NCBI GenBank assembly: GCA_051531975.1
Contig: JAOPTT010000002.1
Location: forward strand, 121,968-185,967
DNA: 64,000 nt
Reading direction: 5' to 3'
Origin: Spirochaetaceae bacterium
Lineage (GTDB): Bacteria > Spirochaetota > Spirochaetia > DSM-2461
Under the pieces are notes generated by a model that ran no database searches, was not told the DNA's origin, and worked only from the letters and a program-made list of their open reading frames with translations. Positions 1 through 64,000 of the stretch are shown piece after piece. A program made the position numbers and the translations under genes. Each line of letters opens with the position of its first letter. Position 1 is the stretch's first letter.

Positions 1-18
1 CAAGTCCTACCCCTGCTA
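1..18 (+). tRNA. Possible 3' end of a tRNA (initiator tRNA-Met-like) truncated by the window edge
   Basis: (TT)CAAGT T-loop, CCTAC T-stem, CCCTGCT acceptor strand and discriminator A match the tRNA-fMet 3' pattern. The upstream part is outside the window, so this could be another repeat copy instead. Confidence 0.45.
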
Positions 19-26
19 TTGTACTT

Positions 27-56
27 AAGGATTCACATTAGTGGATCCTTTTTTTT
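27..56 (+). terminator. Intrinsic terminator after the first tRNA-end repeat
   Basis: AAGGATTCAC-atta-GTGGATCCTT stem (one G-U pair) followed by a T run. Confidence 0.75.
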
Positions 57-226
57 GTTATAACTTAGGACTTGAAACGAAATGAACGCTGACCGATCAG
101 GGAAGAATAGTCGACAACAAACTTTTCGATCAGGAAATGTTTGTCGACGACAGTAAATGCAGACGTCTGAAATGAGGAAGCACGATGCTGACGAATGTAA
201 GACAAGTCCTACCCCTGCTATTGTAC

Positions 227-258
227 AAGACAATCTAATTTAGATTGTCTTTTTTTTT
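227..258 (+). terminator. Intrinsic terminator after the second tRNA-end repeat
   Basis: Perfect AGACAATCTA-att-TAGATTGTCT hairpin followed by a T run. Confidence 0.8.
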
Positions 259-264
259 GCCCTA

Positions 265-315
265 TTGCTTTTTCATAAGCTTCGCGTTAACCTATAATTA
301 AATGAAGGTTAACAA
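265..315 (+). promoter_or_regulatory. birA promoter with overlapping BirA operator (bioO)
   Basis: GTTAACCT(286-293)...AGGTTAAC(306-313), i.e. GTTAAC-N16-GTTAAC, fits the BirA box. -35 TTGCTT (265-270), 17 bp, -10 TAACCT (288-293). Confidence 0.8.
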
Positions 316-1180
316 CAAACAGATTATAATTTCTTTATTAAAAGAATCTAACCTACCGATCTCAGGTGAGAATATTAGTAACAAAATTGGAATATCTAGA
401 ACTGGTGTTTGGAAAAATATTCAAAAGTTAACTGAAGAAGGATATACAATAACATCATCAACTAAGGGATATCTACTTAAACAAGAGACTGATCTACTGC
501 TTAGTTATGAATTTGATAAAGACAGAGAGTTGTATTTATATAAAGAGAGTACAAGTTCAACTATGGATCTAGCAAAAGAGCTTATAAATAGTGGGAAAGC
601 TGTAGATGGGACTGTTGTTATAGCAGGTGACCAAACTTCTGGAAAAAGTAAAGGTTCTGGGAAATTCGAGAGCCCCCAGGGTGGACTATATTTTACACTG
701 ATACTATTTCCTAACTGCCCTATTATGGATGTTAATTTATATCCTATGGCTGCAACTCTTGCTACTAAAGATATTTTATTTACAGAACTTAACTTAAATA
801 TCGGTATTGTATGGCCTTTTGAATCTTGGTTAGATGAAGTAAAGGTTTCTGGGGTACTACATAACTATTTAATTGAAAATAACAGAGTGACCTGGGTTAA
901 TATTGGAATTGGTATAAATCTCTCTAAAGATATTCCTAGAAGAGAGTTGTTAATTAAAATCAGAGAAAAAATACTGAACTACTTAGATAATAGAGATAAA
1001 TTATTTGAAACCTATAGCCAAAATCTTAATAAAGAACAAAGTTATAGTTTTAATATAGAAGGAAAAAAGTTTATAGGAAATATTTCAGGGGTCGATCGCC
1101 TTGGAACTCTGACTATAGATACAAAAAATGGTAAAGAGTATGCCTATATTGGGAACTCAAACCAGGAGGACTACAGATGA
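302..1180 (+). CDS. birA: Bifunctional biotin ligase/repressor BirA (N-terminal HTH; divergent catalytic motifs)
   Basis: HTH 'ISGENISNKIGISRTGVWKNIQKL', STM motif, SP.GGLY, KVSGVL, NIGIGIN; adjacent to bioY. Confidence 0.88.
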   Translation: MKVNNKQIIISLLKESNLPISGENISNKIGISRTGVWKNIQKLTEEGYTITSSTKGYLLKQETDLLLSYEFDKDRELYLYKESTSSTMDLAKELINSGKAVDGTVVIAGDQTSGKSKGSGKFESPQGGLYFTLILFPNCPIMDVNLYPMAATLATKDILFTELNLNIGIVWPFESWLDEVKVSGVLHNYLIENNRVTWVNIGIGINLSKDIPRRELLIKIREKILNYLDNRDKLFETYSQNLNKEQSYSFNIEGKKFIGNISGVDRLGTLTIDTKNGKEYAYIGNSNQEDYR

Positions 1181-1713
1181 AAACAAAAGATATCGTATTA
1201 GTAGCAGCGTCTACTTTCTTAATTATTATTGGGGCATATATTGCTGTACCAATTGGCCCTGTTCCAATAGTTCTTACTAACTTTTTTATTATATTAATAG
1301 GTTTGCTATTTGGGTGGAAAAAAGCGTTATTAGCAGTTCTAACATACCTTATTTTAGGTGCTATTGGTCTACCTGTATTTTCTAATGGGAAAGCTGGTAT
1401 TGCTCATATAATAGGTTTAACTGGTGGTTTTTTAGTAGGGTTTATACCATTAGCATTTTTATCAGGTATAGCTAGCAGTAAAAAGAACATATTTAAAGTA
1501 CTTCTTGTAGTAGCAGGTTCTATTTTAGTATATCTAATGGGTCTTCCATGGGCTCTCTATGTTTTTAGAGAGAAATGGGATTTAGCAACTGCTTTAAAAT
1601 ATACAACTTACCCGTTTTTGATACCTGACTTAATTAAAATAATTGCAGCACTTCTAATATCAAATCTACTAAAACCAGTATTAAAACCTTTTATTTCTGG
1701 TAGAGATGAATAA
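1177..1713 (+). CDS. bioY: Biotin ECF transporter S component BioY
   Basis: 'PVPIVL', 'YLILGAIGLPVFS', 'TGGFLVGF', 'PFLIPDLIK' BioY motifs; ATGA overlap with birA. Confidence 0.93.
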   Translation: MKTKDIVLVAASTFLIIIGAYIAVPIGPVPIVLTNFFIILIGLLFGWKKALLAVLTYLILGAIGLPVFSNGKAGIAHIIGLTGGFLVGFIPLAFLSGIASSKKNIFKVLLVVAGSILVYLMGLPWALYVFREKWDLATALKYTTYPFLIPDLIKIIAALLISNLLKPVLKPFISGRDE

Positions 1714-2452
1714 GATTCTTTTAGAAGTCAAAGGTATAACTAAAAGCTTTGATGAAAAACTATATTTAGATGATATCTCTTTTAGTCTGAATAAGAGGGA
1801 CTTTCTTGTAATTGCAGGTTGTAATGGTTCTGGAAAGACCCTTTTAATGAAACACTTAAACGGTTTATACCCAATAAAAGAGGGCACTATTTTTTTTAAT
1901 GGGGTAGACTGTTTCAGATCAGAAAAAATAATGAAAAGACGTATAGGTATAGTATTCCAAAATCCTGATACTCAGATAGTTGGATTAACTGTTTATGATG
2001 ATGTTAGTTTTGGTCCTAGGAATCTAGGACTATCAAAAGTCGATATAAAAAATTGTGTTACTAAATCATTAAAAAACATGGACATACTTCATTTAAAAGA
2101 TCGGAATCCCCATACACTTTCTGGTGGTGAAAAAAAAAGACTCAACATAGCTGGGATTTTAGCTATGGAACCAGATGTAATTATATTAGATGAACCATTT
2201 ATAGGATTAGATTACCCAGGGGTAATTAGTGTTACTAAAAGTTTAATAAAACTAAAAGAGCAGGGACAAACAATTATTTTAATAACCCATGATCTAGAAA
2301 AAGTCTTAGCTTATTGCAATAAAATGTTAATTCTCTCCAAGGGAAAAATTACAATGACTGGAACACCAGATGATATTATAAACAGTGTAGATAAATGGGG
2401 TATAAGAAGGCCAATACAAAAAAGTGTTAAAGAGATGACATGGCTTCAGTAA
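1706..2452 (+). CDS. ECF transporter ATPase (BioM/CbiO-like)
   Basis: Walker A GCNGSGKT, 'VFQNPDTQ', LSGGEK, ILDEP, ITHD. Confidence 0.92.
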   Translation: MNKILLEVKGITKSFDEKLYLDDISFSLNKRDFLVIAGCNGSGKTLLMKHLNGLYPIKEGTIFFNGVDCFRSEKIMKRRIGIVFQNPDTQIVGLTVYDDVSFGPRNLGLSKVDIKNCVTKSLKNMDILHLKDRNPHTLSGGEKKRLNIAGILAMEPDVIILDEPFIGLDYPGVISVTKSLIKLKEQGQTIILITHDLEKVLAYCNKMLILSKGKITMTGTPDDIINSVDKWGIRRPIQKSVKEMTWLQ

Positions 2453-3159
2453 ATCTATTTATATACCAATTAGGTGACTCAACAATACATAAAATGCATC
2501 CAACGTTAAAAATCCTACTAAGTAGTTTATTAACTATACAAATTGTTAAGGCAAATTATTACACCTTGACCTACATTACAATACTAATTTTATTTGGCTT
2601 TTATGTGAGCAAGTTGAGTTTTAAATTAATTCTAAAAGATCTACGGTATGTCATTTTTTTATCTATCACTCTTATATTTTTTCAGATTATTTTTTCTGTA
2701 GATACTGTATTAGAATCAGTAATTTATAGTTTAACTTATGTTCTTAGAGTGACACTTATGATACTTCTAGGTACCCTATTTACAGGAACAACGCCCCCCC
2801 AGGATATTACACCAGCTCTATTTAAAATAATAAAAATTAAAAAAATAGCTGAATACCTATCTTTAACTATTAGGTTAATACCTACTTTTTTGATTAGTTG
2901 GAAAGAGATCGAGATGAGTCTGAATTCTAGAGGTCTGTATCTTGTAAAAAATCCATTTAAAATTATGTCTAGAATTTCTATTCCTCTGTTAGTTGAAACT
3001 TTTAAAAGAGCAGACATGGTATCCATGGCTATGGAGTCTAGAAGCTATACAGGTTGGTTAGTAAACGATGTGACAACAAAAGAGATAAATATTAAAGCTA
3101 TTTTATTTGTTACTCTACCTGTATTGATAAAGTTTCTACTACAGATAAAAATGCTTTAA
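2440..3159 (+). CDS. ECF transporter transmembrane T component (BioN/CbiQ-like)
   Basis: 'IHKMHP', hydrophobic helices, 'SRG' and 'AMESRSY' coupling motifs. Confidence 0.88.
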   Translation: MASVNLFIYQLGDSTIHKMHPTLKILLSSLLTIQIVKANYYTLTYITILILFGFYVSKLSFKLILKDLRYVIFLSITLIFFQIIFSVDTVLESVIYSLTYVLRVTLMILLGTLFTGTTPPQDITPALFKIIKIKKIAEYLSLTIRLIPTFLISWKEIEMSLNSRGLYLVKNPFKIMSRISIPLLVETFKRADMVSMAMESRSYTGWLVNDVTTKEINIKAILFVTLPVLIKFLLQIKML

Positions 3160-4000
3160 CAATTGGATTAGATAACCTTCGTCTTTGAATTAATATTCCA
3201 ACATTTACAGGTTTCATTCCAGTATCAACCACATCTAAATCCTTTGAAAATAGTGTATGGTCAACTACAACCTTTGGCACAATTCCAACACCAAAACCTA
3301 AACGACTCATTGCAATAATACCCTCGTTTCCAGACGCTTCTGAATAGACGTTAGGCCTAACACCTTTATTATTAAACCATTCATCGATTCTTTTTCTAAA
3401 AAGGGATTTATCAGGTAAAATCATAGGTGTATCTTTTAAACTAAATTGCATTTTAGTTATATCTATATTTAGTGGAGAATCAACCTTTGGGGATATAAAT
3501 ACCATTGGAGTAGATATTATAGGAAAAAATTGTAAATGAGATGGTATATGATCTGGTTCCGCACTAATAACAATATCAGATGTGCCTTCACCTGCATGGG
3601 CAAAAGCATCATTAACTGAACCTGTAATTAAATTAACGTGTACTTCTGGATACTTTTCTCTTAGCTTTTTTAGAATTGGAGGTAGAACTTCATAACATCC
3701 TGTAACAGAGGAGTATACTGTAATCTCTCCGCTTACAATCTCTGCTTCACCTTGAAGAGTCTCTTTAAGTAGATTCCACCTGTCAATTACATCCCTTGCA
3801 TAGTTTCTAAAATGTATTCCAGCATTGGTTAAACTTACGGATCTGTTATCTCTTTCAAATAACTTTTCACCGATCTCATCTTCTAATCTTTGAACAGTTC
3901 GACTAAGTGCCGATGGACTAATTGCCATGACCTGGCTGGTTCTAGCGTAATGAAGAGTCTCTGCTAATTTTAGAAAAAGTTTAAGTTCTCTTATATCCAT
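3110..4000 (-). CDS. ilvY: LysR-family regulator IlvY
   Basis: N-terminus MDIRELKLFLKLAETLHY...SPSALSR..QRLEDEIG..LF.RDNRSV.LT closely follows the IlvY pattern; 'SVTGCY..LPPIL'. Confidence 0.8.
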   Translation of the reverse strand: MDIRELKLFLKLAETLHYARTSQVMAISPSALSRTVQRLEDEIGEKLFERDNRSVSLTNAGIHFRNYARDVIDRWNLLKETLQGEAEIVSGEITVYSSVTGCYEVLPPILKKLREKYPEVHVNLITGSVNDAFAHAGEGTSDIVISAEPDHIPSHLQFFPIISTPMVFISPKVDSPLNIDITKMQFSLKDTPMILPDKSLFRKRIDEWFNNKGVRPNVYSEASGNEGIIAMSRLGFGVGIVPKVVVDHTLFSKDLDVVDTGMKPVNVGILIQRRRLSNPIVKAFLSVVETLSIQVE

Positions 4001-4070
4001 TCCATAAGGATTACATAAAATTAATAAAAATCCAATTCTATTTTCGAAATTTTACTGTTACTATTATAAT

Positions 4071-4742
4071 ATGAAGATATTGATAGTAGAAGATGATAAG
4101 AAGATTTCGGCTTTTGTAGCTAAGGGATTAAAAGAGTCTGGGTTTACAGTTGATCAGGTATACTCTGGAGAAGAAGGTTTTATTATGCTTAAGAGCAACA
4201 GTTACGATGCTGCTATTATGGATATAATGATGCCTGGTGAATTAAATGGTTTACAAGTTATAGAGAAAATGAGAGATAATTCTATAAAAACACCTGTTCT
4301 TATTTTAAGTGCTAAAAGAAGTGTGGATGATAGAATTATAGGTTTCCAGAAAGGTGGTGATGACTATATAACAAAACCTTTCTCCTTTGCGGAACTACTT
4401 GCTAGATTGCAAGCTTTAATTAGACGTTCAACTATGTCAGATACAAGCACAGAGTTACACTATAAAGATCTATCCTTAAACTTGTTAACTAGAGAAGTAA
4501 TTAGGGCTGGTGATGTTATAGAGTGCCAACCTAGAGAGTTCTCTTTTTTGGAATATTTTATTAGAAACCAAGGTAATGTCCTATCAAAAACCCTAATTAT
4601 GGAACACATATGGGAGTATAACTTTGATCCACAAACTAACGTTGTTGATGTTTTAGTATGTAGATTACGGAATAAGATAGATAAGGACTATGATGAAAAA
4701 CTGATACACACAATTAGAGGTGTTGGATATGTTCTTAAATAA
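4071..4742 (+). CDS. OmpR/PhoB-family response regulator (CusR-like)
   Basis: Receiver 'KILIVEDD', 'DIMMP', 'GGDDYITKPF'; winged helix 'TNVVDVLVCRLRNKID', 'TIRGVGY'. Confidence 0.93.
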   Translation: MKILIVEDDKKISAFVAKGLKESGFTVDQVYSGEEGFIMLKSNSYDAAIMDIMMPGELNGLQVIEKMRDNSIKTPVLILSAKRSVDDRIIGFQKGGDDYITKPFSFAELLARLQALIRRSTMSDTSTELHYKDLSLNLLTREVIRAGDVIECQPREFSFLEYFIRNQGNVLSKTLIMEHIWEYNFDPQTNVVDVLVCRLRNKIDKDYDEKLIHTIRGVGYVLK

Positions 4743-6114
4743 GGTAAACGTTAGGATTGCCCTAACTTTTACTCTATTTTCTACAATGATCTCTGTTATT
4801 CTTTTTAGTTCCCTAAGTTTTTTAATAATCGGATTTCTAAGAATTGAAGATTATAAGGCTATGGGCCACCAGCTTCAGATAGTTGAGACATTTTATGAGA
4901 AAGGTGGTCGAAACTTAGTTATTTCTCAAATAGTTGATGATATGTTTATTGATGGGAAAAAGTATTTCATACGTATTTTAACTAGTGAAACAATTTTTGA
5001 TCTTGGGCCTGATAACTGGAAAAAAAACTTTAACTACGATGAATTAGACGATGACCTACTAGGAGAAATATCTACTCTATACTCTGATAACTTTGACTAT
5101 AATTTAGATGTATTAACTTATATAACTCCTAGTGGTGTGTCATTACAGATAGGTATAAGTGATAAGTATAGATATAATCTTTTAGATGTTTTAAACAAAG
5201 TATTTATCATACTTCTGATTCCACTTTTATTGATTAGTCTTATGTTTGGTTTATACTATTCAACTAAAACATTAAAACCCGTTTTAGATCTAACACGAAC
5301 TATAAAAACAATAATTAAAACTGGTAAAAGAGAGAATAAAACAGCAGTAAGATATGGAAGTTCCGAGCTAAGTGAACTTGTGACTCTATTTAATACTCTT
5401 TTAGATAATAATGACAATTTAATAAAGGGAATGAAAGAGACATTAGATAATGTTAGCCACGATTTAAGGACACCACTAACAAGAATTAGAGGTGCTGCTG
5501 AGGTTGCTTTAACAAGTTCTAATCCTGATGAATTAAGGGAAGCACATTCAGATAGTATAGAAGAGATAGATTCAATTATAAAAATGTTAAATGCCCTTTT
5601 AGATATAACAGCATCTGAAAATGGTGTATTAAACCTTGATAAGCAGGAATTTAATATTAAAGATCTACTTGAGAGTTCTATAGATATGTATAATTTTGTT
5701 GCTGAAGATAAAATGATCAAACTTCTATTAAGTTTTAACTTAGATAGTGAAATTATATTTGCAGATGAGATTAAGTTCCGCCAGGTAGTAGCAAATTTAT
5801 TAGATAATGCTGTTAAATATTCAGATAAGGGTGGAGTAATTGATATAACTATATATCAAGATGAAACAAATATGATTCTAAAAGTTAAAGATTCAGGTAT
5901 TGGTATATCACAGGATGAGATAGAAAATATTTGGGATAGACTTTTTAGATCTACCCGGAGTAGAAATGAACCGGGATTAGGTTTAGGATTAAGTATGGTA
6001 AAAGCAATTATAGTTGCACACAATGGATCTGTTGTTGTAAAGAGTGAATTACATGTCGGATCTACATTTATAGTGTGCATACCCTTACAAATTAGTAATA
6101 TAAAAGAAATATAA
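4720..6114 (+). CDS. Membrane sensor histidine kinase (HAMP/HisKA/HATPase); true start may be ATG 4729
   Basis: Two TM segments, H-box 'SHDLRTPL', N-box 'NLLDNAVKY', 'DSGIGI', 'GLGLGL'. Confidence 0.93.
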   Translation: MLDMFLNKVNVRIALTFTLFSTMISVILFSSLSFLIIGFLRIEDYKAMGHQLQIVETFYEKGGRNLVISQIVDDMFIDGKKYFIRILTSETIFDLGPDNWKKNFNYDELDDDLLGEISTLYSDNFDYNLDVLTYITPSGVSLQIGISDKYRYNLLDVLNKVFIILLIPLLLISLMFGLYYSTKTLKPVLDLTRTIKTIIKTGKRENKTAVRYGSSELSELVTLFNTLLDNNDNLIKGMKETLDNVSHDLRTPLTRIRGAAEVALTSSNPDELREAHSDSIEEIDSIIKMLNALLDITASENGVLNLDKQEFNIKDLLESSIDMYNFVAEDKMIKLLLSFNLDSEIIFADEIKFRQVVANLLDNAVKYSDKGGVIDITIYQDETNMILKVKDSGIGISQDEIENIWDRLFRSTRSRNEPGLGLGLSMVKAIIVAHNGSVVVKSELHVGSTFIVCIPLQISNIKEI

Positions 6115-6167
6115 CTGCAATACTTCTTTGTTATATTTCTTTTATAGAATATTTAAGGAGAATAGAT

Positions 6168-7556
6168 ATGTTAAAAAAAATAATATTAATCTTATTAGCA
6201 AGCTTAACAACTTTAAGCTTTGCATCAACTGAGAAGGATAACCCATTTAGAAAGGTTGCTAGGGATGTTAGACCTGTTGTTGTTCAGATTGATACCGTAT
6301 ATAAAACTAAGGTAAAAACAGGTGGTTCCCCATTTGATTTCTTTTTTAAAGGTGAGAAAAATGAGGAACCGGAAAATGAACCAGAATACAGAGAGTATGA
6401 ATCTAGTGGTTTAGGTTCTGGTATTATTGTTGAAGCTAGAGGTAAAAAAAAGTATGTATTAACAAATCACCATGTTATTAAAGATGCACATGAACTGAAT
6501 GTACATTTTTCTACTGGAAAAAGTTATGAAGCAACCTTAGTTGGCTCTGACCCAAGAATAGACTTAGCTCTGCTTGTTTTTGAAACAAAGGATATTATTC
6601 CTGTTGCAAAACTAGGTAACTCTGATGATATATATATTGGAGATTGGGCCATAGCAATTGGTAGCCCTCTAGGTTATGAATCATCGGTAACTTTAGGAAT
6701 AATTAGTGCTGTTGGAAGACCTGCAGTAAATGGTGGAATGAAAGCTGATTTTACAGACTATATTCAAACAGATGCTGCTATTAATAAAGGGAATTCCGGT
6801 GGAGCTTTAGTAAATATTGATGGAGAGATAATTGGTATAAATACTTGGATAGCTTCCCAAACTGGTGGGAATATCGGTCTTGGTTTCTCAATACCTATAA
6901 ATAATGCCAAAAGAGTTATAGCTTCTTTAATTGAGAAAGGAACTGTAGATTATGGCTGGTTAGGTGTAAGTATGGGTAATGTTCCCAAAGAGAATCAAAA
7001 GGATAAGTCGGCTAAAATAACCGGTTCATTTATTTATAGTTTATATAAAGGTTCTCCTGCTGATAAAGGTGGAATGTTACCTGGAGATATAATTACTAAA
7101 GTTAACAGTAAAACTATAGCTACAAGTAGTGATCTTTTAAAAGCAGTTGGAAATTTACCAGCTGGGAAACTTGCAATATTTAAAGTTATTAGGGGGAAAG
7201 AGTTATTAACTCTAAGAATATATCCAGAAGTAAGAGATGAAGATAGCCAAAAATCATATCTATGGCCTGGTATAAACATAATTACTCTAACTACTGAAAT
7301 AATTGATAGTATGAATGAAAGATCTGAAACTAAACTAAAAAAATCAACAGATGGAGTTGTGGTGGTTGCAGTTTCTCCAGACTCTGTTGCTAAACTAACA
7401 GGTTTAGTTCCCGGGGATATAATTACACATATAGATAGTCGAAAAGTTGGAAATTTATCTGACTTTTATAAAGCTATTGCTAATACTAAAGAAGAAGTTG
7501 TACTAAATGTAATACGAAATGGTAAAAAGATTAAACTAATTTTAATGAACGAATAG
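6168..7556 (+). CDS. htrA: HtrA/DegP-family serine protease with two PDZ domains
   Basis: Signal peptide; 'TNHHVI', 'DLAL', 'QTDAAINKGNSGG'; PDZ motifs 'SPADKGG..PGDII'. Confidence 0.93.
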   Translation: MLKKIILILLASLTTLSFASTEKDNPFRKVARDVRPVVVQIDTVYKTKVKTGGSPFDFFFKGEKNEEPENEPEYREYESSGLGSGIIVEARGKKKYVLTNHHVIKDAHELNVHFSTGKSYEATLVGSDPRIDLALLVFETKDIIPVAKLGNSDDIYIGDWAIAIGSPLGYESSVTLGIISAVGRPAVNGGMKADFTDYIQTDAAINKGNSGGALVNIDGEIIGINTWIASQTGGNIGLGFSIPINNAKRVIASLIEKGTVDYGWLGVSMGNVPKENQKDKSAKITGSFIYSLYKGSPADKGGMLPGDIITKVNSKTIATSSDLLKAVGNLPAGKLAIFKVIRGKELLTLRIYPEVRDEDSQKSYLWPGINIITLTTEIIDSMNERSETKLKKSTDGVVVVAVSPDSVAKLTGLVPGDIITHIDSRKVGNLSDFYKAIANTKEEVVLNVIRNGKKIKLILMNE

Positions 7557-7561
7557 ATTAT

Positions 7562-7599
7562 ATAACTATGCCCTGAATATTAAACTAGGGCATAGTTAT
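7562..7599. terminator. Hairpin between convergent htrA and carbonic anhydrase (likely bidirectional terminator)
   Basis: ATAACTATGCCCT...AGGGCATAGTTAT 13-bp perfect stem. Confidence 0.75.
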
Positions 7600-7613
7600 T
7601 ATTAAGTAGTAGT

Positions 7614-8231
7614 TTAGATCTTTTCAAAAGAGATTTTATCTTTATCATAATTGAATACTGAACCAGTTTTGATATCGTAATACCACCCTAGGATTTCAAG
7701 CTCTCTGTTTTTAACTTTTTTTGATATATATGGATATGTTAATAGATGTTTCATCTGCTCTACAATATTTAATTGCTCAGTTAATAGATGTTTTTCATCT
7801 TCAGTTTTTGGATTCATTTCTAGAACTCTTTTTTTAATACCATTACCAAGCTCTAACCACTTCTTAATATGAGGTGTTTTAGATATTTCTTCCTCATCTA
7901 AATACATAGCATTACATCCACCACAATTTGAATGGCCACAAACAACTATATTTTGTACATGTAAGTTACAAACAGCATACTCGATAGCAGATGTTGTAGC
8001 TAAAAATTCGTTTTTAACCTGATAAAAAGGTACCATATTAGCAACATTTCTAACAACAAAGATCTCTCCTGGTTTTGAATTTGTTAATAAACTTGGTACA
8101 ATTCTTGAATCACAACAGCTAATAAAAAGTGTATGTGGAGTTTGAATCAGACTTAAATCGTTAAATAGATCCTGATACTTTGAGAACTTTTTTTTATTAA
8201 ACTCTTTAACACCTTCGAATAAATTTTCCAT
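7614..8231 (-). CDS. can: Beta-class carbonic anhydrase
   Basis: 'CCDSRI', 'PGEIFVVRNVAN', 'AIEYAV', 'CGHSNCG' zinc motifs. Confidence 0.93.
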   Translation of the reverse strand: MENLFEGVKEFNKKKFSKYQDLFNDLSLIQTPHTLFISCCDSRIVPSLLTNSKPGEIFVVRNVANMVPFYQVKNEFLATTSAIEYAVCNLHVQNIVVCGHSNCGGCNAMYLDEEEISKTPHIKKWLELGNGIKKRVLEMNPKTEDEKHLLTEQLNIVEQMKHLLTYPYISKKVKNRELEILGWYYDIKTGSVFNYDKDKISFEKI

Positions 8232-8295
8232 ATAATAGAGATTAATAGATTAGTGTATAAATTTCAATGTGCCTATCTCTATTATATGGATGATG

Positions 8296-9156
8296 TTATA
8301 ACTTTGGCAGTGGAGGTGTTCCACCTTTTTGAGTACATACAAAACCAGCAACTTTGTTTGCATGTCTGTTTATACTGTCTAGATCGTCACCTTTAATTAA
8401 CCCAACTGCAACAGCAGCTGTAAATGAATCCCCAGCGCCAACAGTATCAACTATGTTAGTTTTATCTGGAATAACAAAAGAGTCCTCAGATGTTGATCGA
8501 TACAATCTACTACCGTCACCACCCATTGTTAAGATAATTAAATCTAATGAATACATCTCTTTTAAAGTTTTAAGAGCTTCATCATCGTTCTTTGGCAGAC
8601 CAAACATCTCCTGTAACAACGGAAATTCTTCATCGTTAAGTTTTAATACAGTTGCATATTTCAGACTATCTGCTATAACTTTTTTAGAGTAATAATCACC
8701 TCTAATATTAATATCAAAGATTCTAATACATTCCTTTTGGGTTAGCCCTAAAAACCTGTACATTGACCTTCTAGATATATCAGATCTTTGAAATAGAGAA
8801 CCAAAACAGACACAAGAACACTCTTTTGCCAATTTTTCAGCTTCTAAAGTAAGTTCCATAAAATCCCAAGCACTATCTTTTGTAAAGTCATAGGTTGCTT
8901 TTCCATCAGAATCTAACTCTACCATAACTGTACCAGTTGGCTGATTTACTTCGTTTACAATATATTTAATTTTTTTATCTGCAAAGATCTGTTTCGCTTC
9001 TGCTCCACGGGCATCTTTTCCGATTGAACTAACAATAAAAGCTTCTAATCCCAAGGAATTTACATGGTATGCAAAGTTTGTTGGGGCTCCACCTAATATT
9101 GCACCATCTGGGAACAGATCCCAGAGAATTTCACCTAATCCTACTATTTTTTCCAT
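8296..9156 (-). CDS. PfkB-family carbohydrate kinase (fructokinase-like)
   Basis: 'GEILWD', 'GGAPTNFA', 'DINIR', 'KLNDEE', 'DTVGAGDSF'. Confidence 0.9.
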   Translation of the reverse strand: MEKIVGLGEILWDLFPDGAILGGAPTNFAYHVNSLGLEAFIVSSIGKDARGAEAKQIFADKKIKYIVNEVNQPTGTVMVELDSDGKATYDFTKDSAWDFMELTLEAEKLAKECSCVCFGSLFQRSDISRRSMYRFLGLTQKECIRIFDINIRGDYYSKKVIADSLKYATVLKLNDEEFPLLQEMFGLPKNDDEALKTLKEMYSLDLIILTMGGDGSRLYRSTSEDSFVIPDKTNIVDTVGAGDSFTAAVAVGLIKGDDLDSINRHANKVAGFVCTQKGGTPPLPKL

Positions 9157-9264
9157 AATTTATACTCCTTACTTAAATAGGTGCAATGGCACCTCGGATT
9201 ATTATGTATTCTCTTTTTTACCTATGTTGATGCTGGGGGGCACTAGGAAAAAAGACATACAAAC

Positions 9265-10458
9265 TTAACCCTGAACTGCGGCCTTGTATAATAATCCCTG
9301 GCCAAGGACACTATAAGAACCAGTCAAAAAAGGTATGAATACTGACTGACCTTTTTCTATTTTTATTACTTCTTTTGTCTTTTTATTATTTAAACTGAAG
9401 CCACCTTTCAAGCAGAACACTATATGAGGACCATTCATATCTTTAACATTTGATGCTTTATCACTGCCCTCGATATAAGAAAGTTGGAATTCATCTGCAG
9501 GAGAATTTATAATTGTTTCATCACCCTTTTGTTCCTCTTTAGCAAGACTAACAGTAGCTGGAATATATTTAAGGATCTTTGTAAGTTCTGGAACATCTAT
9601 ATGCTTTGGAGTTAAACCACCACGAAGGACGTTATCCGAACTTGCCATAATCTCAAGACCAGTCCCTTCTAGATATGCATGCATTTCACCTGCTCCCATA
9701 AAAAAGGATTCACCTGGTTGTAGCTTTACAAGTTTTAAAATCAGTGGGAATAGACAACCAATATCTCCAGGAAAATGTTTTGATACTTTAAAAACCCAAC
9801 GATAAAACTCATCTTCTAACTTCTCCATAATAGGAAGCAGTTCTAATAAAGTCTTTTCGACTACATCTTTCTCTCTGGTTAATAAAAATAGAACTAACTT
9901 TTTATATGAATCTTCATCCCCTAGGATTTTTAAGATCTCTTTTACAAAAGCATGATCTTTCAGCTCTGGGATAGAAAAGTTTTTGATAATTTCAGAGGTT
10001 TCTCTGAATCCACACATTCCGTAGAAAGGAGTTAATGCACAAATTAGTTCTGGTTTATGATTATCATCCTTATAATTTCGAACAGGAGAACTTAGTGAAA
10101 TATTTTCACTGTTTTCACGAAGAAATCCCTCTGCTGCTTGTTCTAAGGTTGGATGTACTTGAATTGACAGTGGTTTTCCAGCTGCCAATACCTTAAATAA
10201 AAATGGTAGCTTTCCATAGTATTTAGTGCTTATAGTGGAACCTAAAGTTTCCTTTGGATTGTTTGTTATGAAAGAATCTAGAGAAACATTTAAGCCATCA
10301 ACATTAATAGAAGATGATGCCTTATGATGTGCTCCCATCCAGATCTCTGCTTGTGGTTCTTTTGATCTGTTTTCTGTATCAAAAAGTCTACTAAAGGAAT
10401 CCTCAGATCCCCAAGCATAGTTCATAATTGTATTATTCATTAAGTAAAAACTTTTCAT
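9265..10458 (-). CDS. manA: Mannose-6-phosphate isomerase, type I
   Basis: 'YAWGS', 'AEIWMGAH', 'LPFLFKVL', 'LSIQVHP', 'YKDDNHKPE', 'HAYLEG', 'SDNVLRGGLTPK'. Confidence 0.95.
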   Translation of the reverse strand: MKSFYLMNNTIMNYAWGSEDSFSRLFDTENRSKEPQAEIWMGAHHKASSSINVDGLNVSLDSFITNNPKETLGSTISTKYYGKLPFLFKVLAAGKPLSIQVHPTLEQAAEGFLRENSENISLSSPVRNYKDDNHKPELICALTPFYGMCGFRETSEIIKNFSIPELKDHAFVKEILKILGDEDSYKKLVLFLLTREKDVVEKTLLELLPIMEKLEDEFYRWVFKVSKHFPGDIGCLFPLILKLVKLQPGESFFMGAGEMHAYLEGTGLEIMASSDNVLRGGLTPKHIDVPELTKILKYIPATVSLAKEEQKGDETIINSPADEFQLSYIEGSDKASNVKDMNGPHIVFCLKGGFSLNNKKTKEVIKIEKGQSVFIPFLTGSYSVLGQGLLYKAAVQG

Positions 10459-10487
10459 TCTATTTTATTCCTAATTCAAGTTTATTC

Positions 10488-10525
10488 AAAAAATAGTTCC
10501 CTTATATTATCCTAGGGAACTATTT
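10488..10525 (-). terminator. Hairpin/terminator between the ROK-like gene and manA
   Basis: AAATAGTTCCCT...AGGGAACTATTT 12-bp stem with a U run on the minus strand. Confidence 0.65.
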
Positions 10526-10545
10526 AAGTATAGTTGTAGTTGCTT

Positions 10546-12390
10546 CTATATAATTAGTCCCATATTAGCATAATAAATAGCACCAATTGCTTGTGCAAAC
10601 TGTGCTACAGTAAATTCCTCGTCTTTTGCAAGTTGTTTCATTAATGAAGTAAAAGCGATATCATCATTTGCTACTTCCATCTTCATCTCTGTGGTTCTTG
10701 TTTTTGCACCTTCGACCATTAAGTCAAAACAGGATTGTCTTTTAACTAGTCGTCCAAAAAGAGTTCTAGCGGTCGATGTTGGTTGTAAAATACGTTGCAT
10801 TTCAAACCAAGTTATAGCTAGAAAGATTCCTACCTGTCTGAAGATCTCTTTACATATGTCATCATCTTCTCTTTCTACTAACATCATCATGTGTTCTAAA
10901 AAGGCTTTTCTCATATCATTAGGTTTTGTTGGTACAGTTAGGATTTTTTCGCCATTCATTTCCTCTTCTGCAACTAGACCTTTATCAAAAAGTTCTTTAT
11001 ATAAATCTGGTCTGTTTGTTGGAAAATACTTCATACCAAGTCTGAAAACACCACTCTGAGATGTATATCTCTGTAGTGTTCCTGGAAGATTTGTATTAAA
11101 ATTGTTAATACTTCGAACATCATCTGCAAGGTATTGTTTCTCTTCGAAACTACCAAGGTCTATAATACAGTTATATGCTTCTAGGGGAATAGTAGGTATT
11201 TCTCCATTTGCATCTACCCAACCTGTTCCAAGTTCTGTTCCTAAGGAGTGTGCAAATACACCATTTTTAATTGTATCTGCTTGATCAGAGTTTGCAAGTT
11301 CTACAGCTGCTGTAAAAGCTGCCATTGGACCATCATTTGTATTTTTAACTACTCCACCAGTTTTACAAAGCTTAAGAAGTCTCTCATCTAGTGCTGTAAT
11401 TTTAGCAAATTCTTCTTCGTAATCGACTTCAGTATTGCTTCTTATTCCTCTAGTTTTTGTTACTTCTCCACCAACAACCTTGTCTTTTACAACAACATCT
11501 GGAAAACAGAGCCCTATTGCATCAATTTCAATTAGACTATCCCCTAGAACCTCTTCAACTTTTGTTGTTACTTCAAGTATAAGTTCATAGGCCGCATCTT
11601 TATCCATAGCTTTAATTATAAGATCAGTTAAGGTAGCCTTTATTTCAGGAGTTATGTTCTTAGCTCTGTCAAAAGATACCTTTGCTCTCATAAGTCTAAC
11701 TACAATGCAAAGAGGATCATTTAGCATGTCAGCTAGAGGGAATTTTTCAGGAAACCAGTCATATTCTTTAAGACAAACCAATTGGCCATCTATAGATAAA
11801 GCTGCTTTTATGTCTGTTCCACCAATGTCTAAACCTACAAGAACCTTGTCCTCTATTCCCTGGGCACATTTTTTAAAAACATCTGTATTCCCAGGTTCAA
11901 GATTAGTATCTTCTTCTTTTATATTAAACTCTGAAAGGTCTTTTATAATTAACTTAAACTTCATATATTGACCATTTTGAGGTGGAACAACAGCTTTTAG
12001 CATTCTATCGATTACGTTTATACTTCGCCCAAAACCCTTTCTATCTTTTAAATCATCACCAATACAAAAAACGACCTTTAATTCAGAGACTAGGCTAACC
12101 ACCAAGTCCTTAGATTTATCTATATAAAAGGTTAAATCCATACCACCTAAAACTGAAAGGATATTATGAATTTCTGCATGAATATAAGTCTTAATAAAAT
12201 CGATCTCGACCGTAGTAGAATTACTCAATTCAGGTACTTGTAACCTAAATACTCTATTTGATTCTCCATCTATCATTCTTAAAACACAAACTAAATCATC
12301 TTTTTTTGAAAGTTCTGCCCAGTTATTTCTTACATCTGTTATAAAAACATTTTTACCCAATTTAGCATCGTTTAAAAAATCTATTGCCAT
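10546..12390 (-). CDS. Large atypical ROK/ASKHA-family protein, putative sugar kinase
   Basis: 'GLDIGGTDIK' phosphate-1 motif, 'NDGPMAA', 'LGTELGTG'. Start placed at ATG 12390 after an AAGGAG RBS (ORF track starts at 12435). Confidence 0.7.
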   Translation of the reverse strand: MAIDFLNDAKLGKNVFITDVRNNWAELSKKDDLVCVLRMIDGESNRVFRLQVPELSNSTTVEIDFIKTYIHAEIHNILSVLGGMDLTFYIDKSKDLVVSLVSELKVVFCIGDDLKDRKGFGRSINVIDRMLKAVVPPQNGQYMKFKLIIKDLSEFNIKEEDTNLEPGNTDVFKKCAQGIEDKVLVGLDIGGTDIKAALSIDGQLVCLKEYDWFPEKFPLADMLNDPLCIVVRLMRAKVSFDRAKNITPEIKATLTDLIIKAMDKDAAYELILEVTTKVEEVLGDSLIEIDAIGLCFPDVVVKDKVVGGEVTKTRGIRSNTEVDYEEEFAKITALDERLLKLCKTGGVVKNTNDGPMAAFTAAVELANSDQADTIKNGVFAHSLGTELGTGWVDANGEIPTIPLEAYNCIIDLGSFEEKQYLADDVRSINNFNTNLPGTLQRYTSQSGVFRLGMKYFPTNRPDLYKELFDKGLVAEEEMNGEKILTVPTKPNDMRKAFLEHMMMLVEREDDDICKEIFRQVGIFLAITWFEMQRILQPTSTARTLFGRLVKRQSCFDLMVEGAKTRTTEMKMEVANDDIAFTSLMKQLAKDEEFTVAQFAQAIGAIYYANMGLII

Positions 12391-12589
12391 GTTGTTATCT
12401 CCTTGATTGATGAAATAATAATACGCTACAACCAAAGCATAATCTTGTTTTGGTAAATCAATTTATTGTTCTAAAATGATATAAAAGTTAAATCTGATAT
12501 TGTGCAGTACTATCTTTTACCCTCTAATCCCATTATTATTAAAGCCAATGTTACACCATAATCCATGAATATTTTTGTTCTAAGTTTCA

Positions 12590-13513
12590 TTATCTTAAAA
12601 CAGCTACACCAGTATCGATAACAGCTGGTCCTGTACTTGCACCATTAAGAGCAGCGTAAGCTTGTGCAACTCCTAAATAACCCATGGTGAATGGGTTTTG
12701 TGCCATTGCAGCTTTTAAGCTTCCATCTGCCAATAGACCTTCAATAGTATTTGATTTATCAAAACCAATACCAATTATATCTTTACCAGAAGATTTAATA
12801 GCGTTACCAACACCAACAGTTGAACCTTCATTAGTTCCGTATAAACCTACTAAATCATGGTTTCCTGTAATAAAACCAATTGCTGATTCTTGAGAAGCTG
12901 CTGCATCTCCATCTTTATACTCAGAAGTTAAGATTACAAAGTTAGTTTCAGCAATATAATCTCTAAAACCATTTTCTCTACTCATAGTTGAGTTTGTTGC
13001 AGTATTTACACCGATGATACCTATTTTACCACGAGTAATACCTTTAGCTTTTAATTCATCAACCATAGTCTCTGCAGCTAAGAAACCAGCTTGAGTATTA
13101 TTAGTTGATAAAGTTGCAATAGGTGTCTCATTTGCTGGAGAATCGACATAAATAATTTTAACACCTTTAGCTTTTGCGTTTTTAACAGCAGATGAAATTG
13201 CATTTGGGTCATTTGCTGCTAATAAGATAAGGTCAGCATTATCTGCAACTGCATTATTTACAGCTTCAATTTGCTTTGCGTTATCTTTAACATCTGGTGC
13301 ATCCCATTTATAGTTAAGACCTAGAGCTTTTGCCATTAATTTTGCTCCGCTATCAACAGCAAGCCAGTGCTGATCCATTTTATCCATAGTAATTAGATAT
13401 ACTGTTTGTACTGGTGCAACTGATGCATCTGATTCCACTGTAGCTTTTGGTGCACAACTTACAACCATCAGTAGTGAAATAAGAGCTAAAACACTCATTA
13501 AAATCTTTTTCAT
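12590..13513 (-). CDS. Sugar ABC transporter substrate-binding lipoprotein (RbsB-like)
   Basis: Lipobox 'VVSC', 'IIYVDS', 'IGFD', 'AQNPFTMGY'; start MKKILM at 13513 after GAGG. Confidence 0.9.
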   Translation of the reverse strand: MKKILMSVLALISLLMVVSCAPKATVESDASVAPVQTVYLITMDKMDQHWLAVDSGAKLMAKALGLNYKWDAPDVKDNAKQIEAVNNAVADNADLILLAANDPNAISSAVKNAKAKGVKIIYVDSPANETPIATLSTNNTQAGFLAAETMVDELKAKGITRGKIGIIGVNTATNSTMSRENGFRDYIAETNFVILTSEYKDGDAAASQESAIGFITGNHDLVGLYGTNEGSTVGVGNAIKSSGKDIIGIGFDKSNTIEGLLADGSLKAAMAQNPFTMGYLGVAQAYAALNGASTGPAVIDTGVAVLR

Positions 13514-13550
13514 CAATATCCTCATTTATTCTTTTAATAAATCTACTTAA

Positions 13551-13616
13551 AGGTTAGCACTATTTTTTTTTGCCGTCAAAGTCCATTCTTTAGGTAGAGG
13601 GGTGTGAAATTTAGGT
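13551..13616 (-). promoter_or_regulatory. Sigma70 promoter with upstream tandem activator site for the SBP gene
   Basis: Minus strand TTGACG (13579-13574), 17 bp, TGcTAACCT; TTTAGGT direct repeats at 13589 and 13610 (21-bp period). Confidence 0.7.
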
Positions 13617-13622
13617 CATCTG

Positions 13623-16061
13623 TCAAAAACTATTATTTAAACAATAAATATCTAAACTATCTCTGATTTGATCCAATCTTAACTCTTTATTAAGTTCCAT
13701 AGTTACAACATATTCCAGTTTTGGTAATAAAGTAATATTATTATCGCTTAAGTTTATACCTAAGTCACCTGTATCTATGACAACATTAAAAGTTGGAAAA
13801 TCTGTTGTTAGCTTTATTGTTACCTTTTTACCCAAAACTGATATATCTTTCTGTATCTTGGTCGCTTTTAATATACATCGTTTTGTCTCAGTTATTAATT
13901 TTGTAGTATTAATGACTCTTTTATCATAAAAAAAAGTTCCATAAAAGAAACCTTCATCTTTTTTATATTTAAAATCGTCTATTAAAATTTCATCTATAAT
14001 TTGGCTAGATTCTTGTTTTATTTCTGTATTGTACTCTTTAGTCCAAAGTATATCACCTTCGAAACTGATAAACTGTAACTTAGTTTTACCTATTTTATTT
14101 TCTAAAGTATCGTTAACACATCCTAAATAAAACTTCCCATCATTTTTAACATAGGAAAATAGATGAATAGGTTCAAAAATTCTTTTAACTTCATAGTGTA
14201 GTGGCTTCCATTTACCAGAATACTCAATAGATGACCAGGATGAAACTGACCATAAATCGTTTAACTGCCAATATAAGATTCCCATACAGGTAGGTCGTTG
14301 CCCTCTCCAATATTCAATAGCTGTTTTAATTGCCTCACTCTGCTGAACCTGACTTAGGTATAAAAAGTTTTTAAAATCCTTTGGAAATCTATAATACCTA
14401 GATATGGTTTCAATTATTAATTGGTTCCCACTAGGGCTTCTCTGATGATGTTCCATAACTGGAGAAGTTACGTTCCACTGATCCTCTGATGCAAAACTTT
14501 TCACTTCTGAAAAAGAGGGAAATGATTGATATCCAAACTCTGAGCAAAAACGTGGTATTACGTCATAATATGCATCAAATGATTTTCCTTCATGCCATAC
14601 ACTCCAGTAGTGCATATCTCCTTTACTATCGTCGTGCCAACAGTCAGAATAATCATTTTCTCCAGCACATGGAGAACTTGGCCACCAGGCTCTATCTGGA
14701 TCTAACTCTTTTATTGTATTACCAATAATACCTTCGTTTAATCTGTCGTAATCTACGATGTACATATCTCTATCTTTTTTTGTCTCTTCAAACCATGTTA
14801 ATGCACCAACATTTTCATTGTTACCACACCACAGTGCCAGGGATGGATGGTTTTTAAGTCTTTTAACTTGAGCGACCACTTCTAATTTTACATTTTCTAA
14901 AAATAGCTTGTCTGCTGGGTATGTTGAGCATGAAAACATCATATCCTGCCAAACTAATAGACCCTTTTCATCACATAGATCGTAAAAGATATCTTTTTCG
15001 TATTGTCCACCACCCCAGACCCTTAACATGTTCATATTTGCTTTTATTGAGTCCTCTAATAACCTCTCATATACATCATTAGTCTGTTTTGATGGTAGAG
15101 CATCTACTGGTATCCAGTTTGCTCCTTTACAAAAGATATCTACACTGTTAACTCTAAAGATTAAACTTCGTCCTATTTTGTCATCGGCTGATATAACTTC
15201 TAACTTTCTAAAGCCAATTTTTTTAGTTAATGTCTCTTCTGGGGTTTTTAAATCAAACTTATATAAAGGTTGATCCCCATAACCATTTGGCCACCATAAC
15301 TGTATGTTATCTTTGTTAAATGAATAACTTATACTGTTTTCACCGATAACTACATATTCAGAAAATTTTATCTCATTATCCTCTGATACAATTGTAAAGT
15401 TCACATTTCTTTTTTCATATGAGTGATAGATGAAATTTGAATTTATCTCTGCATTAAAACCGTTTAACTTATATGTTAGATCCCAATCTTTAACTTTTGA
15501 GACTTTAACTAGTTTTATAGAAATTGAGTTATATATTCCAGCAACCATTAAAGCTGGTCCCCAGTCCCAACCGGAGTGACATTGAACTTTACGTGCAAAG
15601 TTTCTAGCAGGAGATTGTATTGGGGCCATCATAAAAGGTATTGAATATGGGTGATTTTTTTGCAATTCTAATGAGCAGTTTTCTGCAGATTTAAAATGTA
15701 CTTTTATTATGTTATTACCACACTTCAAGAAGTCCTTAATATTTTTAGAAAAAGGAACAAACATATTATTGGAACTGCCACATAGGGTATTATTTATATA
15801 TATATCACAAAATGTATCCAAACTATCTATTTCTAAGGACATTTCAGAGTAGTTCAAATCTTTAACTTCAAACTCCTTGGATAAGTTCCAATCCATACTA
15901 TTATACTTCTGTATTTCTAGTTCATTTTTTCCATAATAAGGTGCTGGCATTATTTTATTATCTATAAGGCTAGAGAATATATCTCCAGGAATTTCTGTTT
16001 TACAAATTGTTCTATTTTCTGAATTAGTTAGTGTCCATAGACCACCTAGGTTTATATTCAT
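13623..16061 (-). CDS. GH2 beta-mannosidase
   Basis: 'RKVQCHSGWDWGP', 'KGANWIP', 'MNMLRVWGGG', 'WCGNNE', 'GDMHYW', 'RFCSEFG', 'WQLND'. Confidence 0.93.
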   Translation of the reverse strand: MNINLGGLWTLTNSENRTICKTEIPGDIFSSLIDNKIMPAPYYGKNELEIQKYNSMDWNLSKEFEVKDLNYSEMSLEIDSLDTFCDIYINNTLCGSSNNMFVPFSKNIKDFLKCGNNIIKVHFKSAENCSLELQKNHPYSIPFMMAPIQSPARNFARKVQCHSGWDWGPALMVAGIYNSISIKLVKVSKVKDWDLTYKLNGFNAEINSNFIYHSYEKRNVNFTIVSEDNEIKFSEYVVIGENSISYSFNKDNIQLWWPNGYGDQPLYKFDLKTPEETLTKKIGFRKLEVISADDKIGRSLIFRVNSVDIFCKGANWIPVDALPSKQTNDVYERLLEDSIKANMNMLRVWGGGQYEKDIFYDLCDEKGLLVWQDMMFSCSTYPADKLFLENVKLEVVAQVKRLKNHPSLALWCGNNENVGALTWFEETKKDRDMYIVDYDRLNEGIIGNTIKELDPDRAWWPSSPCAGENDYSDCWHDDSKGDMHYWSVWHEGKSFDAYYDVIPRFCSEFGYQSFPSFSEVKSFASEDQWNVTSPVMEHHQRSPSGNQLIIETISRYYRFPKDFKNFLYLSQVQQSEAIKTAIEYWRGQRPTCMGILYWQLNDLWSVSSWSSIEYSGKWKPLHYEVKRIFEPIHLFSYVKNDGKFYLGCVNDTLENKIGKTKLQFISFEGDILWTKEYNTEIKQESSQIIDEILIDDFKYKKDEGFFYGTFFYDKRVINTTKLITETKRCILKATKIQKDISVLGKKVTIKLTTDFPTFNVVIDTGDLGINLSDNNITLLPKLEYVVTMELNKELRLDQIRDSLDIYCLNNSF

Positions 16062-16179
16062 ATGTAATCCTCCATTATATAAATTAAGCTTATATGATAT
16101 TTGTAGTTATATCTTATTAAGATTTGCCATTTTATTGTTGAATTTTGACATATCTTTTGGAGAAAAGATAGTTTAACTA

Positions 16180-16360
16180 TTATTTATCAGTAAGTTGTAG
16201 GCAAACTCGATTCCTGCCAGTTTTTTTAGCATTATAGAGACCCTTATCTGCTTCAGAAACAAGAATACCACAATCTGGTAATAGGATGACAAACTCCTAC
16301 AGTAATAATAAAAGCATATTTATTATTTAGCAAATTAAAAGAGTCTTTAATAAACTCATG
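16180..16360 (-). pseudogene. C-terminal remnant of a GGDEF diguanylate cyclase
   Basis: Minus strand translates to ...ITVGVCH, then a frameshift, then LPDCGILVSEADKGLYNAKKTGRNRVCLQLTDK*, matching the 'AD.ALY.AK..GRNRV' GGDEF C-terminal motif. Confidence 0.75.
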
Positions 16361-16383
16361 GAGCTAGGGTTTATTAGTTTTGT

Positions 16384-16443
16384 AAAAAATATCCAGCAAT
16401 ACTCTGATAACCTATATATCAGTGGAGTGAGTATTACTGGATA
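16384..16443 (-). terminator. Terminator of the sugar ABC ATPase/permease unit
   Basis: TATCCAGCAATACTC...GAGTATTACTGGATA stem followed by a U run on the minus strand. Confidence 0.7.
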
Positions 16444-16486
16444 AAAACAGTTTAGTTATGAGGGGTAGTAAAATGGCTTTTTGGGG

Positions 16487-17554
16487 CTACTTTTTAGATG
16501 TTCTTTTAAGTTTACCTATAAATGAACTCTCAGCAAACTTAGAAAAGTCTAGCTTACCACTTCTAGCAACCCTATCAATTAGAACAGAGATAATTACAAC
16601 AATACCAATAACAAGATTTCTAAGTGCTAAAGGAGCACCTGCAAACTGGAGACCATTATTTAAAACACCCCAAATAAATGAACCGATAACAGTACCAAAT
16701 AGAAGACCTTGACCACCCATTGTACTAACACCACCAATTACAGAAGCGGCAACAGCATTTAACTCGTAAGAAGTTCCTGCATTCATTGTACCCATTCCAC
16801 TTTGCGCGGTTAAAATAAGTCCAACGATACCAGCTAAAAAAGCACTGAAAATATAAACAGTAGTCTCAGAAGCTACAACATTAACACCGGATAACTTAGC
16901 AGCTTCGTAGTTACTACCAATAGCATATGTATATCTACCAGTTTTAGTACTGTTCAAAATAAAGTTAAAAATAATAAATAGAACAACACCAATCCATACA
17001 GGATTATATACACCTAAAGTATCTCCATAATAAAAAAACTCTTTAAAAGAATTTGCAGTTATTGGAATACCATCAGTATTCATATTTCCATTTGCTAATT
17101 GGGCAATTCCTCTAGCAATAATCATGGTACCTAAAGTTGCAATAAAAGCTGGAAGTTTTGCTTTAGCAACTAATAAACCATTAAATAAACCAACAACACA
17201 GCAGATTAACAGAGTTATAATACAAGTTAAAACAGGGTTCATTTTCCCTGCAGTCATAAGTGTTGCACTAATCATACAACTCATACCAGCAACAGAACCA
17301 ATAGATAGGTCGATGCCCCCAGTAATTAAGACATAAGACTGTCCCATACCAATTATAAGTATTGGAACAACTTGCCGAAATAAGTTTGCACTGTTTTCAT
17401 TTGAGAAAAATGCTGGATTTATTACTCCAAAAATTATGGACATGATAATTAAGGCTGCGGAAACACTAATAACCTGACCCATACCTCTTATAGATAATAT
17501 ATTCTTTAGTATATTTTTATTTTTACTCATTATTGTCTCCTTACTAATCTTCAT
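16487..17554 (-). CDS. Sugar ABC transporter permease (RbsC-like)
   Basis: 'GGIDLSIG', 'LPAFIATLG', 'AIGSNYEAAKLSGV', 'YELNAVAASVIGG'. Confidence 0.93.
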   Translation of the reverse strand: MKISKETIMSKNKNILKNILSIRGMGQVISVSAALIIMSIIFGVINPAFFSNENSANLFRQVVPILIIGMGQSYVLITGGIDLSIGSVAGMSCMISATLMTAGKMNPVLTCIITLLICCVVGLFNGLLVAKAKLPAFIATLGTMIIARGIAQLANGNMNTDGIPITANSFKEFFYYGDTLGVYNPVWIGVVLFIIFNFILNSTKTGRYTYAIGSNYEAAKLSGVNVVASETTVYIFSAFLAGIVGLILTAQSGMGTMNAGTSYELNAVAASVIGGVSTMGGQGLLFGTVIGSFIWGVLNNGLQFAGAPLALRNLVIGIVVIISVLIDRVARSGKLDFSKFAESSFIGKLKRTSKK

Positions 17555-19044
17555 ATCTTAGTGGCATAGTACATAATTTCATCACTATTAGTTTCACTTG
17601 TTATTAAATCCCCTGTTATTTTCCCATGACACATAACTAAAGTTCTATCACTCATTCCAAGGATTTCTGGCATCTCACTAGAAACAAAAAGAACAGCAAT
17701 ACCAGCCTGTTTTAGCTGATTCATAATCTCATAAATACTGACTTTAGCAGCAACATCAATTCCTCTCGTTGGCTCATCGAATATTACAACTCTTGCATTA
17801 CGAACCATCCATTTACCAACAACCACTTTTTGTTGATTTCCTCCTGAGAGGTTCTGAACTACCTTCTCAATAGAAGGTGTTTTTACCTTTAAGTTATTAA
17901 CAACCTTTTCTGCTAAAACATTCTCTCTTTTTCTATTTATCACACCAAATCTGTTTGTGACTTTATCAATATTTGCAATACCAATGTTTTCTTTAATTGA
18001 TAATTTAGTACAAAGACCCTCAAGTTTTCTATCCTCAGGACCTAATACAATACCTCGGGAAATTGCATTATGTGGAGAGTGTATTTTTAATATTTTACCA
18101 TCTAATATAATCTCTCCAGACTCAATACGTTCAGCACCAAATATAGCACGAACCATTTGTGTTCTACCTGCTCCCATTAGTCCTGAAACACCTAAAATCT
18201 CACCTTCATAAAGATCAAAACTAGCATTTTTTACGATTCCAGAGTTTAAGTTTTTAACCTCTAAAATCTTTTTCCCTTTTTTACTACTAACCTTAGGGAA
18301 CTTATCTTTAATCTCCCTACCAACCATAAATGATATTATTTCGTCGATAGATGTATCTTCATAATTTTTTGTAATAATGTATTTTCCATCTCGGAATATA
18401 CTAATTCTATCGGTTATATGTTCCAACTCTTCTAATCTGTGTGAAATATATACAATCCCAACACCTTTAGATCTTAAATCTTTAATAATTCTAAATAGAT
18501 CTTCAATCTCTTTATCTGTTAAAGCACTTGTTGGTTCATCCATAATTAGAACCTTAGCGTTTGTAGATAGTGATTTTGCAATCTCTACCATCTGCTTTTT
18601 AGAAATAGGCAGATGACTAATAATAGTTTCTGGAGTTATCTCTACCTTTAAATCATCTAAAATTATCTTAGTTCTTCTATTCATCTCTTTTTTAGATAAG
18701 ACACCCCATTTAACATCTTCTCGTCCTAAAAAAATATTCTCAGCTACTGTTAAATGTTCACATAGATTTAACTCCTGATGAATAATTGCGATGCCTAAAG
18801 CTGCTGCTTTATGTGGGGTTAAATCTCCAACTTCTTTTCCTAAAACCCTGTAGAATCCACCGTCTTTTTTATAAACTCCACTAATAATCTTCATTAGTGT
18901 TGATTTTCCTGCACCGTTTTCACCAAGTAAGGCATGGACTTCCCCTTTTCGGAGATCAAAGTTAACCCCATCTAGAGCTTTAACCCCTGGGAAACTTTTA
19001 CTTACGTTCTCTAACTCTAATAAGTTTTCCTCTACAACCATCAT
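17551..19044 (-). CDS. Sugar ABC transporter ATP-binding protein (RbsA-like, two domains)
   Basis: GENGAGKST, IMDEPT, ISH, LSGGNQQK, DEPTRGID. Start likely 19044/19041, because a promoter overlaps the ORF-track start at 19095. Confidence 0.93.
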   Translation of the reverse strand: MMVVEENLLELENVSKSFPGVKALDGVNFDLRKGEVHALLGENGAGKSTLMKIISGVYKKDGGFYRVLGKEVGDLTPHKAAALGIAIIHQELNLCEHLTVAENIFLGREDVKWGVLSKKEMNRRTKIILDDLKVEITPETIISHLPISKKQMVEIAKSLSTNAKVLIMDEPTSALTDKEIEDLFRIIKDLRSKGVGIVYISHRLEELEHITDRISIFRDGKYIITKNYEDTSIDEIISFMVGREIKDKFPKVSSKKGKKILEVKNLNSGIVKNASFDLYEGEILGVSGLMGAGRTQMVRAIFGAERIESGEIILDGKILKIHSPHNAISRGIVLGPEDRKLEGLCTKLSIKENIGIANIDKVTNRFGVINRKRENVLAEKVVNNLKVKTPSIEKVVQNLSGGNQQKVVVGKWMVRNARVVIFDEPTRGIDVAAKVSIYEIMNQLKQAGIAVLFVSSEMPEILGMSDRTLVMCHGKITGDLITSETNSDEIMYYATKI

Positions 19045-19066
19045 CACCTTTCCTAAGTACTGTTTA

Positions 19067-19132
19067 ATCGTAACATTGCTATTTTCAGCCGTCAAAGGCG
19101 GTTATTTAGGTTGATGGGGGTAATCTTTGGAT
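19067..19132 (-). promoter_or_regulatory. Sigma70 promoter with the same upstream motif as the SBP promoter
   Basis: Minus strand TTGACG (19095-19090), 17 bp, TGtTACGAT; TTTAGGT (19105) and TTTGGAT (19126) repeats. Confidence 0.7.
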
Positions 19133-20506
19133 ATTTATTGGGATCTTAGTTGTTACTGAAGATAGCTCCCATAAATTTGATGTTAAGATTAGAATTCCAA
19201 TGCCTTTTTTAATTAATAATTCAATTAGAGATATTGTTAAATTTTCTAAATGTCTATCTACACTAGAAAATGGTTTTATTAAAATAACCAAATCTGGAGA
19301 ATATAAATGTAGCCTTAAATAAGCTAAAGAGTGTAATTCGTTAGTTGATAAGTCACAAACTTTCTCATCTAATACTCCAGGTGGGAAGTACTTAGAATAA
19401 CTACTTTTAATGTGTTTTCTATATTTTGTTCTTTGCCAAAAAAAAGGAACTTTATTTGATAGGGAAAACGCTAAATTATCTATTGCTGTAAAATCTGGAA
19501 ATAGCATTGTTTTGGTTGGATCTTCATCTATAATACCAATATTATTCTTAAATAAAATCCTTGTGGAAATTCTATTACAGATTCGACCTTTAAAAAGTAC
19601 ATTTCCAGTATAAGACCTGCTCTCACCAACTAATATTTTTTTTATTTCCTTGGTAGCAGAACCCTCTAAATCTACTAACCCAAGAACTTCACCTCTGTTT
19701 ATTGAAAAATTTAGATCTCCTAAGTTTTTATTTGATATCTTATCAAATCTTATAATTTCATTGCCAATATTTTTAGATGATATAATAGGTTTTCTAATAT
19801 TATTATCTAAATTGAAAAAGGAGTTTATTATAGATTCATCAAAATGCCCATCTCTAAAGGTCCACATATTTCTACCATTTTTAAGAATAATTACTCTGGA
19901 ACTAAATCTTTTAATAATATAACTAGTAGAGTCTAATATGACAAATGTTAAACCAACAGCTTTAAACATATTTAAATATCTATAAAGTGTATCAATCTCC
20001 TCGTGGGATAAAAAACTATATATGTTTTTGAATACAACTGCTGGGATTCTTAATATATAAGCTCTTAGAATCTCTACTAGGACCTTCTCTAGTTGTGTAA
20101 GCTCTTTTATATAGGAATTTGATTTAATTTCTATTCCCAGTTTTTTTAACATAATATCTGCTTGAAACTCTAACTTTTTTCTATTTATATAATACTTTCT
20201 AAAACCTTTTCTAATTACAAATATATTATCAGCAACTGTAAAATTATCGATCAGCTGACACTTTTTATGTATTACAATTACCTTCTTGCCTATATCTTTA
20301 TAGGGTTTACCTTTAAACAGAACTCTTCCAGAACTTTGAACATCATTTTTACTTAGAACTTCTATTAGACTATCAATTTCCCTTGAATTATGGGTTAAAA
20401 CTCCTAAAATCTCACCTTTATATAACTCCATGGAGAACTTTTTTAATCTAATTCTACCACTATAAGAAGCATCTATATGTTCTAAACGAAATAACTCCTC
20501 TTTCAT
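19106..20506 (-). CDS. Degenerate (catalytically inactive) two-domain sugar ABC ATPase homolog
   Basis: RbsA-like scaffold ('LYKGEILG', 'FTVADNIF', 'RVIILKNGR', 'RGEVLGL', 'GIGILILTS'); Walker A, Walker B and signature motifs absent in both halves. Confidence 0.75.
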   Translation of the reverse strand: MKEELFRLEHIDASYSGRIRLKKFSMELYKGEILGVLTHNSREIDSLIEVLSKNDVQSSGRVLFKGKPYKDIGKKVIVIHKKCQLIDNFTVADNIFVIRKGFRKYYINRKKLEFQADIMLKKLGIEIKSNSYIKELTQLEKVLVEILRAYILRIPAVVFKNIYSFLSHEEIDTLYRYLNMFKAVGLTFVILDSTSYIIKRFSSRVIILKNGRNMWTFRDGHFDESIINSFFNLDNNIRKPIISSKNIGNEIIRFDKISNKNLGDLNFSINRGEVLGLVDLEGSATKEIKKILVGESRSYTGNVLFKGRICNRISTRILFKNNIGIIDEDPTKTMLFPDFTAIDNLAFSLSNKVPFFWQRTKYRKHIKSSYSKYFPPGVLDEKVCDLSTNELHSLAYLRLHLYSPDLVILIKPFSSVDRHLENLTISLIELLIKKGIGILILTSNLWELSSVTTKIPINIQRLPPST

Positions 20507-21483
20507 AGCGGTAATACAATATCGATTGCTGTACCAACTCCTACAGCACTTCTAATGTTTATTCCATAACCATCCCCAAGTAGAAGTTTAATTCTATTAT
20601 TTACGTTTTTAATAGCAATCCCACCTTGTTCTTCTTGTTTTTCATCCTCTGTATTCATGTTAATAGAATCTAAGTTTTTTATTAATTTAGCAAGTTTTTC
20701 CTCTGGAATTCCAACTCCATTGTCTTCGATTGTTATTAAAAGTAGCTTATCAGTAGTTGAAAATATTATCTTGATTTCACCCTTATCTATCTTCTCTTCT
20801 AAACCGTGAATAATTGCATTCTCAAAAAATGGTTGTAAAATTAGTTTAGGGATCATTGTTAAACCAATACTTCTATCACAGCCATCGTACTCTTCTGACA
20901 TTTTAATCTGATCCCCAAACCTATAATTTTGAATTACCAAATAGTTTTTTAAATTAGCCATCTCCTGATCCAGGGTAACAAGTTTATCTATACGACTAAT
21001 TGTATACCTAAAATAGACAGCTAAAGATTCAACAATTTTTGCTATATTATTAACACCTATACTTAATGCATCCGATCTAATACCCTCTAATGTATTATAT
21101 AAAAAATGTGGATTGATCTGATTCTGAAGAGCTAAATATTGGGCATGTTTATTTGAGTTTTTAATAACGTCTTCTGTTCTTAAATTATTGTCAATTTTAG
21201 TAAGTAAGTTTTCAATCTCAGGAGAAATAGAGTAACTACTCTTAAAAAACTCACTATTTTCATAACCATATGTATAATTTTTAATTAGCGTTTTAAGTTT
21301 ATAATAAGGTAATATAATAAATAGTGTTGTTACTATTAAAAACAGTATATTACCTACTAATATTAGAATTTTTAGATCAGAAGAAGTCGTTATTAATATT
21401 AGAAGTGTTATAATATTGAATGCAAATATAAGGAAAAAATATAAAAAAACTCTCTGAGCTAAATATTTTCTATGTTTAACCAC
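20503..21483 (-). CDS. YesM/LytS-type sensor histidine kinase without an extracytoplasmic domain
   Basis: 'LQNQINPHFLYNTL', 'PKLILQPFFENAIIHG', 'DNGVG', 'NVNNRIKL'; two closely spaced N-terminal TM helices. Confidence 0.9.
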   Translation of the reverse strand: MVKHRKYLAQRVFLYFFLIFAFNIITLLILITTSSDLKILILVGNILFLIVTTLFIILPYYKLKTLIKNYTYGYENSEFFKSSYSISPEIENLLTKIDNNLRTEDVIKNSNKHAQYLALQNQINPHFLYNTLEGIRSDALSIGVNNIAKIVESLAVYFRYTISRIDKLVTLDQEMANLKNYLVIQNYRFGDQIKMSEEYDGCDRSIGLTMIPKLILQPFFENAIIHGLEEKIDKGEIKIIFSTTDKLLLITIEDNGVGIPEEKLAKLIKNLDSINMNTEDEKQEEQGGIAIKNVNNRIKLLLGDGYGINIRSAVGVGTAIDIVLPL

Positions 21484-21492
21484 AAATACCCC

Positions 21493-23070
21493 CTAGTAAT
21501 AAATCTTTCTATACTCAATTGGGCTAAGACCAACTATTTTTTTAAACTGTTTTGTAAAGTGTTTAGTATCTTTATATCCAACTTCACTTGCTGTATCAGA
21601 GATAAGTCTTTTAGGGTCACCTAATAACTCTTTTGCCTCTTCTATTCTTATCCCAGTTAAATACTCTAAAAAACCAATACCAGTTTCTTTCTTAAAAAGT
21701 GAGGAGAAGTAAGTTGGATTCATTTCCACAAATTCACTTACTTCATTTAAGGTTAAGTTCATAAAAAAATTATCGTTAATATATTCCTTAGCCGTGGTTA
21801 TTGGTTGAGCTTCTCTATTTTCCTTGGTGTCTTTTTGTTCTCTTATCAGAGCACATATCTTGTTTATCAGCAGAGAAAATATAGCAGAAAGAGTACTTTG
21901 ATTATTTAATACATCTTTAAAATTTGTTAATTCATTTTCTAGTTCTTTAGGGTTTTCTGCTCTTATCTTTAGTATAAAATAGACATCGGCCAATATATCA
22001 CTGATAACATCAAAAGAGAGCTGACCACTATTATCTGGTGATTCCAATAGATCCATTAAGATACTATCCAATGTTCTTTTTACATTTATTTCATCTAATA
22101 TCTCTGTATATTTAACTATGTCATTTTTAATAAATGTATAACTTAAGTCTTTAATATTTATATTTTTTTGACTTCTTTTTTTTGTAATTATTTTATCACA
22201 ACCTACTATAATCCTATCTGCAATAAGTTCTAATACGTCATTTTTTTTAGAAAAGATAAGGTTTATATCATCAAAACAATCCCCCACAGAAATTGTTGTA
22301 TGTAGGTTTCTAAAAAGGTCTTTTATTGAGTGTAAATCTTCAATAATATCTATTAAAGCTGTATCAATGTAACTACAAGATTTTTCATTAACATTTAACA
22401 ACATATATAACCCGTTATTATCATTGTAAAGAAAATAATTTAAATCTAAATCATCTAACTTTTTTCTAACTATATTTTCTGTTTTTGTCTGTAACATAAT
22501 AAATTCATTTCTGTTTAAGGTTGTGGTATTTAAGTCATTTTTTAATAGAATAATTTTAAACAGATCTTTAGATAGATCAACATTATATAAATCTGTTAGA
22601 TTGGCAATAACAAGAGGTATATCGTTCCTTTGTTCAAAAATATTTTTTAGTAATGTATTTTCTCCATTAAAACTGATTTTTAACTCTCTTTGCATAACTT
22701 TATTTAATATGTTACTTAGAGCTTTATTTAATTCATCGGCCTGAACTGGTTTTAGTAGATAATCCTCCACCCCATATTTTATTGCATTATGGGCATATTC
22801 AAAACGTTTATATCCGCTAATAATTATAAAATTAAGATCATTGAATATCTCTTTTGCTTTGCAGATAAGTTCAATACCATTAAATCCCGGCATTTTCATA
22901 TCTAAGATTACAATATCTGGTTTTTGGTTCTTAATTAAGTCCAAAGCGCTTATACCATCGTTGGCTGTACCTACTAATTCTAGGGATAAATTATTCCAAT
23001 CTATTAGTGACTTTATAAGTTTAACAATCTTCTTCTCATCATCAACAATTATTATTTTAGACCTATTCAT
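21493..23070 (-). CDS. YesN-type response regulator (receiver plus C-terminal AraC HTH)
   Basis: 'IIIVDDE', 'DMKMPG', 'DYLLKP'; C-terminal 'YFSSLFKKETG', 'VGYKDTKHFTKQFKK'. Start likely ATG 23070 (track: GTG 23088). Confidence 0.92.
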   Translation of the reverse strand: MNRSKIIIVDDEKKIVKLIKSLIDWNNLSLELVGTANDGISALDLIKNQKPDIVILDMKMPGFNGIELICKAKEIFNDLNFIIISGYKRFEYAHNAIKYGVEDYLLKPVQADELNKALSNILNKVMQRELKISFNGENTLLKNIFEQRNDIPLVIANLTDLYNVDLSKDLFKIILLKNDLNTTTLNRNEFIMLQTKTENIVRKKLDDLDLNYFLYNDNNGLYMLLNVNEKSCSYIDTALIDIIEDLHSIKDLFRNLHTTISVGDCFDDINLIFSKKNDVLELIADRIIVGCDKIITKKRSQKNINIKDLSYTFIKNDIVKYTEILDEINVKRTLDSILMDLLESPDNSGQLSFDVISDILADVYFILKIRAENPKELENELTNFKDVLNNQSTLSAIFSLLINKICALIREQKDTKENREAQPITTAKEYINDNFFMNLTLNEVSEFVEMNPTYFSSLFKKETGIGFLEYLTGIRIEEAKELLGDPKRLISDTASEVGYKDTKHFTKQFKKIVGLSPIEYRKIYY

Positions 23071-23141
23071 ATTTAAATAATATACCACACTATATAATAT
23101 TCTTGTTGTTAAAAGTCTAGTTTTTGTTTTAAAATGATATT

Positions 23142-23981
23142 ATGAGTATAGACAGACTTCCCATAGGGATACATGCAAATATTGAACATGGTATACAAAT
23201 ATTCTTTCATAAGGGTGAAACTATCCTTTTTTCAGCTCATGGACACTTTTTTTATGAAATATTTTACGTAACAGAAGGTAAAGCGACTCATTGGTGTAAT
23301 AATGCATCTTCATTAATAAAAAAAGGATCTCTAATATTTATTCGCCCAGGTGATATTCATCAGTATATGGATACAAGCCCAAATTTCTCATTTTACAATT
23401 TAGTATTTTCAGTGGATACTGCAATAAAACTATTCTCTCTCTACGATAGTGAGTTAATATCAGATAATATAGTAAACTCTCACCTATCCCCGGAAGTGAC
23501 TTTAAATCCTAAAGAGGCTGATATTTTATCTAGTAAGTTTGATAAAGATATAGAGACTACAGATATTAAAACTAGATCATTTTTTAATGTCGAACTGTTA
23601 ACTTCTCTACTACCTATGTTTATTACCTCTCATCAGTATAAAAAAGATATACTTCCAAACTGGTTCCAAGAACTTTTAGAGCTTATCGATGTAGATAAAA
23701 ACTATACAAAAGGACTGACTTATATTTATAGTTTAGCAACAAGAAGTAAAGAGCATGTAAGTAGGAGTTTTAAAAAATATTTTGATACAACACCAACAGA
23801 TTATATAAACGAAAAAAAGCTAATATACGCATCAAACTTATTAAGACAGACAAACATTGAAATTATAGATATAGGAGATATGGCTGGGTTTAACTCCCAC
23901 AGCCATTTCTACCATCTGTTTAAGAAGAAATTCACAAATTCTCCTAAACAGTACAGAATTGAACACTCTGCTATTGTTTAA
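23142..23981 (+). CDS. AraC-family transcriptional regulator with cupin domain (ChbR-like)
   Basis: 'HGHFFYEIFYV..G...H', 'FIRPGDIH', 'SKEHVSRSFKK', 'GFNSHSHFYHLFKK'. Confidence 0.9.
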   Translation: MSIDRLPIGIHANIEHGIQIFFHKGETILFSAHGHFFYEIFYVTEGKATHWCNNASSLIKKGSLIFIRPGDIHQYMDTSPNFSFYNLVFSVDTAIKLFSLYDSELISDNIVNSHLSPEVTLNPKEADILSSKFDKDIETTDIKTRSFFNVELLTSLLPMFITSHQYKKDILPNWFQELLELIDVDKNYTKGLTYIYSLATRSKEHVSRSFKKYFDTTPTDYINEKKLIYASNLLRQTNIEIIDIGDMAGFNSHSHFYHLFKKKFTNSPKQYRIEHSAIV

Positions 23982-25486
23982 ACTTTTACTTCAGATTCTT
24001 CATCTAATTTTTTAACCTGTTTTGATTTTCTATAACCACTTATTATTACAAATACTGCTAATAATAGGAATATAATACTTATTGGTCTTGTTAAAAATGT
24101 TGTAAGATCACCATGGGATAACATTAATGCTCTTCGCATATTTTGTTCAGCCATAGGTCCTAAAATTAGGGCTAATAGAATAGGAGATACAGAGAAACCA
24201 CCATATTCCATAAAGTAAGCAACAATACCAATAACTAATGCTAAACCAACATCAAAAAAGCTAAACCTCATTGCATAAGATCCCATAATACATAGTAAGA
24301 AAATAACAGGAGTTAAAATTTTTCTGTTTATATTTATCAGTTTTGCGAATAGTTTAGCTCCGCTTAACCCAACAATCAATAGTGCTAATTGGCAAAGAAT
24401 CATACCAGCAAAAATAGGATATACAATTTCTAGGTGGTCTCTAAATAGTAATGGTCCAGGCTGAAGACCATGGATAGTTAATGCACCAAGAAGTACTGCA
24501 GTTACTGCATCCCCTGGGATACCTAATGTTAACATTGGGATCATAGCTCCGCCTGTTGCACCATTATTAGCGGCTTCTGGAGCAGCGATACCTTCTAATG
24601 CACCTTTTCCAAATTTCTCAGGGTGTTTAGATGTTCTTTTAGCTTCTCCATAAGCGATAAATGCTGCAATATCACATCCAAGTCCTGGTACAGAACCTAT
24701 AAATGTACCTAATGTTCCAGATTTTAACATTGTTGGAAGTAGTTTAACCAGCTCTTTTCCAGTTGGTAATATTCTACCAACATTTGATTTTATATGGGGA
24801 ATTAACTCCATTTTTTCAATATTTCTGAATACCTGAGCAAATCCAAATAGTCCAATTAGGGCAGGTATAAATGTAATACCACCTAAAAGGTTTTGACTAC
24901 CAAATGCAAACCTTGGTACTCCTGAAAGTGGGTCAAAACCTATCGTTGTTAATAACAAACCAAACAGAGCAGATATAACACCTTTTAAAATAGATTTACC
25001 AGATATAGATACAATCATAGATAAACCAAATATAGCTAATGAAAAGAACTCTGCTGGTCCAAATTTCAGTCCAATTTTTGCAATTTGTGGTGATAAAAAC
25101 GACATAATTAATGCACCAATTGTTCCACCTACAAAAGATGCGATTGTTGCAATACCAATAGCTTTACCAGCTTCGCCCTTCTGGGATAACGGGTGGCCAT
25201 CTAACAGAGTTGCAGCTGCAGCAGGAGTTCCTGGAGTTCTAATTAAAATACCAGAGATGGAACCACCATAAATTCCGCCAGAGAATATACCCATAAGCAT
25301 CAATAACCCTTGAATTGGGTGCATGTTAAATGTAAATGGAATTAAAAGGGCACAACCCATAGTTGCAGTTAAACCTGGTAAAGACCCAACAATTATACCT
25401 GCAGTTACACCTATAAGTACAAAAACAAGGCTTAAAGGGTTAGTAAAAATAGTTTGAAACGCGTCTAATAAATATGTAAAACTCAC
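23978..25486 (-). CDS. tctA: Tripartite tricarboxylate transporter permease TctA
   Basis: 'GSLPGL', 'YGGSISGILIRTPGTP', 'APEAANN', 'PMLTLGIPGD', 'GLQPGPLLF'. Confidence 0.93.
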   Translation of the reverse strand: MSFTYLLDAFQTIFTNPLSLVFVLIGVTAGIIVGSLPGLTATMGCALLIPFTFNMHPIQGLLMLMGIFSGGIYGGSISGILIRTPGTPAAAATLLDGHPLSQKGEAGKAIGIATIASFVGGTIGALIMSFLSPQIAKIGLKFGPAEFFSLAIFGLSMIVSISGKSILKGVISALFGLLLTTIGFDPLSGVPRFAFGSQNLLGGITFIPALIGLFGFAQVFRNIEKMELIPHIKSNVGRILPTGKELVKLLPTMLKSGTLGTFIGSVPGLGCDIAAFIAYGEAKRTSKHPEKFGKGALEGIAAPEAANNGATGGAMIPMLTLGIPGDAVTAVLLGALTIHGLQPGPLLFRDHLEIVYPIFAGMILCQLALLIVGLSGAKLFAKLININRKILTPVIFLLCIMGSYAMRFSFFDVGLALVIGIVAYFMEYGGFSVSPILLALILGPMAEQNMRRALMLSHGDLTTFLTRPISIIFLLLAVFVIISGYRKSKQVKKLDEESEVKV

Positions 25487-25962
25487 ATTCCACCTCCTGA
25501 AATCAATCTGAATATTATTCCTTCTGGAAGTGGGATCTTTAAGAAGAAATAAAATATACCATATACAGCTAAGCTAACACTTAGTGTACTAATAATTCTT
25601 GTTTTAAGATGTTTATGTCCTATGTATGTCATTAATACATAAAGAAATATAAGTGTTGCAAAAAAGAATCCAATTAATTGCATAACAAATAGATAAACTA
25701 TGCATATCGCTAATGTAATCGAAGCTCGAATAAAACCTTTTTTATCAATTGTCTCAAGGTCTTTCTGGGAATTACCTTTCACAGCCTGAATAATTAATAA
25801 TATAGAAGCGGTTAACATTAAAATGCATAGAGCCTGAGGAAAAAAGTTGGGACCATATTGTGATACCCCAGCCCCTTTATACTGACCTGCATATAAAAAT
25901 ACGATGATACTTAATAGAGATAGGCCACTCCCTACTCCAAGATCAATTCGTTTACTGTTCAT
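25483..25962 (-). CDS. tctB: Tripartite tricarboxylate transporter small subunit TctB
   Basis: Four TM helices, 'GPNFFP', 'IGFFFAT', 'LKIPLPEG'; start ATG 25962 after AGGGAG. Confidence 0.85.
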   Translation of the reverse strand: MNSKRIDLGVGSGLSLLSIIVFLYAGQYKGAGVSQYGPNFFPQALCILMLTASILLIIQAVKGNSQKDLETIDKKGFIRASITLAICIVYLFVMQLIGFFFATLIFLYVLMTYIGHKHLKTRIISTLSVSLAVYGIFYFFLKIPLPEGIIFRLISGGGM

Positions 25963-26016
25963 AAATTCTCCCTGTAAAAAAGAAGTTGCCCTAAATAAGG
26001 ACAACTTTTTAATTTA

Positions 26017-26988
26017 TTATTTTAATAGACCTACAGAATTTAGTGTTGGTTTTAAAACTGCTTCCATGTTTGATAAGAAAGCTTCAAATCCATCAGCATC
26101 TCTATAAACTAGAACTAATCCAACTTCATCACAAAATGTTTTGAACTCAGGATCGTTGAACATTTTTTTGAATCCTTCTTCTAAGAACTTAACTCTTTCA
26201 GCTGGAACACCTTTTGGAAGTGCTAAACCTCTCCAGTCAAGAACTGGTGCATCAATTTTGTAACCAGCTTCAGATACTGTTGGAACATTAGGGAATGCTG
26301 GGTGTCTTTCAGGTGCATTTACAGCTAAAAGTTTAATTTCACCTGCTTCATATAGTTGTTTCATCTCATCTATACCAGTAGCAGCAACATCTACATGTCC
26401 ACCTAATAGGGCAGATCTTGTAGGAGCAGCACCGTCAAATGGTACATAGTTAAAATCGATATCGTATAAAGTCCCTAATGCAGCAGCAGATAAATGCCAT
26501 GCAACACCAGCACCAGTATGTCCAATAGAAACTGAACCAGGATTAGCTTTTGCATATTTAACAACTTCGTCTAATGTATTAAACTCAGAGTTTGCTCCTA
26601 CACTTAAAGCTGCTGGACTTTGGTTTAATAGTTGTAAAAGTTCAAAATCTCTAAAAGTTAAGTCAGTTAAACCCATTAATTTATATGTACTAAGACCAAA
26701 AGTAATCAGACCAGCAGTATAACCATCAGCCCGGGCTGATTTTGTAGCTGCCATTCCAACAACACCCTGACCACCAGTTTTGTTTACAACATTTACATTT
26801 ACACCAATGTAATCTTTTGCATTTTTAACTAAAGCTCTAGCAATAGTATCAGTACCACCACCAGCAGACCAAGGAACTATAAGTGTTAAATCCTTCTCTG
26901 GAAAACTGCTACCACTTTCTTGCTGACCCTCAGCAAAAAGACTACTTACCATAACTAATGTTAATAATAATACGGCAATTTTTTTCAT
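26017..26988 (-). CDS. tctC: Tripartite tricarboxylate transporter substrate-binding protein TctC
   Basis: 'LIVPWSAGGGTDTIAR', 'VVNKTGG.G', 'ADGYT', 'VPFDG', 'ALLGGHVD', 'PNVPT'. Confidence 0.92.
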   Translation of the reverse strand: MKKIAVLLLTLVMVSSLFAEGQQESGSSFPEKDLTLIVPWSAGGGTDTIARALVKNAKDYIGVNVNVVNKTGGQGVVGMAATKSARADGYTAGLITFGLSTYKLMGLTDLTFRDFELLQLLNQSPAALSVGANSEFNTLDEVVKYAKANPGSVSIGHTGAGVAWHLSAAALGTLYDIDFNYVPFDGAAPTRSALLGGHVDVAATGIDEMKQLYEAGEIKLLAVNAPERHPAFPNVPTVSEAGYKIDAPVLDWRGLALPKGVPAERVKFLEEGFKKMFNDPEFKTFCDEVGLVLVYRDADGFEAFLSNMEAVLKPTLNSVGLLK

Positions 26989-27021
26989 TTTAAATCTCCT
27001 CTAAAAATATATAAATCAGGT

Positions 27022-27495
27022 TTAACTTAGATAAGGTAAACCAGGATTTTCTGTTTTAAATTTCTGATAATAATCTTGTGCAAGTTGCTGAATAGCTATA
27101 GCCATCCATCCACATACCAATACGTCGAACCAACCCTCTACACCACTTGCAGCAACAATTACACCTTCGTATTCAAAAGACCCATAAAAAGTTACATCTC
27201 CATCTTTTAAGGTTGCTGGAGATATTAGATGTTTATGAACATTGTCCCTACCATCTCTCCATGCTTGTTTTGCTTTTGCTCTTGCAAGAACATCGTATGG
27301 GTTTTCCCACGACTCTTTTTGGGTGGTTGAAAACTCTGCAAGTATTGCAGATTCAAAATCTAACTCCCAGGGATGAAACCTTGGATCCATAACAACAATG
27401 TGCATGTCTTTTCGTTTTGCGTAGCTATCTTGTAGCTTATGAATTGATGGTAAAATCAACTCATAGGCCTGTTCAGATATTTTTTTAATATCCAA
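27022..27495 (-). CDS. Hypothetical protein, possible GlcG/HbpS-like fold
   Basis: 157 aa with RBS; 'LARAKAKQA' and 'GVIVAASGVEGWFD' resemble the GlcG/HbpS 'A..KA..A' and 'GVSG....D' motifs. Confidence 0.6.
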   Translation of the reverse strand: MDIKKISEQAYELILPSIHKLQDSYAKRKDMHIVVMDPRFHPWELDFESAILAEFSTTQKESWENPYDVLARAKAKQAWRDGRDNVHKHLISPATLKDGDVTFYGSFEYEGVIVAASGVEGWFDVLVCGWMAIAIQQLAQDYYQKFKTENPGLPYLS

Positions 27496-27524
27496 TGAGG
27501 TCTCCTTATATGTGTATTATTTTA

Positions 27525-28523
27525 TTATTCGACTACCATGTTTAGAAATGTTTTTACATTTTTACTCCCTAGTATTTCTTCCATTTTTTTATAGGTTGGT
27601 CCCATCATGACTTTAAATTTCTCGATGTCAGGATAAATAATTTCCATACCTAACTCTTCTAACTGATTTAACAGTTCCGATTCAGCATCCTGAAGAACTT
27701 GACGCATATAATTTCCAGCTATTACACTCTCTTCTTTAATTATTGTTTGCTGATTTATTGTTAATCTATCCCATGTTCTTTTACTAATAACATGGACCAT
27801 AGAGTTATAAGTATGCCCTGTCATAGTCATATACTTTTGAGTTTCATAAATCTTAAATGCATGAATTACAGAAACAGGATTCTCCTGACCATCAACTACT
27901 CTCTGTTTTAAAGCCATAGGTAGTTCAGGCCAAGCTATTGTTTGTACTATAGCTCCAAAAGCTTCCATAGAAAGCTGATTAGCTAACTCTGGAGGGGTTC
28001 TTATTTTGAGTCCTTTTAAATCGTCTGGAGTATTAATTGGTCTAACATTATTAGTAATATTTCTGAAACCCCACTCCCAGTTTGATAAAAAGACTAAACC
28101 TTGAGCTTCAATATCTGGACCGGCCCACTGTATAAAAGGACCATCTAAGGTTCTATATGCCTGCTGATACCCATTAAAAACAAATGGTAACATTACACAA
28201 CCAAACTTTTTAGAATATTTTGCAAGCTGACCTTGGGAAGGCAGACTCATATCTATTGCACCTAAGATATTTTGCTCTAATACATCTGGAGGAGTTCCTA
28301 ATTGATTATTTGGATAGATTAGAATTTTAATTTTGCCCTTAGTTCTCTTTTCAACTGCTTCTGCAAACAGTTGACTAGCGACATTACCAGCATGGCCTTC
28401 ATTTGCAAAGTGACCCATCTTTAAAGTAATTGGTTCTGAATCAAGTATAGCTTCATTATCAGTTTTACTAAAACTCAAACTTAATACTAGAAAAAAACAT
28501 AAAAGAAAAAGACCTATTTTCAT
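27525..28523 (-). CDS. dctP: TRAP transporter substrate-binding protein DctP (no dctQM nearby)
   Basis: 'IYPNNQLG', 'GFRNITNNVRPINTPDDLKGLKIR', 'VVDGQENP'. Confidence 0.92.
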   Translation of the reverse strand: MKIGLFLLCFFLVLSLSFSKTDNEAILDSEPITLKMGHFANEGHAGNVASQLFAEAVEKRTKGKIKILIYPNNQLGTPPDVLEQNILGAIDMSLPSQGQLAKYSKKFGCVMLPFVFNGYQQAYRTLDGPFIQWAGPDIEAQGLVFLSNWEWGFRNITNNVRPINTPDDLKGLKIRTPPELANQLSMEAFGAIVQTIAWPELPMALKQRVVDGQENPVSVIHAFKIYETQKYMTMTGHTYNSMVHVISKRTWDRLTINQQTIIKEESVIAGNYMRQVLQDAESELLNQLEELGMEIIYPDIEKFKVMMGPTYKKMEEILGSKNVKTFLNMVVE

Positions 28524-28547
28524 CCAAACTCCTTATACAACTCTATT

Positions 28548-28563
28548 AGCAATTGGAATGCCA
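28548..28563 (-). promoter_or_regulatory. Sigma-54 (-24/-12) promoter of the dctP-orf-tctCBA operon
   Basis: Minus strand TGGCAT-TCCAA-TTGCT matches TGGCAC-N5-TTGCW, 24 bp upstream of the dctP start. Confidence 0.85.
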
Positions 28564-28627
28564 ACTTTTAAAACTATGTAAAAAGCTAATAAACCACACT
28601 TAAAGTATAAATCATGACTTGATAGTC

Positions 28628-28661
28628 TGCAAAAATTGCATAGTCTGTTGCAAAAATTTCA
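28628..28661. promoter_or_regulatory. Tandem enhancer (UAS) sites for the NtrC-type activator
   Basis: TGCAAAAATTGCA (28628-28640) and TGCAAAAATTTCA (28649-28661), 21-bp period, upstream of the sigma-54 promoter. Confidence 0.7.
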
Positions 28662-28662
28662 A

Positions 28663-30342
28663 TTAATCTGATAGTGAGGTAAATATAAGAGTGCTTATAG
28701 CTCCACTATGGGCACTATTCGATAGTTCAATATGGGCACCATGGGCGGTTAATATTTGGTAACAGATAGATAAACCAAGCCCTGTTCCATTGTCTTTAGT
28801 AGTAAAATATGGGTCAAAGACCCTATCTATAGAATCTTTTGCAAAACCTGGACCTGTATCAGAAATTGTTAATATTAAGTTCTGGTATTCATCGTTTCTA
28901 ATAGAGATATTTATAGATCCACCTTTAAGTGTAACATCAACAGAGTTATTTATTATATTAGTTAAAACTTGTTCGATCTTTAATACATCAAAATAAAAGG
29001 AATTATACTGTGCATTATTATCAATTATTAAAGATATACCCCTGTCTTCACAAATAAGCATATATTTTTGATATACGTTTTCAATAAGTCTAGACATAGA
29101 GTAGTACTCTAAGCTAAGTTCATTTGGTTTTGCAATCTCTAAAACTTCTCGAATAAAAATTTCAGCTTTATTAATCTCTTGGAATATAATATTACTGTTT
29201 TTATCAAAGTTATTTTTTGTTATAGTCTGCATAGCAATTTGTATTATATGTAACGGATGCCTAATTTCATGGGCCATTCTTGAAGAGATTCGACCTAAGA
29301 AACTAAATCTATCATCTGTTCTAAGTTGAATATTTCTTCTGTTTAACAGATTAAAAGCATTAGCAAGTAGCTGTAGCTCATCCTTTGTTTTTACAGTTAT
29401 CTCATTTGTAAATTCACCTTGTAACATTCTATTAACCATCTCTGTTAATTCCAATATAGGGTTAGATATTAACTGAGATATTCCAATTGTAATTGCTGCA
29501 ATTACGATTATTAATAAAATAGTAATGATAATAAAAAATTTCATGGTCATGTTAAGTTGTAAATACAAAGTATCACTTTCGATTTTACCAACAAACTTCC
29601 AGTAATTAATAAGTGTAGTAACAAAATAACTATCATTTCCATTTTGAGTATTAAAAGAGTATACCTGATTATATACGTCCTCTTCCGGGGCTCCATTGTA
29701 AACAGGATTAGAATGGACTATAACTTTACCACCAATCCCCTCTTTTAATGGCTGGTCAACATCTATAATTCCAATTTCATCAAATAGACCATATGTATTT
29801 AATTTTAATAACCTCTCAAACTCAGACAGTGCTATAGATCCACCTAATACCCCAATTACTCCATTCTCATACTCTATAGGTACAGCAAATAAAATTATCT
29901 GCTTTGATGAATAACTTTTAAAATCATCTGGGACTAAATATAAAAACAATAGCTCCTTAGAAAAAAGGTTGGCAAACTCAGATTTATTAAAAATAAGCCC
30001 TCTATCATTAGCAGTATTCCAATATTCTCCATTCTCTTTTACAAACCAAAGATCCTCAAACTGTGAGGATTGATCATTAACCTTTCTAATTAAGTATTCT
30101 TGATAATTATCAGGGTCTGTTAAAAACTCAGATCTAGAGAAGATCAATAACTCTCTTATTTTATCTGAAACCCAATCACCTAGCACTCTAGATGTATTTA
30201 ACATTTCACTGTTTTTTTTATCGATCACTGATTCTTTATATGAGTTTCTATAAATAAAAAATGCATAAAAAGATATAAAAGAATATACAAGAAGTGTAGG
30301 AATTAATATTTGGAAAAAAACACGATTTCTTAAATGCTTCAT
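28663..30342 (-). CDS. Sensor histidine kinase (periplasmic Cache-like domain, HAMP, NtrB-like core)
   Basis: 'KDELQLLANAFN', H-box 'AHEIRHPL', 'DTGPG', 'FDPYFTTK..GTGLGL'. Confidence 0.9.
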   Translation of the reverse strand: MKHLRNRVFFQILIPTLLVYSFISFYAFFIYRNSYKESVIDKKNSEMLNTSRVLGDWVSDKIRELLIFSRSEFLTDPDNYQEYLIRKVNDQSSQFEDLWFVKENGEYWNTANDRGLIFNKSEFANLFSKELLFLYLVPDDFKSYSSKQIILFAVPIEYENGVIGVLGGSIALSEFERLLKLNTYGLFDEIGIIDVDQPLKEGIGGKVIVHSNPVYNGAPEEDVYNQVYSFNTQNGNDSYFVTTLINYWKFVGKIESDTLYLQLNMTMKFFIIITILLIIVIAAITIGISQLISNPILELTEMVNRMLQGEFTNEITVKTKDELQLLANAFNLLNRRNIQLRTDDRFSFLGRISSRMAHEIRHPLHIIQIAMQTITKNNFDKNSNIIFQEINKAEIFIREVLEIAKPNELSLEYYSMSRLIENVYQKYMLICEDRGISLIIDNNAQYNSFYFDVLKIEQVLTNIINNSVDVTLKGGSINISIRNDEYQNLILTISDTGPGFAKDSIDRVFDPYFTTKDNGTGLGLSICYQILTAHGAHIELSNSAHSGAISTLIFTSLSD

Positions 30343-31676
30343 TTGCCTAACTTATAATAAAGACCTCTAGGTGATATGCCTAAGGTTTCAGATGTTAATG
30401 TTTTATTACCATCTAATTTATCTAGTGCCCAATTTATATATGAATCTTCTAACTGTTTAAGAGGAATAAGACCAATATCATCAAATTTCATAGGTAGTGT
30501 TTTAAGTGGTCTAAGAAATAGAGAATCATTTTCAAGCTGATTACCAGATTCAACAATAACTCCTCTTTCGAGGCAGTTTTTAAGCTCCCGGATGTTTCCA
30601 GGCCAATTATAGGTGACAAGAGACTCTTTTGCTTCATTGGAGAAACCTTTAATATTTCTAGAAAGTTTTGTACATAATTTAGATAGAATCCATTCTGCTA
30701 ACATAACAATGTCCTCTTTCCTCTCCCTTAATGGTGGAATATCTAGAGGAAAAACACTAATTCTATAATATAAATCTTCCCTAAATAAGTTCTCTCTACA
30801 CATTAACATTAGATCTTTATTGGTAGCCGCAATAACCCTTACATTTAGTTTTATTTTTTTATTCGAACCAAGCCTTGTAATTTCACCTTCTTGTAAGAAC
30901 CTTAATAACGAAACCTGAGCTTTAGGAGACATAGCCTCTACTTCATCTAAAAATAGTGTTCCACCATCTGCATACTCAAGTTTTCCCATCTGTTCTTTAG
31001 TAGCACCAGTAAATGCACCTTTATCAAAACCAAAAAGTTCACTCTCTAAGAGACTCTCAGGTAAAGCTCCACAATTTATTGGGACAAAGTTCTCTTTGCT
31101 TCGAACACTTGTATTATGAATTAACCGAGCCATAACCTCTTTACCTGTACCGGTTTCACCATGAAGTAAAACAGTTGAATCAACTGGCTTTAGTTTTTCC
31201 ACATTTTTTAATAAACTAATATATTGACTAGAATGACTTTCAAATAAAAATTCCTCATTCTTTTGTAGTTCAGCAGATAAAAACTGATTTTGTGTTGTTA
31301 ACTTTCCATGTTTAATTGCCTTTTCAATTACAATTAATAACTCTTCTATCTGTATAGGTTTTGTTAAATAGTGAAAAGCTCCTAATTTCAGAGCTTCAAC
31401 AGCATTTTGTATACTACCAAATGCTGTAACCATAATAAATTGGATATCATGATTAGATTTATTACAAATTTTAAGCAGTTCTAATCCATTTTTATTAGGC
31501 ATAATAAAATCAGACACAACTACATGATATCTAAAAAAATTAAGTTTTTCCTCTGCTTCTTCGCAGGAATTAGCAATATGAATAGAGTATCCCTTTGTTT
31601 CTAGCAAATCTTTTAATAGGGATACTAGAGTTATATCGTCATCTACAATTAAAATTCGAATGGAGGTTTTATTCAT
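30339..31676 (-). CDS. Sigma-54-dependent response regulator (NtrC/AtoC family)
   Basis: Receiver domain; GETGTGKE, ESELFG, GAFTGA, LFLDEV, FREDLYYR, WPGNIREL; Fis-type HTH. Confidence 0.95.
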   Translation of the reverse strand: MNKTSIRILIVDDDITLVSLLKDLLETKGYSIHIANSCEEAEEKLNFFRYHVVVSDFIMPNKNGLELLKICNKSNHDIQFIMVTAFGSIQNAVEALKLGAFHYLTKPIQIEELLIVIEKAIKHGKLTTQNQFLSAELQKNEEFLFESHSSQYISLLKNVEKLKPVDSTVLLHGETGTGKEVMARLIHNTSVRSKENFVPINCGALPESLLESELFGFDKGAFTGATKEQMGKLEYADGGTLFLDEVEAMSPKAQVSLLRFLQEGEITRLGSNKKIKLNVRVIAATNKDLMLMCRENLFREDLYYRISVFPLDIPPLRERKEDIVMLAEWILSKLCTKLSRNIKGFSNEAKESLVTYNWPGNIRELKNCLERGVIVESGNQLENDSLFLRPLKTLPMKFDDIGLIPLKQLEDSYINWALDKLDGNKTLTSETLGISPRGLYYKLGK

Positions 31677-31977
31677 ACTTAGTTTTAGCTTAGTAAGTAT
31701 CTGTTGTCAAGAAAATTACAACTTCTCCTAAACAATACAGAATTGAAAACTCGTTATTGATTGATTAATTAATCGATGAGTAAAAAGTTATATTCTCCAG
31801 ATATAGATATTCCTTTCTAAATAGTGTATTTTTTTTGTAATAAACGTAGAAATTACCACTATATATTCGTCAAAATGAATATATGCTCGTTAATATTACT
31901 AAATATAGTTTTTTACCCTAGTCTTATTACAAAAGTAACTATATAATTCCGTAATTTATAAATATATTGAGGTTTTA

Positions 31978-34098
31978 ATGAGAATAAGAAATAAGCTAAT
32001 AATAACTTTTACACTTGTAAATATTTTTGTATTTACAATGGTTATAACATTAAATATTTATACATCTGGTAAAAAGATGCGACAAAATTTAGATAATCAA
32101 CTGCAAGGAACAACAAACCTAGTATGTACTTTAATTGAGAGTACAGTTGATAATTTAGCTTACAGTTATTTGGCAGGATCAGGTAAAGCCACATTAAATA
32201 CTTTAAGATCAGTTTATAATGACTTATCAAAAAAACAGAATCAAGAAACAGATATTAAAAAATCTTTACTCAATGTTATTAAAAAGATAGAAGTTGGCGA
32301 AAATGGAATTGCATATATAACAGATCTCCATGGAAATATTATTTACCACCCGAAACAGGATAAAATTGGAACAAAAACAGCACAGAGTCAATGGATTATA
32401 AATAATAGAGGTGAACAATTAGCCCTAACAAAATATGACAATAACGGTATAGATAGTATAATGATTAAGGTATTCTTTAATGATTATAACTGGCAAGTTT
32501 TAATAACTGCTCCAATGGCAGATTTTACTGGACTTGTTAATATGAAGTTATTAAAAAAGGATATATTAAGTATTAAAATTGGAGAGTCAGGCTACCCTAT
32601 AATATTAGATACAAATGGAAAAATAATGATTCATCCAACTGCTATAGGTGTAAACATAGACTCTTTAAAAGATGCTGATGGAAATCTTTTTTTAGAAGGT
32701 GTTTATAAAAAACAAGAACCGGGATCTGTTAACTATAATTGGGAAGAAAAAAGTGGTGAAATTAGACAAAAATTCGCATACTACTCTAAAATACCACTAA
32801 CCGGTTGGACCCTATTAACAACAGGTTATTGGGAAGATTTTACTAAAGATACAAAAGCTATACAGTTTAATCTAATTATCTCAGCAATAATTGCCATGAT
32901 AATAAATACTATTGCAGTTTTAATAATTAGTGGAATTATTACAGGTTCTCTTAATAAATTATCAATAAGTCTAAAAGAGATTTCAGAGGGAGATGGAGAC
33001 TTAACCCGCCAGGTTAATGTTAATTCCAAAGATGAACTTGGTGCAATAGCCCAGGATTTTAATATATTTATTAAAAAACTTAGAGATATGATGATAAAAA
33101 TTAAAGCTTCAACTAACGACACCCTTGTTGTAAAAGACGAACTTACAACTGGAACAGCCGAAACTACTGCAGCTTTAACACAAATATCCCAGAACATGAC
33201 ACATATAGATCAAAAGATTTTAGAGTTAAATAACAATATGAACGTTTCTCATCATGAAATTGTTGAAATAACAACAAACATTAACGATTTAGATGGTTAT
33301 ATAGATTCACAAACCGCAATGATTGAGGAATCAACTGCAGCAATTACCCAGATGATCACCTCTATAGATAGTGTATCTCAGATAACTCAAAAAAAGAAAA
33401 AATCAGCAGAGAACCTTGTAAAAACAGCAAAAGAAGGTGGTGATATTGTTGATACTACCCATGAATCAGTATTATTAGTAAGCCAAGAACTTGAGAGTAT
33501 TAACGAAATGGCTACAGTTATATCCGATATAGCATCTAGTACTAATCTATTGGCGATGAATGCTGCAATTGAGGCTGCCCATGCAGGGGATGCAGGAAAA
33601 GGATTTGCAGTTGTTGCAGACGAGATTAGAAAATTAGCAGAGTCATCAAGCGAAAGTTCTAATAGGATTCAGGATATCCTTAAAAAGGTAACTATACATA
33701 TTAACGATTCTGCAGAAAAAAGTAAAAAAGCCAGTACAAGTTTTATGGTTATTGATAATGAAATAAACGGTTTAGTTGAAGCTTTTGACGAAGTTTTTAC
33801 TAGTACAGACGAGCTTCAGTTAGGTGGATCTGAGATTCTTGCAGCAGTAACCTCTTTACAGGAGTTATCAGGGACAGTACAACATAACTCAATTACTATT
33901 ACCCAAGCTGTAGAAAAGGTAAGTGTGGTAATGAATACTACAAGAAGTATTACAGAAGAAGTTGTAACAGATATTGGCGAGATAAACAGAGGAACTAAAG
34001 ATATCTCAAGCTCTATGAACAGTGTTTCCCAAAGTACACAGTTAATTTCAAAAGCTGGTGAATCATTAAATACTAATGTAAATAAGTTTAAAACTTAA
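31978..34098 (+). CDS. Methyl-accepting chemotaxis protein (Cache domains)
   Basis: Two TMs, HAMP 'GDGDLT...KDELG', hairpin '[34 protein letters not shown]'. Confidence 0.95.
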
Positions 34099-36337
34099 AA
34101 GCTTCAACCTCTTTACTTAACTGGTTCATGTTATTTAGATTCTCACTGTTTATCTCTTCGATGGTAAACTGGGAATCTTTTATTATTCCTGCCTCTTTAT
34201 CAAGTGTATTAAACTCTAGGATATTCTTCTCTGCTACACTCTTCATAGGAGCCATCTGATTGTTTATATTTGAAATATGATCTACTACATCATGGGCACT
34301 TTCAGACAGGTTAATTGATATATCTCTAAGCCTTGTCATGGAATCTACAATTTCATTTGCCCCAACTTTTAACTCGTCTGAACTATTTACAATCTCATTA
34401 AAAGCCTGGATAAAATTATTAACTTCACCTGATATAGTATCGAATCTTTTAGTCATTGTTTTGCTTGATTCCTGAAGTCTGTTTATCTGATCAGATATTG
34501 ATTCTATTGATGAAGTTATACTATTAGAGTTAGCAGAAGTATTTTCTGCTAGTTTTCGGATCTCATCTGCAACAACAGAGAACCCTTTTCCAGCATCTCC
34601 AGCATGGGCAGCCTCAATAGCAGCATTCATTGCTAATAAGTTTGTATTAGATGCAATTTCGTTAATAATTACAGTTAATTCCGAAATACTATCAATACTT
34701 CCAGTAATTCCATTTATCTGCTCTGTCATATTTTCCATTTCGGAAATACCTTCATTAGTACTACTTGATAATGTTGCAGAAGCTGCTTTTTTATCATTGG
34801 CTATTCTAGCTACATTATCTATAGATGCTGACATCTGCTCTGTGGCTGCCGAAACCTCTGTAACTGAAGATGACTGTTCCACAATTACTTCTTGCTGAGT
34901 CTCTATTAACCCATTTATGCTTTCTATAGAAACTGATGTCTCTGTTACTTGGCTTATTAGGTGTTCCATATCATCTTTTATTTCTGCAAGAGAATTAGTC
35001 ATCTGACCAACATTATGCACAGATTCATCTACACCTTTTTTAGAACTAACAGCTAGGTCGTTACCTTTTAATACAAGACTATTAATTGAATTAAATATAT
35101 TTTTTATATTAACAACTAACTTATCATTTATCTCTTTTGTTAATAAAGAGACTTCACTTAATATAGAGTCATTTGTTGAGTTAATAGTAAAATCTCCAGT
35201 GGCTAGTTGCTCTACATCTTTAACTAATTTATGTATTGGTTTTGATACTATTCTTGATATAAAAAATGATAAAAACAGACCTATAATGGATATAACTAAC
35301 ATGTTTATATAGAAGTTTCTATTAAGTTTAATAAGGGGTTGTAATATTTCATCTTCACTTACAGATACACCAACAACCCATTTTCTACTTTCTAAATAGT
35401 TTGATACCGATACATATTTTTCAGATTCACCATCTTCATCTTTAATATAGGAGTGGTGAATTATATCCCAATCTGAATTATCAATTGACATCAATACCAT
35501 GTTTTTATATATAAATTCATCTTGGCTATTTTTTATATCAAATAACTTATCTCCACCTTCATTACCATCGGAATAGATAATGTCTCCAGTTGTGGAATAG
35601 ATAAATACATGTCCAGTTTTTCCAATTTTATATTCACCCATTTTTGCATTAATTCCAACAATAAAGTCGATCTCTTTTATACCAACAAAAAATACTCCAA
35701 TTATGTTTCCATCACTATCTTTAAAGGGTTTATATGCTGTTAAATACCAACCGTTAACAACATAAGCTCTACCAAAAAATGTTTCCCCACTCATTACAGT
35801 TTTATATACCGGGGAACTAGTAGGAATATAGGTATCAACAGCTCTGTTACCATCTAGTTTTTGAACATTTGTAGAAATACGTAATAAACCGTCGGGAATG
35901 ACTTGGAAAAGAGTAGTTGATAAGTTAAAAAGATCTAATATTCCATCGACATCAGGGTAGTAGTGATACTGATTTACTCCATTTAATTCCATAGTAGGAA
36001 GCAGTATATTTTTCTTTTTTTTATCAACCTGATTTATTATATCAACATTTAATAGTTGTTCTGAGTTTATATTAATAATTTTATCAGAAAAAAAGATATC
36101 AGAAGCAACCTTTACATCTGATGTAACTTTTTTCTGAGCAATATTAAAGGTATTACCAATTAACGATGTTACGAGGTTTAGACTATTTTCTAAGTCCTGA
36201 TCAACTTTATCAACAAATATTTCCTGCATTGGTCTTAATATAAATGTTGTTACACTTATTATAGGTAAAGCTATTAGAATTATTGAAAAAATGATTATAA
36301 TTGGACCTATCCCTATTTTTTTGTTTCTCATGATCAA
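34088..36337 (-). CDS. Methyl-accepting chemotaxis protein (Cache_3/Cache_2-like periplasmic domain)
   Basis: '[22 protein letters not shown]', '[16 protein letters not shown]'; MCP hairpin '[16 protein letters not shown]'. Confidence 0.93.
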
Positions 36338-36378
36338 TACCTCATTGTCGTAAAATCAATGATAGCATAAAAAAATCG

Positions 36379-37020
36379 TTACTTCCAACTTCTTTTTATT
36401 ATAACTTCTGGTAAATTTTCAACATCATCTTCATGTATGCTCAACCTGATACAATCATGATCAAAAGAAGATATATGTATATTAGGAACAGAAACCTCTT
36501 TTTTATCAAATAGATGCCCTGTTCTCATAACTATATGAGAAATAAATTCACCATCAGCATCAACTATTAATTCATCAATATGTCCTAACTTCTTACCATT
36601 ATTATCTTTAACACACATACCCTTTTTAAGTTTAATCTCCCCAATAGGCATATCTTCCTTTCTCATCTCAATAACAGGTTTGCCATCGTGGATAACATAG
36701 GGAAACATAGTATAAGAGTGGCTCATAGCTGGATCTACTCCCCAATAAATAAATTCTGAATCGCTACTTGGTACACTAATGAATTCTTGAATAATAAATG
36801 GAGGAAATTTATTCAACTGATCTGCTGTTTTTTCAATTGTAATTACATCGTCAGATGTGTAATCAATAATATCTAATGGTATAATAACCTGCAGATTATT
36901 GTGTTTATTGTCAATTACAACATGGGTAACACTCTCTTTAATTGGATCAATAAGTAGTTCCTTGATGCTTCCAAACTCTCCATCTTTACAGATAACTTTC
37001 GCTTTTAATGGAATCTTCAT
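36379..37020 (-). CDS. PRC-barrel domain protein (two repeats)
   Basis: 'VICKDGEFGSIKELLIDP...VTHVV' and 'VKDNNGKKLGHIDELIVD...ISHIV'. Confidence 0.8.
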   Translation of the reverse strand: MKIPLKAKVICKDGEFGSIKELLIDPIKESVTHVVIDNKHNNLQVIIPLDIIDYTSDDVITIEKTADQLNKFPPFIIQEFISVPSSDSEFIYWGVDPAMSHSYTMFPYVIHDGKPVIEMRKEDMPIGEIKLKKGMCVKDNNGKKLGHIDELIVDADGEFISHIVMRTGHLFDKKEVSVPNIHISSFDHDCIRLSIHEDDVENLPEVIIKRSWK

Positions 37021-37060
37021 AACAATCTCCTTAATTATGATCTCATTATAATTATAATAC

Positions 37061-38242
37061 TTATTTAAAGAAAATATCCATTATAAAATGAAAAAAGTCA
37101 TTCTTAACAAAAGAAGATAAAAATTGACTACTCTGTACAATTCTAGGAAGGGTCCTATAACGATGATAAGTACTATGTTCTTTAAAAAAAAGATCTCTAA
37201 CAGCATCAATAAATTCGTCGGCTCTATATATTTTGTTTTTATCCATATCTAGGGTTCTAGCTATCTCTTCAAAAAAAGTTATGATAACAACTTCGTAGGA
37301 TGTATCTAAGCCCAGTTCTAAATATTCGGCTATTTGAGGTAATAGTCTCTCAAACATAAACCTTTTAGGGTTAACTTTTTTATATCCCATAACATGAGCT
37401 GCTCGAATTATCTTATCATCAGCCATGTGTAACATTTTTGATATATAAGAGAGATCTTCCGTTAAAGGTTTTATACAAAACTCTTTTCCTATATAACCTC
37501 TTAATGTTTTATAAGTATCAAAGTATCCTAAAATTAAGTTTTTTCTAGATCTATCTCTTTTAAAGTCAAGTGTTGATCCTAAATGTTTTGAAGGTTCAAT
37601 GTATGTAATATTAACATTAGGGTTATTATAAGACCTTGTTATGCCTACACCAAAGGTTCTAATTACAATTAAATTATTAATACCCCTTTCTGGTAACATG
37701 TTGAGAGGTAAATTATTTTTAAGCCCGCCATCAATAAATATTCCATCACTATTTTCCTCTCTTTGGAAAAGTGGGAAATTAGCACTAGCCATTAAATATG
37801 ACAACATTTCACCAACTTGAATCTGATCTTTAAATAGCTCTATAGTTTTAAAAGCTGGAAGTTTAACTGTAACGATTCCCAATTCAACCTTAGATTTCCG
37901 AAGTTTTTTTTCATCTAAAATAGTATAAAAAAGTTCTCGCATATTGTTTGTTCCAATACCACGTCCTTTTATAACATCCATAGCAGCAATAGCTGTGGCT
38001 TCAATATCATTTAATATACTTTCGTCGATACCATAAACTAGATGATTTGTCGCCTCATACCACATATCGTATGTTTTTTTCCAATCACCCTGGGCTATCA
38101 ATGCACCATTTACAGCTCCAATAGAGGTACCAGCAATACCATCAAATTTATATCCTAATTCATCTAATGCCTTATACGCACCCAAATGATAGGCTCCCTT
38201 AGCACCACCACCTTCTAAAACGAGACCTAACTTATTTTTCAT
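37061..38242 (-). CDS. Patatin-like phospholipase
   Basis: 'LVLEGGGAKGAY', 'GTSIG', 'DGG'. Confidence 0.92.
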   Translation of the reverse strand: MKNKLGLVLEGGGAKGAYHLGAYKALDELGYKFDGIAGTSIGAVNGALIAQGDWKKTYDMWYEATNHLVYGIDESILNDIEATAIAAMDVIKGRGIGTNNMRELFYTILDEKKLRKSKVELGIVTVKLPAFKTIELFKDQIQVGEMLSYLMASANFPLFQREENSDGIFIDGGLKNNLPLNMLPERGINNLIVIRTFGVGITRSYNNPNVNITYIEPSKHLGSTLDFKRDRSRKNLILGYFDTYKTLRGYIGKEFCIKPLTEDLSYISKMLHMADDKIIRAAHVMGYKKVNPKRFMFERLLPQIAEYLELGLDTSYEVVIITFFEEIARTLDMDKNKIYRADEFIDAVRDLFFKEHSTYHRYRTLPRIVQSSQFLSSFVKNDFFHFIMDIFFK

Positions 38243-38993
38243 TTAAGACCCTACGACCTCCAGCTATTTTATAATATAGTTTTTTTGGCATAAACCTTAT
38301 AATATTATAAACTACTCTATTAAAAAATCCAGGAATAATTACAACCCTTCCAAACCCAATGCTTTTATAAGAATATCGAACAACATCTAAAGCAGACATC
38401 CACTTCTCTCTTTTTTTTATGCTACGCCCACGATGAAAATCAGTTTTAGTAAAACCTGGGCATAGAGATTGAACAATTATTCCATTTGGTTTTAATATCA
38501 TAGAGATGGATTCAGAATATGTGGATAAAAAAGATTTAGATGCTGCATAAAAAGGATCTGATAAAGATGGTAAAAATCCAGCTAAAGATGAAACATTGAT
38601 AATAGTACCTCTACCCTCTTTTTTCATACCAGGAACTATCTGATGAATTAGTCTTGTAGTTCTTTCAACATGAACATCAATCATTTTATAATTGCCTGAA
38701 TGTGGAGTATCAAAAAAATTAGTATGGTTCGAAAAGCCAACATTATTAACTAGAAAAAGAATTTTATTATTACAAACATTATGAAAAAATGAATCAAAAC
38801 TAGTAGCATCAGAGAAATCAACAATTATTGCTGTTACTTTTACATTAAACTCTTTTTGTATCTGTTTTGCGTTTTCATTTAATAGCTCACTTCGTCTACC
38901 TGTAATAATAAGATCCCAACCATATCCTGCTAAAAGCCTACTATATTCAGCTCCAATTCCACTTGTAGCCCCGGTTATTAATGCTAACCCCAT
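38232..38993 (-). CDS. Short-chain dehydrogenase/reductase
   Basis: 'ITGATSGIG', 'NNVG', 'NVSS', 'YAASK', 'CPGFTKT'. Confidence 0.92.
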   Translation of the reverse strand: MGLALITGATSGIGAEYSRLLAGYGWDLIITGRRSELLNENAKQIQKEFNVKVTAIIVDFSDATSFDSFFHNVCNNKILFLVNNVGFSNHTNFFDTPHSGNYKMIDVHVERTTRLIHQIVPGMKKEGRGTIINVSSLAGFLPSLSDPFYAASKSFLSTYSESISMILKPNGIIVQSLCPGFTKTDFHRGRSIKKREKWMSALDVVRYSYKSIGFGRVVIIPGFFNRVVYNIIRFMPKKLYYKIAGGRRVLNEK

Positions 38994-39631
38994 TGTATAC
39001 TCCCTCTTTTAACTTCTTCTAAAAAACTATTACATTTTGAAAAATGTGCACATCCAAAAAATCCCCGATATGAGGATAAAGGACTTGGGTGTGGTGCTTC
39101 TAAAACAAGATGTCTTTTATCTATAACAGATTTCAACTTTCTTGCCCCAGCTCCCCATAACATAAAAACTATGGGATTTGGACTTTCAGAAACCTTTTTT
39201 ATTGTATTTAAAGTAAACTGCATCCAACCGATATTTTTATGTGAATTAGGTTCACCCTTTCTAACAGTTAATACTCTATTTATTAAAAAAACACCCTGCT
39301 CTGCCCAATCTGTTAAATCTCCATGAACTCTATTTATATTAATATCAGTTGCGAGTTCTTTATATATATTCCTCAATGATGGAGGGATTTTATTATCTTT
39401 TTTTACAGAAAATGCCAACCCATGAGCTTCTTCTGGGTTGAAATATGGATCTTGTCCAACAATTACGCACTTTATATTATTAAAGGATGTTAGTTCAAAT
39501 GCCCTAAAGACATCTTCTTTTTTAGGGTATATTGTAAATTCTGACAATTCTTTTTCTAATTTCCTTAATAAAACCCTATAATATCCGGTATTTTTTTCAG
39601 TTTCTAAAAACTGTTTCCATTCAATATCCAT
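38984..39631 (-). CDS. ung: Uracil-DNA glycosylase (family 1)
   Basis: 'GQDPY', 'AHGLAFS', 'PPSLRNI', 'WAEQGV', 'HPSPLS'. Confidence 0.96.
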   Translation of the reverse strand: MDIEWKQFLETEKNTGYYRVLLRKLEKELSEFTIYPKKEDVFRAFELTSFNNIKCVIVGQDPYFNPEEAHGLAFSVKKDNKIPPSLRNIYKELATDININRVHGDLTDWAEQGVFLINRVLTVRKGEPNSHKNIGWMQFTLNTIKKVSESPNPIVFMLWGAGARKLKSVIDKRHLVLEAPHPSPLSSYRGFFGCAHFSKCNSFLEEVKRGSIQWG

Positions 39632-39648
39632 TTAACCCCTTCTGTTTC

Positions 39649-39677
39649 TTGACAAGAAGCAACAAGAAAAGTATATT
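39649..39677 (+). promoter_or_regulatory. Near-consensus sigma70 promoter of the 64-aa zinc-finger gene
   Basis: TTGACA (39649-54), 17 bp, TATATT (39672-77). Confidence 0.75.
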
Positions 39678-39737
39678 ACATAACTGATTATTCATAAATA
39701 ACTAATAGCTGATATAAATATCAGTAGGGGTGTATAA

Positions 39738-39932
39738 ATGTCAAAAGCTCATAGAGGCGCGGGAATCCGAGATCAAGTAAGAAGTGGTAGATCAAACTGT
39801 CCACTTTGTAAAAGAACAGCAATTAAAGCTGTTTATGAAAACGAACTTAACGAGAAAAAAGTTAGTATCTGTAAACAGTGTAACAAAGCTGTTAAGAACG
39901 GAAAAATGAAAGAAGCTATTGCAGCTCTTTAA
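39738..39932 (+). CDS. Small basic zinc-finger protein (CxxC...CxxC), function unknown
   Basis: AGGGG RBS, strong promoter, own terminator; CPLC and CKQC motifs; Lys/Arg-rich. Confidence 0.8.
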   Translation: MSKAHRGAGIRDQVRSGRSNCPLCKRTAIKAVYENELNEKKVSICKQCNKAVKNGKMKEAIAAL

Positions 39933-39939
39933 TTAAACC

Positions 39940-39968
39940 AAAAACCCTGTATTTTGCAGGGTTTTTTT
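39940..39968 (+). terminator. Intrinsic terminator
   Basis: AAAAACCCTGT-atttt-GCAGGGTTTTT plus T run. Confidence 0.85.
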
Positions 39969-39982
39969 GTTTATAACAAACA

Positions 39983-40142
39983 TTTCGGCGAGAAATTGTT
40001 TGTCCCACTTTTCGGCGAGAAATTGTTTGTCCCACTTTTCGGCGAGAAATTGTTTGTCCCACTTTTCGGCGAGAAATTGTTTGTCCCACTTTTCCGAAGA
40101 AAATGTTTGTCCCACTTTTCGAAAAGAAAATGTTTGTCCCTT
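39983..40142. repeat. Tandem array of a 27-bp unit (TTTCGGCGAGAAATTGTTTGTCCCACT): 4 perfect and 2 degenerate 26-bp copies
   Basis: Perfect copies start at 39983, 40010, 40037, 40064; degenerate copies at 40091 and 40117; no spacers. Confidence 0.95.
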
Positions 40143-40169
40143 TATAAAAAATAGACCATAGGAAAAAAT

Positions 40170-41423
40170 ATGAATCAAATACAATTTACATTTATATATA
40201 TATCACTTTTATCATTAGAGTTTTTAACCCTATATACATTAATAATTTTAAATATAGGTTCCGTTCTAAAAAATAGAGATAAAGTACCAGACCTGTTTAA
40301 AGATTTAATAACCCCAGATATGTATGTAAAAAATGTGGCATATACAATTAAAAAAGAACACTTTTCAATTTTGAATATGATTGTTTCCACATTAATAACT
40401 CTGATTATTCTATTATCTGGAGTATTAGGCAGTGTTGAACAGTTTTTCATGGGCTTCTTTACAAATAAAACTATACTTGGTCTCTCTTTTATTGCAGGGA
40501 TATCTGTATTACAGTTTATTATAGATCTTCCATTATCTCTTTACAGTACATTTGTAATAGAAGAAGAATTTGGGTTTAATAAAATGACTCTAAAGTCATA
40601 TATCACTGATACTTTAAAACAGACAGTTCTTGGAATTATTATAGGTGGTATTTTATTAGCAGCTCTATTTTTCTTTATGGATAAAACCGGAGGAAATTGG
40701 TGGTTATGGGCATCAATATTTTTTATATCATTCCAATTAATCTTATTTTTAATCTACCCAAATTTTATTGCTCCTATATTTAATAAGTTCAAACCACTAG
40801 AAGATGGAGAATTAAAAGAAGCTCTTGAGACAATGGCCTCTAGTGCAAACTTTGCACTGAATGGAATATTTGTTATGGACGGTTCAAAAAGATCTGGTCA
40901 CTCTAATGCTTATTTTACTGGGATTGGAAAAAGCAAGCGTATAGTACTTTACGATACACTTGTTGAACAGTTAACAAACAGTGAGTTATGTGGTGTTTTA
41001 GCCCACGAGATTGGTCACTGGAAAAAAGGGCATATTAGAAAAAGACTTTTAACAACAATGTTAACTGTACCAGTAGCTTTTTATATTTTATCATTAGCTC
41101 TTAATTTTGATCCTCTGTTTTTAATGTTTAATTTAGAAACAGGGACATACCATGGAATGTTAGTTTTAATGTTAATGATTTCAAGCTCTTTTACATTCTT
41201 TTTAACACCTATCTCAAGTTATAGATCTAGAAAACATGAATTTGAGGCAGATGATTTTGCTAAAGAGATTACGGGAGAGAGTGATCCTTTAATACAGGCA
41301 CTGTTAAAACTCTCAAAAGATAATTTAAGTAACTTAACACCAGATAAAATATACTCTAGCTACCATTACTCTCATCCACCAGTGTCAGAGAGAGTTAACA
41401 ATTTAAATAGTAGTAATAAATAA
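40170..41423 (+). CDS. M48-family (Ste24-like) membrane zinc metallopeptidase
   Basis: 'FVIEEEFGFNK', 'DGSKRSGHSNAYFTG', HEIGH, 'EFEAD', 'SHPP'. Confidence 0.93.
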   Translation: MNQIQFTFIYISLLSLEFLTLYTLIILNIGSVLKNRDKVPDLFKDLITPDMYVKNVAYTIKKEHFSILNMIVSTLITLIILLSGVLGSVEQFFMGFFTNKTILGLSFIAGISVLQFIIDLPLSLYSTFVIEEEFGFNKMTLKSYITDTLKQTVLGIIIGGILLAALFFFMDKTGGNWWLWASIFFISFQLILFLIYPNFIAPIFNKFKPLEDGELKEALETMASSANFALNGIFVMDGSKRSGHSNAYFTGIGKSKRIVLYDTLVEQLTNSELCGVLAHEIGHWKKGHIRKRLLTTMLTVPVAFYILSLALNFDPLFLMFNLETGTYHGMLVLMLMISSSFTFFLTPISSYRSRKHEFEADDFAKEITGESDPLIQALLKLSKDNLSNLTPDKIYSSYHYSHPPVSERVNNLNSSNK

Positions 41424-42569
41424 TTATAGTGTTAGGCTTAAAGAGATATAGGATTGTTCAGAACCTGATATCTCTTTAACTTGAGACTCAAATCGAATAC
41501 CTACCTTAGAACACTCTTCTCCTAAATATGAGAGATAAAACATTCCCATATCAGAACCATCAGCTCCAGCTTTTCTATAAAACTCAGTCAAAGATTGTTT
41601 CTTGACCCTAGAAGACATCTGCTTATCTACCTGCTCTTTTAAAAGAGCCACTTCGGTATCTTTATTAAAAACAGCTACTTCAAATTTCCTTCTAGCACTT
41701 ATTTTTGTCTCTGATATATCGAATTTAAAACTCACTGAAAAATGAAGACCCTTCTCTTGCATCTCTTTTAGAAGACCAATTCGGGCATCTGGATCTTGTA
41801 GAATGTCTTTATATTGTAACGTTGGATAAAGCATCTTAGTATACTCTTTAAGGTTTCTATTTTCTGAGCTATTTAATAATTCCATTAACATTAAGGTGAT
41901 ATATTCGGATATTTTAGTTCTGCCCATAAACTCAATAAGAACTCTAGATATATCCATAATTAACAGTTCGTAAGTTGGTGCATCTTTAAATTTAGCTAAA
42001 ATGAACCATGAAAATGAACGTAATCCTTTTAAATATTCTTGGCAAAGAATTGCTTGACTATCGATCTCTTCTTCTGTTAATGATGAGTTGGAGGTCAAAT
42101 CTCTTTGAACTTCAAATGTTAAAGTCTCTTTTACAGACCTTACTACTTCTTTGTTTTTTTCTAAGATTTGTCTTAATACTGTTTCATTTATATTGGTTTT
42201 TCTATCTAAAATGGTTCCGTGATTATTCCTGTTCCAATTTTTAATCAGATCCGATTCCATAATAATATCAAATACCATTGCATCAAATCTCTGAACTAAA
42301 AAACCAAATACATTTCCTTTAGTTAAAGACATCATATCTTTTCTTTTAGAAGTAAATTCTGCTCTAGAAATTTCAATTCTAGAGAGATAACCAATTGAGA
42401 TCATATTTTTTACTGTATTATCATTATACTGATTAAGAGCAATACCATATTGGGTACTATTATCTGGCATTTTAAACTTATTCATAGGTTTTTTATTTTT
42501 TATAAAAAAATCTACACCAGAATCAGTAAATAGTAATTTTAAAGGCAGTTCAATTATTTTAGTTTCCAC
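41424..42569 (-). CDS. Hypothetical soluble protein; C-terminus resembles a degenerate HATPase/GHKL fold
   Basis: 381-aa ORF with normal codon usage; 'LMLMELLNSSE' and 'MGMFYLSYL' loosely resemble N and G2 boxes. Confidence 0.65.
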   Translation of the reverse strand: METKIIELPLKLLFTDSGVDFFIKNKKPMNKFKMPDNSTQYGIALNQYNDNTVKNMISIGYLSRIEISRAEFTSKRKDMMSLTKGNVFGFLVQRFDAMVFDIIMESDLIKNWNRNNHGTILDRKTNINETVLRQILEKNKEVVRSVKETLTFEVQRDLTSNSSLTEEEIDSQAILCQEYLKGLRSFSWFILAKFKDAPTYELLIMDISRVLIEFMGRTKISEYITLMLMELLNSSENRNLKEYTKMLYPTLQYKDILQDPDARIGLLKEMQEKGLHFSVSFKFDISETKISARRKFEVAVFNKDTEVALLKEQVDKQMSSRVKKQSLTEFYRKAGADGSDMGMFYLSYLGEECSKVGIRFESQVKEISGSEQSYISLSLTL

Positions 42570-42587
42570 TTAAATACCACTAATTCT

Positions 42588-43100
42588 CTACCAATGTTCA
42601 TAGTTATGAATATCGTCAAAGGATTTCCTCTCTTTTATTTCTTCTGAATGCTCACCTTTATATCCTAATGCAAGTAGGCAATAGACTCTCATGGAGAAAG
42701 GGACTGTTAATACCTTTCTTAAAATCTCTTCATCGTAGGTTGTAACGACACATGATCCTAAACCTTCATGTTCTGCTTGCAACATCATAAAAGAAGTTGC
42801 AAAGGCTAAGTCTGCAGTATGTGCAAACTGTCCATTAGGCATTTGGTAATTTATATTTGTAGTGCATACAGCTATTACTTTATCGGCAGTTTCCATAACA
42901 TCTGCACCATAACAAGCTTCTTTTACTATTTTTTTTACTTTTTCTTCAGAGATAGTGATGAATCTCCAGGGTTGTCTATTTTTTGCTGAAGGAGCTAACC
43001 TTCCAGCCTCTACTACATTTTCTATAATTGATGTATCAATATTTTTAGCTATAAAATTTCTACACGATACACGATCTTTTATTAAACTAAGAATTTCCAT
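42588..43100 (-). CDS. Nitroreductase-family protein
   Basis: 'RVSCRNF', 'APSAKNRQPWRF', 'GLGSC', 'LALGY'; start ATG 43100 (track: TTG 43106). Confidence 0.92.
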   Translation of the reverse strand: MEILSLIKDRVSCRNFIAKNIDTSIIENVVEAGRLAPSAKNRQPWRFITISEEKVKKIVKEACYGADVMETADKVIAVCTTNINYQMPNGQFAHTADLAFATSFMMLQAEHEGLGSCVVTTYDEEILRKVLTVPFSMRVYCLLALGYKGEHSEEIKERKSFDDIHNYEHW

Positions 43101-43220
43101 GCCCAAAGTTTACCATAACTATTAAGTTGTTGGAAATGATTTCGGAAAAGTTGCCTATATTTTTAACGATTTTCTACTAACTTTATTGACCTGTCACCAT
43201 ACTTCCCATATGCTCAACTT

Positions 43221-44543
43221 ATGTTACGGAAAATTATTTTCATTTTACTAATTTTATATACAATATTACCAATATTCTCAAATAATAAGATAGTACTATT
43301 AACAAGTAACAATGATACATATAATCATATATCAAAACTCTTAAATAACAGTGATAATATAAATCTAACAGAAATCATAATAATAGAAGTAAATGACAAC
43401 CTAGAAATATCTGATTATTCAGGCTCTAAAGAGTATCTAGAAAAAGAGTTATTAAATTATCCTAGAGCAATAATTTATCTAGAAATAACTGAATCAGATA
43501 AAATAAATATTTATGGTTTCACCCCAGGACTTCTGCCTAATATTGAGATAACACAAAATATAATCACCAGTTTCAGGCTGGGAAAAGACGCAGCTAGGTT
43601 GTTTCCATTATATGTCACAAGATTGATACAATCCCATGGATTAGTTGATATATTTAATTCCCACGATATACCACTACTTCTGTTAAGTGGAAACATTAGG
43701 TTAGAGAGACTTGTAGATACTTTAAAGGTAAACCCCAAAAATATAAAAAATCCTTCTTTATATTATATTTTTTCTATTTTAAATAACACATATTTTATAG
43801 ATAGTAAGCTTCTATTTATTATAAATATAAGTTTTATAATATTGATAGTTTTATTGATTACTTTTTTTTCAAAAAGATTAAAGTTTCACATAAAATTAAA
43901 TAGGTATTACATATTAACTATTCCATTAAAAATACTATTTATTTTTATATTCTATTTCATTTCCACACTTGTCATTACTTTTATATCAGGATTAGCTGGG
44001 GATGGATTTATTGAAAAGTTTCCAAAAACTATATTTGTAATTAAAAACTTGATTCTATTTTTTATTTATGGGATTTCATTTCAGATAATTAAAGATGAAG
44101 GATTCTCAAAATCTCCATATTTCTACTCTTATATAAGCTTTTTTATATCTATATTTATATACTTTATATCTTGCATTATATTTTTACCATTAGGTTTATA
44201 TCAGATTTGGCCAATAATAATGACAATACTTTTTATACTTTTCAGATCGAATATAATAAAAAGTCTACTTTTATTGATATCCCCATTAATATTAATTTTA
44301 ATCTTTTCAAAGTTCTTATTACCTGGAAACAGCCAGGCATTACAGCTACTAATAAGCTCTAAATATACGGGAAACATACTATTAACCATAATTATTACGC
44401 CATACATATTTTTACAAGATAGTTATTATAGATTCTCCCACAGAAGACATAAATATTTAAGTAATAGTAAAGATATAATCATTAGTTTATTTACACTAAC
44501 ATTTACTATAACAATTACAGCAATTTTATTAGAATTACATTAA
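43221..44543 (+). CDS. Hypothetical polytopic membrane protein with N-terminal exported domain
   Basis: Signal-like N-terminus, ~170-aa soluble region, then multiple TM helices; preceded by TTGACC-17-TATGCT. Confidence 0.7.
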   Translation: MLRKIIFILLILYTILPIFSNNKIVLLTSNNDTYNHISKLLNNSDNINLTEIIIIEVNDNLEISDYSGSKEYLEKELLNYPRAIIYLEITESDKINIYGFTPGLLPNIEITQNIITSFRLGKDAARLFPLYVTRLIQSHGLVDIFNSHDIPLLLLSGNIRLERLVDTLKVNPKNIKNPSLYYIFSILNNTYFIDSKLLFIINISFIILIVLLITFFSKRLKFHIKLNRYYILTIPLKILFIFIFYFISTLVITFISGLAGDGFIEKFPKTIFVIKNLILFFIYGISFQIIKDEGFSKSPYFYSYISFFISIFIYFISCIIFLPLGLYQIWPIIMTILFILFRSNIIKSLLLLISPLILILIFSKFLLPGNSQALQLLISSKYTGNILLTIIITPYIFLQDSYYRFSHRRHKYLSNSKDIIISLFTLTFTITITAILLELH

Positions 44544-44558
44544 ATTAAAAAAATATTC

Positions 44559-44617
44559 TTGACAAATCCAATATAAAAAGTGATAGTTAATCAGACTAAA
44601 AACACTACATGTAGTGT
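44559..44617 (+). promoter_or_regulatory. nrd operon promoter and NrdR box
   Basis: TTGACA (44559-64), 17 bp, GATAGT; perfect palindrome ACACTACATGTAGTGT (44602-44617) matches the acaCwAtATaTwGtgt consensus. Confidence 0.85.
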
Positions 44618-44634
44618 GAATGAGAGAAATAAGT

Positions 44635-45084
44635 ATGAAATGTCCTCTATGTGGACTAATTCAGGACAAAGTACTTGAATCAAGACAAAATAGTAGTGGA
44701 ACCTCTATCAGACGTAGGAGAGAGTGTGCAGCTTGTAGCTACAGATTCACGTCATATGAGAAGATAGAAGAGATACCTTTAATGGTTGTAAAACATGATG
44801 GTAGACGTCAGCCTTTCGACATAAAAAAGATAGAAAGAGGACTTTCTAGGGCTGTAGAGAAACGACCAGTACCACAATTAACCATTGAAAAGACACTACA
44901 TGATATTGAAGACGAATCAGAACTTGGTGGAAAAGCCAGTCACGAGATTTCTTCTGATTTCCTCGGAGATCTGATTCTTCAAAAGTTATCAAGCATTGAT
45001 AAAGTTGCATATATTAGATTTGCATCTGTATATAGAAAATTTGAAAATGTTGATGAATTTATAGAAGAAATTGAAAAATTATAG
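44635..45084 (+). CDS. nrdR: Transcriptional repressor NrdR
   Basis: MKCPLC...VLESR...IRRRREC..C..RFTSYE zinc ribbon plus ATP cone; 'VAYIRFASVYR'. Start 44635 (track: 44620). Confidence 0.96.
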   Translation: MKCPLCGLIQDKVLESRQNSSGTSIRRRRECAACSYRFTSYEKIEEIPLMVVKHDGRRQPFDIKKIERGLSRAVEKRPVPQLTIEKTLHDIEDESELGGKASHEISSDFLGDLILQKLSSIDKVAYIRFASVYRKFENVDEFIEEIEKL

Positions 45085-45106
45085 AATAAAGTAAAAGGAG
45101 AGTTTT

Positions 45107-47200
45107 TTGGGAAGTATTGATTGGAATGAAATTTTAGGGGACAAAAAATTAACTATACCTAAAACTGGTATAAAAAAAATTATTAGACGTGATGGTACTA
45201 TTGATACCTATAAACCTGAAAAAATTGCGAATGCCATATCTAAAGCAATTGAAGCTGTACGGGGAGTTAACGACCCAGAATTAGATAAAAGATTAACTAC
45301 ATTAACCGAGGCTAAATTAGAGGAATTTCAACTTACAAGACATCCAAACTCAATACCTGCTATCGAAGAGATTCAAGACCTTGTTGAGACAGCTTTAATT
45401 GAAGCTAAAGAGGTAGATATTGCAAAAGCATATATACTTTATAGATCTAGACATGAAGCTATAAGAGATCGAGATAAATTACTTTTAGACATAGATGAAA
45501 CTATGGACGGTTACCTATCCCAATCAGATTGGAGAGTTAATGAAAATGCCAACGTAAATTTTTCATTAGGTGGCCTAATTTTACATAACTCAGGAACAAT
45601 AACAGCAAACTACTGGCTAAAAAATATATATACAAAAGATATATCCGAAGCACATAAATCAGGGGCGTTTCATATTCATGATCTTTCCATGTTCTCAGGT
45701 TATTGTGCTGGTTGGTCACTAAGACAACTAATAAAAGATGGTCTTGGTGGAGTTTCAGAAAAAATAACTTCTAAACCTGCAACTCATTTATCTACTTTAA
45801 TGTTTCAAATTGTAAACTTTTTAGGAATCATGCAAAACGAGTGGGCTGGAGCTCAGGCTCTTTCTAGTTTTGATACATTCTTAGCACCATTTGTAAGGGC
45901 TGATAAATTATCTTATAAAGAGGTAAAACAGGCAGTACAAAGCTTTATTTTTGGTGTAAATACTCCTTCTAGATGGGGAAGCCAAGCACCATTTACAAAT
46001 ATTACATTAGACTGGGTCTGCCCTAAAGATCAAATTGGAAAACCAGCTGTAGTTGGTGGTAAAGAACAAGACTTTACATACGACGATTGTACTAAAGAGA
46101 TGGAGATGGTTAACAAAGCATTTCTAGAACTTATGTTACAAGGTGATGCAAACGGTCGTGGTTTTGCATACCCTATTCCAACATATAATATTACCCCTGA
46201 TTTTGATTGGGATACAGAAAATGCAAAGATACTTTTTGAGATCACTGCAAAGTACGGTACTCCATACTTTCAAAACTTTGTTAACAGCGATCTGAATCCA
46301 GAAGATGTAAGATCTATGTGTTGTAGATTACAACTTGATAAACGTGAATTAAGAAAACGTGGTGGTGGACTATTTGGAAGTGATGAATTAACAGGTTCAA
46401 TTGGAGTTGTAACGATTAATCTGCCTAGAATTGGTTATTTAAGTAATACAAAAGAGGAATTCTACCAAAACTTAGGCCATATGATGGATTTAGCTGCAAC
46501 TTCTCTGGTTTTAAAACGTAAAGTTGTTAACAAAATGATGGAAAATGGTCTGTTTCCTTATACAAGAAAGTACTTAAAAAACATGAATAATCACTTCTCT
46601 ACTATTGGTTTAGTTGGTATGAATGAGTGTCTTAGAAACTATAAGTCCCTTGATCTAACATCAAAAGAGGGCCAGGATACTGCCAATGAGATTTTAATTT
46701 TCATGAGAGATAGATTAGCAGATTATCAGGAGAAAACTGGAGACCTTTACAACCTTGAAGCGACACCAGCGGAAAGTACAAGTTATAGACTTGCTAAACA
46801 TGATAAAAAATATTACCCAAATATAATTACTGCTGGAGAAAATGATCCATATTATACAAACTCAACACAACTTCCAGTAGATTTTACAAGAGACATCTTT
46901 GAAGCATTAGATCTACAGGATGCACTACAAACAAAATATACAGGTGGTACAGTTTTCCACGGTATGTTAGGAGAGGCTATAAAGGATTGGAAAGCGTGCA
47001 GAAAGCTTGTTAAAACGATTTCTGCTAACTACAGGTTACCATTCTTCTCAATTTCGCCGATATTCTCTATATGTAGTGTTCATGGTTACTTAGCGGGAGC
47101 ACATGATAACTGCCCAAAATGCAAAGATGAGGAAGCAGCAAAAATAAAGAAACAGATTGACGAGCTTAAACAACAAAAAATTACAAATGGAGAGAGTTAA
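45107..47200 (+). CDS. nrdD: Anaerobic (class III) ribonucleoside-triphosphate reductase catalytic subunit, lacking the C-terminal glycyl-radical motif
   Basis: ATP cone, 'HIHDL', 'YCAG', finger loop 'SMCCRL', 'GSIGVVTINLPR', 'YNLEATPAES', 'YYTNS', C-terminal CSVH/CPKC; no RIVGY motif. Confidence 0.95.
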   Translation: MGSIDWNEILGDKKLTIPKTGIKKIIRRDGTIDTYKPEKIANAISKAIEAVRGVNDPELDKRLTTLTEAKLEEFQLTRHPNSIPAIEEIQDLVETALIEAKEVDIAKAYILYRSRHEAIRDRDKLLLDIDETMDGYLSQSDWRVNENANVNFSLGGLILHNSGTITANYWLKNIYTKDISEAHKSGAFHIHDLSMFSGYCAGWSLRQLIKDGLGGVSEKITSKPATHLSTLMFQIVNFLGIMQNEWAGAQALSSFDTFLAPFVRADKLSYKEVKQAVQSFIFGVNTPSRWGSQAPFTNITLDWVCPKDQIGKPAVVGGKEQDFTYDDCTKEMEMVNKAFLELMLQGDANGRGFAYPIPTYNITPDFDWDTENAKILFEITAKYGTPYFQNFVNSDLNPEDVRSMCCRLQLDKRELRKRGGGLFGSDELTGSIGVVTINLPRIGYLSNTKEEFYQNLGHMMDLAATSLVLKRKVVNKMMENGLFPYTRKYLKNMNNHFSTIGLVGMNECLRNYKSLDLTSKEGQDTANEILIFMRDRLADYQEKTGDLYNLEATPAESTSYRLAKHDKKYYPNIITAGENDPYYTNSTQLPVDFTRDIFEALDLQDALQTKYTGGTVFHGMLGEAIKDWKACRKLVKTISANYRLPFFSISPIFSICSVHGYLAGAHDNCPKCKDEEAAKIKKQIDELKQQKITNGES

Positions 47201-47201
47201 A

Positions 47202-47726
47202 ATGATTCAGACAAAAAGTAAAGTAGACGACAAGATTGAAGCTTTAGAGCAACAATTATTAACAGTGAAAGGTAGAGAAACTGAGAAGTATGCCAGAATA
47301 GTTGGCTACTACAGAGCTGTAAAAAATTGGAACAAAGGAAAAGCTGAAGAGTATAAATTTAGAGTAAGCTTTAGTGAAAAATCTTTTGAAAGATCCATAA
47401 ATGGTTCTGTCGAATCTAAAACTGAAACTCAAAAAACTGAATCTTTTAAAAACATTGCTCAGGCTGTTGGAGAGGTAGATAGCTATATGTTTTTTTATAG
47501 AACTACATGCCCTAACTGTCCTCCTGTAAAAGCAGTAATTAAAAACTTAATCTTAGCAGGTGAGAGTATTAATGCTGATAGTGCAAAAGGTTTTACTAAA
47601 GCTGCTATACATGAAATCTTTACTGCTCCAACTGTTGTACTTCTAGATAATAATAAAAAAGAGATCACTAGAACTTCTAATGTAACTGATCTTAAAATAC
47701 TACTAAAAGAACTAAATATTAATTAA
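47202..47726 (+). CDS. Stand-alone NrdD glycyl-radical domain fused to a thioredoxin/glutaredoxin-like domain
   Basis: GGAGA RBS (47189-93) and ATG 47202 just after the nrdD stop; 'ETEKYARIVGYYRAVKNWNKGKAEEYKFR'; C-terminal 'FFYRTTCPNCPPVK...APTVVLLD'. Confidence 0.85.
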   Translation: MIQTKSKVDDKIEALEQQLLTVKGRETEKYARIVGYYRAVKNWNKGKAEEYKFRVSFSEKSFERSINGSVESKTETQKTESFKNIAQAVGEVDSYMFFYRTTCPNCPPVKAVIKNLILAGESINADSAKGFTKAAIHEIFTAPTVVLLDNNKKEITRTSNVTDLKILLKELNIN

Positions 47727-48400
47727 TGAAGATAAAATTAGGAGGGTTTATTCCAACGACCCTCTTAGACTACCCAGGGGAAATAGCATCTGTTCTATTT
47801 CTCCCTGGCTGTAATCTTAAATGCCCATACTGCCACAACCCATCTATAGTTAATCCACTAAATGATACATTAGACAATATTGATATAATTTTAGAAGCGA
47901 TTGATAAAAGAAAACATCTTATTAGTGGAGTTGTAATATCCGGTGGAGAACCAACCTTATACCAAGATTTAAATGAGTATATTACATACTTTCAGAACCT
48001 TGGATTAAAAGTAAAGTTAGATACAAATGGAACAAACCCAGATCTGCTTAAAAAATTAAAACCAAATTATATTGCCATGGATCTTAAAACCAGCTTAGAG
48101 AAGTATGTTGCTATCGGATATAAGGGTAGTTCAGAAATAAAAGAGAGTTTAGACTGGATTAAAAATAGTGGTATAGACTATGAAATAAGAACAACTGCAG
48201 CACCTATTATTTTTACTAAGGATGACCTAAAACAGATGTTACCACTTTTAAAAGATGTGAAGAATTATTATATTACTAATTTTAGAAATTCTGAGACCTT
48301 GGTGCCAGCGTATAATCTTAATACACCATATAGTGATTATGAGTTAGAAGAGTTTGTGAAAATCTGTAAGGATGCAGGAATTAACTGCACCCTTAGATAA
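47726..48400 (+). CDS. nrdG: Anaerobic RNR activating radical SAM enzyme
   Basis: 'LLDYPG', CNLKCPYCHN (CxxxCxxC), 'SGGEPT', 'KLDTNG'. Confidence 0.95.
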   Translation: MKIKLGGFIPTTLLDYPGEIASVLFLPGCNLKCPYCHNPSIVNPLNDTLDNIDIILEAIDKRKHLISGVVISGGEPTLYQDLNEYITYFQNLGLKVKLDTNGTNPDLLKKLKPNYIAMDLKTSLEKYVAIGYKGSSEIKESLDWIKNSGIDYEIRTTAAPIIFTKDDLKQMLPLLKDVKNYYITNFRNSETLVPAYNLNTPYSDYELEEFVKICKDAGINCTLR

Positions 48401-48835
48401 TTATTTTAATATTTGTAGGATTCGTTCAAGAACTTTTTTTCTATCAAGTGGTTTAACAATATAGTTTTTTGCACCTGCTAAAAGAGACTTTTTAACTAAC
48501 TCTTCTTTACCTAATGCACTAATCATTATAACCTTTGCTTCTTTATCAAACTCAATAATTTTCTCTAGGGAAGTTACACCATCCATCTTAGGCATAGTAA
48601 TATCCATAGTTACAAGATCAACGTTGGGATGATGTTGTTTATACATCTCAAGACCTTCAGCACCATCACAAGCTTGAGCTACAACCTCAAAACCCTCGCT
48701 GGTTAAAATCTGAGATATCTGCTTACGCACAAACATTGAATCATCTACTACTAGTACTTTATAAGATTGCCCTGTATCACTTAAACCATCAGGGGATTTT
48801 GTATTTATAGACGGGAAGTCAGAATTTGTCTTCAT
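48401..48835 (-). CDS. cheY: Chemotaxis response regulator CheY (spirochete type with N-terminal extension)
   Basis: 'FPSIN...VLVVDDSMFVRKQISQIL', 'MDITMP', 'YIVKP'. Confidence 0.9.
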   Translation of the reverse strand: MKTNSDFPSINTKSPDGLSDTGQSYKVLVVDDSMFVRKQISQILTSEGFEVVAQACDGAEGLEMYKQHHPNVDLVTMDITMPKMDGVTSLEKIIEFDKEAKVIMISALGKEELVKKSLLAGAKNYIVKPLDRKKVLERILQILK

Positions 48836-48932
48836 CAGTTACTCCATTATTTTATTTATAATATATAGTTAGTTTAAACACCCATGGTACATTTAGCAAT
48901 AGAAAAAAATTATATTTTCCAATTGAAAAAAA

Positions 48933-48990
48933 CTTTCTACCCTTTGGTAGAATTTCTTTCTACCCTTGGGTAGAAAATCTTTCTACCCTA
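48933..48990. repeat. 2.5 tandem copies of a 23-bp palindromic unit (CTTTCTACCCTTKGGTAGAAWWT) between divergent cheY and hisD-like genes
   Basis: Units at 48933, 48956, 48979; TTTCTACCC-tt-GGGTAGAAA is a perfect inverted repeat in unit 2. Confidence 0.85.
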
Positions 48991-49047
48991 TTGAGGTTTT
49001 ATTTACTAGGAAGTATCTTTATTTTAATATAAATGAGAGGGGAAAAC

Positions 49048-50343
49048 ATGAAAATCCAAATAAAAAAATGGAAAGATATCCCAGAGGTAGATAAAAATAG
49101 AATATTTAAGCGTTCTGAGCAAAATATTGAAGATGTTCTACCTATTGTTAAGGATATTATAGCAGATGTAAAAAATAACGGAGACAAAGCGTTATTGCAT
49201 TATAATGAAAAATTCCATGGTATTCCCTCACATACAAATTATTTAAAAGTATTAAAAATCGAATTTGAAGAAGCAGAAAAGAATTTATCAGAAAAGGTAA
49301 AAGAAGCTATTAGATTCTCTATAGATAATATAAAAAAATTCCATGAAGCCCAAAAACCAGAAGCTATGTCAATGATGGAAACAACTCCAGGAGTTTTTGC
49401 AGGGGAAAGAGCTACACCAATAGATTCTGTAGGGTTATATGTGCCTGGAGGAAGAGGAACATTTCCATCAATGTTATATATGTTAGCGGTTCCTGCTGTA
49501 ATAGCTGGTGTAAAAAGAATATGTGTTACGACCCCTCCTAATTCAGAAGGATTTGCAGATAGTGGAGTACTATATGCCTGCTCTTTATGTGGAATAAAAG
49601 AAGTATATAAAGTAGGTGGCTCTGAAGCAATTTCAGCTCTAACTTATGGAACAGAAACAATTAAACCTGTGGTTAAAATATCAGGCCCAGGGAGTATGTG
49701 GGTAACTGCAGCAAAAAGACTACTATATAGCGTTGTAGATGTAGGTTTACCAGCAGGACCATCAGAATCTGCATTAATAGCAGATGAAACTGCTAACCCA
49801 TATAATATGGCTTTAGATCTGTTAGTAGAAGCAGAACATGGTTCAGATTCTTCTGCACTTTTATTAACAAACAGTTTAGAAAATGCAATTGAAGCAGCTA
49901 AATTCATGGAAGAGATGATAGAAGAACTTCCAGAACCAAGAAAAACATTTGTTACCGATGTTCTAGAAGGTTATGGTGGTGTTATTGTAACTAAGGATAT
50001 AGACGAAGCGTGTGAGATTTCAAATATGTATGCACCTGAGCATCTTTCATTACACACAGAGGAACCCTGGGATACATTAGGTAAAATTACAAATGCTGGT
50101 GAAATTATTTTAGGAGATACTACACCATTTTCTGCTGTAAACTACTCTGTTGGTCCAAATGCTGTAATCCCTACTGGTGGTAAAGCTAAAACATTCTCTG
50201 CAGTTGGTGTTAGAGATTTTATAAAATATTCATCGGTTATTTATTCAACTAAAAAGGGTTATGAAACCCTTAAAAAATATGTACCGGTTCTTGCAGAATA
50301 TGAAGGTTTTACAACTCATGGCAATGCATTTACAAAGCGTTAA
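49048..50343 (+). CDS. hisD: Histidinol dehydrogenase homolog (altered metal/substrate residues)
   Basis: 'GLYVPGG', 'GPGS', 'PAGPSE', 'AEHG', 'APEHL', 'NAGEI'; start 49048 after GAGGGG. Confidence 0.8.
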   Translation: MKIQIKKWKDIPEVDKNRIFKRSEQNIEDVLPIVKDIIADVKNNGDKALLHYNEKFHGIPSHTNYLKVLKIEFEEAEKNLSEKVKEAIRFSIDNIKKFHEAQKPEAMSMMETTPGVFAGERATPIDSVGLYVPGGRGTFPSMLYMLAVPAVIAGVKRICVTTPPNSEGFADSGVLYACSLCGIKEVYKVGGSEAISALTYGTETIKPVVKISGPGSMWVTAAKRLLYSVVDVGLPAGPSESALIADETANPYNMALDLLVEAEHGSDSSALLLTNSLENAIEAAKFMEEMIEELPEPRKTFVTDVLEGYGGVIVTKDIDEACEISNMYAPEHLSLHTEEPWDTLGKITNAGEIILGDTTPFSAVNYSVGPNAVIPTGGKAKTFSAVGVRDFIKYSSVIYSTKKGYETLKKYVPVLAEYEGFTTHGNAFTKR

Positions 50344-51592
50344 CCAGGCATTCGAGTGGATGGTCTCTTTTACAAATTTGGAAAAAAAACCAGATCTGAG
50401 TAAAAGGGGTTACCGCCTGGATAAAATGGAACATCTGTTAGAACTATTTAATAATCCACAGGACTCTTACAATATTATCCATGTTGCTGGTTCTAAAGGT
50501 AAAGGTTCAACTTGTGGCTTTTTAGCATCTATATTAGATAGTGCTGGGTTAAAAACAGGTGTCTACTCATCCCCTCACCTATTGGATTATAGGGAAAGAA
50601 TAACTAATAACCATAACTTTTTCCCAGAAAACTGCTATATCCAAGTTATAAACTCAATAAAAACCACTGTTGATACCCTAAATGAAGATTCTCTTCCAGG
50701 TGGGATGCCAACAACATTTGAACTTATGACACTAGCTGCATTAATTATGTTTAAATCAGAAAAGTGCCAGTGGGTAATTTTAGAAACAGGTATTGGTGGT
50801 AGATTAGACTCTACAAACGTAGTGATTCCAAAAGCTTCAGTTATTACTCCTATCGAGTTAGAACATACCGAACTGCTAGGTGATACTATAGAGCTTATAG
50901 CTGGGGAAAAAGCTGGGATAATTAAATCAAACAGACCTGTTTTTACATCAAATACAGATTCTAAAGTTCTGGAAGTATTAAAAAAACAAGCACGCTTGTT
51001 ACATTCAAAATTATATACATGTGATAATTATAGTTACAACATAACTAACAAAGGAACATATCTAGAAACTAATAATATCTCTTATAAATTAGGGTTACAG
51101 GGTGCTGTTCAGGCACAAAATGCTCTACTTGCAAAAACTGTAATTGAAACAATACTGCCTAATATAGATAAAATAGATATAGAAAAAGGCCTAAAAAATA
51201 CAAAATTACCTGGACGTTTTCAAATTAAAGAGCTAGATAATCCAATAATATTAGATGGTGCACATACAGTCAGATCAATAACCGATACTGTAAATACTTT
51301 TAATGGACTATATAATCAAGGCACTATAATATTTGGTGTTCTTAAAGGTAAAGATATAATGGAAATTGTAAAAATTATATCAAAAAACTTTAGTAAAATA
51401 ATAATTTCTACCCCTGGGAACTTTAAAGAATCAGACCTGCATGAAGTAGAGAGTTATTTTAATATACTAAATTGCAAAACTGAACTTATAAAGTCTCCTG
51501 AATCAGCTTTAAATAGGGCTAAAGAATATAATAGACCAATTCTTGTAACGGGATCATTCTATATGGCTGGAGAGATAGCAAAACTTATCTAG
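50318..51592 (+). CDS. folC: Folylpolyglutamate synthase/dihydrofolate synthase
   Basis: 'HVAGSKGKGST', 'SSPHL', 'RERI', 'ETGIGGRLDSTN', 'EKAGII', 'LDGAH', 'TGSFY'; start uncertain. Confidence 0.93.
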   Translation: MAMHLQSVNQAFEWMVSFTNLEKKPDLSKRGYRLDKMEHLLELFNNPQDSYNIIHVAGSKGKGSTCGFLASILDSAGLKTGVYSSPHLLDYRERITNNHNFFPENCYIQVINSIKTTVDTLNEDSLPGGMPTTFELMTLAALIMFKSEKCQWVILETGIGGRLDSTNVVIPKASVITPIELEHTELLGDTIELIAGEKAGIIKSNRPVFTSNTDSKVLEVLKKQARLLHSKLYTCDNYSYNITNKGTYLETNNISYKLGLQGAVQAQNALLAKTVIETILPNIDKIDIEKGLKNTKLPGRFQIKELDNPIILDGAHTVRSITDTVNTFNGLYNQGTIIFGVLKGKDIMEIVKIISKNFSKIIISTPGNFKESDLHEVESYFNILNCKTELIKSPESALNRAKEYNRPILVTGSFYMAGEIAKLI

Positions 51593-51610
51593 TTTATGAT
51601 ATTATGAGCT

Positions 51611-51991
51611 ATGAATTATAAATTTCATAAACCAATTACAATACAACTTTATGGATACCTTGCTCTTATTCCTTTTATTTTTGCACTATTTCCAATTTTA
51701 GAATCAAAAAATAGAATAGATATAATTTTATATTCCATAGGAATATCTTTTATGCTTATAATATTGGTGTTAAATCACTTATCTCCAATGATTAGAGTTA
51801 CAAGTGAAAAACTAATACTATATAATACCTTTAGTAATAGACCTATAACACATCTAAGAAAGGATATTACCCAGATAAAAAAGATAAAAAATAGCTTAAT
51901 TTTACTTACAATTGGAACCAAGAGTATTGAAATACGACTTAGCAGTAAAAAGGCAAACAAACTAATAACAATACTGGAGGAAGCTTGTTAA
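51611..51991 (+). CDS. Small hypothetical membrane protein
   Basis: Two N-terminal TM segments; in operon orientation. Confidence 0.6.
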   Translation: MNYKFHKPITIQLYGYLALIPFIFALFPILESKNRIDIILYSIGISFMLIILVLNHLSPMIRVTSEKLILYNTFSNRPITHLRKDITQIKKIKNSLILLTIGTKSIEIRLSSKKANKLITILEEAC

Positions 51992-52806
51992 AAAAAGCAA
52001 TTTTAATACTTATATTACCACTATATATTTCCTGTAACAAAGGAACCGATCCATTAATTGACTATAATACAAATATTAAAAACATTATTATAAATAGCGA
52101 AAAAATAGGCACTACCATCAAGTTAGATATTGCTACAGAAAGTGGGATATTTTTAAGTTACCCAGAACATGTAGTAGAGAGTTATTCATTAATAAAATTT
52201 CTTTCATCATTATTAAAAAAATATGGGGACGTTACAGTCTTTTTACCACAATACCCTAAAGGTGTAACTTCGGAATCTTTAATAGACATACTAAGAGTTG
52301 AAGCGCCTCTATTAGCGACAAAAGAAATTTTAGAACTTAGCCTTTATTTAGAAAAAGTAGATATTGAATTAACGGGAACATTAAGTAAAACAGATGGAAA
52401 AGTTATAATTTTAGCCCCAGAAGAACATTATAATGATCTAAAAAAACAGGTTTTAAACCATTTCCCAGCTAATGATCTTATTTATATGATAATGGTTGGA
52501 ACGGAAATTACATCGGAAGTTAAACCAATTATAAAATTGCTCCCAGAGGGGAAAAAAATATCTTCAATACCTATAAATGTCACAAAGTTTAGTAGTAAAC
52601 TTGATGACTTTGATATCTTAGTATTAATGGATGAAACAGATAAATATAATTTAGTTACACCTATAGAACTTTATAACCAGGGGAATTACCACTTAGCCCC
52701 GGTCGGTTTTTTAGATAATAACGATTCAATTTTTGAATCTTTAACCATAAAGAAGCTTAATAATGCTTTACCTAAACGAATAAAAAAATATGGAGAGAAG
52801 TTATGA
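51985..52806 (+). CDS. Hypothetical lipoprotein
   Basis: GGAGG RBS, TTG start, 'KKAILILILPLYISC' spirochete-type lipobox; overlaps pepN start. Confidence 0.65.
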   Translation: MLKKAILILILPLYISCNKGTDPLIDYNTNIKNIIINSEKIGTTIKLDIATESGIFLSYPEHVVESYSLIKFLSSLLKKYGDVTVFLPQYPKGVTSESLIDILRVEAPLLATKEILELSLYLEKVDIELTGTLSKTDGKVIILAPEEHYNDLKKQVLNHFPANDLIYMIMVGTEITSEVKPIIKLLPEGKKISSIPINVTKFSSKLDDFDILVLMDETDKYNLVTPIELYNQGNYHLAPVGFLDNNDSIFESLTIKKLNNALPKRIKKYGEKL

Positions 52807-55388
52807 AAGAGATACTTTTAAATGATTACAAAAAACCGGATTTTATAATCCCTGAAGTAAACATAAATATAAATATTTTCGAGAAAGAGACAATAGTACA
52901 GACAGAGTTAACAATTATTAGACAGTGTGAGGATAAAACAACACCACTAATTTTAAATGGAGAAGATTTAATTTTAAATGCACTTCAGATAGATGGTTCA
53001 GATTTTTCAGACTACGACTATAAAGATAATTTATTAACAATTAACGGTGTTCCTGATAGTTTTGTTCTATTTTCAGAAGTTAAGATAGATCCAATCAATA
53101 ACAAATCTTTAGAAGGATTTTATAAATCTGGAGATATTTTATGTTCACAAAATGAAGCTGAAGGATTTAGACGAATAACATTCTTTTTAGATAGACCTGA
53201 TGTTATGTCTAAATATCTAGTTACCCTAGAAGCTGATAAAAAACAGTACCCATACCTTTTAAGTAATGGAAACTTAATTAAAAGTATAGATGTTGATAAC
53301 AATAGACATAGAAATACCTGGCAAGATCCATTTGCAAAACCATGTTACCTTTTTGCTGTTGTTGCAGGAGATTTAGAACTAACAACTGATAGCTTTAAAA
53401 CACAAAGTGGCCGAACAATAAATCTAGAAATATATACTGACCATGGTAAAGGATCTCAATCCATACACGCTATGGAATCTCTAAAAAAGTCTATGACATG
53501 GGACGAAGAAGTATTTGGCTTAGAGTACGATTTAGATATTTATATGATAGTTGCTGTAGACTCTTTTAATGCTGGAGCAATGGAGAATAAAGGTCTGAAT
53601 ATTTTTAATTCAAAATATGTATTAGCTGATCCAAATACTGCTACTGATTCAGACTTTGAAGGGGTTGAAAGTGTTATAGCCCACGAGTATTTTCATAACT
53701 GGACAGGAAATAGAGTAACCTGTAGAGATTGGTTTCAATTAACATTAAAAGAGGGTCTAACTGTTTTTAGAGACCATGAATTTTCTTCTGACATGACTAA
53801 TAGAACTATAAAAAGGATTTCTGATGTTTCAATTCTTAGGAATCATCAGTTCCCAGAGGACAAAGGACCAAACTCTCACCCTATAAAACCAGAATCTTAT
53901 ATCGATATAAATAATTTTTATACAGCAACTGTTTACGAAAAAGGTGCCGAAATAATCAGAATGATCCACACCATTATTGGTAAGGAGAAATTTAGAGATG
54001 GAATGGACTTATACTTTAAAAGACATGATGGAGATGCTGTAACTACAGAGGATTTTGTTGCAGCTATGGCTGATGCTTCCGGAATAGATATGACTCAGTT
54101 TAAACGTTGGTATAGCCAAGCTGGAACTCCAATAATCGATGTAGAATCATCATATGATAAAGGAGTTTTTACTCTAAAAATAAAACAAACTATTCCTAAG
54201 ACAACCTATAATGGAAAAAGAGAACCTTTATACATTCCATTTAACATTGGGTTATATACTGCCCAAGGTACAGACCTAACACCAAAAGATCAGAGGACTA
54301 TTATTTTAACAAAAGAGTCTGAAGTTTTTACTTTTAACACAGGTGAGAAAGTAATACCATCCTTGCTTCAAGGTTATAGTGCCCCTGTTATTGTAAACTA
54401 CGGGTACACTACAGAAGATCTATTAACCCTTCTAAATTTTGATATAGATAACTTTAATCGTTTTGATGCGTCTAGACGTTTAGCTATGATATCCATAACA
54501 AATATATTAGATAATATAAAAAGTGGAAAAGAGAGTGAAATAGACTCTAGAATAATATCTGTCTATAAAACACTTCTAGAGAATAAAGATCTAGAAAAGA
54601 GATATCTAGCAACACTGCTATTTATACCAGAAGTTAAAAATATTGCTATGTTAATGCCAGAATATGACTTTGTCTTAGCAAATATAGCCAGAACAAAATA
54701 TTTAACTCTACTAGCAACAGAACTTAAGGGAAACTTATTTAGAATATTTGAAGATAATATTAGAGATAAATATACATTTAATAAACAAGCTGTTGGAGAG
54801 AGAAGTTTAAAAAATAGATCTTTATACATTCTAAGTTATTTACACGATGATATTGCACAGATAGCTTTAAAACACTTTGAAACATCTGATAATATGACAG
54901 ATTATTTAGCTGCTTACTCAGCACTGCAAATGTGCTCAGACAGTATTAGAGTTAAGGCTAATGAACAATTCTTTTCAAAATGGAAAGACAACTTTTTAGT
55001 AATGAATAAATGGTTTAGTGTTCAGGCTTCCAGGGATGATGTAAAAGTATTAGAGGATATTAAAAAGCTTAGTAAACATCCTCTTTTTGATAAAACAAAC
55101 CCTAATAGTATCAGAAGTATTTATGGAGTATTTTCTAGATCAAATATATCCCAGTTCCATAGAACAGATGGTATAGGATATGAGTTCTTAGCAGATATAA
55201 TAATAGATGTTGATAGTTTTAACTCCCATATTTCATCAAATATGGCTGGTGCATTTCAGGATTATCAATACATCTCTTTAGAGTTATCAAAACTTATGAA
55301 GGTTCAGCTAACTAGAATATTAGAAAAAGATAAAATATCTACAGGTCTTTTTGAAATAGTTTCAAAAACCTTAAAAACAAGGTCATAG
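52803..55388 (+). CDS. pepN: Aminopeptidase N (M1 family)
   Basis: 'QNEAEGFRRIT', GAMEN, HEYFH...KEG, 'NNFYTATVYEKG'. Confidence 0.97.
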   Translation: MKEILLNDYKKPDFIIPEVNININIFEKETIVQTELTIIRQCEDKTTPLILNGEDLILNALQIDGSDFSDYDYKDNLLTINGVPDSFVLFSEVKIDPINNKSLEGFYKSGDILCSQNEAEGFRRITFFLDRPDVMSKYLVTLEADKKQYPYLLSNGNLIKSIDVDNNRHRNTWQDPFAKPCYLFAVVAGDLELTTDSFKTQSGRTINLEIYTDHGKGSQSIHAMESLKKSMTWDEEVFGLEYDLDIYMIVAVDSFNAGAMENKGLNIFNSKYVLADPNTATDSDFEGVESVIAHEYFHNWTGNRVTCRDWFQLTLKEGLTVFRDHEFSSDMTNRTIKRISDVSILRNHQFPEDKGPNSHPIKPESYIDINNFYTATVYEKGAEIIRMIHTIIGKEKFRDGMDLYFKRHDGDAVTTEDFVAAMADASGIDMTQFKRWYSQAGTPIIDVESSYDKGVFTLKIKQTIPKTTYNGKREPLYIPFNIGLYTAQGTDLTPKDQRTIILTKESEVFTFNTGEKVIPSLLQGYSAPVIVNYGYTTEDLLTLLNFDIDNFNRFDASRRLAMISITNILDNIKSGKESEIDSRIISVYKTLLENKDLEKRYLATLLFIPEVKNIAMLMPEYDFVLANIARTKYLTLLATELKGNLFRIFEDNIRDKYTFNKQAVGERSLKNRSLYILSYLHDDIAQIALKHFETSDNMTDYLAAYSALQMCSDSIRVKANEQFFSKWKDNFLVMNKWFSVQASRDDVKVLEDIKKLSKHPLFDKTNPNSIRSIYGVFSRSNISQFHRTDGIGYEFLADIIIDVDSFNSHISSNMAGAFQDYQYISLELSKLMKVQLTRILEKDKISTGLFEIVSKTLKTRS

Positions 55389-55787
55389 ATGAAGGTATCA
55401 GCAAAAGGTAGATATGCAGTTAGATCTGTAATAAATTTATCAAGATCTACAAATGGACAGAAGTCAGTCCGGGAAGTTGCAAAAGAGGAGGATATCTCCT
55501 CTGACTTTCTAGAAAAGATATTCTCAAAACTAAAAAAACACGGAATAATAACCTCTGTCAGAGGAGCCCACGGAGGTTTTTCTCTAAATATTCCAGTTCA
55601 GGAGATTACTATTTTAAGTATCTTAGAAGCAATTGGGGAAGAGCTAAGTCCAACACCCTGCTCATCTGATAAATGTGGGAAAGAGTGTGATATTTCTTAT
55701 TTCTGGGCTATGACAAAAGAGCATATCTCACAATATTTTGAAAGAATTACAATTAGTGATATTATTAACAGAGAGATAAATATTTAA
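55389..55787 (+). CDS. Rrf2-family transcriptional regulator with three C-terminal Cys (IscR-like)
   Basis: 'KGRYAVR', 'FLEKIFSKL', 'SVRGAHGGF'; C-x4-C-x3-C then W. Confidence 0.88.
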   Translation: MKVSAKGRYAVRSVINLSRSTNGQKSVREVAKEEDISSDFLEKIFSKLKKHGIITSVRGAHGGFSLNIPVQEITILSILEAIGEELSPTPCSSDKCGKECDISYFWAMTKEHISQYFERITISDIINREINI

Positions 55788-55836
55788 CTATACTTCAGAG
55801 ACTTGACTAATACTTCAGAAGACTCCAAGATAAGAT

Positions 55837-56739
55837 ATGTGGATAATTTTTAGTTTAATAGCAACTCTAAGCCAGGTAACCAGAAACCTGTTTTCTAAAC
55901 AATTAGTTTCCAGCTACCCGGTTATGGTTATAGCTTTGTCCAGATTTATATATGCTCTTCCTGTTGTACTTATTTCATACTTAACCCTGGCAAATATTAA
56001 AGGTTCAGTTAATATAGACTCCAGTCTATTTTTTTTATGGGCTTTGCTAATGGGAATATGTCAGATATTAGCAACATATTTTAGAGTCTCTCTATTTAGA
56101 TATAAAAGTTTTGCAGTAAGTTTAACTATTGTCCAGATAGATACAATAATAGTAGCAATAATTGGTGTCCTTTTTCTTAAGGAGTATCTGAATGTTTATG
56201 CATGGATAGGTCTATTAACTGCTACAACTGGTCTGATTTTAGCTTCATTTTCTAAAAATAGAGTAACACTAGAAAATATAAAAAATAGTCTATTTACAAA
56301 GTCATCTTTAATAGCTCTTTTAACTGGACTGTTTTTAGCCCTGGCAGGTGTATGTGCAAAACAGACTTTTAGCTATATATCAGGACCTAATAACATTTTA
56401 GAATCTCTTTTTTCACTAAGCTTTATCTTAATATCAGAAATATCAGTTCTACTTCCAATATCACTGTATAGAGAAAAATCATCGGTTCTTTTACTTTTTA
56501 AAAAGCCAATTAAACCTATGATAATTGGAATATGTTCTGGAATTGGCTCGTTTTGTTGGTTAACAGCCTACTCTTTAACTAATATTGCCTACGTAAGAAC
56601 CGTTGGGCAGTTAGAGTTTATTATTGCGACACTTATAACTGTATACTACTTTAAAGAGAAGATTTTTAAACTAGAGATAACAGGAATGATCATGGTATCC
56701 TTAGGAACATTAATACTTATATTTCTAAAGAATAGTTGA
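55837..56739 (+). CDS. DMT/EamA-family transporter
   Basis: ~10 TM helices in two repeats; 'LFLKE', 'AYVRTVGQLE', 'FKEK'. Confidence 0.82.
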   Translation: MWIIFSLIATLSQVTRNLFSKQLVSSYPVMVIALSRFIYALPVVLISYLTLANIKGSVNIDSSLFFLWALLMGICQILATYFRVSLFRYKSFAVSLTIVQIDTIIVAIIGVLFLKEYLNVYAWIGLLTATTGLILASFSKNRVTLENIKNSLFTKSSLIALLTGLFLALAGVCAKQTFSYISGPNNILESLFSLSFILISEISVLLPISLYREKSSVLLLFKKPIKPMIIGICSGIGSFCWLTAYSLTNIAYVRTVGQLEFIIATLITVYYFKEKIFKLEITGMIMVSLGTLILIFLKNS

Positions 56740-56785
56740 CTTCTGTATTAATTAAGAAGTAATTTACGTTCATAAGGAAATATAT

Positions 56786-58201
56786 ATGAAAAAAGATAAA
56801 TTTGAGAAATCAGAAATAAAAGGAATGTTTGAAGGACCACTGCCACCAGTAATTATGAAACTTGCTATACCAATTTTAGCAGGTATGGTATTTCAACTTC
56901 TATATACAATTGTAGATACAGCATTTATTAACTTTATAGATTCAAAAAATCCTGCAATATTAGGTGGAACAGGTTATATCTTTCCAATAAGTTTTGTTGC
57001 TATGGCTATTGCTAATGGACTATCTGTTGGTATGTCAGCTCTCGTTGCAAAAGGCATTGGTAAAAAAGATAATAACATTATTTATAAAACAGCTGAGTCT
57101 GGTCTTTTTCTAGCATTAATTGCTTCAGTATCTATTTATCTGTTTGGGTATATATTTGACGAAGAGATTGTCCATGCTCTAGGGGCAACCGGGGATTATT
57201 TCAAATATGGTTTAGAGTACTTTCAGTATATTCTTCCAGTAACAGGGATTATGTTTTTTGGTAGTGTTTTAGGTGGAATCTTACAGGGTGAAGGCCTAAT
57301 GAAGAAGTTCATGAAATCTATGATTATTGGAACTGTACTAAATATAATATTGGATCCTATATTTATATTTGAATCAATTGATCTAAAACTATTTACAATA
57401 CCTGGGTTAGGATTGGGCGTTAAAGGTGCTGCTATTGCTACGGTTATTGGGCAAGGATTTGCTCTAATATACACCCTGTCAGTATTTATCAGAAAACAGA
57501 CCTTAGTTGCTCTTGAATGGAAAATATCCCATATTTCTGCTACTATAATGAAAAGAATAGTTAAAATTGGTTTTCCACAGAGTTTTGGACAGTTAGTAAT
57601 GTCTGGGGCATTTTTAGTCATGAATAGAATCGCAACATCTATTGATCCTATAATTGTTACATCATCATCTTTGGTTGGTAGAATGGAGCAGTTAGTATAT
57701 ATGCCGATCTTTGCAGTCGCTGCAGCTACTATAACTATCGCAGGTCAAAATGTTGGTAGAAAAAATATGGATAGAGTTGAAAAAACATGGAAAACCAGTA
57801 TTGTACTAAGTGGAGCCATTGTTCTTTTTACTTCTACACTCTTTTTTATATTTGCGAACAGTATATATGGAGCATTTCAGCAGACAGATATTGTGACAAA
57901 TTATGCAGTAATGCAGACCAGATATATAATGCCATTTATGTTAATTACATCTGTTGTTATAATTACAAGATCTGTTTATCAGGCTATTGGTTACCCTATA
58001 CCTGGTTTAGTTATAACTTCACTTAGATTTTTTCTGATTGTTATTCCCGTAATGTATTTTATGGTATATGTATTAGATTTTGGTTTTAAAGGAATGTTAT
58101 ATTCACATATTATATCTATGTGTTCTACAGCAGTCGTTGCGTGGTTCTGGATGAAAAATACAATGAAGAAGTTAAAAGCTGGTACATTAAAAACAGTTTA
58201 G
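56786..58201 (+). CDS. MATE-family efflux transporter
   Basis: 'KLAIP', 'YTIVDTAF', 'NIILDPIFIF', 'GVKGAAIATVI', 'GQNVG'. Confidence 0.93.
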   Translation: MKKDKFEKSEIKGMFEGPLPPVIMKLAIPILAGMVFQLLYTIVDTAFINFIDSKNPAILGGTGYIFPISFVAMAIANGLSVGMSALVAKGIGKKDNNIIYKTAESGLFLALIASVSIYLFGYIFDEEIVHALGATGDYFKYGLEYFQYILPVTGIMFFGSVLGGILQGEGLMKKFMKSMIIGTVLNIILDPIFIFESIDLKLFTIPGLGLGVKGAAIATVIGQGFALIYTLSVFIRKQTLVALEWKISHISATIMKRIVKIGFPQSFGQLVMSGAFLVMNRIATSIDPIIVTSSSLVGRMEQLVYMPIFAVAAATITIAGQNVGRKNMDRVEKTWKTSIVLSGAIVLFTSTLFFIFANSIYGAFQQTDIVTNYAVMQTRYIMPFMLITSVVIITRSVYQAIGYPIPGLVITSLRFFLIVIPVMYFMVYVLDFGFKGMLYSHIISMCSTAVVAWFWMKNTMKKLKAGTLKTV

Positions 58202-58244
58202 TTTTATAGTCCCTATAGACATAGGGACATAAACATAGAGACAG

Positions 58245-59012
58245 TTATTTTGCTTTAAACAGTGTCCGGGGTTCACTACCATCTATAATATTTTTTAATG
58301 GTCTATGTCCACTTCCTACAACTGTATCTATACCTGCATCAACACAAGTAACAGCCGCAGTAACTTTAGAAAACATACCACCTAGACCTAGTGAGTTAGT
58401 CTCTGGAGTTGCCATATTTTTGATTTCGTCGGTAATTTCATCAACCTGTTCTATAAATTTTGCATTACCATCTTTTTTAGGGTTACCATCATATAAACCG
58501 TCAACATCTGTTAACATTACTAATAGGTCGGCATTCAGTTCTTTTGCAACAAGTGACGCTAAGATATCATTATCAGTAAAAAGTCTCTCGTAATCCAACT
58601 CTTCTTTGTTTACGAGGTCATTTTCATTCATAATAGGCAAGATACCACGTTCTAGGTAAGCTTCTACAATGTTTTTAACTGATATCTTCTCTTTGGAAGT
58701 AGCAAAATTATGATGAGTTAATAATATCTGAGCAACAAAAACAGACTCATCTCTGAACCAGTTTCTATAAAACTCCATAAGTTTAACCTGTCCTTGCCCA
58801 GATAACAGTTGTAACTCTACAGTATCCTTTGGTCGAACTTTAACATTACGAACTTCCATTCCTGCAGCAACAGACCCAGAGGAGACAAGAATAACCTGAT
58901 GTCCATCTGCTATTAATTCTGAGATCTCTCTGATTTTATCACCTAACCAGTTGTAATTAATGCTACAACCACGGCTTATTAAGGCACTTCCTATTTTTAC
59001 TACAACTCTCAT
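58245..59012 (-). CDS. proB: Glutamate 5-kinase (no PUA domain)
   Basis: 'VVKIGS', 'VSSGSVAAG', 'GQVKLM', 'PIMNEND', 'DNDILA', 'TDVDGLY', 'GGMFSK'. Confidence 0.92.
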   Translation of the reverse strand: MRVVVKIGSALISRGCSINYNWLGDKIREISELIADGHQVILVSSGSVAAGMEVRNVKVRPKDTVELQLLSGQGQVKLMEFYRNWFRDESVFVAQILLTHHNFATSKEKISVKNIVEAYLERGILPIMNENDLVNKEELDYERLFTDNDILASLVAKELNADLLVMLTDVDGLYDGNPKKDGNAKFIEQVDEITDEIKNMATPETNSLGLGGMFSKVTAAVTCVDAGIDTVVGSGHRPLKNIIDGSEPRTLFKAK

Positions 59013-59359
59013 TATAAATCCTTATGGGTAGTCCATTTATACAGTGTTTCTAGGTTTTGTATCACTTGTATAAACACTGATATGATAAAGAGTAACATCA
59101 TTTTCACTCAATTTATCATAAGATAGTTATATCATTATTAGAAAAATATTACTATATTTAGCAAGCTGTTAAGTTTTTGGATTTAGTTCATGTTTTTTTG
59201 ACTCATATTAGTTATAAAATAAAAGGAAGTATCAGATGTAGAGTGATTAACATGTGAAGTCAATATTATGATAAATGGACTTAGTGTATGTTCTCAAATT
59301 TGATTACTTCCTTTTCTACAAATTTCGTAGACTATTTTTTTAAACAAATTCTTTCTAAT

Positions 59360-61636
59360 TTACCACTTAATATTACACCGTTGGACTTCTATTCTGGACT
59401 CTCCGTTAAACTTTATCTTTATAGGACCCTCTGCACCCTGTATTCTATATTCAATCAATTGGTTATTTTCCCACTCAATATCAACGATTAAATTACCCCT
59501 AGCCTTAAGCCCCTTAATACAACCACTACTCCATTCCAAAGGTAATGCCGGTAATAGTTCTATATAATCCATATGACTCTGCATTAGCATCTCAGCAATT
59601 CCAGCTGTTGCTCCAAAGTTTCCATCAATCTGAAAAGGAGGATGAGCATCAAACATATTAGGATATATAGACTTTGTTAACATGTCATTCAAATATTTAC
59701 CAGCTAACGTAGGTTCTTTTAACCTAGCATATAGATTAATAATCCATGCTAGGCTCCAACCAGTATGTCCACCACCATTTAGTAACCTTAGTTCTAGACT
59801 TCTCTTTGCAGCAGTAAATAACTCTGGTGTTTCATCATTGATTGCATTCCCTGGATATAAGCCATATAAGTGTGATACATGCCTATGTCCCATTTCAGAT
59901 TCTTCAAAGTCTAAATACCACTCCTGTAGCTGACCCTTTGCACCTATATTATAGGGATATAACTTAGGTAATCTGGTTGCTAATTGGTTCTCAAATGCCC
60001 CTGTTACACCAAGAATTTTAGCCACACTAATACATGTATTAAATACTTCTCTTATAATCGTCATATCCATAGTCGATGCTTTTGCAACAGAACATTCCGC
60101 CCCACCCTCCGTTAAGAAGGCATTTTCTGGGGATGTTGAAGGAGATGTCACGTAGTAACCTGACTCATCTTCCTGTAACCAATCGTAGCAGAACTTTGCA
60201 GACCCCTTCATCGTTGGGTATACAGATTTTAGGAACTCTATATCCTGTGTAAATAAGTAATGCTCATATAAATGACTTACTAACCATGGACCTGACATCT
60301 GCCAGTATGCATATCTAGCCATACCATCTATGACCGTTGATTTTCTCCATAAATCTATATTATGTGATCCTGTCCAACCACCACAACCATATTGCTCTTT
60401 GGCTGTTACTGCACCTGTTATAGATAACTCCTTAATCATATTAATTAGTGGCTCATGACACTCGGATAAATTGCAGTTTTCAGCTAACCAATAGTTCATC
60501 TGAATATTAATATTAGATGTATAGTTACTACACCAGGAAGGTCTAACTTCATAATTCCATATACCTTGTAGTGTTGCCGACTGACTACCTTTTCTAGATG
60601 ACGTTATGAGTAGGTATCTACCATAATTAAAGTATAGTGGTATTAGTGATAGATCACTCTTCCCTGCCCTTAAGTTCTCTAACCTAACATCTGTTGGTGA
60701 ATAACTCTTATCTTCAGTCTCAAGTGTGAATTCTACTTTGTTATATAATTTCTGGTAATCATCTTTGTGGTCATTATATAAGGCATCATAACCTTTTACG
60801 ATTGCCTTATTTACACGTTCACGAAGCACTGCAACAACTTTATCTATTTCTTCTAATTCTGCACTAAATCCACAGTATGTTGTCTCTGTTGCTGTAACAA
60901 TCAACACTTTGGTAGCGCCTGTTATTGAAAGTCCACCACCTGTTCTATATGTTGAACCATCAGTAATAACTCTTGTATAAGCTCCGAATTCTAGAGCAAC
61001 ATTCTCATCTTCCAAAGAATAAGCTATAGGTGACTCATTGTAGGTTCTATGAGACGGATCAACTCTCTCTGGTGCCCTACCTGTCATTAAAATTGCTGAA
61101 TCATTTTTACAAATCGTCTTATGTAATAACTTAGAATCCATACCAAGTTGCATATCGAATTCAGCTTCTGCCTCCATTTTATAGACACCAATCTTATCAG
61201 GATTACTGATAAAAGCTCTTCTAGTGTACTTAAAACCATCTATTTTGTATTCTATATAAGTTGTTGCATCAGTTAGATCAAGGCTTCTTTTATAACCTTC
61301 CTTCCTAAGGAAACCATCATATCTAAGCTGCATTCTAATATTACCAAGGGGTAAATAACTCTCTGAATATTCACCTTGCATTTCATGCTCTATTAGCTGT
61401 TGGGCTCCTAAGTATTCACCTTTATTAATTAACTCTCTAGCTTTTTCTAGATGATTATATGCTACTTTATTTTGATTTTCATTATGATAACCAGACCATA
61501 ACGTATCATGATTTAATTCTAAAAGTTCATCCCGGATTCTACCATATACCATCATTCCCATATGACCATTCCCTAAAGGTAATGCCTCTTCAAAAAGATC
61601 TGCTGATTGCCTGTACCACAATGTATTGTTGTCCAT
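59360..61636 (-). CDS. GH95 alpha-L-fucosidase
   Basis: 'ALPLGNG', 'YGRYLLI', 'LQGIWN', 'NINIQMNYW', 'SPEN', 'HRHVSHLYG', 'HPPFQIDGNFG'. Confidence 0.94.
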   Translation of the reverse strand: MDNNTLWYRQSADLFEEALPLGNGHMGMMVYGRIRDELLELNHDTLWSGYHNENQNKVAYNHLEKARELINKGEYLGAQQLIEHEMQGEYSESYLPLGNIRMQLRYDGFLRKEGYKRSLDLTDATTYIEYKIDGFKYTRRAFISNPDKIGVYKMEAEAEFDMQLGMDSKLLHKTICKNDSAILMTGRAPERVDPSHRTYNESPIAYSLEDENVALEFGAYTRVITDGSTYRTGGGLSITGATKVLIVTATETTYCGFSAELEEIDKVVAVLRERVNKAIVKGYDALYNDHKDDYQKLYNKVEFTLETEDKSYSPTDVRLENLRAGKSDLSLIPLYFNYGRYLLITSSRKGSQSATLQGIWNYEVRPSWCSNYTSNINIQMNYWLAENCNLSECHEPLINMIKELSITGAVTAKEQYGCGGWTGSHNIDLWRKSTVIDGMARYAYWQMSGPWLVSHLYEHYLFTQDIEFLKSVYPTMKGSAKFCYDWLQEDESGYYVTSPSTSPENAFLTEGGAECSVAKASTMDMTIIREVFNTCISVAKILGVTGAFENQLATRLPKLYPYNIGAKGQLQEWYLDFEESEMGHRHVSHLYGLYPGNAINDETPELFTAAKRSLELRLLNGGGHTGWSLAWIINLYARLKEPTLAGKYLNDMLTKSIYPNMFDAHPPFQIDGNFGATAGIAEMLMQSHMDYIELLPALPLEWSSGCIKGLKARGNLIVDIEWENNQLIEYRIQGAEGPIKIKFNGESRIEVQRCNIKW

Positions 61637-61669
61637 ATAATGTATATCTCCAAAATCCGTTAGTTTTTT

Positions 61670-61713
61670 AAAAGAAAAGCTACCTTTTACAATATAAGGC
61701 AGCCTTTCTTTTT
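61670..61713 (-). terminator. Hairpin/terminator downstream of the SBP gene
   Basis: AAAGAAAAGCTACCTT...AAGGCAGCCTTTCTTT imperfect stem flanked by A/T runs. Confidence 0.55.
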
Positions 61714-61741
61714 AATTAAAAGTTGTATTAACTATTATGTT

Positions 61742-63292
61742 TTATTGACCTAAGTAAGCGTCAACTTGCATTTGTAATTTAGCAATAAATTCTTCAACAC
61801 CAGCTGAATCAAGTTTCTTAATAAATTCTTCGTAGTGTTTCTCATAATCATCGTCTGCACCAGAGTTTAATGGTTTTACAAACTCATTAACAACTGCGTC
61901 AATTTTAGCTTTATCTGAAGTAAGTTCAGCTAAATCAGGAACAAAACCAAATAATGGAGATTTTGTAGCTTGATTATTCCATTTAGTAAGTCTTGAATCT
62001 AAGAATAATTTAGATCTATCAGCACTGTTTCCAACGTTTCCAAGCACCCAGTCAAAAATACTGTAAGCTCCTGGCTTAAGAATTTTTGAAGGAATCTCTG
62101 TGTCAGAAGCACCTGGAACAGCTTCCCAGTGCTCACCTTCAATTCCTAGATGAAGAAGGTTGAACATTTCTTTATCAGTATTAATAATCTCAAGAAGCTT
62201 GATAGCTCTTTCAGCATTAGGTGTTTTAGCATTGATAAAGTTCATTGTAGCTGTACCTGCAGTATATGGTAGGTATAGCGGTGCTGTACGACCACTTATT
62301 ACCTCTTGAGTTGAAAATATATTGTTAAGTTCAAGGGTAAAATCATCAGGTGTACCAGTATTAGTAGTCATAATTCCATAAGTATTTAATCGATCATCGT
62401 CAATATTAGTTGGTAGTTGAGCTGATAACACATCTAATCGGATGAAATCCCTATTATACATATCTCTCATCCAGTCAATAAAGTCTTTATATTCCTGTGT
62501 TTTGAACATATTAACTAACTGAACACTATCATTATTAAACTTATCGATTACAGCAGGACTAACAATTGTCTCGTAGTCTCTTTCCATAATCATATTTTCT
62601 GTTACAGTTTTTTCAACCAAAAAGTAAGGATCTATTACTGAATTGATACCTGAATCCATTTCGTTTTTTAATATGTTAGCAAAATATGGTTCCATGCTTT
62701 TCATGATATCAATAGTTTTAATGCTTCTATCAAAACCATCTTTTTCTATTTGCTCATAATCAAGTCCATATTTTTCAGCCCAATCTTTTCTAGCAATATA
62801 TCCATAACCATTCCACAACTGTTGATAATTAGTAAGTCCATACATTTTCCCATCGTATGTACCAGTCTGGAAAACTGTTTCAGGTAATACTTCTTTTAAT
62901 TTTGGAGCATGGTTATCAATAAGATCATCTAAAGGCATAAACGCACCATTAGCAACTTTCTGAAGATAGTCTCCAGCCCAGCTTGAACACCACATGATAT
63001 CAAAATCTTCACCTGCAGTTATCATAAGCTCAATTCTGTCAGCATAGTTTCCAAACCCATAAGTTAATATTTTTAACTCAGTATTAGGTAGCTTATCTTG
63101 TAACTTTTTGTTAAATTCTTCCAACACCTTATCCATATCTGGTGTTTGGTCTCCAATAACAACCCAAGTAAGTGTTACAACTTCCGCATCTCCAGTAGCT
63201 TCCACATTTGATTCAGCTTGGTTCTTTGACCATGCGAGGGAAGAAACTGCCATAATTAACAATACTGCCAAGATTCTTTTTCTTGATTTCAT
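61742..63292 (-). CDS. Oligosaccharide ABC transporter substrate-binding protein (DUF3502-type C-terminus)
   Basis: Signal peptide; 'GEDFDIM', 'GAFMPLDDL', 'GIEGEHW', 'KLDSAGVEEFIAKLQMQVDAY'. Confidence 0.85.
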   Translation of the reverse strand: MKSRKRILAVLLIMAVSSLAWSKNQAESNVEATGDAEVVTLTWVVIGDQTPDMDKVLEEFNKKLQDKLPNTELKILTYGFGNYADRIELMITAGEDFDIMWCSSWAGDYLQKVANGAFMPLDDLIDNHAPKLKEVLPETVFQTGTYDGKMYGLTNYQQLWNGYGYIARKDWAEKYGLDYEQIEKDGFDRSIKTIDIMKSMEPYFANILKNEMDSGINSVIDPYFLVEKTVTENMIMERDYETIVSPAVIDKFNNDSVQLVNMFKTQEYKDFIDWMRDMYNRDFIRLDVLSAQLPTNIDDDRLNTYGIMTTNTGTPDDFTLELNNIFSTQEVISGRTAPLYLPYTAGTATMNFINAKTPNAERAIKLLEIINTDKEMFNLLHLGIEGEHWEAVPGASDTEIPSKILKPGAYSIFDWVLGNVGNSADRSKLFLDSRLTKWNNQATKSPLFGFVPDLAELTSDKAKIDAVVNEFVKPLNSGADDDYEKHYEEFIKKLDSAGVEEFIAKLQMQVDAYLGQ

Positions 63293-63352
63293 TAAACTCT
63301 CCTTAAAATATTTGTTAAAACCCAGTATGTTTTTACATATACTGAGAAATTA

Positions 63353-64000
63353 CTACTTTGTAGATCCTACTGTCATACCCTTTGAAAAGTATTTTTGAAA
63401 GAAAGGAAATATAAACATCATTGGCCCAGCTGCAACTACTGCAATAGCCATTCGAACCGTTTCTGAAGGGAACTTAGATATTTGTTCCTGTAAAGCTGCC
63501 GGTAGAGATGCAAAATTCGATTTAAGAAAATCCATTTCAAGTAATATTTTTTGTAATAAATATTGCAATGAATACAGATCCTCATTATTTAGAAACATTA
63601 AGCTTGGGTAAAAATCATTCCATCGATTTAACAGAGTAAAAACAGCTACTGTCGCTAAAACTGGTGTAGATAAAGGTAGAACGATCTTAAAGAAAATTCG
63701 AATTTCTGAAGCACCATCAATTTTGGCTGCATCAAAAAGGGAACTAGGTAAACTCTTAAATGAAGTTAATATAATTATTACAAAGAATGGATCAATAAGT
63801 GGTACCATAAAAGAAAAGAAGTGAACCCACATTGTATCACCAAGATGTAAAAACTGTGTAACGAGTATATAAAAAGGAACCAAACTAACTCGGCACATTA
63901 AAGGGAATAATACAAAAAATGTAACACCCTTTCTGTACTTAAAATTAGCTCTTGATAGCGGATAAGCTAAAAGCGCCATTAAAAAAGTTCCTATAAATGT
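63353..64000 (-). CDS. Carbohydrate ABC transporter permease (5' part outside the window)
   Basis: EAA motif 'SLFDAAKIDGASE', 'VLPLSTP', 'PFFQKYFSKG'. Confidence 0.9.
   Translation of the reverse strand, partial: TFIGTFLMALLAYPLSRANFKYRKGVTFFVLFPLMCRVSLVPFYILVTQFLHLGDTMWVHFFSFMVPLIDPFFVIIILTSFKSLPSSLFDAAKIDGASEIRIFFKIVLPLSTPVLATVAVFTLLNRWNDFYPSLMFLNNEDLYSLQYLLQKILLEMDFLKSNFASLPAALQEQISKFPSETVRMAIAVVAAGPMMFIFPFFQKYFSKGMTVGSTK

Follow-up and report, generated by a model that had tools for sequence, protein, structure and literature searches.

To our knowledge, class III ribonucleotide reductase (RNR), a textbook glycyl radical enzyme, is always drawn with the radical loop ending the catalytic chain. 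In the NrdD proteins of T. maritima and phage T4, the zinc site and the glycyl loop that comes after it belong to one chain. According to the pertinent passage of a 2026 review, small spare-part proteins exist among glycyl radical enzymes for the formate lyases alone (PMC13450708), and a passage of a 2021 paper raises the possibility of such proteins in other enzymes (PMC8683613).

Here, we analyzed a window (the whole stretch of DNA under study, 64,000 nucleotides from a Spirochaetaceae bacterium) containing an nrdR-nrdD-X-nrdG gene cluster. The locus has in common with the one-chain NrdD/NrdG systems (T. maritima, 4COI and 4U3E; phage T4, 1H78) the ATP-cone, the barrel, the finger loop, the zinc site, the glycyl-loop sequence, and NrdG. 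Unlike in those systems, the glycyl loop is located on another polypeptide, a helix is added to both chains, and a redoxin domain is attached. No description of a conserved two-chain NrdD layout was found in the literature searched. Gene anatomy and its conservation, the redoxin fold, the conservation of the heptads, and the joint occurrence of helices and split were computed. With a probability of roughly 0.78, we consider that nrdR-nrdD-X-nrdG encodes an obligate two-chain class III RNR.

Gene anatomy of the locus

The genes of the region were assigned as follows.

44559..44587, + strand: promoter-like site TTGACA-17 nt-GATAGT, candidate operon promoter upstream of nrdR (consensus match)
44620..45084, + strand: nrdR, RNR transcriptional repressor with zinc ribbon and ATP-cone (PF22811, PF03477)
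45107..47200, + strand: nrdD core subunit, 697 aa, TTG start (NRDD profile, NF006126)
47202..47726, + strand: small subunit X, 174 aa, ATG start (ORF, end of NRDD profile)
47726..48400, + strand: nrdG, radical SAM activase (TIGR02495 NrdG2)

The promoter-like sites in the region, identified by consensus match only, were no more frequent than chance predicts (16 observed, 19.8 expected). In profile searches, nrdR scored 185.6 bits against TIGR00244 (cut-off 124.65) and nrdG scored 175.5 bits against TIGR02495 NrdG2 (cut-off 131.15). The stop codon of X overlaps the start codon of nrdG (TAATG at 47724-47728), and nrdG is predicted to be translationally coupled to the X ORF. An NrdG-like ORF was also observed downstream in 67 of 76 split Spirochaetota loci.

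Within the two chains, the following parts were distinguished.

46316..46327, + strand: finger-loop MCCR of the double-cysteine type, NrdD residues 404-407 (motif read)
47072..47122, + strand: zinc site C656, H659, C669, and C672 at the end of the core (all four invariant in the alignment)
47123..47197, + strand: NrdD C-terminal tail helix, 25 residues after CPKC (heptad conservation)
47189..47194, + strand: Shine-Dalgarno-like GGAGAG within the end of nrdD, 7 nt before the ATG of X (sequence read)
47202..47270, + strand: N-terminal (lead) helix of X, residues 1-23 (AlphaFold2, heptads)
47271..47372, + strand: glycyl radical loop, X residues 24-57 (NRDD profile positions 532-562 of 562)
47373..47480, + strand: variable low-confidence linker, X residues 58-93 (AlphaFold2)
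47481..47726, + strand: thioredoxin-fold domain, X residues 94-174, stop codon included (AlphaFold2, Foldseek)

The core chain is a typical NrdD over most of its length. Residues 146-677 matched positions 1-532 of the 562 positions of NRDD (PF13597) with an E value of 6.4e-173, the score against NF006126 was 1066.7 bits (cut-off 548), the ATP-cone occupies residues 24-117, and the nearest solved structure was T. maritima NrdD (4COI, E 1e-34). C200 is the cysteine of a GYCAGW motif. MCCR, in which a cysteine would become the thiyl radical, aligned with CCR of T. maritima NrdD and was invariant in 25/25 aligned split NrdDs; invariant in the aligned split NrdDs was also E551 of NLEATPAES, which aligned with a glutamate of T. 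maritima NrdD and is presumably the catalytic active-site glutamate. The ORF stops 25 residues past CPKC (TAA at 47198-47200). As the preliminary description had claimed, NrdD ends after the zinc site, and no glycyl-loop motif was found in the 697-aa ORF, where the NRDD match breaks off at position 532/562.

The missing segment is on X. Its ATG (47202) is shifted by one base relative to the nrdD frame, and X matched NRDD positions 532-562 of 562 with 28.2 bits (cut-off 26.2). NrdD covers positions 1-532 and X covers positions 532-562; thus, the break is clean and complementary. The glycyl loop includes residues that were invariant in 25 relatives, and G35, within RIVGYYR (residues 32-38), is presumed to be the radical site. 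At E<=0.01, PF13597 was the sole glycyl-radical-enzyme family matched by X; PF01228, the PFL glycyl radical domain, was not matched, and the other single match was sub-threshold and to an unrelated family. When X was modeled by itself with AlphaFold2, its glycyl loop formed one long helix (residues 26-52), which is uninformative on docking. The disordered linker differed in length and sequence among relatives, with a pLDDT of 47-48 at residues 71-90.

The C-terminal domain of X contains CPNC at residues 103-106 and APTV at residues 142-145, the latter including the cis-proline motif PTV (143-145). C103, P104, C106, and P143-T144-V145 were invariant in 25 sequences. The AlphaFold2 model of this domain (pLDDT about 90; strand-helix-strand-helix-strand-strand-helix) gave thioredoxins as Foldseek matches in the PDB with E about 1e-4 and a probability of 1.0. 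By profile, the domain of the window fell below the Pfam gathering scores, with Thioredoxin_2 as the best match (15.5 bits against 27); PF00462 was matched at E<=0.1 by X of 24/25 relatives, the best at 1.1e-6. The proposal made earlier of a CPNC redoxin fold is thus borne out by the model and its structural matches, and the separate gene with its own ribosome-binding site, ATG, helix, glycyl motif, linker, CPNC, and APT is present as described. The redoxin is no obligatory part of the split. In one Treponema-like genus, the helix and the glycyl loop occurred without any redoxin domain in 9/9 genomes sampled; therefore, the redoxin is separable from the split.

A second NrdD of the same genome is a one-chain protein with the finger loop MGCR; therefore, the split enzyme is the one of the double-cysteine, glutamate-bearing type. 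It was the only RNR detected in one related genome (G021, 93% complete, 3 contigs). Assignment to a redoxin-dependent subclass like that of N. bacilliformis, as originally proposed, stands in part. In the sections concerned of one paper, this subtype is defined by a double-cysteine finger loop and an active-site glutamate (PMC9669993), and the split NrdDs invariantly have the former and, in E551, a candidate for the latter; the finger loop of N. bacilliformis NrdD, however, is SCCR, and MCCR enzymes retain a methionine linked to formate use (PMC9669993). Because this methionine is retained, formate use stays possible for the split NrdD, and the tethered redoxin predicted here need not be its sole reductant.

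Conservation of the split and its relation to one-chain enzymes

An X-type ORF was present in 29 of 41 related genomes, the window's own included. All 18 loci with a visible junction, namely the window and 17 relatives, were split, and 3 more genomes were likewise split. Among 80 further named Spirochaetota loci, 76 were split and none was fused; the other 4 had no upstream ORF within the locus. The break point anticipated in the preliminary description for other spirochetes was thus recovered. Chance falls far short of explaining this pattern, since no examined relative with a visible junction lacked the break. In the 76 split loci, the three frame relations at the junction occurred 33, 22, and 21 times, with gaps of -20 to +183 nt. 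In the complete genome G055, the core gene and the small gene are 600 kb apart. A search for the small-protein family gave 612 proteins of 95-305 aa at E<=1e-3; at E<=1e-10, there were 203 cluster representatives, the best 150 of which were all 113-320 aa. The split is conserved across Spirochaetia and spans a large part of the phylum, including cultured Treponema species.

Two explanations would make the separate genes only apparent. In one, a frameshift at the A6 run (47175-47180) or pseudogenisation of nrdD would have broken the gene of an organism that has or had a one-chain enzyme; nrdD and X are indeed one base apart in frame, and the X frame is open back to 47157. However, this disagrees with the same unfused break in all visible junctions, the use of all three frame relations with up to 9 stops between in-frame pairs, and a core alignment with 78% mean column identity. 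Furthermore, a DNA contig from a public run covered 46700-47256 with no difference or indel, in line with the read check envisaged earlier; this run is perhaps the source of the assembly, and the contig is therefore weak and possibly non-independent support. Assembly error or decay as the cause of the split is practically refuted by the recurrent, unfused junctions and the unlinked genes of G055, leaving it a negligible probability. The other explanation, that frameshifting or readthrough of the nrdD stop yields one fused chain with separate X as a minor product, could draw on the GGAGAG just upstream of the nrdD stop, which to us superficially resembles the prfB shift site, and on in-frame junctions with a single TAA (4/18, plus genome G035). 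It is nevertheless very improbable, in view of the unconserved junction geometry, with overlapping genes, spacers as long as 183 nt, every frame relation, and in places more than one stop. The unlinked genes of G055 argue against it as well, as do the separate start codons of the small ORFs, which all lie a conserved distance ahead of the loop (most commonly 30 residues). True one-chain alleles, moreover, lack the two helices and do not read through them.

One such allele is the Treponemataceae protein P0390 (one-chain, 885 aa), which was 95% identical to the core of the split locus L102. The stretch that P0390 lacks relative to L102 corresponds exactly to tail, intergenic spacer, and lead; in L102, this segment is 208 nt long with CGCAG at both borders. 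The 90% cluster of P0390 contains both 885-aa and 704-705-aa forms. One-chain NrdDs with a C-terminal redoxin were found in Spirochaetota and Thermodesulfobacteriota, and in the tree the split sits inside the lineage of these fusions, which are basal to the split clade. A second, independent split was also observed, with glycyl-loop mini-proteins of 50-65 aa. Unlinked extra copies of these 50-65 aa genes occur in other members of the phylum, and orphan copies of the mini-proteins lie on phage contigs.

The two helices and the proposed two-chain enzyme

The NrdD tail encoded in the window has its hydrophobic residues at I8, I12, and L15. Across 76 loci, at least 86% of the residues at +8, +12, +15, and +22 after CxxC were LIVMF, and K/R occupied +19 in 99%. 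The lead, modeled by AlphaFold2 as a helix at X residues 3-21, had LIVMF in at least 80% of 75 loci at -27, -24, -20, -17, -13, and -10 before RIVGY; counted backward from the T of TE.Y, the hydrophobic positions are 5, 8, 12, 15, 19, and 22. From these stripe spacings, the tail and lead mirror each other about the junction. In one-chain NrdD-glycyl-loop-redoxin relatives, only 3-10 residues separate CxxC from TE.Y and both helices are absent, as was the case in every relative examined, including 5 genomes plus further proteins. Tail and lead are gained and lost together, also in the genus with unlinked genes and without the redoxin domain. The mirrored heptads and the absence of the helices in one-chain relatives support an antiparallel zipper that would rejoin the chains. 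The earlier proposal of a two-subunit enzyme rejoined by helices is likewise supported by the conserved split, the conserved heptads, the lack of the helices in one-chain relatives, and the thioredoxin fold of the C-terminal domain.

We infer the helix pairing, the radical site, the electron path, and the stoichiometry. The 697-aa chain would be a complete catalytic body, with ATP-cone, barrel, MCCR, and zinc site, that is unable to hold the radical. NrdG would install the radical on G35 of X, and the glycyl radical loop of X would plug into the barrel of the core. The tail (25 residues) and the lead (23 residues), both starting where one-chain enzymes run continuous, would run alongside each other in an antiparallel two-helix zipper in place of the missing peptide bond. 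The CPNC domain, behind its flexible linker, would serve as a tethered reductant. Once per turnover it would reduce the disulfide that C200 forms with a finger-loop cysteine, and a disulfide reductase of the cell would then regenerate it.

Both the pairing and the reductant role have alternatives. The tail and lead might not pair with each other and might instead assemble into a four-helix bundle spanning the NrdD dimer, offer a docking site to NrdG, or pack against the enzyme body; class III RNRs are described as dimeric in the relevant part of one paper, so that each holoenzyme would have two tails and two leads (PMC9669993). This reading appears improbable, since both helices begin at the same anchor with mirrored heptad spacing and are gained and lost together even in the unlinked, redoxin-less genus. 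More weight, while still rather doubtful, is given to a thioredoxin-like domain with a role other than turnover reductant, such as redox sensing, protection or gating of the radical loop, or assistance to NrdG activation. One genus does without the domain, MCCR leaves formate chemistry possible, and a partner reductase is absent from the operon. Against this, CPNC and the cis-proline are invariant in 25/25 sequences, fusions of a CxxC redoxin to the C-terminus of NrdD occur in independent lineages too, and in Grx::NrdB of Facklamia ignava, according to the passage dealing with it, a redoxin fused to an RNR acts as its reductant (PMC6187632).

X might further be an exchangeable radical cartridge, activated by NrdG off the enzyme, zipped on by way of the antiparallel helices with its loop inserted into the barrel, and replaced alone after cleavage by O2 while the 697-aa body is kept. 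We propose this tentatively, as a possibility somewhat short of even odds. If true, a cartridge socket would explain the unlinked 50-65 aa loop genes and the orphan phage copies, phage copies could re-arm or take over the anaerobic dNTP supply of the host, and spare-part repair, known only for pyruvate formate-lyase, would extend to ribonucleotide reductase.

The radical loop of an RNR is thus a separate gene product across much of a phylum, including experimentally available cultured Treponema. Near-identical helix-less one-chain alleles, the redoxin-less genus, and genus-level unlinked genes provide natural controls. With these, activase access to the buried glycine, off-enzyme formation and delivery of the radical, reduction of the double-cysteine subclass, and repair of oxygen-damaged RNR become testable. 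The small ORFs are currently annotated as hypothetical protein, glutaredoxin, thioredoxin, or 'anaerobic ribonucleoside-triphosphate reductase', and RNR surveys filtering on length or profile coverage drop them.

Comparison with other divided or fused systems

Divided nrdD genes have been reported from phages. In the portion of Dwivedi et al. (2013) concerned with these, nrdD is the RNR gene most often split in cultured phage genomes (6 cases); the causes given there are introns, inteins, homing endonucleases, or unexplained, in contrast to a core plus a radical subunit, and that portion mentions neither a zipper nor a redoxin (PMC3653736). In class II RNR, NrdJa/NrdJb of Pseudomonas aeruginosa are encoded by two consecutive genes with a C-terminal functional module on the second; a paper on this system (PMC4520616) is cited in PMC9669993. 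The likeness is limited to the layout: the class and the cofactor are different, and the small piece bears no protein radical.

As for the redoxin, Grx::NrdB of Facklamia ignava also joins a redoxin to the radical-bearing RNR component; as outlined in the corresponding passage, however, this is a class I enzyme whose redoxin is fused N-terminally to the ferritin-like subunit, and its catalytic subunit is unsplit (PMC6187632). The same source lists, where it treats such fusions, a grx::nrdD fusion for Lachnospiraceae bacterium TWA4 (PMC6187632). The one-chain NrdD-redoxin fusions have the same order of core, glycyl loop, linker, and CxxC redoxin as the split enzyme, but they are single chains without the tail or lead helices.

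GrcA/YfiD of E. coli and Y06I of phage T4 are, like X (174 aa), small stand-alone glycyl-loop proteins. In the passages describing them, activation is by the cognate radical SAM activase, and each protein completes a large enzyme body (PMC8683613, PMC13450708). GrcA shares homology with the C-terminus of PFL and, after oxygen cleavage, stands in for a loop that its partner enzyme normally possesses, whereas X carries an NrdD-type loop for a body that never has one, together with a putative zipper helix and a redoxin domain.

Organization of the operon and the small protein

The genes around nrdD in the window are arranged as follows.

Genes of the nrdD region (window positions)
44620-45084, + strand, nrdR
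45107-47200, + strand, nrdD, 697 aa
47202-47726, + strand, small ORF carrying the glycyl loop and a redoxin domain, 174 aa
47726-48400, + strand, nrdG

The NrdD protein contains an ATP-cone and matched positions 1-532 of the 562 positions of the Pfam NRDD profile (E 6e-173). Its zinc ligands are C656, H659, C669, and C672, the C-terminus lies 25 residues beyond them, and the chain contains no glycyl loop. The absent profile positions 532-562 were matched by the 174-aa ORF, in which RIVGYYR occupies residues 32-38. This ORF starts 2 bases past the nrdD stop, 1 base out of frame and with GGAGAG upstream, and its stop codon shares bases with the start codon of nrdG. RNA contigs of run X2 spanned 46820-47164 and 47528-47800, the nrdD/small-ORF junction being outside both, and a promoter and terminator scan of the region gave results at chance level only.

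Subsequently, the small protein was modelled with AlphaFold2 on the basis of 25 relatives (mean pLDDT 79). The model showed an N-terminal helix (residues 3-21), a low-confidence linker in which residues 71-90 had a pLDDT of 47-48, and a thioredoxin-fold domain modelled with confidence (residues 94-170) and bearing CPNC at the start of its first helix. When the model was compared with the PDB by Foldseek, thioredoxins were returned at E about 1e-4; a PDB search with the sequence gave chance-level matches only. The glycyl loop was drawn as one long helix in this model of the small protein alone, which we set aside as an artefact of the isolated chain. CPNC and the cis-proline were invariant among the small-protein relatives compared. 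The two parts of the NRDD profile, the motif positions, and the fold of the redoxin domain therefore confirm in every detail the preliminary description of an nrdD without a glycyl loop, followed by an ORF that supplies both the loop and a redoxin fold. No NCBIfam or PHROG family corresponded to the stand-alone loop, which gave only sub-threshold matches to the NrdD C-terminus.

Conservation of the break

The break could also be explained by an assembly error or by a programmed frameshift, and an indel at the window junction had been named as a point to check. A DNA contig from a public run, which may be the assembly's own source, showed no difference across the junction. Furthermore, the same break point was recovered in other spirochaetes, a check that the preliminary description had proposed. 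A search of 41 related genomes recovered the small ORF in 29, one of them being the genome of the window. The junction was visible in 18 of 20 fetched loci, the other two ending at a contig edge, and was split in all 18 (the window and 17 relatives). Three further genomes, listed with long frames by the family search, were also split by real stops. When species genomes were scanned, at least 585 stretches were matched, nearly all titled Spirochaetota and including Treponema parvum, T. berlinense, and T. pectinovorum; among the best 80 of these, 76 were preceded by an NrdD ORF that lacked a glycyl motif, none was fused, and four had no upstream ORF within the locus.

All three possible frame relations between the two genes occurred (33, 22, and 21 loci), their spacing ranged from an overlap of up to 20 nt to a gap of up to 183 nt, and one to nine stops lay between the in-frame pairs. 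Indeed, in one complete genome (G055) the truncated core (C1:712268-713863, locus L297) is located 600 kb from the small gene (C1:1315576-1315770, locus L112) and nrdG. The recurrent split, the three frames, the overlaps and gaps, and the unlinked genes rule out an assembly error, and a programmed frameshift was rejected on the same junction evidence. In G021, a genome 93% complete in 3 contigs, the split enzyme was the sole RNR detected with PF13597 and PF02867. In the genus of G055, the small subunit consists of helix and loop with no redoxin domain in all nine sampled genomes. We also observed a spirochaete-type small ORF on a contig titled Anaerovoracaceae (locus L092), for which mis-binning or gene transfer is possible.

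Helices at the break, one-chain relatives, and other detached loops

The C-terminal helix of NrdD after CPKC (the tail) was aligned on the last CxxC in 76 loci, and the N-terminal helix of the small protein (the lead) on RIVGY in 75 loci. In the tail, L/I/V/M/F accounted for at least 86% at +8, +12, +15, and +22, and K/R for 99% at +19. In the lead, the same hydrophobic residues accounted for at least 80% at -27, -24, -20, -17, -13, and -10, and the glycine at -8 was invariant. Counted back from the T of TE.Y, the lead stripe falls at 22, 19, 15, 12, 8, and 5. Since only three to ten residues separate CxxC from this T in the one-chain relatives, tail and lead set out from one common point, and the hydrophobic stripe of the one is the mirror image of the other's. 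Such mirroring is what an antiparallel two-helix zipper joining the NrdD tail to the lead would require. Both helices are kept in the genus of G055, where the genes are unlinked and the redoxin domain is missing.

The one-chain relatives served as natural controls. In five genomes of the phylum, those whose junction was inspected, one-chain open frames of 821-877 aa had the order core, loop, linker, and CxxC redoxin; the same order was found in proteins of 822-885 aa, in a search limited to longer proteins, and in a Thermodesulfobacteriota cluster. Neither tail nor lead was found in any of these forms. Thus, among the window-type cores and redoxin fusions compared, every broken chain has the helices and no continuous chain does. 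The closest comparison was that of P0390, an 885-aa one-chain protein of Treponemataceae, with L102, a split Treponema locus. The two are 95% identical over the core (648/685) and 71% identical to the small protein from QTEVY onward, and what P0390 is missing is exactly the tail, spacer, and lead. In L102 this segment (L102:2452-2660) measures 208 nt and has CGCAG at both ends, suggesting that a simple deletion re-joined the gene in the P0390 lineage; we infer the deletion indirectly, because the protein of P0390, and not its DNA, was compared. The 90%-identity cluster of P0390 has 131 members from Treponemataceae, and among the 40 read, fused 885-aa and split 704-705-aa forms coexist; one 885-aa form was seen on 123 contigs.

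A maximum-likelihood tree was built with a careful search from 61 hand-picked NrdD cores: 32 split cores of the window type, 16 split in a second way, 8 one-chain redoxin fusions from within the phylum, 4 sequences from another phylum, and 1 distant one-chain NrdD, with one truncated core left out for length. The 32 split cores formed one clade with P0389 and P0390 (support 95/90), P0390 being paired with L102 (100/100). The sister of this clade was a group of three one-chain fusions (98/94), and more one-chain fusions branched below. When the tree is rooted at its midpoint, a choice that depends on a single very long branch, it follows that the redoxin would have been fused first, that the chain would then have been broken once with the gain of both helices, and that it would have been re-joined at least twice after the break. 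Capture of the redoxin domain from a neighbouring stand-alone gene was considered, such as that of genome G030 (locus L025), where a 912-aa NrdD on one chain precedes a distinct 140-aa CxxC redoxin-like ORF and an NrdG-like ORF. Capture was rejected: BLASTP gave no alignment between that redoxin-like ORF and the window's domain, and the tree points instead to an origin from one-chain NrdD-redoxin fusions.

Elsewhere in the phylum, in other classes, a short non-heptad tail of another kind closes the core, and the loop sits on a protein of 50-65 aa that has neither helix nor redoxin. At these loci (L110, L114, L115, and L118-L135) the split is at the same site, and the loop mini-gene lies between nrdD and nrdG. 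Of 22 mini-ORFs examined, 17 directly followed a truncated nrdD, 1 only preceded nrdG, and 4 stood among unrelated genes; the search pattern used retrieved no ORF from two additional loci. This second type formed its own clade (96/95), and its split is, as judged from the sequences, an independent event. Besides a single core and the mini-gene next to it, each of the genomes G199 and G349 has two extra copies that are unlinked. The unlinked copies (G199 contigs C36 and C49; G349 C1:1351466 and C1:4793672; loci L111, L117, L122, and L125) are candidates for spare parts. Some unlinked copies have phage-like neighbours.

On viral contigs, a profile of 20 mini-proteins matched at least 491 stretches, the best 80 of which comprised 40 short stand-alone frames, 14 intermediate, 14 long NrdD-like, and 12 missed by the pattern. 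Many of the viral contigs (L137-L216) carry an orphan NrdD-type loop ORF of about 45-100 aa. When 43 of the 48 upstream and 25 of the 44 downstream ORFs were scanned with Pfam (near-duplicate upstream and mostly shorter downstream ORFs being left out), three upstream neighbours were truncated NrdD (L151, L153, and L174); other neighbours with a match were tail, terminase, replication, methylase, or lysis proteins; no match was obtained for many of the ORFs. On metagenome contigs, 45 of 80 frames were long and 21 of 80 short. A 52-aa mini-protein, a very short query, gave 2 weak matches in INPHARED cultured-phage records. The second split type, the mini-genes, and the viral orphans show that detachment of the radical loop from NrdD is a recurrent solution.

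In several viral orphans the sequence opens with KCG, left over from the zinc site, and L157 and L208 have a heptad-like lead resembling that of the window's small protein. Some NrdD genes are interrupted by inteins (protein P0405; locus L174:672-3911), and P0405 also has a C-terminal glutaredoxin-like domain. A protein atlas contained clusters of 131-142 aa with both NRDD and glutaredoxin Pfam matches, commonest in Bacillota (scores 0.85-0.89, leads only), which are possible loop-plus-redoxin subunits outside Spirochaetota.

Proposed reaction and relation to known enzymes

In the proposed mechanism, NrdG would generate the radical at G35 in the small chain. Held on the core by the zipper, this chain would plug its loop into the barrel beside C405 and C406, and the tethered CPNC domain would reduce the active-site disulfide after each turnover.

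The last step is supported indirectly, by the invariance of CPNC and the cis-proline and by three further points of comparison. A double-cysteine finger loop with a conserved glutamate has been associated with redoxin-dependent reduction in one study (PMC9669993), and the window core has both. The same genome keeps a separate NrdD whose finger loop, MGCR, has a single cysteine and whose aligned motif lacks the glutamate:

Contig C8, 24907-26811, - strand, second one-chain NrdD (locus L024), 757 aa

In this protein the zinc site consists of four cysteines and the glycyl loop is on the chain itself; a small NrdG-like ORF follows it, and the genome has two PF02867 (class I/II type) RNR genes besides. 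In addition, a fused glutaredoxin is a proven reductant in a class I RNR (PMC6187632). The reductant role is weakened because the MCCR finger loop of the window NrdD retains the methionine tied to formate use (PMC9669993) and because one genus does without the redoxin domain.

The open full-text literature searched contained no account of a class III RNR whose glycyl loop is borne by a protein of its own; an earlier mention, in subscription papers or supplementary tables, is possible. According to a 2026 review, the formate lyases alone among glycyl radical enzymes have small spare-part proteins (PMC13450708). A 2018 survey listed a single grx::nrdD fusion and kept hits only if they covered 90% of the RNR profile (PMC6187632), a 2022 phylogeny removed sequences of less than 400 residues, and a 2013 survey recorded six cases of split nrdD among cultured phages, either put down to introns, inteins, or endonucleases or given no explanation (PMC3653736). 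A 2021 paper considered that proteins of the spare-part type might exist for other enzymes (PMC8683613). Taken together, these findings indicate that the conserved two-chain class III RNR, with its putative zipper and tethered redoxin, is real, and its probable mode of operation is read from unusually informative natural controls. The two-chain NrdD is a new variant of a known enzyme.
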